From contig NC_043026.1 in the NCBI RefSeq assembly GCF_006345805.1, positions 12,875,579 to 12,939,578 on the forward strand: 64,000 nt of DNA, in the 5' to 3' direction. The notes under the pieces are model-generated. The model searched no databases. It saw only the letters and a program-made list of their open reading frames with translations, and was not told the DNA's origin. The stretch is from Octopus sinensis. Its lineage: Eukaryota. Made by a program: the position numbers and the translations under genes. The first letter of the stretch is position 1, and each line of letters starts with the position of its first letter. This document shows, piece after piece, positions 1-64,000 of the stretch.

Positions 1-103
1 CTCTCGTTCATAAAACACAGAAGAGACACAAAGAATCGAGGCGCCAAAGACCGAAAGTCTACAGAATTAAAAACAATGAAAATCTTCTTTGCTTAATACT
101 TAC

Positions 104-270
104 GGAAATGTTTCATGAAGGATAGTGTTGTTATATGTGTGTGTGTCTAGCAGGTGAGGAATAAACTTCAAGGGCCTATTACAAGGATCGTCATCAGCTG
201 AGAAGGGAAGATTCTTGTCAGAAACGGATTCGCAGACTTTTCTAGGAAAGTACTTCCAATGCGCATGCGT
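104..270 (-). promoter_or_regulatory. Putative promoter and non-coding exon 1 (cassette type 1) of a ZNF gene lying left of the window
   Basis: Minus-strand donor GTAAGT (plus strand acttac 98-103). Upstream are GGAAAGTACTTCC and the NRF1-like TGCGCATGCG at 260-269. The same arrangement occurs at 12010-12175 and 19024-19191. Confidence 0.55.
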
Positions 271-469
271 ATGAACAAACTATTTAAATCGATTTCCAGT
301 TAATTTATTCATGTTTGCGTGCGTGTTAATATCTGTCTTTACTGCTCGTCCAATCAGGTTATTCCACGTCACTGCTCACCACGCCCTTTCCACTTCTATA
401 ATCCTTTCGGTCCATTCTTTGCCATCTTCACCCAAATTATTTCATCTTGGTCGAGATGTTTCCATTTCA

Positions 470-1620
470 TCTGCCGCTGTGTTCTGAGTTTAGCCCCTTG
501 TGGGTAGTAAAGAAATAGGTATTTCGTCTGCCGTTACGTTCAGAGTTCAAATTCCGCCGAGGTCGACTTTGTCTTTCATCCTTTCGGGGGTCGATAAATA
601 AAGTACCAGTTACCCACTGGGGTCCATGTAATCGACTCAATCCCTTTGTCTGTCCTTGTTTGTCCCCACTATGTTTAGCCCCTTGTGGCTAATAAAGAAA
701 TAGGTATTTCATCTGCCGCTGTGTTCTGAGTTCAAATTCCGCCGAGGTCGACTTTGCCTTTCATTCTTTCGGGGTCGATAAATTAAGTACCAGTTACCCA
801 CTGGGGTCCATGTAATCGACTCAATCCCTTTGTCTGTCCTTGTTTGTCCCGTCTGTGTTTAGCCCCTTGTGGGTAGTAAAGAAATAGGTATTTCGTCTGC
901 CGTTACGTTCAGAGTTCAAATTCCGCCGAGGTCGACTTTGCCTTTCATTCTTTTGGGGTCGATAAATTAAGTACCAGTTACGCACTAGGGTCGATATAAT
1001 CGACTTAATACCTATGTCTGTCCTTGTTTGTCCCCTCTGTGTTTAACCCCTTGTGGGTAATAAAGAAATAGGTATTTCGTCTGCCCATACGTTCTGAGTT
1101 CAAATTCCGCCGAGGTCGACTTTGCCTTTCATCCTTTTGGGGTCGATAAATAAAGTACCAGTTACCCACTGGGATCGATGTAATCGACTGAATCCCTTTG
1201 TCTGTCCCCTCTGTGTTTAGCCCCTTGTGGGCAGTAAAGAAACAGATATTTCCCTTTCATCTGCCGCTGTGTTCTGAGTTCAAATTCCGCCGAGGTCGAC
1301 TTTGCCATTCATCCTTTCGGAATCGATAAATTAAGTACCAGTTACCCACTGGGATCGATGTAATCGACTGAATTCCTTTGTCTGTCCCCTCTGTGTTTAG
1401 CCCCTTGTGGGCAGTAAAGAAACAGATATTTCCCTTTCATCTGCCGCTGTGTTCTGAGTTCAAATTCTGCCGAGGTCGACTTTGCCTTTCATACTTTTGG
1501 GGTCGATAAATAAAGTACCAGTTTCGCCCTGGGATCGATGTAATCGACTTAATCCCTTTGTCTGTCCTTGTTTGTCCCCTCTATGTTTAGCCCCTTGTGG
1601 GCAGTAAAGAAACAGATATT
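470..1620 (+). repeat. Tandem array (~6 x ~180 bp) of the 3' part of SINE family B
   Basis: Repeating unit gttctgagttcaaattccgccgaggtcgactttgcctttcatcctttcggggtcgataaattaagtaccagt...ccccttgtggg. The central segment resembles the Meta/MESC SINE domain (from memory, not aligned). Confidence 0.8.
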
Positions 1621-1992
1621 TCATTGACTCATTCTCTGAAAGCAATGTTTTAACTAAACCTGCTTTCATTGATATGAAAACGTAATTATATAAATGTGAC
1701 ACTTCATAACAACAACTTTAACAGGCATTTTAAACTTCGCCTGAATTCAGGTCAGTGTTGTAGGTTTTAGCCACAGCAACAATTAATCCATTCGTTTCTA
1801 TGACAGAGTCTTCACGCCAATGCTGTTGTAGTGTCTACAAAGGCATTTGTCAATTGTTTGTGTATATTTAATACAAATCTGCAGCTTTCTCAATTATATC
1901 ATGAAAAGCAATTTTGGTGAACGTAGTCCAGCACAAACAGCTATCAAGAGTGAAAGACGGGGAGGATTAGAAGGTGGTATATTTATTCGATA

Positions 1993-2205
1993 GGCGGCGA
2001 GCTGGCAGAATCGTTAGCACGCTGGGCGAAATGCGTTGCTGTTACGTTCTGAGTTCAAATTCCGCCGAGGTCGACTTTGACTTTCATCCTTTTGGGGTCG
2101 ATAAATTAAGTACCAGTTATACACTGAGGTCGACGTAATCAACTTAATCCCTTTGTCCTTGTTTGCTCCCTCTATGTTTAGCCCCTTGTGGGCAATAAAG
2201 AAACA
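1993..2205 (+). mobile_element. SINE family B, near full length (other copies 11125-11330 -, 12375-12800, 13167-13392, 36205-36426, 40505-40602 -, 63000-63095)
   Basis: Head ggcggcgagctggcagaatcgttagc (A-box-like), B-box-like gagttcaaattcc, same body as the arrays. Confidence 0.8.
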
Positions 2206-2284
2206 GGTATACTTATTAGATATTACAAACTCATCCCCTCACACATGAACTATTGTTTTTGAACTTTTAGAACGACCTGCTGTG

Positions 2285-2730
2285 CTTACCTTGGATCGTA
2301 GGATGACCTGCTGTGCTTGAGGAGACCTATTGAGTCAGGTACATCAATATCAAAATAAACATCAAATGGAAATAGCAGTTGTGATCCCTGTGCCGGTGGC
2401 ATGTAAAAAGCACCATCCAAACGTGGCCGATGCCAGCGCAGCCTTGACTGGCTTCTGTGCCAGTGGCATGTAAAAAGCACCAACCGATCGGGCTGCTGCC
2501 AGCCTCCTCTGGCACCTGTGCCGATGGCACGTAAAAAGCACCATCCGATGGGGCTGCTGCCAGCCTCCCCTTGCATGTAAAAAGCACCAACCGATCGTGT
2601 CCACTGCCAGCCTCCCCTTGTATGTAAAAAGCACCGACCGATCGTGGCCGCTGCTAGCCTCCCCCGGCACCTGTGCCGGTGGCACGTAAAATACACCCAC
2701 TACACTCATGGAGTGGTTGGCGTCAAATGC
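2285..2730 (+). mobile_element. SINE-like family D with internal minisatellite (paralogous copy 13475-13980)
   Basis: Repeated gtggcacgtaaaaagcacc units followed by cccactacactcacggagtggttggcgt, shared with about 10 other copies in the window. Confidence 0.7.
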
Positions 2731-3390
2731 TCCCATTTAGCATTTTACCAGACAGCTACGTTTCTAATTCTTTAGTCATAACGAATGAAAAGTAGGAGAG
2801 AGGGACATCTCTGGGCATACTTGTTCAAGCGCTGGTTTTAACTAAAATACAGTCAACAACATTGACTGATTTGTGCCAATAGACAGAAAAGTATGCTCTT
2901 AAAATAAATTATCTTTCACTGAACATTTTTAACCCTTTCGTTACTATATTTCTGATCAAAATATACCCCTCACGAGTTTCAATTAAATTCTAAAATAATC
3001 ATGAATTTAGACTAGTTTCATTAAACAACTGTAACTTTTTTACTTATCAACATATTTATGTGAAATTTGGAACATAATTAAAGAAAGGGTTCTTAATCGA
3101 TTATATTGCATAACTTTTGTCTCAAAGTGACTGTAATTACAGGTAAACTGAGCAAAAGGTAAAAATATTAAAACTTTGTTTAAACATCACCAAGGAAAAT
3201 GAATCATCAGCTAATATTTAATTCAACAAAGCTAGAATACATTTCTCGCTATAATGTATGGGTCCCTCAGAAACTCTCAGAAAAGAATTGCTTGAACCAG
3301 CATTCCGTTTGTGATATGCTTTTGAAAGGGAATGAAAGTATTCCTAATCTGGACCCTTAAAAACATATCTCTTCAAAGTTTAGAATTTAA

Positions 3391-3570
3391 CCCTTTTGTT
3401 ACTGTATTTCTGTTGAGATGCTCTGTGTTTTAAATATGACAAAGAATTTAGTAAAATAACTTAGTTATCCTTAAGCTAGTGGTAGGAACATAAATTGTGA
3501 CTAAGGTTTGAATTCAAAACTTATGAAAACAAGACATTTGTATTACAGAGCCAGTTTGGTAATGAAAGGG
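3391..3570. mobile_element. piggyBac-like MITE (paralogous copy 14634-14845)
   Basis: TTAA at 3387-3390 and 3571-3574 flank the terminal inverted repeats cccttttgttac / gtaatgaaaggg. Confidence 0.7.
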
Positions 3571-3864
3571 TTAAACAAAATAACAAACAATCAGTCTGGT
3601 GTGGTGTACTAAACTATACTTAAGCCTCATGTTTTTCCTTTGGGGTCTCTTCTGTTTTGTACGTGGGGGTCATTGTTTCTGTACATATCTGACAACTTTA
3701 CAAGATTCCTGTGCATGAAAACTCATAACTTATGTTATTGTATAAAATATTTATTGAGTGAAGAATTTAAAACATTCATCATCATCATCATCATCATCAT
3801 TTAGCGTCCGTTTTCCATGCTAGCATGGGTTGGATAAACAACAAAGAAAGAAAAGAGGTGAAAA

Positions 3865-5217
3865 TTACAAAAACAAAAGATCCTCACTTTTTCCTTTCTC
3901 TCTTCTATGGATAGATTTGTGTCTGGTCAATTTACTATTTTCAGAGAATGATCTACCACAGATATCACAATGATACGGCTTCTCTCCTGTGTGAATACGT
4001 TTGTGTCCAGTTAAGTGAATACTTTGAGAGAATGATTTACCACAGATATCACAAGGAAATGGTCTCTCACCTGTATGAATACGTCTGTGCTGTGTTAGGT
4101 TACTATTATTAGAGAATGATTTACCACAGGTATCACAAGGAAACGGTTTCTCACCTGTATGAATACGTATGTGTTCGGTTAAGTGATTGCTTTGTGAGAA
4201 TGATTTACCACAGATATCACACTGAAATGGTCTCTTTCCCGTATGAATAGATTTGTGTGTAGTTAAGACACTATTATGGGAGAATGATTTACCACAGATA
4301 TCACACTGATATGGTTTCTCTCCTGTATGAATAGATCTGTGTTTAGTTAAGTGAATACTTTGAGAGAACACTTTACCACAGATATCACAATGGTATGGTC
4401 TCTCCCCCGTATGGACACGTTTGTGTTGTGTTAAGTTAGTATTCTGAAAGAATGATTTACCACAGATATCACACTGATATGGCTTCTCCCCTGTATGAAT
4501 GTAATAGTGTTTTGTTAATGCAATATTTTCAGAGAAAGATTTACCACAGATATCACAATGATATGGTGTCTCTCCTGTATGAATACGTTTGTGTATAACT
4601 AAGGTACTATTTGCAGAGAATGATTTACCACAGACATCACAGTGATATGGTTTCTCTCCTGTTTGAATACGTCTGTGTTTTGTTAATTGACTACTGTGAG
4701 AGAATGATTTACCACAGATATCACAGTGATATGGTTTCTCTCCTGTATGAACACGTTTGTGCATAGCTAAGGCACTACTATGGGAGTATGATATACCACA
4801 GATATCACAATGATATGGCTTTTCCCCTGTATGAATACGATTGTGCTTTGTTAAGGCAGTATTTTCAGAGAATGATTTACCACAGACATCACAATGATAT
4901 GGTTTCTCTCCTGTATGAACACGTTTGTGTGTAGATAAGTGAGCACTTTGAGAGAATGATTTACCACAGATATCACACTGATATGGTTTCTCGCCTGTAT
5001 GAATGCGTTTGTGTGCAGTTACGTGAACACTTTGAGAGAACGATTTACCACAGATGTCACAAGGATAGGGTTTCTCTCCTGTCTGAAAACGTTTTTGACT
5101 AAGTAGGTTACCCTTTTGAAGGAAGGACCTTGTACACATATCACTGTCACATGATTTCATCTCTTTTGTTATGGGTTCAGAGGAAATCAATTCTACAATA
5201 TTCTCTCTCTCATCCAT
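3865..5217 (-). CDS. C2H2 zinc-finger protein A (14 fingers, one with His->Gln); copy of C lacking splice acceptor and exon 1, possibly a pseudogene
   Basis: CxxC-x12-HxxxH fingers with TGEKP linkers. First ATG at 5217 (MDERE). Nearly identical to 15084-16436. Confidence 0.85.
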
Positions 5218-6074
5218 TATTTTTCCTCTCAAATCCCAGTTTATATATTTTCCTTGCTTTTGTTTGTATGCTTAATTTTTTACAAATATTTCTTTGGCTG
5301 AATTTCTGTCCAGTGTTACCTTTCTTTAGCAACACTTCCATAAATTAAATCCAACTTCAATCAGCAAACAGGTTCCTCTTCTTCACACTCCAGTCAGGGA
5401 GGTTCACAAATTTCACTGATAATATTATGTCAAAGCAAATGTTTCACAGGAGATCAACAAGGATTACTATTATTGCAAAGACCCAGACATCTTTGACCCT
5501 TATTATGTGGATGTGGTTGATATCGAAGATGGGAAATGTAAAGATGAAGTGTGTCGTGGGAAGATGAGGAGATTGGGAAGGTTGGAAGGAGTGGATGATG
5601 TGGGAGTCACATCTTTTGGTGATGTTTTTGTTTTGAGGAGGGTGATGAAGTTGGAGGAGTGCTTTGAAGGGTGGGAAGTTTTTTGTTTTGTGGAATGGTT
5701 CAGGGAAAAGTCTTTGGTGAGGAAGATAAGAATAGAAGGAGGAATAATTTTTGGTCTGGAACATTATCATATTGCAAGACCTCGTCTGACCATAATTGGT
5801 GAATGTGTTTAGATAACAGATTTAGAGAACAATATTTACGAAATACCTCGACATATTGAAGAGGAAACATCTGAAGATGATGAAATCCTGGGATATAAAG
5901 ATAATTCAAAATATTTACTCCTCAGAGGGGATGATAATGAAGTCTTTGAAGTTCTTGGTTTGGATGTTTCAGACAATTCTTTGATGGTTTTTGGAATTAT
6001 TCCTGGACATCAATCTTTTGCATTCTTTTATTTTGACAAATAAATATTTCCAGAAATATTAAAATTCAATCTTC

Positions 6075-6305
6075 TTCTTCTTCACGATCATCATCACCAT
6101 CATCATCATCATCGTCATCATCATCATCATCATCATCATCGTCGTCATCAGCGTTGTGTGTGCGTGTGTGCAGTCTGCATCTGACAGTTTTTAACGTTTA
6201 ATAAGAATAGATTGTTGTTGTTGTTGTTGCAGTGACATTCCAACTGCACACACGCACAAACATTGCCTTTCGTCCTCGCAGGGTTGTTGTTGTTGTTGTT
6301 GCTGT
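6075..6305. repeat. (CAT)n, (GT)n and (GTT)n microsatellites
   Basis: Directly visible. Confidence 0.85.
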
Positions 6306-6319
6306 TGGGGGTTCATAAA

Positions 6320-6720
6320 AAAAGAGAAGGACACTTAAAGAGGCATTTATTAAAAGCTTTCCCATGGATGGTCATTTTTCCTGCTAGAAATAGAAACCAA
6401 GTGACTTCAAATTCACTCTATTTTCCATATAAAATTTGAAGGACCGTTAAGAAGCATTTATAAAGGAAATCGGCCTGTATATGGTCTCATTTCATGCCAG
6501 AAACAGTCACTGAAACCTTCACATTTTTGTTTTATCACAAATTAAAATCGAAGGTCAATTTACAAAGCATCCATGACAAATATTGTCCTATAGATGGCCT
6601 AACATCATGCTAGAAATAGCAGCCAAATACTCTGAAATGTGTCGCATTTCTCATGAAAAAAGTGAAGGACACTTTAAGAAGCAACTCTAAAGATATTGTC
6701 CTGTGGCGGTTTAAGTGTAA
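6320..6720. repeat. Old ~112-bp tandem repeat, about 3.5 units
   Basis: gaagg(a/t)c anchors near 6327, 6438, 6551 and 6664. Units carry tgctagaaatag(c/a)a-like cores. Confidence 0.55.
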
Positions 6721-6953
6721 AATATTATAAAAGTATGCATCTATGAGTTTTATGTGTTTTAAAAACATAGCAAAGACATGTGTGTATATGTAGGTATATA
6801 TAAATATACATGTGTATAAATGTTCCTTGATGATGTATATGCTTCTTCCCTAATAACTTGCAGAGAAATGGATAAGTTTTGAAAATGCTTTAATTTCAAT
6901 TGTACAGACCATAAGATCATTAAAAATAAACAGCAAACAAAAAATTGTGGAAG

Positions 6954-8654
6954 CTAGCTCTTTCCTTTCTCTCCTGTGTGAATAAAATTGTGCCTAGTTA
7001 AGTGACTTTTTTGAGAGAATGATTTACCACAGATATCACACTGATATGATTTCTCTCCTGTATGAATAAAATTGTGCCTAGTTAAGTGACTTTTTTGAGA
7101 GAATGATACACCACAGATATCACACTGATATGGTTTCTCTCCAGTATAAATAACACATTTGTGTTTCTTGAAGCTACTACTATGAGAGAACGATTTACCA
7201 CAGATATCACAATGATAGGGTTTCTCTCCTGTATGAACACGTATGTGGTCAGTTAAGTGAATACTTTGAGAAAATAATTTACCACAAATATCACAATGAT
7301 ATGGTTTCAACCCGATATGAAGGCGTTTGTGTTTTATTAAGTTTCTATTGTCAGAGAATGATTTACCACAGACATCACAATCATATGGTTTCTCTCCTGT
7401 ATGAGTGCGTTTGTGTACTGTTAAGCTAATATTTCGAGAGAATGATTTACCACAGACATCACAACGATGTGGTTTCTCTCCTGTATGAGTGCGTTTGTGA
7501 TCTGTTAAGCTAATATTTTGAGAGAATGATTTACCACAGACATCACAACGATATGGTTTCTCTCCTGTATGAATATATTTGTGTTCTGTTAAGCGAGTAC
7601 TTTGAGAGAATGATATATTGCAAATATCACACTGATATGGTTTCTCTCCTGTATGAACACGTTTGTGTATAGTTAAGGCACTTCTGTGAGAGAATGATTT
7701 ACCGCAGATATCACACTGATATGGTTTCTCTCCTGTATGAACACGCTTGTGTTTAGTTAAGGCACAATTCTGAGAGAATGGTTTACCGCAGATATCACAC
7801 TGATATGGTTTCCCTCCTGCATGAAAAGAGTGAAATAGTTTTTCACCTGTATGTGTACGTTTGTGTCTAGCTAAAACACTATTTGAAGAGAATGATTTAC
7901 CACAGATATCACAGTGATATGGTCTCTCTCCTGTATGAACACGCTTGTGTATAATTAAGGCACGATTATGACAATATGATACACCACAGATATCACACCG
8001 ATATGGTTTCTCTCCTGTGTGAGTGCGATTGTGCTTTGTTAAGGCATGATTTTCAGAGAATGATTTACCACAGATAACACACTGATATGGTTTCTCTCCT
8101 GTGTGAATACGTACGTGTGTAGATAAGTGAGCACTTTGAGAGAATGATTGACCACAGATGTCACAATGATATGGTTTCTCACCTGTATGAATAAGTTTGT
8201 GACCAGTTAAGTGACTACTTTGAGAGAAAGATTTACCACAGACATCACAGTGATATGGTTTTTCTCCTGTATGAACGCGTTGGTGTGTAGTTAAGTGATT
8301 AGTTTCAGAGAATGATTTACCACAGATATCACAATGACATGGTTTCTCTTCTGTGTGAATACGTTTATGTCTAGTAAAGATACTAATATGAGAAAAGGAT
8401 TTACCACAGATATCACAATGATATGGTGTCTCTCCTGTATGAATATATTTGTGTTTCATTAAGCTACTGTTGTGACAGAATGATTTACCACAGACATCAC
8501 AGTGATAGGGTTTATCTCCTGTATGAATACATTTGTGCCTTAGAAGGTCACTTTCTTGAGAAAAGGACTTTGTACAAATATCACAGTCATAGGATATCTT
8601 TTTCATCACGTCTTCTAAGGATATCAATTCTACAATATTCTCTCTCTCATCCAT
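6954..8654 (-). CDS. C2H2 zinc-finger protein B (~19 fingers, one internally deleted finger, last finger duplicated)
   Basis: 566-aa ORF. Coding exon starts at acceptor tttcag (9011-9012). Exon 1 is predicted at 12010-12150. Confidence 0.92.
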
Positions 8655-9479
8655 TATTTTTCCTCTCAGATCCCAGTTTATATATTTTCCTTGCTTTTGT
8701 TCGTATGCTTTATTTTTTCAAATATTTCTTTGGCTGAATCTCTGTCCAGTGTTACCTTTCTTTAGCAACACTTCCATAAATTAAATCCAACTTCAATCAG
8801 CAAACAGGTTCCTCTTCTTCACACTCCAGTCAGGGAGGGTCACAAATTTCGCTGATAATATTATGTCAAAGCAAATGTTTCACAGGAATTCTTCCACGTA
8901 TTTGTAGAAACAATCTGATACATCTGTTCCATGGAATAATTTCGTTTAGTCTTTAAAACACGGCAGATATTGAGGATGATTCTTCTGTTATGTCAAAGTC
9001 ATCTGATGTCCTGAAATTATAAAGAAACAACCGCGTAAGATGGTAGAGGCTACTTAAGAAATACAGAAATACGTGAAAAAAATAGAAAAGAAATAGTTAA
9101 AAAACTGCTTATAATAAGATTAAATGGTACTTCGTGGGAGAGGGGATCCTGCTGCTATTTCATTCGTTTCATGTTGTTTTTTTTTTGGTCCCCACTGTGG
9201 TGTTGTGCCTGTCGTTTTACTGCCCACTCTATTGTTTTATACCTATTTCTGGGCAATGGTAAAGTGAGCGCACACCACCGAACCGGACCCAGAACCTAGC
9301 CATAAACCTTAAGAGGGTGCACCATAAAAACACAATCAGGAATTTACCTGAATGGTAAAAGCAAATTACCTCCCCTTGTACGGTCCCACACATTCCTTTC
9401 TATTCGCGGGAACCCGAGTTAGGGGGTCTTTAAATGGATGAATCTTCCTAATTTTTTGCACACACCGTTTATTTTGTAT

Positions 9480-9860
9480 ACTCTTTACTCTTTTACTTGT
9501 TTCCGTCATTTGGCTGCGGCCATACTGGAGCACCGCCTTTAGTCGTGCAAATCGTCGAACCCGGGACTTATTCTTTTGTAAGCCCAGTACTTATTGTATC
9601 GTTCTACTTTTGCTGAACCGCTACGTGACGGGGACGTAAACACACCAGCATCGGTTGTCAAGCGATGCTAGGGGGACAAACACACACACACACATATATA
9701 TACGACGGGCTTCTTTCAGTTTCCGTCTACCAAATCCATTCACAAGGCACTGGTCGGCCCGGCGCTATAGCCGAAGACACTTGCCCAAGGTGCCACGCAG
9801 TGGGACTGAACTCGGGACCATGTGGTTGGTTAGCAAGCTACTTACCGCACAGCCACTCCT
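9480..9860 (-). mobile_element. tRNA-derived SINE family A (other minus copies 19265-19640, 27420-27810, 35195-35583, 35990-36620, 52715-53085, 55905-56105, 63873-64000; older variants 54585-54830, 60590-60970)
   Basis: Head ggcgcaggagtggctgtgtggtaag with A box and B box ggttcagtccc, CORE-like ccttgggcaagt, central (TA/TG)n, tail ggcggtgctccagcatggccgcagtcaaatgactgaaacaag(taaaagag)n. Confidence 0.88.
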
Positions 9861-10197
9861 TAGTATAAAATATATTTAAATGGATGAATCTTTCTAATTT
9901 TCTCCATACACCATTTACTTTGTATATAATTTCTATTTTAATAACTTTTTTTAAAAATTGCATTTCATTTTCTCGGAGTGGTACGTTTCTAAAGGAGCTC
10001 CTCATTCTCAAATGCTCGCTGAAGGTAATTTGAAAAGATCCCCTCAAAGGAATAACATCGATGCGCTAGTCTGACATTCTGCCTTAATTTTCAGCATAAT
10101 TTCAAATCTACAAGTACGAGGAAAGCAAGTCGAGGCGTATAAATTATACATAAACCCCATTCAATTATACTTTTCACAACAAATTCCTACATAATCC

Positions 10198-10757
10198 GGT
10201 ACTACTAGCGAACAGTAGTCCCGGCATGCTTGCTAGTCGTAAATAGTCGAGCCCAAACAATTTTATTAAATTTAGTAAATCAATTATTTACTTAGTAAAA
10301 AGTTTTAAAAAATGATGGCGATCTTACGGTATAAGTACCGGATACATTTAAAAAAAAGTGTTGTTTTTTTATATATGGGGGGGGGTTAGGATTAGGGTTA
10401 GGGGTGGGAGAAAAGGGTTTCTGTTACCTTCAGATATGTAAACAAAGTCACGTGTGTACCTATACCGAAGGATCGCCCCAACTCTACCCCCCCCCCCATA
10501 TATATATTAAAAAAACCCACTTTTCTGAAATGTATCTGGTACTTCCTGAAGTACATCGGTACTTATACCTTAAGATCGCCAGAATTATTTACCTTGTTCG
10601 AAAAATATTTAATTTGTGTAAAACAATATTAATTAATTTGTTTATCGCGCATGCGTGAATCTAATCATTTGCGCACGCGCAAGACGTTGTAGGATCGACT
10701 ACTCACGACTAGCTAGCGCGAGTGCGCGCACCGGGACCACTGTTCGCTAGTTGTGCC
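10198..10757. mobile_element. Degenerate GG..CC-ended MITE with a nested second MITE (10317-10580)
   Basis: Outer TIRs ggtactactagcgaacagt / actgttcgctagttgtgcc. Inner TIRs ggcgatcttacggtataagtacc / ggtacttataccttaagatcgcc with degenerate 8-bp TSD (aaaatgat/agaattat). Confidence 0.6.
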
Positions 10758-11324
10758 CACTTATTGCCGATGCAAGCACAAGAGATGATGAGAATATCAC
10801 AGAATGGGCGGGGGTGAAGCGTGTGTAGACACCACCTCACGGTAACACTAAAAGCTAAACCGAACGACGGGGCACAGTAAAAGATCAGATTAAAAAGGGA
10901 CGATATCGCGAGACCCCTTACATAATTAAAAGCAGTCTTCGTCACCTTACATTGCCCCTCGCCAACTCCATATCCTTAAGATTTAGAGACTCTATGTTGG
11001 CGTTGTACTTAAGTAGTGCAGAAATAGCAGCCAAATCTCGCATTAATCATAGAACCTTTCAGTCACTGCTAGAAATAGCAGCCAAATCTCGCATTAATCA
11101 TAGAACCTTTCAGTCACTGCTAGAAATATATTTCTTTATTACCCACAAGACGCGACAAACAGGTTAAGTCGATTACATCGACCCCAGTGCGTAACTAGTA
11201 CTTAATTTATCGACCCCTAAAGGATGAAAGGAAAAGTCGACCTCGGCGGAATTTGAACTCAAAACGCAGCGACGGACGAAATACCGTAATGCATTTCGCC
11301 CGGTGTGCTAACGTTTCTGCCAGC

Positions 11325-11888
11325 TCACACGCAGATCATAGAGTCCCTCTTCCATAGCTAGAAATAGCAGCCAAATCACACACAGATCATAGAATCTCTC
11401 TTCTATAGCTAGAAATAGCAGCCAAATCTCACACAGATCATGGAATCTCTCTTCTATAGCTAGAAATAGCAGCCAAATCACACACAGGTCATGGAATCTC
11501 TCTTCTATAGCTAGAAATAGCAGCCAAATCACACACAGATCATAGAATCCCTCTTCTATAGCTAGAAATAGCAGCCAAATCACACACAGATCATGGAATC
11601 TCTGTTATATAGCTAGGAATAGCAGCGAAATCACACACAGACCATAGAGTGTCTGTTCCATAGCTAGAAATAGCAGCGAAGTCACACACAGATCATAGAA
11701 TCTCTCTTCTATAGCTAGAAATAGCAGCTAAATCACACAGAGATTATGGAATCTCTCGTCTATAGCTAGAAATAGCAGCCAAATCACACACAGATCATAG
11801 AATCTCTCTTCCATAGCTAGAAATAGCAGCTAAATCACACAGACATCATGGCATCTCTCTTCTATAGCTAGAAATAGCAGCCAAATCC
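11325..11888. repeat. 51-bp minisatellite (~11 units) in predicted intron 1 of gene B
   Basis: Unit cacacagatcatagaatctctcttc(c/t)atagctagaaatagcagccaaatca. Confidence 0.92.
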
Positions 11889-12009
11889 CGCACAAATCAG
11901 GGACATCTCTCGTTCATAAAACACAGAAGAGACACAAAGAATCGAGGCGCCAAAGACCGAAAGTCTACAGAATTAAAAACAATGAAATTCTTCTTTGCTT
12001 AATACTTAC

Positions 12010-12176
12010 GGAAATGTTTCATGAAGGATAGTGTTGTTATATATGTGTGTGTCAGGCAGGTGAGGAATAAACTTCAAGGGCCTATTACAAGGATCGTCAT
12101 CAGCTGAGAAGGGAAGATTCTTGTCAGGAACGGATTCGCAGACTTTTCTAGGAAAGTACTTCCAATGCGCATGCGT
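12010..12176 (-). promoter_or_regulatory. Putative promoter and non-coding exon 1 of gene B (cassette type 1)
   Basis: Donor GTAAGT at 12004-12009, ETS-like palindrome at 12151, TGCGCATGCG at 12166-12175. Confidence 0.55.
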
Positions 12177-25236: not shown

Positions 25237-25269
25237 GTGTATATAGATAAACAAGACTTGCTTGGAGAC

Positions 25270-25585
25270 TTGCATTCGGTACGATATGTTTATTTTGGTA
25301 GTTTTGACTTTAAGAGTCCCTCCTAGCGTGGGGCATTTATGTGTAATAATGCCCTCTATATAATATATATATATATATTTGCATTCGGTACGATATGTTT
25401 ATTTAGGTAGTTTGACTTTAAGAGTCCCTCCTAGCGTGCTGCATTTATGTGTAATAATGCCCTCTATATAATATATATAAATATATATATTTGCATTCGG
25501 TACGATATGTTTATTTTGGTAGTTTTGACTTTAAGAGTCCCTCCTAGCGTGGGGCATTTATGTGTAACACTGCCCTCTATATAAT
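25270..25585. repeat. ~110-bp tandem repeat x3
   Basis: ttgcattcggtacgatatg... starts near 25270, 25379 and 25491. Confidence 0.88.
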
Positions 25586-25687
25586 ACAAATAAATAAATC
25601 CAAGTGGAAAAAATTTACAGATTTTTTTCTCTTATGAAGATTTTATCCTATTTCTAAATTATAGATAAACATGTATGTATATCTTAC

Positions 25688-25855
25688 CTGTTATACAAAT
25701 CAGTATTTAGTGCGAAAATAGATTTGATTTCACCAAATCTCTGTCAAGAGAAGCAAGACACATCGATGCTGTTCTCGGCATCCAAAAGGTTTGCAGCGGA
25801 AATGGAAGCACTTAGCATCAAGGGACAAAACTACCGTCTCCGCTCTCTAGTAATG
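25688..25855 (-). promoter_or_regulatory. Putative promoter and non-coding exon 1 of gene F (cassette type 2)
   Basis: Donor cag|gtaagat. Reverse-complement homologue of 34962-35116. Confidence 0.6.
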
Positions 25856-26021
25856 TCTAATTTAATCAACTTCATCACCTGCTAATTGTCTAATTTAATC
25901 TGTTTTAATCTAACTTAATCTATTTTAATCTAATTTAATCGTTTGCACGCCTAAACTGAGGTAAAGTGAGTAATGATTAATATAAGTACGGTCTTCTCTT
26001 TAACTGCGTGGAATGTGAATA

Positions 26022-26775
26022 TATCTGTTTCTTTATTGCCCTCAAAGGGGCTAAACACAGAGGGAGCAAACAAGGACACACAAAGGGATTGAGTCGATTA
26101 TATCGACCCCAGTGCGCAACTGGTACTTAATTTATCGACCCCGAAAGGATGAAAGGCAAAGTCGACCTCGGCGGAATTTGAACTCTGAACGTAACGGCAG
26201 ACGAAATACCTATTTCTTTGCTACCCACAAGGGGCTAAACACAGAGAGAACAGACAAAGGGATTAAATCGATCACATCGACCCCAGTGCGCAACTGGTAC
26301 TTAATTTATCGACCCCGAAAGGATGAAAGGCAAAGTCGACCTCGGCGGAATTTGAACTCTGAACGTAACGGCAGACGAAATACCTATTTCTTTACTACCC
26401 ACAAGGGGCTAAACACAGACGGGACAAACAAGGACAGACACACGGATTAAATCGATTACATCGACCCCAGTGCGTAACTGGTACTTAATTTATCGACCCT
26501 GAAAGGACGAAAGGCAAAGTCGACCTCGGCGGAATTTGAACTCTGAACGTAACGACAGACGAAATACCTATTTCTTTACTACCCACAAGGGGCCAAACAC
26601 AGACGGGACAAACAAGGACAGACAAAACGGATTAAGTCGATTACATCGACTTCTTCGACTGCATGAGGAAATTAAATTTTCAACCTCGGCGGAATTTGAA
26701 CTTTGAACGTAAAGGCAGACGAAATACAGCTACGCATTTCGCCCGGCGCGCTAACGATTCTGCCAGCTCGCCGCC
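26022..26775 (-). repeat. Tandem array of SINE family B (~3.5 units plus a head fragment)
   Basis: Reverse complement of the 470-1620 unit. Confidence 0.8.
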
Positions 26776-26992
26776 TTTGAATCTGTGAATATATCGTAAA
26801 GAGGGACCTACTTCAGATCGCGAAGAGGTTGTGGAGAATATTTTACGTTGATTTCTGTATTTATTTAGTCGAGTTTCCTTAATTTCATATCGTACCATTT
26901 TCACCAGATTTAGTTTTCGTTTGACCAAAATACTAAAAGTTTTTATGCATCTCACTTTTTCTGCCAATCCTCTACCATAACCAAATTTGGTC

Positions 26993-27188
26993 GGTACTAC
27001 TTAAGAAGAGTGGTCCCGGTGCGCGCACTCACGTACTCACGCATCCGGGCTAGCTAGTCGTGACTGGTCGATCCTTACTTTGTGTTTTTGTGTTTTATTT
27101 ACTTTGCTAGGTAGTCGTTGTAGGATCGACTGGTCACGACTAGGCTACGCGAGTGCGCGCACCGGGACCACTCTTTTTAAGTAGTATC
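26993..27188. mobile_element. MITE with long TIRs and 9-bp TSD (Merlin- or Mutator-like)
   Basis: ggtactacttaagaagagtggtcccggtgcgcgcactc / gagtgcgcgcaccgggaccactctttttaagtagtatc. TSD aatttggtc / aacttggtc. Confidence 0.8.
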
Positions 27189-27908
27189 AACTTGGTCTCC
27201 TAGAACCCCCTGGGATTTGAGAGTGTCTGATTCTCCTGTGTCCTGAGTGATTATTGTTCCTGCACATTTGCCACATACAAAGACGGCCTCATCTCTTACT
27301 CTGCATGTAATTCCACTGTACCTCTTATATGTCCATAGCTTACACTAGGTGTAGTGAATAGAATTACTTACAATTCCGTTTTTTTCATAACGAGCATGGC
27401 CGTTTTACCTGACGGAAACTCTTTACTCTTTTGCTTCTTTCAGTCATTTGACTGCGGCCATGCTGGAGCACCGCCTTCAGTCGAGCAAATCGACCCAGGG
27501 ACTTATTCTTTTGTAAGCCCAGTACTTATTCTATCGGTCTCCTTTTGCCGAACCGCTAAGTAACGGGGACATAAACACGCCAGCATCGGTTGTCGAGCAA
27601 TGCTTGGGGGGACAAACACAGACACACACGCATATATATACACATATATACGACGGGCTTCTTTCAGTTTCCGTCAACCAAATCCACTCACAAGGCTTTG
27701 GTCGGCCCGAGGCTATAGTAGAAGACACTTGCCCAAGGTGCCACGCAGTGAGACTGAACCCGGAACCATGTGGTTGGTAGACAAGCTACTTACCACACAG
27801 CCACTCCTGAGTCTTATCTGCTGTCTTTGCTAACAACAACATCACTAGGTTAACTTTAAGGTCCTTTGATTCCAGGTTTTGCTTCTGTGCCTGAAATTTC
27901 TTTCCCAG

Positions 27909-28225
27909 ATATGAGGAACATTAATCACTTGGACATTCCTAACACAACCGTTTTTAACAATTTACGTACATTTAGAGAGACATGGAAGTGAGAAAGCTGT
28001 AGCGAAATATATGCCTGAATTGTGGTTGTGAGATTTGTAGGGAATACATTCTCTTTAGAACGTGAAATCTTCATACACAAAGAAATACAGAGGAAGGGAA
28101 AATTCTCATCTTGTCATTGACAAATATAGTCACACTAGAGAGAAACCCTTCCACTGTGCAAGATGTGTGACATGATTTTCTTTTCAATCTGTTCTTCTTA
28201 GCCATAAACAGTCATGCAGAAGACA
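27909..28225 (+). pseudogene. Decayed C2H2 zinc-finger exon
   Basis: Candidate acceptor tttcccag at 27908. Frameshifted CEIC(G)NTFSLEREIFIHKEIQ and HTREKPFHC...FQSVLLSHKQSC. Confidence 0.55.
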
Positions 28226-28471
28226 GATGTTAGAATTATGAAACGCATAAATAGTCTATACAAAGACAAAATTGTTTTAACTTTCTACCATTCTATGGCG
28301 CAGGAGTGGCTGTGTGGTAAGTAGCTTGTTTACCAACCACACAGTTCCGGGTTCAGTCCCACTGTGTGGCACCTTGGGCAAGTGTCTTCTACTATAGCCT
28401 CGGGCCGACCAAAGCCTTGTGAGTGGATTGGGTAGAAGGAAACTGAAAGAAGCCCGTCGTATATATATGTA

Positions 28472-30146
28472 CACTTGCGTCGGAAATTAATTAGCACTTC
28501 TCAAATTTCTACATTTTCTTACATTTTCTTAATTTAATTAACTTATTATCAGAAACGAACTCGTTTTTAATCAAAAATTTATTAAAACATATCCCAGCAC
28601 ACCACATAATTGTTATTAATCGTGAAATTTAGTCAATATCTTGTTGCTCCTCCTTTGGCAGCAATGACAGCTGCTACGCGGGTCGGCATGCTGTCTATGA
28701 GTGCCTGCAGGTACTGTGCAGGGATGGCCCTCCATGCAGCAAGAAGTGCCCCAAACAGCTTGTGTCGGTTCCTGTATTGCTGCACATTCAAATCCCTACC
28801 CAATCGACTCCAGAGGTTCTCAATAGGGTTCAGGTCAGGTGACTGGCCAGACCAGTCCATGACCGTCACCCCATGGTCCTTGGCGAAACTGGTTGTGAGC
28901 TTGGCTGTGTGGGAAGGCGCGTTGTCCTGCTGGAGCACGTACTCCTCGCCACCAAAGAGGTATCCCGTACTATCTCAACGTACTTTGCTGCGTTGATGTT
29001 GCCTTCGACGGCATAGAGCCGCCCAACACCACTGTAGCTGAACGCCCCTCACACCATCAGACCACCCCCACCATGCTTCATGGTGGGAGCAATGCAGTCT
29101 TTGTTGAAGCGCTCACCCCTGCGGTGTCACACATGGACAGGCTTGTCACTGACGAGACTGAATTGCGACTCGTCAGTGAACATCACTGTCCACTACTGCT
29201 GCACAGTCCATGTGTTGTGGGCTGTAAGGAGCGGCTTATGGGCGGCCCTACAGGATTTTAGACCAGCTTCCAGTAATCTGGTCTTGACGGTAGTTGTAGA
29301 CAACTGCTTCCCTGTCATCTTTTGCATCTCCTCCGCCAGTTGCTGGCCCGTTGCCCTTCGGTTGTACAGTAACTTTTGGATCAGCATCCGGTCCTTCCGC
29401 TGGGTCGTCAGCCTCTTCCGTCCCCTACCCTTTTTGTCAGCTGCTGATCCGGTTTCCTCGTATTTCTTAAATTAGCACTGAATTGTGCGCCTGGCTACAC
29501 CAAGTTTTCTGGCTATTGCAGCCTCCGACAGTTTCCCACGCCACGAGAGAGCCTCGTACCGTCTCTCCAAGGTCATGCGAGGTCTTGGGCCCATCTAGGA
29601 ATGAACGATAAAAACCAGTTATTTTCATTAAAACTATTCATTTGAATAATGTTATGCTATAACAAAACTGCTATGAGTTATTATTCATTAAACAAAAAAG
29701 AAAGAAAGCAGAATTTCTCACCTTATTTGATGTATAACAGAAAGTTTTGTGAACCGGAAGTGACATCATCAAGCAGAGTGTAGGAGAATTTGTGAGGAAA
29801 AAAAATCTTGCAAATACACAAATCAATTAACCTACGAGCTGTTCAAAACGTCTTACGCGATGAGAAAACTTAGTACGGTGTGATTTCGGTCCTTGCGAGG
29901 CGCTACCTATATCTATTAAACAAAGGAAGATTTGTCTGCATCCGCACTCCAAGTTGTTGTTGCACTGCTATGTCAACATCATTAGGCTGTAGACTCTCAA
30001 ACTGCTCTGCAAACAAAGTTACGTCATCGTTCTGCGCAACAGTGAACTCACAACAAAGCAATAGTTTGAGATATGGCCACTAGGTGACAGCAAATACCTT
30101 GAGTGAAGAGCAAATCAAGGGTGCTAATTAATTTCTGACGGTAGTG
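28472..30146 (-). mobile_element. Full-length Tc1-family DNA transposon with disrupted DD34E transposase (ATG 29594 to stop 28633)
   Basis: 26-bp TIRs cacttgcgtcggaaattaattagcac / gtgctaattaatttctgacggtagtg, TA flanks. QQDNAPSH..34 aa..SPDLNPIENLW, GRKR/HTH N-terminus, internal stop and frameshifts. Confidence 0.92.
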
Positions 30147-31358
30147 TATATAGACGTAGGAGTGGCTGTGTGGTAAGTAGCTTGCTTACCAACAGCAAAT
30201 GAGGAGATCAAATTTTCCAGTAAGAAACTTCTTTACGACTATTTACCGTTCTAGGTTTAGTATAGTCCTTAAGAATGTTGGTTTTCTCTATTTGGCAGAG
30301 TTTGAGGAGCTGTCCACAAGGCTTTGACTTTTCATCATCATCATCATTTAACGTCCGCTTTCCATACTAGCATGGGTTGGATGGTTCAACTGGGGTCTGG
30401 GGAGCCTGAAGGCTGCACCAGGCCAGTCAGATCTGGCAGTGTTTCTACAGCTGGATGCCCTTCCTAACGCCAACCACTCCGAGAGTGTAGTGGGTGATTT
30501 TATGTGCCACCGACACAGGTGCCAGACGAGGCTGGCGAACGGCCATGCTCGGATGGTGCTTTTTTTGTGCCACCGACACAGGTGCCAGACGAGGCTGGCG
30601 GACGGCCACGCTCGGATGGTGTTTTTTAAGTGCCACCGACACAGGTGCCAGACGAGGCTGGCGGACGCCCACACTCGGATGGTGTTTTTTATGTGCCACC
30701 GACACAGGTGCCAGACGAGGCTGGCGAACGGCCACACTCGGATGGTGTTTTTTATGTGCCACCGACACATAAATGTATATATGTGTCGGTGGCACATATA
30801 TACAAGCATACACACAATGTGAAGGTGTGACTGTAATTTATGAATATGTAGATTTCACCCAATGTTATATGATGTCATTTGTTAATTAATAAAGAAATGT
30901 TGTAACATTTCTCTTTTGATCTTTCCTCTCTATCTAATTCTGTTTCTTTATCATTTCAGATTTACGGATGACATTGGCATCAAAGAAATTTCCTTTTATA
31001 ATGAATACATCTTCAACATTTTTCATCTTTTAAAGTCTTGAGGAAAAGTTTACACAGAACGCATCTAAGCCTATTTCTATAAATCTTTGGTAGAAATTCT
31101 ATGAAATGTTTGCTCTGAACTGAGATTAATAGAAACATTTTTCTATTTCATTAGCTGATGCTTTGCATTCTCGTTACTCTTTGATGACTTTCTAAATTTA
31201 TAGCATCTTTAGATATCAGTGAAGCTCACAGTTGATCACACTGAAAATATTTGTAAGGAATAAACTATAAAAAGAAGAAGAAGAAGGAGAAATACACAGG
31301 AAAAATTTAATGTGGTGAGAAACTTCAAGGTCTGGATCTATTTTCATTTGTCTAAGAG

Positions 31359-32807
31359 ATGTCGGAAGGTATCCAAAAATCATATCCTTCTGATATTTGT
31401 GATAAATCATTCTCTCAGAGTAGTCACTTAAAGACACACAAACATATTCACACAGGAGAAAAACCATTTCACTGTGATATCTGTGGTAAATCATTCTCTC
31501 AAAGTGGTAGCTTAACTGCACACAAACGTATTCACACAGGAGAGAAACCATTTCACTGTGATATTTGTGGTAAATCATTCTCTCAAAGTATTCACTTAAC
31601 TATACACACACGTACTCACACAGGAGAAATACCATTTCACTGTGATATTTGTGGTAAATCCTTCTCTGCAAATGGTAATTTAACTAAACACAAACGCAGT
31701 CATACAGGGGAGAAGCCATATCACTGTGATATTTGTGGCAAATCATTTTCCGATGGAAGCAACTTCATTATTCACAAACGTACTCATACGGGAGAGAAGC
31801 CATTTCAATGTGATATCTGTGGTAAATCATTCTCTGCAAGCAATTCGTTAACCAAACACAAACGCAGTCATACAGGAGAGAAGCCATTCCATTGTGATAT
31901 CTGTGGTAAATCATTCTCCAAAAGTGGTTACTTACCAAGTCATATGTGTCTTCATACTGGAGAGAGGCCATATCACTGTGAAATCTGTGGTAAATCATTC
32001 TCTTTAAGTAGTTCCTTAGCAACGCACTTGCATATTCATACAGGAGAGAAGCCATATAATTGTGATATCTGTGGTAAATCATTCTCTACCAAGGGTAACT
32101 TTGCTACTCACAAACGTATTCATACAAGAGAGAGACCTTATCATTGTCATATCTGTGGTAAATCATTTTCTACTCGCAGTAACTTAATTAAACACAAACG
32201 TGTTCATACAGGAGAGAAGCCATATCACTGTGATATCTGTGATAAATCATACTCTGTGAGCAATAATTTAATTAAACACAAGCGCAGTCATACAGGAGAG
32301 AAGCCATATCACTGTGATATCTGTGGTAAAACATCACTTGATAACAGTACCTTAATTACTCACAAACGTACTCACACAGGAGAGAGGCCATTTCACTGTG
32401 ATATCTGTGGTAAATCATTCTCTCAAGGCTGTAATTTAACTATGCACAAACGTACTCACACAGGAGAAATACCATATCACTGTGATATCTGTGGCAAATC
32501 ATTCTCTTCAAGTGGTAATTTAACTAAACACAAACGCAGTCATACAGGGGAGAAGCCATATCACTGTGATATTTGTGGCAAATCATTTTCTGATGGAAGC
32601 AACTTCATTATTCACAATCGTATTCACACAGGAGAGAAGCCATTTCAGTGTGATATCTGTGGCAGATCATTCTCTGCAAACTGTAATTTAACTTCTCACA
32701 AACGTATTCATACGGGAGAGAAACCATTTTGCTGTGATTTCTGTGGTAAATCATTCTCTCAGAAAGGTCAATTAACTAAACACATATCTATCCATACAAA
32801 TATGTGA
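31359..32807 (+). CDS. C2H2 zinc-finger protein G (16 fingers plus a degenerate first finger)
   Basis: 482-aa ORF, acceptor tttcag at 30957-30959. Confidence 0.92.
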
Positions 32808-34139
32808 CTCCCTTATTTCTTTACATCACACAGCAACCAACATTTTGAAACCCTTTTTCCTGCTTAATCATAGATTGTCCTTGTGGACTTGACAGTAACC
32901 AATGAGCCCTTGGCAACAATCATAATCATCAGGGTTCCTATTTGAGGTATTGTTACTGATGCCAACCCTTTTCGTAACCACTTACCTGGGATACACATGG
33001 TTTACCTGGACTCTGGCTGTTTCTTAAAATTTTATCGAAGAAATAATTTGTATAACCATATACAAAGACTGAAGATAACCTCCTTTAGAGTAACTGGGTT
33101 TTTGTGAAAGAGCGTTTGTACATCTCTGTAGTCAACATGTTTAGCCATCCATGTACCTACCTGTGATGTACTCAGCCTCTTACACGTTAATTTCAAAGGG
33201 GAGCTGTTCTGTTGGCCGGATCAACAGAAACCCCCTTTTCGTTGTGTGTGTACGTACAAGCATGCATATTTGTTTCTACATATTTTTACACACATACATA
33301 CACATTGAACAAAAGAGTAAGTCTAGAGAGATTCCAGTGATCTGACGAACAAGCTTCCTTTTAGTTTCCATTAATCTATGAATATACAATTGTATTGGAT
33401 AATGCTGAGCAGAAATATTAATAGAAACACGAACACAATTTCTTGCATACTGAAAATATATACTCCATGAAGAAGATTGTGAAATCGTGTGGAGGTGACG
33501 TGGTTAAATAAATATGTCTTCAACACTGAAACTTGCTGACTTGGTTTTTATATGTACCTAAATATGTATGTTTGATTGCTTCTCGTTTATTAATTGCATC
33601 CAAGGTCTTTGTTGATGCTGGGCTTTGATCTTTGTTTGCTTGTTTATTTCAGCTTGCTTCTTATTCCTCTGTGTCAATTTGCTTCTGATGAAGCAATTAG
33701 ATGAACAAAGCTGCTCTTCTTTGTGTTTCTCTAGGCTGTGGGTTCATTTAGTATCTCAGATATAAAGTTGAATACATCGTTAGAGCACATCCAACCCTAC
33801 GCTTAATAAATCTTTCTGGTTTTGTGTCGAGATATTGAAAAGCTGTGGGCCCTGGAAACCCTAAACCGTTGCAGTATTGGATTCTTACCCAAGATGGAAA
33901 GTCCAAGGTGTTTGGTACGATGTAGTGGCGTTCAGTCCAGGTGTTACTATAGGTTTCATTACCAAATTTAGGGGTTGACCCTCCTGAATCTTCCCTACAT
34001 TCAGACATACATTCGAAATATATTCATATATCTATATATATATGGATATACAGATCCACAGGGGAATGAGAGGAGGGAGAAACGCAAGCATAAGAGAGAG
34101 AGGTTAATGTATTTACCTAATTTTATAATAAGAAGTTCC

Positions 34140-34578
34140 AGGACTTGCTTTATACCAATGTGACAATAAAAACTAGAACATCTCTAGACAATGGCCAACG
34201 AGGAAGGATCAATAGCAACCTTGTGAAGACTATAAATCTAGCATTCAGTTCGCTACAACTAGACATGGGACAATGTCCGACAGGCCTTCCCGTGGCACTA
34301 TCAGCCATGAAAGGACTCCCTTCTGTACAGCTACCAACAAGACCCGTCATGAGTGTATGTTAAAATTTACAAGGTCATACACAGTGGGGACCATTCTAGC
34401 TGAATTCCTCCAGAATACTAAAGTACAATACTGCATCATCATATCTCAGAGATAAGGGGGATCCACTTGTAGAAAACGTTAAATTGTTGCAGATGGTTTC
34501 TCCCCGCTTTGCAAGCATACAATTTGGTAACAGACGAATAGATACAGTGTCAACACACAGTCTTGCTGCAGCAGGACA
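34140..34578 (+). mobile_element. Degenerate Gypsy-type integrase C-terminal fragment
   Basis: Frameshifted NGQ..RINSNLVKTINLA...LPVALSAM / CTATNKTRHE..F / DPLVENVKLL...FASIQF....DTVST..LA, resembling Gypsy integrase ends. Confidence 0.6.
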
Positions 34579-34594
34579 ATCTTTCAATCAAGGA

Positions 34595-34892
34595 GGATCT
34601 TTTCGCTTTGACCGGCAGATTTTTTAAATAATTTCTTTGTAACTAAAAAATTTTAAACTTCGTATACTGGTAGAATGTGTTTATAAAACATCTTTTTCTC
34701 TTGGCTTTATTGAGAAAATTCTATAGTTTGTAAGATATTTGTTGTTTTTTTCTGCAATAGCAACCAATCAATGACGTCTATTGAGGTGAAAACATTCTGT
34801 GCCGTATAAATATGTCCCAGTATACGAAGTTTAAAATTTTTTAGTTACGTGAAAATTATTTTAAAAAACTGCCGTTCAAACAGAAAAGACCC
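34595..34892. mobile_element. GG..CC-ended MITE with long TIRs
   Basis: ggatcttttcgctttgaccggcag...aaacttcgtatactgg / ccagtatacgaagttt...ctgccgttcaaacagaaaagaccc. Confidence 0.75.
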
Positions 34893-34961
34893 CAAAATAC
34901 TATTATCTTTCATTTTCTTTTTTTTTTTCAATCTTTTATTTTTATACTTTTTTGCTTTACT

Positions 34962-35116
34962 TTACTAGAGAGCGGAGACTATGGTTGTGTCCCTTGGGTC
35001 TCTTTACTTCCGTTTCCGTTGCAAGAACTACAGAAACGTGTTTTGTATCTTTTGATGGAAATTTGGTAAAATCGAATCTGTTTTCGCACTAAATATTAAT
35101 TTGTATATTATAACAG
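34962..35116 (+). promoter_or_regulatory. Putative promoter and non-coding exon 1 of gene H (cassette type 2)
   Basis: ttactagagagcggagac, tandem cttccgtttccg, donor cag|gtaaga at 35117. Matching acceptor at 36747-36749. Confidence 0.6.
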
Positions 35117-35583
35117 GTAAGATATAGAGGTGGAGGTAAAAGAATACGCACATCACCCGTTTTCGGCGTAACCTTTGACCTTCGCCAGATATATTCTCTT
35201 TCACTCTTTTACTTGTTTCAGTCATTTGACTGTGGCCATGCTGGAGCACCGCCTTTAGTCGAGCAAATCGACCCCGGGACTTATTCTTTTGTAAGCCCAG
35301 TACTTATTCCATCGGTCTCTTTCGCCGAATCGCTAAGTAACGGGGACATAAACACACCAGCATCGGTTGTCAAGCAATGCTAGGGGAACAAACACAGACA
35401 CACACACCTATATATATATATATACGACAGGCTTCTTTCAGTTTCCGTCTACCAAATCCACTTACAAGGCATTGGTCGGCCCGAGGCTATAGTAGAAGAC
35501 TCTTGCCCAAGGTGCCACGCAGTGGGACTGAACCCGGAACCATGTGGTTGGTAAGCAAGCTACTTACCACACAGCCACTCCTG

Positions 35584-35630
<47 letters not shown>

Positions 35631-36424
35631 CTATATCTATTATATACACAGTAGCGGATCTCTTATCCGGCTTCTAGAAATCCCGGAATACTCGGCAGTA
35701 ATATGTATTATACACGTGCAATTTCATCATTTCTTTAGTCGTAACCGACAGGAAAAATCCGAATAGCAGGAGACTCAACCAGAATATATTCTGGTATGGA
35801 GTTCCCTTTTTTGCGCCTCCCCACTCTATACCTTTCAAATATTCCCCCTCAGTACTTTTTTTTATTTGACATAACTAGAGACCTGTACCCGCCCCCGGGT
35901 TTGTTGCCTCATAATTTCCAGAAAAATGGATACTTTTTAACGAAATTTCCAACAAATAACGCTTAGATTGTGTGGATTCAGAGTATATACTCTCTTTTCC
36001 TTGTTTTCAGTCATGTGACTGTGGCCATGCTGGAGCACCGCCTTTAGCCGAGCAAATCGACCCCAGGACTTATTTCTTTGTAAGCCTAGTACTTATTCTG
36101 TCGGTCTCTTTTGCCGAACTGCTAAGTTACAGGGACGTAAACACACGAGCATCGGTTGTCAAGCCTTGTTGGGGGGGGGGTCAAACACAACACACAAACA
36201 TATAGCTGGTAGAAACGTTAGCACGTCGGGCGAAATTCGTAGCCGTATTTCGTCTGTCGTTACGTTCCGAGTTCAAATTCCGCCGAGGTCGACTTTGCCT
36301 TTCATCCTTTCGGGGTCGATAAATTAAGTACCAGTTACGCACTGGGGTCGATGTAGTCGACTTAATCCCTTTGTCTGTCCTTGTTTGTCCCCTCTGTGTT
36401 TAGCCCCTTGTGGGTAGTAAAGAA

Positions 36425-36455
<31 letters not shown>

Positions 36456-37084
36456 TACGACGAGCTTCTTTTAGTTTCCGTCTACCAAATCCACTCACAA
36501 GGCTTTGGTCGGCCCGAGGCTATAACAGAAGACACTTGCCCAAGGTGCCACGCAGTGGGACTGAACCTGGAACCATGTGGTTGGTAAGCAAGCTACTTAC
36601 CACACAGCCACTCCTACGCCTATATAGGGATTTATAGGAAAGAATTTAAAAACTTTTTTCATAATATGATCTCCCCCCTACCCGTTATTTTGAACATTTC
36701 CATTTTGATCTCTCCTCTCTATCTAAATACTGTTTCTTTATTATTTCAGATTTACAGATGACATTGGCACCAAACGACTTCTTTACATTGGAGACATCTG
36801 GAATATTTATCAGTTTTTTAAAAAACTAAAGGAAAACTTTTTAGAGAACAGACATAATAACCCAACTGCTATAAATCTGGGATTGAATTACTGTGAAATA
36901 TTTGCCCTGAGTGAAGATTCATAGCAACATTTGCCCATCTCGTTATCTGGGGCTTTTGCATTCTAATTGAACTTGTATATCTTTGCAAAGGTTTTGACAG
37001 CATCTTTAGATATCAGTGAAGATCAAGGTTGATACCAGTGAGAAAAGAAAGATAAGGAAAACTTTAATACTGTGGGAAACTTCA

Positions 37085-38134
37085 ATGATTGGGTCTAAAG
37101 GAATGTCGGATGAAGCAGAAAAGTCATTATATCATTGTGACACTTGTGATAAATCATTCTCTGAAAAATGTAACTTAAATATTCACAAATGTATACATAC
37201 CAGGGAAAAGCCCTTTCATTGCAATATCTGTGGTAAATCATACTCACAAAAAATTCACCTAACTACTCACAAACGTATTCATACAGGAGAGAAACCATAT
37301 CACTGTGATATCTGTGGTAAATCATTCTCTCGAAATGATAGTTTAAAATATCACAAGCGTACCCATACAGGAGAGAAGCCATATCACTGTGATATCTGCG
37401 GTAAATCATTCTCTGTAAACTGTGCCTTAACATCTCACAGACGTATTCATACTGGAGAGAAACCATTTCACTGTGATTTCTGTGGTAAATCATTCTCTGT
37501 TAAATTTTCCTTAACATCTCACAGACGTATTCATACAGGAGAGAAGCCATATCAGTGTGATTTCTGTGGTACCTCATTCTCTGATGGCAGTCACTTAAGT
37601 AGACACAAACGTATTCACACAGGAGAGAAATCATATCACTGTGACATTTGTGGTAAATCATTCACTCAAATTGATTACTTAACTATGCACAAACGTACTC
37701 ATACAGGAGTGAAACCATATGACTGTGCTATCTGTGGTAAATCATTCTCTGTTAAATTTTCCTTAACATCTCACAGACGTATTCATACTGGAGAGAAACC
37801 ATATCACTGTGATGTCTGTGGTAAATCATTCTCTGTAAACTGTGCCTTAACATCTCACAGACGTATTCATACTGGAGAGAAACCATTTCACTGTGATGTC
37901 TGTGGTAAATCATTCTCTGTAAACTGTGCCTTAACATCTCACAGACGTATTCATACAGGAGAGAAACCATATCACTGTGATGTCTGTGGTAAATCATTCT
38001 CTGTCAGTTGTGCCTTAACAACTCATAAACGTGTCCATACAGGAGAGAAACCATTTCACTGTGATATGTGTGGTCAGTCATTCGCTCAAAAAGGTCACTT
38101 AAATAAACATGTATCAGTCCATACAAAAGTATAA
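37085..38134 (+). CDS. C2H2 zinc-finger protein H (12 fingers)
   Basis: First in-frame ATGs at 37085 and 37103 (the track start is GTG). TGEKP-linked fingers. Confidence 0.9.
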
Positions 38135-38679
38135 CACAAAAAAAACCATAGGCGCAGGAGTGGCTGTGTGGTAAGTAGCTTGCTAACCAACCACATGGTT
38201 CGGGGTTCAGTCCCACTGCGTGGCATCTTGGGCAAGTGTCTTCTGCTATAGCCCCGGGCCGACCAATGCCTTGTGAGTGGATTTGGTAGACGGAAACTGA
38301 AAGATGCCTGCCGTATATATGTATATATATGTGTGTGTGTGTTTGTCCCCCTAGCATTGCTTGACAACCGATGCTGGTGTGTTTACGTCCCCGTCACTTA
38401 GCGGTTCGGCAAAAGAGACCGATAGAATAAGTACTGGGCTTACAAAGAATAAGTCCCGGGGTCGAGTTGCTCGACTAAAGGCGGTGCTCCAGCATGGCCG
38501 CAGTCAAATGACTGAAACAAGTAAAAGAGAAAGAGAGAGTATGAAAATTTAAAGACCATTTTCTATACCAAAGTATAGTTATGTTGAAGTTGATCTGATA
38601 GGTTTTTAATCCACAAAATCCTGGGTCGCTATTTTTCACCAGGGTTTTTGTAGTTTCTCTACATTATATGTGTGTGTAT

Positions 38680-38975
38680 ATCACGTGATCACCATGACCG
38701 ACCAGACCATCAGATGTTGTTACACATCGCTGGTCACAATGCGTTCACATTGTTTTAGACTTCGAATGATGCCACCCTGCTGGCTAAGTGAGCAGGCCAA
38801 CAGAAGAAAGAGTGGGAGAGAAAATTGTGGCGAAAGAGTACAGCAGGGATCGCCACCACCCCCCTGCCGGAGCCTCGTTGAGCTTTTTAGGTGTTTTTGC
38901 TCAATAAACACTCACAACGCCCGATCTGGGAATCGAACCCGCGATCCTACAACCACTGGGCCATTGTACCTCCAC
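38680..38975 (-). mobile_element. tRNA-derived SINE family C (other copies 50200-50512, 40620-41005, 54985-55243)
   Basis: Minus-strand head gtggagg..caatggcccagtggtt...ggttcgattcccaga with A and B boxes. Confidence 0.78.
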
Positions 38976-38998
38976 ATGTATATATATATATATATGTG

Positions 38999-39051
<53 letters not shown>

Positions 39052-39254
39052 ATATGTATATATATATGTGTGTACATGTATATATATATGTGTGTATATG
39101 TATATATGTATATGTATATATGTATGTATATATGTATGTATATATATATATATATGTGTATATATATGTATGTGTATATGTATATATATATATGTATATA
39201 TGTGTGTATATATATATATGTATATATATATGTGTATATATATATATGTATATA

Positions 39255-39313
<59 letters not shown>

Positions 39314-39330
39314 ATATATAAATATGTATA
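38976..39330. repeat. Compound (TA/TG)n microsatellite (others at 40210-40350 and 50090-50200)
   Basis: Directly visible. Confidence 0.95.
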
Positions 39331-39900
39331 AAGAGAGAGAGCAATTGCAGCTTCGAAGATATTTTGTTAGCCTTTCAAAGAAAACAAGAAACCTGTCAGA
39401 TTCACTTCAACATTTAATTTTCAAAAACAATTGCAGAGCAGAAGATGTTAGTAAGCCATTTAAGAACATACAAAAAGCCATTAGATTCACTTCAACATTT
39501 AAATTTAATTTGTCTTAAAATATTTTCATCACTCTCAAACCGCGACATGTTCACTGACACAATTTCCTGAACTCATGGCAGTAACTCTACCCCTTGTTGT
39601 CCTTTGTTTTGGGTGTTGTTTTATAACCAGATGCCCTTCCTGATGCCAACTCTGCTTGTACCTACTTACCTCTCGGATACACATTTTACCTGGACACATG
39701 CTGTTTATGAAAATTTATTCTATGTAAAAATATCTTGTACACCCATAAATTCATTCCCGGTGGGAAAGAAGATACGATCAGTGTGATAACAAGCTGCTGT
39801 CACGATATTTTTATATCACCAGTTATATCAACATTGGTGAGATAACATATTGTAATATTTTGAATAAAACTCAGTCTCATAAATATTCAGTATAACATGT

Positions 39901-40430
39901 GGATCTTTTCCTTTTGGTAGACAGATTTCAACACAATTTCTAGTTAACTAAACAATTTGAAACTTCATATACTGGTAGAATCGTCAATATTTTTATTGGG
40001 CGACGAAATTCATCGATTTAAGAGATATGGCTGTTATTTCTAGCACATGCCAACACAACCCTCCTCGTTTGTTTATCAATATCGATAACGCAGCAAATAA
40101 TTTCAGCTCAAAAGAGAGCATAGGATTGGTTAAAATTCGAAAAATTAATCTACGTTAAACAAACGAATTACAAATTTATCAAAAAAGCCAAGTGAAAATA
40201 ATGTTTTCTTATACACACACATATATATATATATATACATACACACATATATATATACACACATATATATATATATAACACATATATATATATACATATA
40301 TATATATATTCATATACATATATATATATACATATACATATATATATATACGAAGTTTATATACGAGGTTTTAAAGTGTTTAGTTAACTAGAAATTGTGT
40401 TGAATTCTGTCTATCAAAAGGAAAAGATCC
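39901..40430. mobile_element. MITE with long TIRs and 8-bp TSD (Merlin-like)
   Basis: ggatcttttccttttggtagacaga / tctgtctatcaaaaggaaaagatcc. TSD taacatgt / taacatat. Confidence 0.82.
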
Positions 40431-43400
40431 TAACATATTTCTCAAAAGCGGGAAAGATATTGTTGATATATTTTGTATATATCCAAAGGCAGCAAGATGG
40501 CAGAAATGACCTCGGCAGAATTTGAACTCAGAACGTAACGGCAGACGAAATACGGTTATGCATTTCGCCCGGTGTGCTAACGTTTCTGCCAGCTCGCCAC
40601 CTTTTTAATTTTTTTTTTGGAAGCACTCCGTCGGTTACGACGACGAGGGTTCCGGTTGATCCGAATCAACGGAATAGCATGCTCGTGAAATTAACGTGTA
40701 AGTGGCTGAGCACTCCACAGACACGTGCACCCTTAACGTAGTTCTCGGGGATATTCAGCGTGACACAGAGAGTGACAAGGCCGGCCCTTTGAAATACAGG
40801 TACAACAGAAACAGGAAGTAAGAGTGAGAGAGAAAGTTGTGGTGAAAGAGTACTGCAGGGATCACCACCATCCCCTGCCGGAGCCTCGTGGAGCTTTTAG
40901 ATGTTTTCGCTCAATAAACACTCACAACGCCCGGTCTGGGAATCGAAACCGCGATCCTACGACCGCGAGTCTGCTGCCCTAACCACTGGCCCATTGTGCT
41001 TCCGCACCTTTTTTATTACCTGCATACTGAGTAAAATCTCCCAGACGATACTGATGGCCTATCTTCATTTATTACAAACTAACACCTTATTCTTGGCTTC
41101 ATTCATTTTGAGGCCTTTCAGTTCTAGATTTTTCTTCTGCTACATATGGGGGCGACCCCTGTTGTACTCTTTCGCTCCAACTTTCTTCCTGTTTCTTGTC
41201 CCCGACTTCCTAAGCAACTGCTGAGCCTGGATACGCATTCATCCATCTGTCGATGCTCTCGGTGTCGGGGGTTGACCTGCTTTCTCTTCTGCGGGTCCTA
41301 CGAATAGCAAAGGACCATGTTTCAGACATCTCCCACCAAGGGACGAAGACTGCTTCGCTCAACAAACAATGCTCACCTTCCCTAAACAACCTCTGTTAGG
41401 GTTGTGCATTCTTCCTAAGGTAACATTTCTAAGTACCTGATTATTAGTGTATATCAGTTTCTATGGTTAAGTCAATCTGGAATTCTTCTATGATGGCCTG
41501 CAAGACTGATAAATGGGAGGGAACTGAGAACTGAGCCTTCTTGGAATCCTACATTTATACTAAATTCTATCATGTTTGTTGGTCAGAATGAAATTTATCT
41601 GATGTTTGTGTTCACCAGATTGGTAGAAATCATGTGGCTGGCTGGTATTTTTTAACCCTTTAGATACCAACCCGCATGAAACTGCTCTTGTTCCTATGAT
41701 ACAAACTTCCAATTTTAAAGTAATCTAAATTAAAAATGTCCAGATGCAGTTGGTTTGGCTGCCAAGATTTCAAAAATTGAAGTTTACTAAGAATTTAAAA
41801 ATGTTGCACAATCCATGCTAGCGGGGTGCAAAGAGCACCATACGAGTGTGATTGCTGACAGAGCGGCTAACCGGCTTCTGTGCCAGTGGCACTTAAAAGG
41901 GCACCCTTCGAATGTGATTGTTACCAGTGTCGCCTTACTGGCACTTGTGCCCATGCTAGTAGAGCGCCAAGAGCACCATCCGAGCGTGATCGTTGCCATC
42001 TGGCTTCTGTGCCGGTGCCATGTAAAAGGGCACCATTTGAGTGTGATCGTTAGCAACGTCACCTTACTGGCACCTGTGCCGGTGGCACGTGTAAAAAGAT
42101 TCAAGCGAGGTCATTGCCAGTACCGCCTGACTGGCGCACGTAAAAAGCACCCACTACACTCTCTGAGTGGTTGGCATTAGGAAGGGCATCCAGCTGTAGA
42201 AACTCTGCCAGATCAAGATTGGGGCCTGGTGCAGCCATCTGGTTCGTTAGCCCTCAGTCAAGCGGGCGTTAAACGATGATGATGATGATTCTGAATATAC
42301 TTTTCCAAGCTGAATTACTGAAGTTATTTCACTTTTTCCAGAAAAATGTTTTCAAAAAGTTATAGAGGTTTAAAGTTTGATCATTTTCACCCAGTCGGGA
42401 AATAGGACAAGAAACTGTCATTTTGTGTGTGTCTGCACATTTTGTCAGCATCCTAAAAATAGCATGTGTTGTTGATATTTGTAAGCAATATGCAATCTGT
42501 AGTTTGAATCCTTCAATATGCATTTAATGAAATAGCATGAACTTAAAAAGATTTATTCAAAAAACTTTATTTGGCTGTTATTTTTAGCACACCTTACAAC
42601 CACCTCAATGATGAAAAGTAAACAAGTAGTTTTAAATATTCAATATGCGCAGGAGTGGCTGTGCGGTAAGTAGCTTGCTTACCAACCACATGGTTCCGGG
42701 TTCAGTCCCACTGTGTGGCCACCTTGGGCAAGTGTGTTCTACTATAGCCCCGGGCCGACCAAAGCTTTGTGAGTGGATTTGGTAGACGGAAACTGAAAGA
42801 AGCCCGTCGTATATATGTGTGTTTGTGTGTGTCTGTGTTTGTACCCCCAACATCGCTTGACAACCGATAGTGGTGTGTTTATGTCCCCGTAACTTAGCGG
42901 TTCGGCAAAAGAAGCCGATAGATTAAGTACTAGGCTTACAAAGAATAAGTCCTGGGGTCGATTTGTTCGACTAAAGGCGGTGCTCCAGCATGGCCACAGT
43001 CACATGATCGAAACAAGTAAAGAGAGTATGCATTTAATGCAAATGCAATGAACAATACGTTACATGTGATGAAGACATTAGAATTGGAAATCCAGAAAGA
43101 TAATCCATGAATTGACAGAACGAAATCTTCTGATAATGTTAGTTGTTGTTTGTTGTAGAGAAATTTGACAACGAAACAGTTACACTTGTATATGGATAGA
43201 TACATGTCTACTGAAATGGGAGTTTTGGGGAGAATGGTTTATTCCTGTACGAAATAGCAGATGTGGTACCTGTGCCGGTGGCACGTAAGAGAACCATCCG
43301 AACGTGGCCGTTGCCAGCACCGCCCCGACTGGCCTCGTGCCAGTGGCACGTAAAAAGCACCATCCGTTCGTGGCTGTTGCCAGCCTCGCCTGGCCCCCAT

Positions 43401-43783
43401 GCTGGTGGTACGTAAAAAGCACCATCCAATCGTGGCCGTTTGCCAGCCTCGCCTGGCCCCCATGCCGGTGGCACGTAAAAAGCACCATCCAATCGTGGCC
43501 GTTTGCCAGCCTCATCTGGCACATAAAAAGCACCCACTACACTCACGGAGTGGTTGGCGTTAGGAAGGGCATCCAGCCGTAGAAACATTGCCAGATCAGA
43601 CTGGGCCTGGTGCAGCCCTCTGGCTTCCCAGACCCCAGTTGCACCGTCCAACCCATGCTAGCATGGAAAGCGGACGATAAACGATGATGATGATGATTAT
43701 GATGATGAATATAATTGTCAAGTTAATTCAGAACCATGAGAGAATGCTTTGCTATAGACATCACAGAGATATGGTTTCTCTCC

Positions 43784-44554
43784 TTAATAAATATGTTTGT
43801 GAATTGTTAAGTGACCCATTTGAGAAATTGATTTATCACAGATATCAAAGTCAAAAGGCTTCTCTCCTGTATGGGTACGCTTGTGTCTAGTGAGGTTGCT
43901 ACTGTCCGAGAATGCGTTACCACAGATATCACATTGAAATGGTTTCTCTCCTGTATGAACACGTTTGTGAATTGTCAAGTGATATGCTTGAGAGAATGAT
44001 TTGTCACAGTTATCACAATGATATGGCTTCTCACCTGTGTGAATACGTTTGTGAGTAGTTAAGGCACTACTAACAGAGAATGATTTACCACAGATATCAC
44101 ACTGAAATGGTTTCTGACCTGTGTGGATAAGTTTGTGTCTAGTTAAGTTGGCACTTTCTGAGAAAGACTGACCACAGATGTCACAATCGTATGGTTTTTC
44201 TCCTGTATGGATACGTCTGTGTCTAGTTAAGTGGCCATTTTCTGAGAACGATTGACCACAAATGTCACAGTGATATGGTCTCTCTCCTGTATGGATACGT
44301 ACGTGTCTAGTTAATTTGCTTCCCTCCGAGAATGAGTCACCGCAAATATCACAGTGATATGGATTCTCTCTGGTATGGATACGTTTGTGTCTCTTTAAGG
44401 TGGCATTTATCAAATATGATTTACCACAGATATCACAATGGTATTGTTTTCCTCCTGAAGGATTATGTTTCTGCTCTTTTAAATTATCATTTTCACAGAA
44501 TGGTTTATCACTGATATCACGGTGGTCTGATGATTCTTGTGTATCTTTTGACAT
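43784..44554 (-). CDS. C2H2 zinc-finger protein D (7 intact fingers, eroded C-terminus)
   Basis: ATG at 44554 (MSKDTQESS), acceptor at 44962-44963, exon 1 donor at 46216-46217. Confidence 0.85.
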   Translation of the reverse strand: MSKDTQESSDHRDISDKPFCENDNLKEQKHNPSGGKQYHCDICGKSYLINATLKRHKRIHTRENPYHCDICGDSFSEGSKLTRHVRIHTGERPYHCDICGQSFSENGHLTRHRRIHTGEKPYDCDICGQSFSESANLTRHKLIHTGQKPFQCDICGKSFSVSSALTTHKRIHTGEKPYHCDNCDKSFSQAYHLTIHKRVHTGEKPFQCDICGNAFSDSSNLTRHKRTHTGEKPFDFDICDKSISQMGHLTIHKHIY

Positions 44555-45338
44555 TTCTCCAAGGAATAGAAACAAAACCAAATCCTTTAGCTGTTTCACC
44601 CTGTTACATTAATCTCTTGAAATTATTCTTTGTTCATCACAATATTTCAATAGTTTTCCTGTGTCTGTTTTTACACAAATACCTCTGTGGTTATCAACTG
44701 TGATCTTTATCAATATCTAAAGATGCTGCAAACTCCTTTGCAAATATATTCAAGTTTAATTAGAATGCAAAAGCAACAGGTAAGGAGATGGAGAAATGTT
44801 GCTCAGAGCAAATATTTCACAGTAATTCAATCCTGGATTTATAGCAGTTGGGTTATTATATCTGTTCCCTAAGACATTTTCCTTTAGTCTTTAAGACATG
44901 ATAGATATTCCAGATGTATCCAATGTACAAAAGATATTTGGTGCCAATGTCATCTGTGAATCTGAAATAATAAAGAAACGGTATTTAGATAGAGAGCAGA
45001 GATGAAAATGGAAGTGTTGCAACATTTCTATATTTCTTTGGAGCACCAACTAACATTGGTAACTAAAACAGGTGTAAGCAATGTTAAAGTTTTGTATGAA
45101 GAAAAATAATTAACCAATGTCGGCCAATTTTGTTTGTTTGTTGATCAAATGTTTTCCCCATTTTCTGCTTATTTTAAACTTTCATATATATTATGTGTAT
45201 ATATATAATGTGTATACACACATTTCATGGACTGTGATTTCAGAAAAAACATTTTTAGGATAAAATACAAGAGCACATAATAACAAAATATAGTTGCAGA
45301 CATTTTGATTGATTTCATGGCTTTCTGATTGATTTTTT

Positions 45339-45465
45339 GGTACTGCTTAAATACAGAAGTCCCGACGCTTCTACGTAACCCTAACCTTAAAATTAACCCT
45401 AACGAGTGTGTACAGTAAAATATCATCACATCGATGCGTCGGGACCTCTGTATTTAAGTGGTACT
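45339..45465. mobile_element. Small GG-ended MITE with telomere-like core; adjacent MITE at 45492-45644
   Basis: TIRs gtactgcttaaatacagaagtcccgacgc / gcgtcgggacctctgtatttaagtggtac. Degenerate 8-bp TSDs gatttttt/gattctct and tcaatgtt/tctgtgtt. Confidence 0.7.
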
Positions 45466-45974
45466 GATTCTCTCCAAAGTCTTTCAATGTTGGCGATCCT
45501 TCGGTATAGGTACACACGTGATTTTGTTTACATTTCTGGAGATAAGAGAAACCCTTTTCTCCCACCCGTAACCCTAACCCCCTGCCCCATATAAAAAAAA
45601 ACACTTTTTTGAAATGTATCCGGTACTTATACCGAAGTTACGCCTCTGTGTTTTGTGCGTGTATTTTCTCTGGGTGCTATCTTCGAAATTGTAAGGGTGG
45701 GGCATTTTCGCATCGTTGTTTCAATCTCCTGTCCCCACCCTTTCGGAAAACAATTCTACCACAAATTTCTTTATAATCGTAATCTACGCTGTCCCTGAAA
45801 GTTATGAATGGAAAAAATCGGATCTTGTGAATTTCTGGAAAGTCCTCTCCCTACCCACACCGTTCTATTCCGCAAGTTTTTGTTTTCATACCAGTTTTCT
45901 ACACATCTTTTAACACCTTGTAGGTTGGGTTGCTTTTGTTTTGGCGATCGGGGCTTAAACTGTATATCGACTTA

Positions 45975-46575
45975 TTTTTCCCCAACACCTTTCTCATCCC
46001 TGTCTGCCTCCTCTCTAACGGTATCGATATTATTGAAAACAGTTTGTTTTACAAGTGTACAAGCGATTCACGTTCTCCTTATTATAATTTTCGAGCAATT
46101 CTTGAAGTTGGCAAACGTCTGAGTCAATTAATTACGGTTCAGTTTCTTGTCTTAGATATCACAGACTTCTGTTTGCAAGGGTGGATCAGATGTAACGAAG
46201 ATATAGTCTCTACTTACCAGTAGAATGTTTGATATAAAGTCCAAACAAAAAAGGAAGGAGGCCGAGGAAAGTTCATCGACTGATTTCTTGTTGATTAAAA
46301 GCCATTTCCCCTTTTTCTGCAAAATAGGGGAAAACCAATTAACGACGTAAAGATGTGATTAAATTAAATAATTAACCAGGAAAGTGACGGAACACCGACC
46401 CTCAAACATGCAGTTGGCCCAGTTTTGTACACAAACAGTGAAGTTCTTCTTCCACATAAGATATAACCAGGCGTAACTCAAGGAAACACAAAGATTAGAC
46501 GATTTCATTGATAATTTTCCAGAGTGTCAATGAGGCCGGTGACACATATTAAAAGTCCCCAACATAATATAATAT
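45975..46575 (-). promoter_or_regulatory. Promoter and non-coding exon 1 cassette type 3 (gene D); near-identical copies 55270-55870 (gene E) and 63280-63870 (paralogue J)
   Basis: Donor ctg|gtaagt (exon boundary 46218; 55500 in copy 2), YY1-like aaatggc about 80 nt upstream. One copy lies upstream of each of three paralogous coding exons. Confidence 0.65.
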
Positions 46576-46600
46576 CCGGACACATATTCAACTATATTAA

Positions 46601-47009
46601 CCCCTTCCCCAGCGGCTTTTTTTGGTGAAAACGTTTCAATTTCAGATGAATTTTTTGTTATCAGACAAGCTTGCTCTCTATGGCTAGGACATCATCTCTG
46701 TAAGAGGGTGAAGAGGACCGAAGGAAACCTCCTCCCTGAGGTGACCAGGACGTACGTCTGATAAGATCACAGATGGAAGATACAAGGAAAATACTTTGTA
46801 TCGAAGCTTCTACTAGAAGGTTCATACTCATTGTCATCTTCTGAGCTCAACATCTGGGTGTAATTTGCAAACAAAAAAAATGCCAAGAATTGACATATAA
46901 GCTCGATGTGGCTGTTTTTGAAATTATGTTTTGGACGAGTTTACTCGTCGTACTCTGAAAAAGACAAATTGGGTGAAGACAAGTTAACTCGTCTTTGCCG
47001 GGTAAGGGG
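46601..47009. mobile_element. piggyBac-like non-autonomous element
   Basis: TTAA flanks, TIRs ccccttccccagc / gccgggtaagggg. Confidence 0.7.
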
Positions 47010-47185
47010 TTAATGTACATTTTGAATTGTATCTCGCCCCTGGTAAATGCCAAAATCATAATCCAGCTAAAATGTTTTCGTATTTGTAATATTTCAACTG
47101 TGCAGATTTTAATCTCTGTTCTGTTTTTATTTTGTTCTAATTGGGATGCCATTTTTGTGTGGTACTTCTGCAAATGGTAGCTATA

Positions 47186-49520
47186 AGCAAAGTATTTTCC
47201 TTGTTTCTTCCACCTCTGATCTTATCAGACTGTACGTCCTGGTCACCTCAGGGAGGAGGTTTCCTTCGGTCCTCTTCACCCTCTTACAGAGATGATGTCC
47301 TAGCCATCTCTAGAGGGCCACGCATTAGATAAATTTAGAAAGACCTTAATTTTGCCCCTTAGGTTCAATGGGTCTCAAAATCCCCATTGAGACTAATCTC
47401 ACCACAGTAGATTTTTTTAGAGGTTCCTTCAGATCTGGGCTCTGGTACTTACAGACTATATCACAAGCCAAACGAGAGACCGTCTTATATTAACATAGTC
47501 TCCTGCCATCTCTCCAGAGTTCCAAGAATCCAGTGAAAGATGAAAGCAAGAGGATCTCAAATCTATCCTCGAGCCAAGATATCTTCGATGCTGCTACCCT
47601 ATACTACAATGAGGCACTGACACCAAGTGGGTTTAAGGACCACATCTTCTGCATGCCTGGCCCCAGCACCTGGAAAAGGAACTGCCACATGCGCTTGGCT
47701 TGCCCCATCCTTCTCACTTAACGTTAAGACTTGCGTGGGAAAGATTTTCCTTGGGTTAATAGACAAACATTTTACACACACACACAGGTACAGGCATTTG
47801 CTTAACAGGCACAATCAAAGTTATCCTTAAGTTGTGCACCCATGCTAACCAACCACAAGGTTCCGGGTTCAGTCCCACTGCGTGGCACCTTGGGCAAGTG
47901 TCTTCTACTATAGCCTCGGGCTGACCAAAGCCTTGTGAGTGGATTTGGTAGGCGGAAACTGAAAGAAGCCCGTCGTATATATGTATATATATGTATGTGC
48001 ATGTATGTTTGTGTGTCTGTGTTCGTCCCCCTAGCATTGCCTGACAACCGATGCTGGTGTGTTTATGTCCCCGTCACTAAGCGGTTCAGCAAAAGAGACC
48101 GATAGAATAAGTACTGGGCTTACAAAAGAATAAGTCCTGGGGTCGAGTTGTTCGATTAAAGGCGGTGCTCCAGCATGGCCACAGTCAAATGACTGAAACA
48201 AATAAAAGAGTAAAGAGTACCCAAAATACAAAGGAGGAAGCATGTTGCTCTTACAGGGTACATAATAGCTATCCTGTAGGAGGCCGATGCGAGGCTGTAG
48301 GGGTCATATATGAGGGAACGGTGACCCCGAGACCTAATATCTGTAATAACAGTAATGTAACATCAAACAGCAATGTTATTAGCAGATTAACCAGGTCTCA
48401 CGCCAATGCAGTTGCCACACCCAGAGATTATAACCGAGATGGGACCAGCATCACTTATGATCCTGATACCACCGCCCTGGATACTGAACAAACCATAGAT
48501 GCAGATAGAGTGACCAGCACAAATGTCGATCCTGGAAATAATGACCTATCCAGAACCAAAGACTTGGCATTAGGAAGGGCATCCAGCTGTAGAAACTCTG
48601 CCAGATCATGATTGGAGCCTGGTGCAACCATCTGGTTCGCCAGCCCTCAGTCAAAATCGTCCAACCCATGCTAGCCTGTAAAGCGGACATTAAACGAAGT
48701 GCTATTCCCAGTTCCACCGCCTCAAATGAGGACCGAACATTCATCTTCGACACTGATGGGTTGACATCCCCCGTGACATATTACCAAGGGTGCATATAGG
48801 GCCACATCCTATCATCATCATCATCATCGTCGTCGTTTAACGTCCGTTTTCCATGCTAGCATGGGTTGAACGGTTCCACCGAGGTCTGGGAAGACAGGGG
48901 CTGCACCAGGCTCCAGTCTGATCTGGCAGTCTTTCTACAGCTGGATGCCCTTCCTAACGCCAACCACTTCACGAGTGTAGTGGGTGCCTTTTACGTGCCA
49001 CGAGTCTGGTGGCGGCCATGATCGGTTGGTGCTTTTAACGTGACACCGGCACGGAAGCCAGCCAAGGCGGCGCTGGCAGCGGCCACGATCGGTTGGTGCT
49101 TTTTATGTGCCACTGGCACAGAAGCCAGTCAAGGCGGTGCTTGCATCGGCCACGTTCGGGCATCAGCCACGTTCGAGGCATCGGCCACAGTTCAGCAAGT
49201 ACTTTGTTCAAGAAACGTTTTCTTAACCACCAGTCATCTGTCAGAGTCCCAGAAAGAAGGGTTGTCATGTCCCTGGCCTGCCATGTGTGACACCTCAAAG
49301 ATCAAAGGACCTTGTGTGATGTCAAGTGGAAATTGATTTTCTGGGTCCTTATATTAATGAAAGTGGCCGTTGCAAGACAAGATCTGTATCACAGAGAGAG
49401 CCAAAATTCTTAAGGATTTTAAGAATCCTGGTGAAATTAAACAGTCGTAAAGAAGTATTTTCTAAATGTGTTCACTTCAAGTGCAACTTATTAGAAAATT
49501 GGATCTCCCTCTTTGATCAT
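47186..49520 (+). mobile_element. Degenerate Penelope-like retroelement (RT C-half plus GIY-YIG endonuclease), interrupted by three SINEs
   Basis: In order: YRDDVLAI, IETNLTTVDF, SKRISNLSS...YNEAL..SGF, WLAPSFSLNVKTCVGKIFLGLIDKHF, CCSY....PVGGRC..VIYEGTV, FKKRFLNH.SS, LNSRKEVFSKCVH. Confidence 0.8.
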
Positions 49521-49834
49521 TAGGCCTCTCTGAGTATATAAAGATTTTTCCCCCCTGTTTAAGAGAAAATAACCTGTACTCCTTAACGTTTTTTTTTCAT
49601 ATTCCCCGAGTTCTGTTTCCTCACATCTGCAGCATAGATATTTTAAAATTTTGAATTCATATTGTCTGACACAAGGATTTGTGAGTGTGAGACCTTGGGT
49701 AACTCCATATAAAATTTTGCTGTAGTATATATATATATATATATATACTAATTGCTAAAATTAATTTTATGTATTGGCTTATGTTTTTCACTGTTTGATT
49801 TGCCTAATAGTGGTTTTATCTCTAATTTAATATA

Positions 49835-49875
<41 letters not shown>

Positions 49876-50086
49876 AATTATAACAATGAGGGTCTTTGCA
49901 ACAAGTTGCTAGACCACATACCAAAAGTATTAGAAATAGCAGCCAGAGGACTGTTATTTCTTTTACTACTAAAATATGTCCCCGCAGACAACAGTATTTG
50001 TAACTCAATATATGGCAAAAAACGAAGAAAATAACGAAATCAAACAATTTGTTGATTTTATTAAATTAATTATATTTCACCCTTTA

Positions 50087-50176
<90 letters not shown>

Positions 50177-51684
50177 CATACATACATATATATATATATC
50201 ACCATCACCATCACATGACCGACCAGTCCATCAGATGTAGTTACACATCGCTGGTCACAATGCGTTCGCATTGTTTTAGCCTTTGAATGACGCCACCCCG
50301 CTGGCTAAGCGAGCAGGCCAACAGAAGAAAGAGTGAGAGAAAGTTGTGGTGAAAGAGTACAGCAGGGATCACCACCATCCCCTGCCAGAGCCTCGGGGAG
50401 CTATTTAGGTGTTTTCGCTCAATAAACACTCACAACGCCCGGTCTGGGAATCGAAACCGCGATCCTACGACCGCGAGTCCGCTGCCCTAACTACTGGGCC
50501 ATTGCGCCTCCACATACATATATATACACACACACATACTGGCCCAAATAAGTTTAAGGTCGATCATGACAGTTCTATTCCTTCATTTATTTATTTTTAA
50601 CAAAACTGTATAAAATTATATAATAATAATAATAATAATAATGAAATTATTGTATACAGTGCTCAGGTGCACCACAACTTGTCAGAAAGTGCATATAAAG
50701 TACATGCAGTAATGTAGAAATGTCTGGAAAGTGAACATGCTTGTGTGTGTATGGAGGGGAGAAAATCAAGTGTAGTGTTGGCGAATCTCAGGAAGCATGG
50801 AAGTCTTGAAGGATGCAGTGCTCCGACAACTAACAACTGATGCCGGCAGTTTGTTCCACGCTTCAGCAACTCTCAGTGTGAAAAAATGTTTCCTGAAGTC
50901 ATGGGAGCTGTGCTGTTTTCTTACTTTGTTACAGTTTCTGTAGAATTTTTTTCACTTGTGAATGATATAGGCGTTATATATCTTTTTACAGTTTGAATAA
51001 TTTTAATTCACAATTAATTCAAATGATTAAAATTGTTGGCAAAATAATTTAAGGACCATACCAACATTATTTTGTTTAAACTGAAAAATTTACAGCACAA
51101 ATGATCAACGAACAATTTATTATTAGAATGTAGTTCCATAACCATTTATTTTCAATTACAGCAGGACATGGAGTTCGATGAATGAACACAAAAATCACTT
51201 GGAATGTGGATTGTTGTAAAGTCCACAAAGATAATCCATGGTTTAGCAGGGGAAACGTTTGTAGTTGTTGTTTGTTGTAAAGAAATTTGACAGCAATAAT
51301 CACATGTTTGTATGGATACACACGTCTACTTAAGCACAGTTTTTCAGAGAATGATTTTCTCCTGTATGAATATATTCCTGTCTAGTGAATTGTCGAGTGA
51401 CATCATCATATAATGATAATAATAATAAGAAGAAGAATTGTGTACAGTGCTCAGGTGCACTACAACTCATCTAAAGTGTATGTATAATCAGGTGTAGTTT
51501 CGGCGGATTTCGGAAAGCATGAGGGCCTTAAAGGATGCAGTGTCATGGCAGTCAACAACTGACGCAGGCAGTTTGTTCCATGCTTCAGCAACTCTGAGCG
51601 TGAAAAAATGTTTCCGAAGTTCAGTGTTGTTGTTGGCGAGGTGGTTGATAACTTTGTGGGTGTTTACCAAGTCCGTCGCCAGAC

Positions 51685-52505
51685 GCATCATCATCGTTTA
51701 ACATCTGCTTTCCATGCCAGCATGGGTTGGACGATTTTGACTGAGGGTTGGCGAACCAGATGGCTGCAACAGGATCCAATCTTGATCTGGCAGAGTTTCT
51801 ACAGCTGGATGCCCTTCCTAACGCCAACAACTCCAAGAGTGTAGTCGGTGCTTTTTACACATGCCACCGGTACAGGTGCCAGTAAGGTGATGCTGGTAAC
51901 GATCATGCTCGGATGGTGCCTTTTACGTGCCACCGGCAGGGAGGCCAGACGGCCGCTCTCTCAACGATCATGCTCGGATGGTGCCTTTTACGTGCCACCG
52001 GCAGGGAGGCCAGACGGCCGCTCTCTCAACGAGCATGCTCGGATGGTGCCTTTTACGTGCCACCGGCAGGGAGGCCAGACGGCCGCTCTCTCAACGATCA
52101 TGCTCGGATGGTGCCTTTTACGTGCCACCGGCAGGGAGGCCAGACAGCCGCTCTCTCAACGAGCATGCTCGGATGGTGCCTTTTACGTGCCACCGGCAGG
52201 GAGGCCAGACGGCCGCTCTCTCAACGATCATGCTCGGATGGTGCCTTTTACGTGCCACCGGCAGGGAGGCCAGACGGCCGCTCTCGCAACGATCATGCTC
52301 GGATGGTGCCTTTTACGTGCCACCGGCAGGGAGGCCAGACGGCCGCTCTCTCAACGATCATGCTCGGATGGTGCCTTTTACGTGCCACCGGCAGGGAGGC
52401 CAGACGGCCGCTCTCGCAACGATCATGCTCGGATGGTGCCTTTTACGTGCCACCGGCAGGGAGGCCAGACGGCCGCTCTCGCAACGATCATGCTCGGATG
52501 GTGCT
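51685..52505 (-). repeat. Family D element with an expanded 65-bp minisatellite (9 full units, 51901-52485)
   Basis: Unit gatcatgctcggatggtgccttttacgtgccaccggcagggaggccagacggccgctctctcaac. Confidence 0.9.
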
Positions 52506-53144
52506 GATTTACCACAAATATCACAGTGAAATAGTTTCTCTCCTGTATGGACATGTTTATGTCTCCATAATTCACTACTTTGAGAGAATGTTTTGCTACA
52601 AATATTACAAAGAAATGGATTATCTACTGTATGAATACATTTGTGTCTAGTTTAAGTCGGTACTTTCAGGGACTGACCCCAGATTATCACAGAGATATGG
52701 CTTCTGTATTATATTACTCATTTACTTGTTTCAGTCATTTGACTGCGGCCATGCTGGAGCACCGCCTTTAGTCGAGCAAATCGACCCTGGGACTTATTCT
52801 TTGTAAGCCCAGTACTTATTCTATCGGTCTCTTTTGCCAAACCGCTAAGTAACAGGGACGTAAACACACCAGCATCGGTTGTCAAGCAATGCTAGGGGGA
52901 CAAACACAGACACACAAACATATACATATATATATATACAAATATACGACAGGCTTCTTTCAGTTTCTGTCTACCAAATCTACTCACAAGGCTTTGGTCG
53001 GCCCGAGGCTATAGCAGAAGACACTTGCCCAAGGTGCCATACAGTGTGATTGAATCCGGAGCCATGTGGTTGGTTAGCAAGGTGAGAAATAAGCTTACGT
53101 ATCTGAGATGAAGATTTACTGCAAATATCACTGTGAAATAGTTT

Positions 53145-53999
53145 CTAAACTGTGTGTTTGTGAGTAGTTAAGGCAGTACTTCTGGAAAATGATTTGCCAC
53201 AAATATTACAAAGAAATGGCTTCTCTCCTGTATGAATACGTTTGTGTTTAGTTAAGTTGCTACTGTCCGAGAATGAGTTACCACAAATATCACAGTGAAA
53301 TGGTTTCACTCCTGTATGAATACGTATGTGTTTAGTAAAATCGCTACTTCGAGAGAATGATTTACCACAGATATCACAGTGAAATGGTTTTTCTCCTGTA
53401 TGAATACGTTTGTGAGTAGTTAAGGCACTTTTTTTAAAGAATGATTCATCACAGGTATCACAATTGAATCGTTTCCCTACTGTATGTATGCGTTTGTGTC
53501 TAGTTAAGTTGGTACTGTCGGAGAATGACTGACCACAGACGTCACAGTCAAATGGTTTCTCTCCTGTATGGATACGCATGTGAGTGGTTAAGTTGGCGCT
53601 TTCTGAGAATGACTGACCACAGATATCACAATGAAATGGCTTCTCCCCTGTATGAACACGTATATGTCTAGTCAAGTTGCTACTCTCCGAGAATGAGTTA
53701 CCACAGATATCACAGTGATATGGCTTCTCTCTTGTATGGGTACGTTTGTGAGAAGTCAAGTTACAGAGTTGAGAGAAAGATTTACTACAAATGTCACAGT
53801 GAAACGGTTTCTCCCCTGTATGAACACGTTTGTGTCTAGTTAAGTTGGTATTTACTGCGAATGATTTACCACAGATATCACAATGATATCGTTTTCCTTC
53901 TGAAGGATTACATTTTTGCTCTTTTAAATTATCATTTTCACAGAATGGTTTATCACTGATATCAGAGTGGTCTGATGATTCTTGTGTATCTTTTGACAT
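53145..53999 (-). CDS. C2H2 zinc-finger protein E (8 intact fingers plus a truncated ninth)
   Basis: ATG at 53999, acceptor at 54421-54422. Paralogue of D. Confidence 0.85.
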
Positions 54000-56393
54000 T
54001 TCTCCAAGGAATAAAAATAAAACCAAATCCTTTAGCTGTTTCACCCTATTACATTAATCCCTTGAAATTATTCTTTGTTCATCACAATATTTCAATAGTT
54101 TTCCTGTGTCTGTTTTTACACAAATACCTCTGTGGTAATCAACTGTGATCGTTATCGATGTCTAAAGATGCTGCAAACCCCTTTAGAAATATATTCAAGT
54201 TTAATTAGAATGCAAAAACACCAGGTAATAAAATAGAGAAATGTTGCTATGAATCTCAGGTGAGAGCCAATATTTCACAGCAATCCAGCCCTAGATTTTT
54301 AGCAGTAGGGTTATTATATCTGTTCCCTAAGACAGTTTCCTTTAGTCTTTAAGACATGATAGATATTCCAGATGTATCCAATGTACAGAAGTCGTTTTTG
54401 TGCCAATATCATTCGTAAATCTGAAATAATAAAGAAACAGTATTTAGATAGAGAGGAGAGATCAAAATGGAAGTGTTACAACATTTCTATAACGATTAAC
54501 AAATGACATCAAATAACATTGGGTGGAATAAAAATATTTCTAAACTACAGCTACACCTTCACATTGTCTAAGATTATATACTTTTCTTCTTTCAGTCATT
54601 ACTCTGTGGCCATGCTGGGGCACCACACTGGAGAATTTGAGGCAAACGAATTGATCTCAATACTTATAAATTAATCTATAGGTTTCGTTGTTATTTATTG
54701 CATTGGTCTCTTTTCCTGAGCTGACAAGTTACAGGGACATAAACAAACCAACACTGGTTATCAAGTTTGGCGTTGGGTGAGACACACACATACATGAATG
54801 TATATACGACAGAGTCTTGCTGGTTTCATCACCATGTGTAAGAGAAAAACATTTACAAACAGAAAATTGCGTTAGTAAAATAAATTATCTTTAAAATAAC
54901 TTTAAATTATTACAGCTTCCAGTGTTTCTGGTTTTCAATGAGAAACAAGTTGAAGGCAACTCTTCTTTCTCGTTTTTGATGAGACCCTTCTTTGTTTATT
55001 CCTTCTCGAGCCATGCCTGGCTCATAAGGGTCGGTTTCCCGGTTTCCTTGGCGTATAGGTTCCCCACCTGGACGGGAAGCCGATCCGTCGCAGGTGAGCT
55101 GCAAGATGCAGGAGGAAAGAGTGAGAGAAAATTGTGGCGAAAGAGTCAGCAGAAGTTCGCCATTACCTTCTGCTGGAGCCATGTGGATCTTAGGTGCATC
55201 GCTCATAAACACACACCTTGCCCGGTTTCAGATTCGAACCCGCAATATTCAGGAACCTTTTTGCCTACAGCTTTCTCATCCCCGTCTGTCTCCTCTCTAA
55301 CGGTATCGATATTATTGAAAACAGTTTGTTTTACAAGTGTACAAGCGATTCACGTTCTCCTTATTATAATTTTCGAGCAATTCTTGAAGTTGGCAAACGT
55401 CTGAGTCAATTAATTACGGTTCAGTTTCTTGTCTTAGATATCACAGACTTCTGTTTGCAAGGGTGGATCAGATGTAACGAAGATATAGTCTCTACTTACC
55501 AGTAGAATGTTTGATATAAAGTCCAAACAAAAAAGGAAGGAGGCCGAGGAAAGTTCATCGACTGATTTCTTGTTGATTAAAAGCCATTTCCCCTTTTTCT
55601 GTAAAATAGGGGAAAACCAATTAACGACGTAAAGATGTGATTAAATTAAATAATTAACCAGGAAAGTGATGGAACACCGACCCTCAAACATGCAGTTGGC
55701 CCAGTTTTGTACACAAACAGTGAAGTTTTCAACACGAGATAATTAACACATATAATATAATTAGATTTAGTTCAATTAATTAGAAACCCGAAGACTAGGC
55801 AGTGTCCTTGGTAATTTTCCAGTGTCAATGAGGCCGGTGACATATTTTAAAAGTCCCCAACATAATATAACACCGAGAAACAGCTTCAGCTATATTCATT
55901 TTATTTCTTTTACTTGTTTTAGTCATTTGACTGCGGCCGTGCTGGAGCACCGCCTTCAGTCGAACAAATCGACCCCCAGGACTTAATCTTTGTAAAGGCT
56001 AGTACTTATTCTATCGGTTTAATTTTTCTGAACCGCTAAGTTACAGCAGGTAAACACACCAACATCGGTTGTCAAGCGATGTTGGTGGGGACAAACAGAC
56101 ACACGAATACGTGTATGAGGTTGAGGGAGAAGTAAGCAACGTTTGGAACCAGGAAGAATTTGTACCGGATTTTTGTAGAGTTTTGAATATTTTAAAAACG
56201 TTTTTTGACAATTGTCTGATAATACAGACATAGACTTTCCCAAATGCATCAATAAATTAACATTGATATTTTTTGTGTGTGTCTGGGGGGGGGGGCATTG
56301 TTGCAATAATTTGAAATGGAAGCGTCAAAGCGCGATATTTTGATGTTCAAATTAAAAAAAGAACGTAAATTAGCGGAAACTGTTCCCGATATC

Positions 56394-56800
56394 AACTAGA
56401 GAAGCACTCGGAGAGCGCAGACCTCCGCCAAGCAGCTCCTTTTAAGATAGATACGCGAGTAAAATTACTAAAAGAAAAACGAAAATAAACTTTGGAAACA
56501 GCAACACCACCATAGGTTACGTGGAAACGATGAACGTGTTTTCAAGGGAGATAACCAAAGAACGTAACATTGTGATACTTAGTGTAAAGCAAATATAACA
56601 AATGAAAAATCCTTCAAGAATCCATAAAAATTCTCGGATCACTACCAAAATTTCACCATCTGTTCCTTGTTTCATTACTAAATTTTCTTGCAAGTTTCAT
56701 CAAATACTGTTCGCAACTTTTTGAGTTATTTTGCACACAGCCAGACAGACAAACCAACGCTGATGAAAACATAACCTCCTTCCTTGGCGGAGGTAATAAA
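56394..56800 (-). mobile_element. Helentron/DINE-1-like non-autonomous rolling-circle element
   Basis: Subterminal inverted repeats acctccgccaag / cttggcggaggt, adjacent short IR, (gaca)n microsatellite, terminal hairpin gcactcggagagcgc next to ctag. Confidence 0.7.
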
Positions 56801-57071
56801 ACTCAAGAATGGTTTAAACGATTTCGCAGCGGAGACCAGAGCCTTGAAGATCGTGAGCATAGTGGACGCCCATCTGTCATCAATGATGATCAATTAAAGA
56901 CTGTCATTGAAAAAGATCCACATAAAACCACTCAAGAACTGGCAAAAGAACTTCAAGTCAGCCAGAAAACTGCCTGCAACCATTTGCATGCAACCGAAAA
57001 ATCAAAGAAGCTCGACAAATGGGGTCCACACGATTTGAATGAAAATCAGAAAATGCGCAGATATGAAATTT

Positions 57072-57302
57072 GGCGGTGAGCTGGCAGAATCGTTAGCATG
57101 CCGGGCGAAATGCTTTGCAGTATTTCGTCCGCCGCTGCGTTCTAAGTTCAAATTCCGCCGAGGTCGACTTTGCCTTTCATCCTTTTGGCGTCGATAAATT
57201 AAGTACCAGTTACACACTGGGGGTCGATGTAATCGACTTAATACCTATGTCTGTCTTTGTTTGTCCCCTCTGTGTTTAACCCCTTGTGGGTAATAAAGAA
57301 AG
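57072..57302 (+). mobile_element. SINE family B inserted in the mariner ORF
   Basis: 13-bp TSD agatatgaaattt on both sides. Confidence 0.9.
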
Positions 57303-58848
57303 AGATATGAAATTTGCTCGTTGCTTCTTCTCCATAACAAAATCGTTCCATTTCTTGACCATATTGTAACTTGCGATGAAAAGAGGATTCTGTACAATAA
57401 TGAAAAAATGTTTTCTGCAGTGATTGAACCAAAATGAAGCAACGAAAACCTTCCCTAAACACAAGCTCTTCAGAGAGAAGGTTATTGTGACTGTTTGGTG
57501 GTGTACTGCTGGACTCTTCCACTATAACTCCTTAAAACCTGGAAAAACCATTACTGCAGAAACATATTGCCATGAAATTGCCGAGATGAATGCAAAACTG
57601 AATCTTCTCCGTCCCAGAAGGGTCAACAGAAGGGGGCCAATATTTCTTCATGACAATGCTCGAACACTCGTTTCACTAATGATGCTCCAGAAGTTGAGGG
57701 AACTTGGCTACAAAGTTTTCCCCCACTCAGCTTATTCCCCAGACTTTTCTCCTAATGACTACCACTTTTTCAACCACCTTGATGGTTTCTAGCGAGAGAA
57801 GGAGTTAAAAAATCAAACCAATATTGAAAGTGCATTCAAAGGGTTCATCAGCTCCAGAACTCCCTAATTTTATGTTACAAACTTGTAACCCATTGGTAAC
57901 TCATCATCAAAGCCACTTCTTTTTCTGGAAAAGAAAGTGGGTGGGTGATGTGGGACCTCGAAGTTTCCGGGAACCCAGAAAAGAAAGATTTGGCAGCTCT
58001 TATCTAACATGCCCTGCTACCGCGTAACAACTATTTGTAATAAAGGGCCTGCCGTGATCGCAAATAGTTGCTAAAATTTACCCAAACAAATATAGTAAAT
58101 AAAAAGCACCAATCCGACCGTGGCCGTTTGCCAGCTCTGTCTGGCACCTGTGCGGGTGGCACGTAAAAAGCACCCACTACACTCACGGAGTGGTTGGCGT
58201 TAGGAAGGGCATCCGCCCGTAGAAACACTGCCAGATCTGACTGGGCCTGATGAAGCCTTCTAGCTTCACAGACCCCAGTTGAACCGTCCAACCCATACTA
58301 GCATGGAAAACGGATGCTAAATGATGATGATGATGATGATGAAAAATAAGAAATAAAAACATGACTTTTATAAATTATTTATCTTTATTTAGAAACGTAT
58401 AATGAACAGGTTTCACAGGATACAACTTTACACAGGCGAAAACCTTAAAGTTGACACCGTTCGCGACAATGAAAGTTTATTATTGGTTAAAAACAGTTTT
58501 TTGATTTTTAAACATCTGCAACTTTTTCTTCAAATTTTTTCTCAATAAATTCTTTGGTTCAAATAAATGTTTTAATATAACAAAATTTCAGATTTTTTTA
58601 TGTCATCTGAAAAAGGGGGCTGATTTTGTGACTCATCCTAAGCAGATCCAAGTACAGTGAATATCGTCCTTCACAATTTGCTACTCATATGAAGTACATA
58701 TGTATTTCAACAATTTCTATCAAATTTGTTGACTGCCATGACACTGCATCCTTTAAGGCCCTCATGCTTTCCGAAATCTGCCGAAACTACACCTGATTAT
58801 ATATACACTTTAGATGAGTTGTAGTGCACCTAAGCACTGTACACAATG

Positions 58849-58880
<32 letters not shown>

Positions 58881-59332
58881 ATACACTCTCTTTTTTAAGC
58901 ATAAAAATCCTCTTCCTGAGTGACAATAACTTATATGTCAGACTGTGGCACAAGTTTTAGCTGTTTTGATACGAGAAATCGGTAAGGTTTGAAATGATTT
59001 CATTGGCATTTGTACCAAAGAGTGCTCTTTTGACAGACAACACATTGATCTCATAAATGTTACATGGTAGAAATAAACACAATTACCAGACTTTCATTCA
59101 TAAGACCATTTCTCATTCCATTTTTTTGCATTTCAATTTGTACATTTGTATAACCAACTGTTTACAAGTGCATTTGTCAAACAACGTCCTTTTTTTTTTT
59201 TTAAACATTATCTGCTGATATCAAAATAAGTAGTATATTGAAAAATAAAAATATTTTGTAAGTAGGGAGCCATTTGTGATTCCAAGGGTCAAAAGAGGGT
59301 ATTTGGCCAAAAATGGGTTAACAACCTTTATT

Positions 59333-59746
59333 CTAGAAAATCGATCTGGAGAAACTTCTGGATTTCATTTGGCAGAGGCTGTAGACTGCCAATTGTAGTT
59401 TCTGATTGCTGGTTTCTGATTGCTCGACTGATTTTGAAACCCTTACACTTCTCATGTTGGCTGCATTGGCAGCTCTCCTACATCCAGCTTGTTCGGGGGT
59501 TTCCGATGCCCTTTTTCTCCTCTTGGTAAGAGCATTTAATGCTCTTCGGGATGCAGCTTGTTCAGGGGTTTGAGACTCCCTAAGTTTTTGCATGTTCTCA
59601 GCATTGCAGGCTCTCCTCATTGCAGCTTTCTCTGCATTTTCATTCGCACGGGACTTTCTCTTCCTCGCTGCATCCTTGGCCCTTTTTATTGCAATCTCTT
59701 CCTCTGTTGGTGGAGATTTATTTTTAGGGGGCATTCTGCTGCCCAT
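59333..59746 (-). CDS. Basic helical protein with four 23-aa STPR-like repeats
   Basis: PTEEEIAIKRAKDAARKRKSRAN / ENAEKAAMRRACNAENMQKLRES / QTPEQAASRRALNALTKRRKRAS / ETPEQAGCRRAANAANMRSVRVS. Candidate 60-nt GT-AG intron 59758-59817 just upstream. Confidence 0.6.
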   Translation of the reverse strand: MGSRMPPKNKSPPTEEEIAIKRAKDAARKRKSRANENAEKAAMRRACNAENMQKLRESQTPEQAASRRALNALTKRRKRASETPEQAGCRRAANAANMRSVRVSKSVEQSETSNQKLQLAVYSLCQMKSRSFSRSIF

Positions 59747-59967
59747 GGGATAGGCAACTACACAAGAACTCTAGATTGATCGCCGCATTCAAGCATTACA
59801 TAAATATTTAAGCTTACCTTTTAACAGTTCAATGCTAATTCTTCTGTCGTCCCTTAATTTAAAGACAATTTGATGTAGTAGCTCCTTACTTTTTGTACAA
59901 ACAATTATTTCTATTTCATGAATGACTTTCACTGGATTTCGCAATAAATTTTGATTATTCCCAAATT

Positions 59968-60430
59968 TATATCAGAGTGGTATGATGACTCCTGTATATC
60001 TTTTGACATTTCTCCAAGGAATAAAAACAAAACCAAATCCTTTCACTGTTTCACCCTGTTACATTAATCTCTTGAAATTATTCTTTGTTCATCACAATAT
60101 TTCAATAGTTTTCCTGTGTCTGTTTTTACACAAATACCTCTGTGGTTATCAGCTGCGATCGTTATCAATATCTAAAGATGCTGCAAACTCCTTTGCAAAT
60201 ATATTCAAGTTTAATTAGAATGCAAAAGCACCAGGTAATGAGATGGAGAAATGTTGCTATGAATCTCAGATGAGAGCAGATATTTCACAGCAATCCAACC
60301 CTAGATTTATAGCAGTAGGGTTATTATATCTGTTCCCTAAGACATTTTCCTTTAGTCTTTAAGACATGATAGATATTCCAGATGTATCCAATGTACAGAA
60401 GTCGTTTTTGTGCCAATGTCATCTGTGAAT
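59968..60430 (-). pseudogene. Truncated ZNF paralogue J: leader and first 13 codons only
   Basis: Homologous to D and E from the acceptor (60431-60432) to MSKDIQESSYHSDI (ATG 60009), then unrelated sequence and a stop after 26 aa. Confidence 0.8.
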
Positions 60431-61074
60431 CTGAAATAATAAAGAAACAGAATTAGATAGAGAGGAGAGATCAAAAGAGAAATGTTACAACATTTCTTTA
60501 TTAATTAACAAACGACATCAAATAACATTGGGTGAAATCTAAAAATTTGTAGACTAAAACTACTCCATCACATTGTCTAAGATTATATACTTTTCTTCTT
60601 TCAGTCATTACTCTGTGGCCATGCTGGGGCACCACACTGGAGAATTTGAGGCAAACGAATTGATCTCAATACTTATAAATTAATCTATTGGTTTCGTTGT
60701 TATTTATTGTATTGGTCTCTTTTCCTGAGCTGCCAAGTTACAGGGACATAAACAAACCAACACTGGTTATCAAGTGTTGGTGCTGGGGGAGACACACACA
60801 CACACACACATGAATGCATGTATATATGGCAGGCTTCTTTTAGTTTCCAAATTTACCAAATCCTCATGTAACTCTTCAGCGTAAGGCTATAGTAAAAGAC
60901 ACTTGCCCAAGGTGCCATACTGTGGAACTGAACCCAGAACCATATGGTTGGGAAGCAAACTTCTTACCACATAATTACAATGTTGGCATTACTCATTTTT
61001 GCCAGCTGAGTGGACTGGAGCAACATGAACAAGAACACAACGTGTCGCCCGGTCCAGGAATCGAAACCACAATC

Positions 61075-61618
61075 TTAAGTTAAGTTAATTTTTTGGCTCA
61101 AAAAGCAAGGCCATGTAGGGGGACATGGAGTTATGTACAGGGAGGGTGTTCATGCAAAGAGTTCAGGCCATTTCTGGTCAAGAGAGACTTTGAACCGAGC
61201 GGTCGTCGACATCTTCACCATCTCGTCCAGCAGCTTATTCCATGGATCTGCAAACTGGACGGAGAAAGCCCCTCTCCTTCGATTGGGATGAAATCGTCGC
61301 AGATAGAGCTTTTCGGAGTGACCCCGCAGCCGACGCTCTATGTGTGTCTGTGTGTGTATATATAGTTAAGTTAATTTTTTGGCGCAAAAAGCAAGGCCAT
61401 GTAGGGGGACATGGAGTTATGTACAGGGAGGGTGTTCATGCAAAGAGTTCAGGCCATTTCTGGTCAAGAGAGACTTTGAACCGAGCGGTCGTTGGCATCT
61501 TCCCCATCTCGTCCGGCAGCTTATTCCACGGATCCGCAATCCGGACGGAGAAAGCCCCTCTCCTTCGATTGGGATGAAATCGTCGCAGATAGAGCTTTTC
61601 GGAGTGACCCCGCAGCCT
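61075..61618 (-). mobile_element. Two tandem 3' ends of a second CR1-type LINE
   Basis: Minus translation RLRGHSEKLY..RF...RRGAFSV...PWNKL...FKVSLDQKW, (ttaac)n tail. Copies at 61075-61333 and 61364-61618. Confidence 0.75.
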
Positions 61619-62354
61619 ACGATCATGATGCTGACACCCTAACCTCTAAGCCACGTGCCTCCACAAATATATTATACCCAGTGATTTTAAGAGGTATGAG
61701 AAAGATATTTTGCTTTTATATCATACCTTTACTTGTTTCGCACATATACATAAACTTTCATGTGTATTTTAGATGAATTCTTTATCATTCTTTATCTCTC
61801 CATAGACTTCGTTTTCACTCACTTCTATAACCTCTGCATTTTCACTAATTATTAATTTCAAACTTCTTTGAATTTCCAGTCTAATGTAATCCACATTCTC
61901 TCGAAAACACATTTCTGCAAAATGTTATCTGAAATTATGGGACTGAACCCGATACCAACATCATGGTTCCGGGTTCGGTCCCACTGTGTGGCACCTTGGG
62001 CAAGTGTCTTCTACTATAGCCTCGGGCCGACCAAAGCCTTGTGAGTGGATTTGGTAGACGGAAACTGAAAGAAGCCCGTCGTATATATGTATATATATAT
62101 GTGTGTGTGTGTGTGTTTGTGCGTCTGTGTTTGTCCCCCTAGCATTGCTTGACAACCGATGCTGGTGTGTTTACGTCCCCGTCACTTTGCGGTTCGGCAA
62201 AAAGAGACCGATAGAATAAGTACTGGGCTTACAAAAGAATAAGTCCCGGGGTCGATTTGCTCGATTAAAGGCGTTCCTCCAGCATGGCCGCAGTCAAATG
62301 ACTGAAACAAGTAAAAGAGTAAAAAGAGTAAAGAAAGAAACAGCAAAAGATATT

Positions 62355-62940
62355 TGAAAACGGTGGGGTGAAATTTCCGACTGTTCCACCCCACCCACCC
62401 CGTTTTCCAGACCAAACAAGGGGAGGGGGGTTCTGTGGCATATTACGATCTCACTGTAATTCATTCAATGAAAAGAAAAACAACAACATTTCCAGTGTTT
62501 CCAAGATGAGGGGGAGGGGTCCGGTTCCTCCCCCCCCCCGAACAAAAATATGGGGTTTGCAGCATATTAGGTGTTCAGAGTACTTGATTTCTTGCAAAAA
62601 ATCCGAGGTTTTTTTTTTTTTTCCTGATTGAAAATCGTGTGGGTGTGCTTCCCAAAGGAGTGGGGTGGTGAAATTTCCGAGGATTCCACCCCACCCCACC
62701 CCGTTTTCCGGACCAAAATAAGGGGGTTTGTGACATATTAGGCAGCCACCGTAATTCATTCAACGAAAAAAAAAAAAAAATTTCAAATGATTCCGGGAGT
62801 GGGGGAACCCCCACCTTTTTTCCGAACAAAAATAAGGTGTTTGCGGCATATTAGGAAAGTCAGAGTACTTGATTCCACGCAAAAATTCCGAGGTTTTTTT
62901 TTTTTTTTTTTTTTTTCCTAAGTGAAAATCGCGCGGGTGA
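62355..62940. repeat. Two diverged ~300-bp tandem units, unclassified
   Basis: gtgaaatttccga..ttccaccccacc, ccgaacaaaaata and cagagtacttgatt...aaaaatccgaggtttt each occur twice. Confidence 0.7.
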
Positions 62941-64000
62941 AAGAATCGAAATTGACCGAAACAATAAAGTCAGGGGGCGGTGCATATATGTAAGAATACC
63001 GAGTTCAAATCCCGCTGAGGTCGAACTTGCCTTTCGTCCTTTTAAGCGCTGATAAAATAAATACCAGTTGAATGTTGGGGTAGATGTAACCGACTTTTGG
63101 CCCTCATGCTTTCCGAAATCCGTCGAAACTACACCTGATTATATATGCACGTTAGATGAGTTGTAGTGCACCTGAGCACTGTACACAATGTTTATTATTA
63201 TTATTATTATTTTCCCTTCTCTGATATTGCTGGCGTTGTGTCAAATTCTGAACCCGCAATATTCAGGAACATTTTTCCCAACACCTTTCTCATCCCCGTC
63301 TGTCTCCTCTCTAACGGTATCGATATTATTGAAAACAGTTTGTTTTACAAGTGTACAAGCGATTCACGTTCTCCTTATTATAATTTTCGAGCAATTCTTG
63401 AAGTTGGCAAACGTCTGAGTCAATTAATTACGGTTCAGTTTCTTGTCTTAGATATCACAGACTTCTGTTTGCAAGGGTGGATCAGATGTAACGAAGATAT
63501 AGTCTCTACTTACCAGTAGAATGTTTGATATAAAGTCCAAACAAAAAAGGAAGGAGGCCGAGGAAAGTTCATCGACTGATTTCTTGTTGATTAAAAGCCA
63601 TTTCCCCTTTTTCTGTAAAATAGGGGAAAACCAATTAACGACGTAAAGATGTGATTAAATTAAATAATTAACCAGGAAAGTGACGGAACACCGACCCTCA
63701 AACATGCAGTTGGCCCAGTTTTGTACACAAACAGTGAAGTTCTTCTTCCACATAAGATATAACCAGGCGTAACTCAAGGAAACACAAAGATTAGACGATT
63801 TCATTGATAATTTTCCAGAGTGTCAATGAGGCCGGTGACACATATTAAAAGTCCCCAACATAATATAATATTTCAGTTTCCGTCTACCAAATCCACTCAC
63901 AAGGCTTTGGTCGGCCCGAGGCTATAGCAGAAGACACTTGCCTAAGATGCCACGCAGTGAGACTGAACCCGGAACCATGTGGTTGGTAAGCAAGCTACTT

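What the first reader, a model, noticed from the sequence alone, without database searches (positions are those of the whole stretch)
59333..63870. ZNF paralogue whose finger array is replaced by an STPR-repeat ORF
Seen: J keeps an intact promoter/exon 1, acceptor, leader and first 13 codons, then switches at about 59968 to foreign sequence. That sequence has a candidate 60-nt intron and, on the same strand, a 137-aa ORF with four exact 23-aa basic repeats (E/Q-T-P-E-Q...RR...R). Established: four 23-residue repeats define the STPR DNA-binding domain (silkworm FMBP-1, human ZNF821), and similar repeats occur at Helitron RepHel N-termini. Inference: a transposon-derived DNA-binding module captured under a ZNF promoter, a candidate new gene. 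The ZNF ATG would become a 26-aa uORF; I found no in-frame fusion.
Basis: partly seen in the sequence, partly recalled or inferred. Interest (0 to 1): 0.75.

Follow-up and report, generated by a model that had tools for sequence, protein, structure and literature searches.

The report
Zinc-finger promoter driving a Helitron fragment
In an octopus zinc-finger gene cluster, one copy has lost its fingers and its promoter now makes a spliced RNA that carries the front end of a transposon protein gene; whether that short repeat protein is made or useful is untested, and it is more likely an expressed relic than a working new gene.

Summary
The structure is real. Locus J keeps a ZNF promoter/exon 1, leader and 13 codons, then joins at 59969-59973 to the 5' coding end of a Helitron (47 genomic matches; a longer relative runs on into Helitron_like_N). 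A second DNA-transposon relic forms the 3' UTR. No finger remnant lies in the 8 kb searched. RNA-type contigs show the exon 1-exon 2 splice in 4 of 4 runs, and 6 of 8 runs bridge the junction, so the ORF is transcribed. The 60-nt intron is retained in all 7 RNA-type and DNA contigs that cross it. The 137-aa ORF has an exact 23-residue period but scores below the Pfam STPR cut-off (16.9 vs 27 bits) and has 0 of 16 FMBP-1 DNA-contact residues. Its last ~22 residues are out-of-frame Rep sequence. Fifteen ATGs lie upstream. Selection is unresolved: amino-acid changes from the family match the neutral expectation (24 vs 27), but haplotypes show 0 missense changes against 13 flanking ones (P 0.008-0.18 by baseline). 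Verdict: a transcribed ZNF-Helitron chimera, probably a relic; about 25% that it is a young protein-coding gene.

The parts
63514..63871 (-). ZNF-type promoter and non-coding exon 1 (RNA contigs reach 63810-63824)
   Evidence: 99.3% to G, 91.8% to H; only 3 copies at 91% or more among 63 matches; RNA pieces 63514-63824
60431..63513 (-). Intron 1, 3083 nt, GT-AG
   Evidence: Joint 60430-63514, ends CT..AC on +, in 4 of 4 runs
60010..60430 (-). ZNF exon-2 leader
   Evidence: 4.5-7.3% different from paralogues H, G, K over 60330-59975
59929..60009 (-). Former ZNF start: 13 ZNF codons plus 13 Helitron-derived codons, a 26-aa uORF
   Evidence: codons 1-13 differ from H and K at 4 of 39 nt while H and K are identical
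59969..59973 (-). ZNF/Helitron junction, 5-nt overlap of the two homologies (GATAT in J and ZNFs, GAAAT in the element)
   Evidence: bridged by 31 nt or more on both sides in 6 of 8 runs
59409..59973 (-). Helitron fragment 1: internal leader and first 108 codons of RepHel; about 1.0 kb of the element's 5' end is missing
   Evidence: 47 matches, best others 78-84%; 1009 and 1021 nt from the 5' end to the junction point in L036 and L037
59758..59817 (-). 60-nt GT..AG, probably the Helitron's own leader intron with a weakened pyrimidine tract; retained in RNA contigs
   Evidence: GT present in 9 of 10 aligned copies; no skip in the 7 contigs that cross it
59333..59746 (-). 137-aa ORF (133 aa from the element's own ATG at 59734)
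   Evidence: 15 ATGs upstream in the spliced model from 63810
59435..59710 (-). Four 23-codon STPR-like units (aa 13-104), first one degenerate
   Evidence: predicted helices break at aa 59-60 and 82-83 but not 36-37
59394..59408 (-). Scar of an internal deletion of about 390 bp, with an 11-nt local duplication
   Evidence: J against L046
59333..59393 (-). Helitron fragment 2: Rep-domain sequence read out of frame; supplies the ORF tail and stop
   Evidence: 87% to L046 over 61 bp; in the Rep frame 13 of 20 residues match L059
58342..59330 (-). Relic of a high-copy DNA transposon with terminal inverted repeats (hAT-like; label recalled), with a 150-bp repeat inserted at 58726-58874; forms the 3' UTR
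   Evidence: 79 matches from 40 of 2007 candidates; 15-bp inverted ends and 8-bp flanks matching at 6 of 8 in L078
58372..58389 (-). AATAAA at 58389 and end of RNA cover (58372, 58399, 58405): likely poly(A) site
   Evidence: contigs cannot fix an RNA end

Best explanation
J is a broken zinc-finger paralogue whose promoter, first exon and leader are joined to an internal piece of an old Helitron, likely by a microhomology deletion that removed the finger array and the element's first kilobase, and it makes a spliced RNA that is likely a non-coding or barely translated relic. Order of events (inferred): a long STPR-RepHel Helitron inserted in the cluster; it lost about 390 bp internally and was cut off by a second transposon inserting at a CTAG-containing target; the ZNF 5' half was then fused to it. 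The ZNF promoter still fires, intron 1 is spliced, and the RNA ends in the second transposon. Ribosomes would mostly start at the old ZNF ATG and stop after 26 codons; the repeat ORF would be reached only by leaky scanning or re-initiation past four further ATGs. The open frame and its excess of silent changes would be inherited from the transposon's own coding history.
For: Helitron origin: family ends A|TC.. and hairpin-CTAG|T; L046 continues into Helitron_like_N (50.4 bits, cut-off 28.9). Deletion: no finger remnant in 55870-63870, 5-nt overlap at the junction, element 5' end missing. Transcription: splice joint in 4 of 4 runs; ORF depth 24-65 against 0-12 in unique intron bins. Relic: missense changes from the family majority 24 observed against 27 expected from J's own leader (plus 1.6 stops expected, 0 seen; P 0.22); J's two transposon non-coding parts are both about 11.5% diverged while the ZNF leader is 4.5% from K, so most divergence may predate the fusion. 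2 of 10 copies also have an open frame. The tail is out-of-frame Rep. No protein record of this ORF in 3 searches and an exact look-up; best relative 72% (another copy).
Against: Haplotypes: 13 substitution sites and a 10-nt gap in 711 flanking nt, but 1 silent and 0 missense changes in the 414-nt ORF (P 0.008, or 0.024 for 10 independent events). Silent share of J's changes is 18 of 42 against 83 of 290 in copies (Fisher P 0.073; one-sided binomial 0.034). J has 3 small deletions in 240 nt of element leader and none in 326 nt of ORF. An open frame at J's divergence has a chance of only about 0.05-0.2 (my estimate). Parent ZNFs share a leader with about 10 upstream ATGs, so such leaders do not exclude translation. 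The ZNF-leader clock may be reset by gene conversion.
Confidence: 0.62

Rival explanations
1. J is a young protein-coding gene: the ZNF regulatory cassette now expresses a small, basic, all-helical Helitron-derived protein by re-initiation after the 26-aa uORF. It would enter the nucleus and bind DNA through its 23-residue helices, either as a new transcription factor or as a Rep-less competitor of STPR-bearing Helitron transposases.
For: Spliced, apparently polyadenylated RNA in runs of 6 studies and 2 organism labels; 0 missense against 13 flanking changes; NG86 dN/dS 0.36 against the family majority versus 0.68 pooled for copies; gap-free, in-register alignment to FMBP-1 over 84 residues, the only PDB hit (E 0.24); predicted helical, pLDDT 84; 183 nt between the uORF stop and the ORF start.
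Against: With intron differences as baseline (8 in 1442 nt) the missense gap has P 0.14-0.18; the low dN/dS comes from raised silent change (18 vs 9 expected), not lowered missense change, as expected from a divergent transposon master; 4 differences of run X18 could not be placed; below Pfam cut-off; 0 of 16 FMBP-1 contact residues; no translation evidence.
Confidence: 0.27
2. The locus is kept for its RNA or its act of transcription (regulation of neighbouring ZNFs, or a source of small RNAs from two transposon families), not for a protein.
For: J contigs are deeper than the finger-coding branch in X5 (23.8 vs 5.9) and about equal in X15 (17.9 vs 15.1); promoter 99.3% identical to G.
Against: Contig depth cannot rank genes, and in X12 the order is reversed (4.5 vs 11.9). 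Promoter identity is explained by conversion or recent duplication. The Helitron piece is in sense orientation. Flanks are more variable than the ORF.
Confidence: 0.08
3. The junction is an assembly error joining a ZNF copy to a repeat.
For: The cluster is repetitive, and the two ZNF frames of L054 have the same lengths and N-termini as the first two in the window.
Against: Junction-bridging contigs in 6 of 8 runs from 6 studies, including haplotypes with up to 11 differences.
Confidence: 0.01

Closest known systems
STPR-bearing Helitrons (HLE1 group; PMC11417382, passages read)
   Same: The ORF is the N-terminus of such an element; the genome holds a second family with STPR and Helitron_like_N in one frame (L059).
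   Different: J has no termini, no Rep or helicase domain in frame, and sits under a host promoter.
Silkworm FMBP-1 / BmSTPR (PDB 5d23; PMC4856987, passages read)
   Same: Four tandem 23-residue basic units in register; Thr2 in 3 of 4, Arg9 in 3 of 4; predicted helices.
   Different: Glu1 in only 2 of 4; Arg6, Leu10, Tyr16, Arg20 in 0 of 16 places (Arg at 10 and 21 instead); E 0.24; DNA binding untested.
Human ZNF821 (C2H2 plus STPR; named as an STPR protein in PMC4856987)
   Same: A zinc-finger gene context together with STPR-like repeats.
   Different: ZNF821 has both in one protein (recalled); J has lost all fingers and has no in-frame fusion.
Transposon-host chimeric transcripts and domesticated transposase genes (general class; search listings only)
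   Same: Host promoter and exon spliced onto transposon sequence.
   Different: Here the host part contributes no protein domain, and selection and translation are not shown.
P0002, Octopus bimaculoides 'uncharacterized protein C05D11.13-like'
   Same: 72% identical over 74% of the ORF; same Helitron family.
   Different: Carries the family-majority residues, lacks J's tail, lies on a 168-Mb contig (J's is 15 Mb): most likely another copy, not an orthologue.

Membership tests
STPR domain (PF21107, FMBP-1 type) | Tandem repeats of strictly 23 residues, usually four, basic | tested here: met
   Lag-23 identity 0.42, 0 of 20,000 shuffles; units at aa 13, 36, 59, 82
STPR domain (PF21107, FMBP-1 type) | Glu1, Thr/Ser2 and Arg9 in each repeat (PMC4856987) | tested here: not met
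   Glu1 2 of 4, Thr2 3 of 4, Arg9 3 of 4; all three together in 1 of 4 units
STPR domain (PF21107, FMBP-1 type) | FMBP-1 DNA-contact residues Arg6, Leu10, Tyr16, Arg20 | tested here: not met
   0 of 16 positions (one Lys20)
STPR domain (PF21107, FMBP-1 type) | Pfam gathering score of 27 bits | tested here: not met
   16.9 bits, E 0.0086; the relative P0002 just passes at 27.2
STPR domain (PF21107, FMBP-1 type) | Binds the DNA major groove | not testable with these tools
   No binding data; Foldseek against PDB gave no match at E 0.001 or better
Helitron-derived sequence | Family has 5' TC and 3' hairpin-CTRR ends between A and T | tested here: met
   5' A|TC in L036, L037, L041, L049; palindrome then CTAG|T in L036, L037, L044
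Helitron-derived sequence | Contiguous with a Rep (Helitron_like_N) domain in a longer copy | tested here: met
   L046 shares repeats and tail with J and hits PF14214 at 50.4 bits; tblastn with L059 E 2e-54
Intact or mobile Helitron | Both termini present in J | tested here: not met
   About 1.0 kb of the 5' end missing; 3' side ends at a second transposon
hAT-like DNA transposon (3' UTR relic) | Short terminal inverted repeats with an 8-bp target duplication | tested here: inconclusive
   Both ends found in 1 of 9 loci (L078; flanks match at 6 of 8); transposase not looked for; label recalled
Domesticated transposon gene | Transcribed from a host promoter | tested here: met
Domesticated transposon gene | Purifying selection on the ORF after capture | tested here: inconclusive
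   Missense 24 vs 27 expected; haplotype test P 0.008-0.18
Domesticated transposon gene | Orthologous open frame in distant species | not testable with these tools
   Present under 3 coded organism labels at about 0-1.5% divergence; no other eukaryote genome can be searched; no orthologous protein found
Domesticated transposon gene | Translated | not testable with these tools
   No Ribo-seq or proteomics available
C2H2 zinc-finger gene | Finger array in frame with the start codon | tested here: not met
   tblastn with paralogue H finds only the N-terminal residues in 55870-63870

The most novel reading that the evidence does not exclude
A zinc-finger gene swapped its whole DNA-binding array for a Helitron's STPR-like repeats and the result is already under selection as a protein: a host STPR gene caught at birth, showing how FMBP-1- or ZNF821-like factors can arise from rolling-circle transposons, possibly as a Rep-less inhibitor of the STPR Helitrons in the same genome.
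Probability: 0.25. Interest if true: 0.75.

Novelty: new variant of a known kind. Interest (0 to 1): 0.48.

Why it matters
Cephalopod C2H2 clusters are large and fast-turning, and whether they co-evolve with transposons is called an open question in PMC12513265 (passage read). J shows directly that a cluster promoter can be handed to a transposon coding fragment and stay active. If the ORF is translated and selected, it is a datable case of Helitron protein domestication and a model for the origin of host STPR factors. My 8 literature searches listed no paper on such a locus; the library lacks most subscription papers. If not, it is an ordinary expressed pseudogene-transposon chimera.

Tried and rejected
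In-frame ZNF-STPR fusion: stops in all three frames; neither removal of the 60-nt intron nor the 10-nt gap in X12 gives one. Splicing of the 60-nt intron: no such joint listed, contigs unbroken across it, but 32 joints were not shown and contigs drop minor forms. Finger array displaced downstream: none in 8 kb. Assembly error: rejected. Orthologous protein: near, longer and shorter searches, exact look-up and the 54 hits among 1.84 billion representatives gave only other copies and distant STPR-like proteins; an absent annotation is not evidence of absence. Foldseek: 1 match at E 8.8, uninformative for a pTM 0.36 helical model. No listed holder was on record as RNA; RNA status rests on the splice joint and low intron depth. 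dN/dS used BLAST projections with some misaligned repeat units, so I rely. The tree of 15 rows was star-like with weak support and did not place J. The splice contigs of X5 and X7 (25 and 27 nt on the exon-2 side) could come from paralogue G or a J allele; those of X1 (29 nt) and X6 (51 nt) fit J only. Earlier findings: 3 look-ups, nothing. Supplements of the papers were not read.
Full report
Setting. The window is G000:C30:12875579-12939578 in a 2.72-Gb genome and holds a tandem cluster of single-coding-exon C2H2 genes. I read the animal as an octopus from the cluster type (recalled) and from the best protein hit, named for Octopus bimaculoides. J is the last unit, on the minus strand. Paralogues: G (ORF 43784-44608), H (53145-54053) and K (L099, 5.6 kb beyond the window, opposite strand).

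Observation. J's 63272-63871 is 99.3% identical to G and 63238-63868 is 91.8% to H; these three are the only copies at 91% or more among 63 matches. Exon 2 follows G, H and K from the acceptor to codon 13, and homology ends at 59969. The old ATG gives a 26-aa uORF; all three frames are closed before 59746. tblastn with H finds no finger remnant in 55870-63870. The 137-aa ORF is as described. Its 23-residue period is strong (0 of 20,000 shuffles), but units share only 7-13 of 23 residues.

What the insert is. 59250-59970 has 47 matches in the genome (40 of 158 candidates scored, a lower bound; best others 78-84%). Most belong to an element of about 1.65 kb that starts A|TC about 1.0 kb upstream of J's junction point and ends in a palindrome and CTAG|T just after the repeats: a non-autonomous Helitron. 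A longer copy, L046, shares J's repeats and runs on into a broken frame that hits Helitron_like_N (50.4 bits). J matches L046 again at 59393-59333 (87% over 61 bp) after a gap of about 390 bp whose scar carries an 11-nt duplication. That piece is Rep sequence; in J's ORF it is read out of frame and supplies the stop. From 59330 to about 58342 lies a relic of a high-copy element (79 matches from 40 of 2007 candidates) with 15-bp inverted ends and, in 1 of 9 loci examined, near-matching 8-bp flanks; I call it hAT-like from memory. STPRs are reported as a stable extra domain of HLE1 Helitrons (PMC11417382, passages). PF21107 has 63 matches in this genome (150 of 1463 candidates scored), J not among them.

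Origin. The ZNF and Helitron homologies overlap by 5 nt (59969-59973), the element lacks its 5' end and the fingers are gone. One deletion joined by microhomology explains all three (inferred). J's Helitron leader and its 3' relic are 11.7% and 11.5% from their family majorities, against 3.8-9.8% and 6.0-7.9% for other copies, while its ZNF leader is 4.5% from K. Taken as clocks, the transposon patch is older than the fusion; gene conversion could distort the ZNF clock.

Expression. 20 of 24 listed runs hold half or more of the stretch's words; none is on record as RNA. I laid 8 of the 24. In 4 of 4 runs a joint skips 60431-63513 with GT-AG ends. It fits J only in X1 and X6; in X5 and X7 it could be G or a J allele. 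X12 has a loose end at 60431 that reads as exon 1. Contigs bridge the ZNF/Helitron junction by 31 nt or more in 6 of 8 runs (X1, X6, X7, X12, X15, X17); X18 reaches only 26 nt across and X5's contig stops at 59859. ORF depth is 24-65 against 0-12 in unique intron bins 62524-63025, which serve as the silent control. Cover ends at 58372, 58405 and 58399 in three runs, near AATAAA at 58389. These are overlapping contigs, not single molecules. None of the 7 listed contigs that cross 59817-59758 skips it. That GT..AG is inherited from the Helitron, and J's pyrimidine tract is weakened.

Translation. A spliced model from 63810 has 15 ATGs before 59746: 10 before the old ZNF start, that start, and 4 after it. 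The parents share most of the first 10, so the family tolerates such leaders. Re-initiation after a 26-codon uORF over 183 nt is plausible from general knowledge, but nothing here shows it.

Protein. Pfam STPRs 16.9 bits against a cut-off of 27. The only PDB sequence hit is FMBP-1, gap-free and in register over aa 13-96, E 0.24. By the features in PMC4856987 (passages) J has Glu1 in 2 of 4 units, Thr2 in 3, Arg9 in 3, and none of 16 Arg6/Leu10/Tyr16/Arg20 positions. The single-sequence model is helical (pLDDT 84, pTM 0.36) with breaks at the two Thr-Pro caps; Foldseek found nothing. It is an STPR-like Helitron repeat, not a member by the tests made.

Selection. Against the per-column majority of 18 copies J's ORF has 18 silent, 24 missense and 0 stop changes; the copies pool to 83, 198 and 9 (Fisher P 0.073). 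Scaled to J's leader with the copies' mutation spectrum the expectation is 9.0, 27.1 and 1.6. Missense change is therefore neutral-like (P 0.22) and silent change is in excess (P 0.005); 12 of the 18 silent changes go towards G or C. This fits descent from a divergent transposon master at least as well as host selection. Two of J's residues recur in an unnamed relative (P0009). 2 of 10 aligned copies keep an open 100-codon frame. On the other side, J-specific contigs of X1, X6, X7 and X12 differ from the window at 13 sites in 711 flanking nt, plus a 10-nt gap placed at 59908-59963 from a depth dip, but at only 1 silent site in the 414-nt ORF. P for no missense change is 0.008 (13 sites) or 0.024 (10 events, adjacent pairs merged, one homopolymer site dropped), but 0.14-0.18 with intron differences (8 in 1442 nt) as baseline. 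X18's 4 differences were not displayed and are left out. Most variants belong to one related set of haplotypes, and runs under labels A and B can be identical to the window, so this is no deep conservation.

Verdict. The step from expressed chimera to new DNA-binding gene is open and, on balance, less likely than not: about 0.62 relic, 0.27 young gene. Papers: passages of PMC11417382, PMC4856987 and PMC12513265 (0 occurrences of STPR); all others as search listings only; no supplements.

Noticed in passing
L055 (G000:C29:2625000-2634900); further hits to 2.645 Mb and at 3.036-3.048 Mb: A tandem array of at least 10 kb of 69-bp units that translate to one 23-aa STPR-like unit, with many frameshifts: an STPR-derived satellite or a very long repeat gene.
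   Followed up: partly
L056, L068 (G000:C3:141.946-141.973 Mb): Three neighbouring STPR hits; the two read are short ORFs with no Rep sequence seen and the best PF21107 score in the genome (48.7 bits): candidate host STPR genes, perhaps better domestication cases than J.
   Followed up: no
L057-L066, L069, L070: A younger STPR-RepHel Helitron family with open frames of 450-590 aa; L059 has STPRs and Helitron_like_N above cut-off in one frame.
   Followed up: partly
window 63272-63871 vs 45976-46575: J and G promoters/exon 1 are 99.3% identical over 600 bp while their exon-2 leaders differ by 6.1%: recent gene conversion or promoter duplication.
   Followed up: no
L054 (10 kb before the window): Two ZNF frames of 468 and 587 aa with the same N-termini as the first two genes of the window: recent tandem duplication or duplicated assembly.
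   Followed up: no
window 60044-60045: Five RNA-type runs carry the G/H letters here instead of the window's: allele or assembly error.
   Followed up: no
window 52358-53145: H's finger frame stops after 302 aa (stop to stop) and finger-like sequence resumes at 52651-52358 beyond an inserted repeat: H may be truncated by an insertion.
   Followed up: no
L099 (G000:C30:12945195-12945591): Paralogue K has a 529-aa finger frame, but the first 59 nt of exon 2 including the acceptor do not align with J.
   Followed up: no
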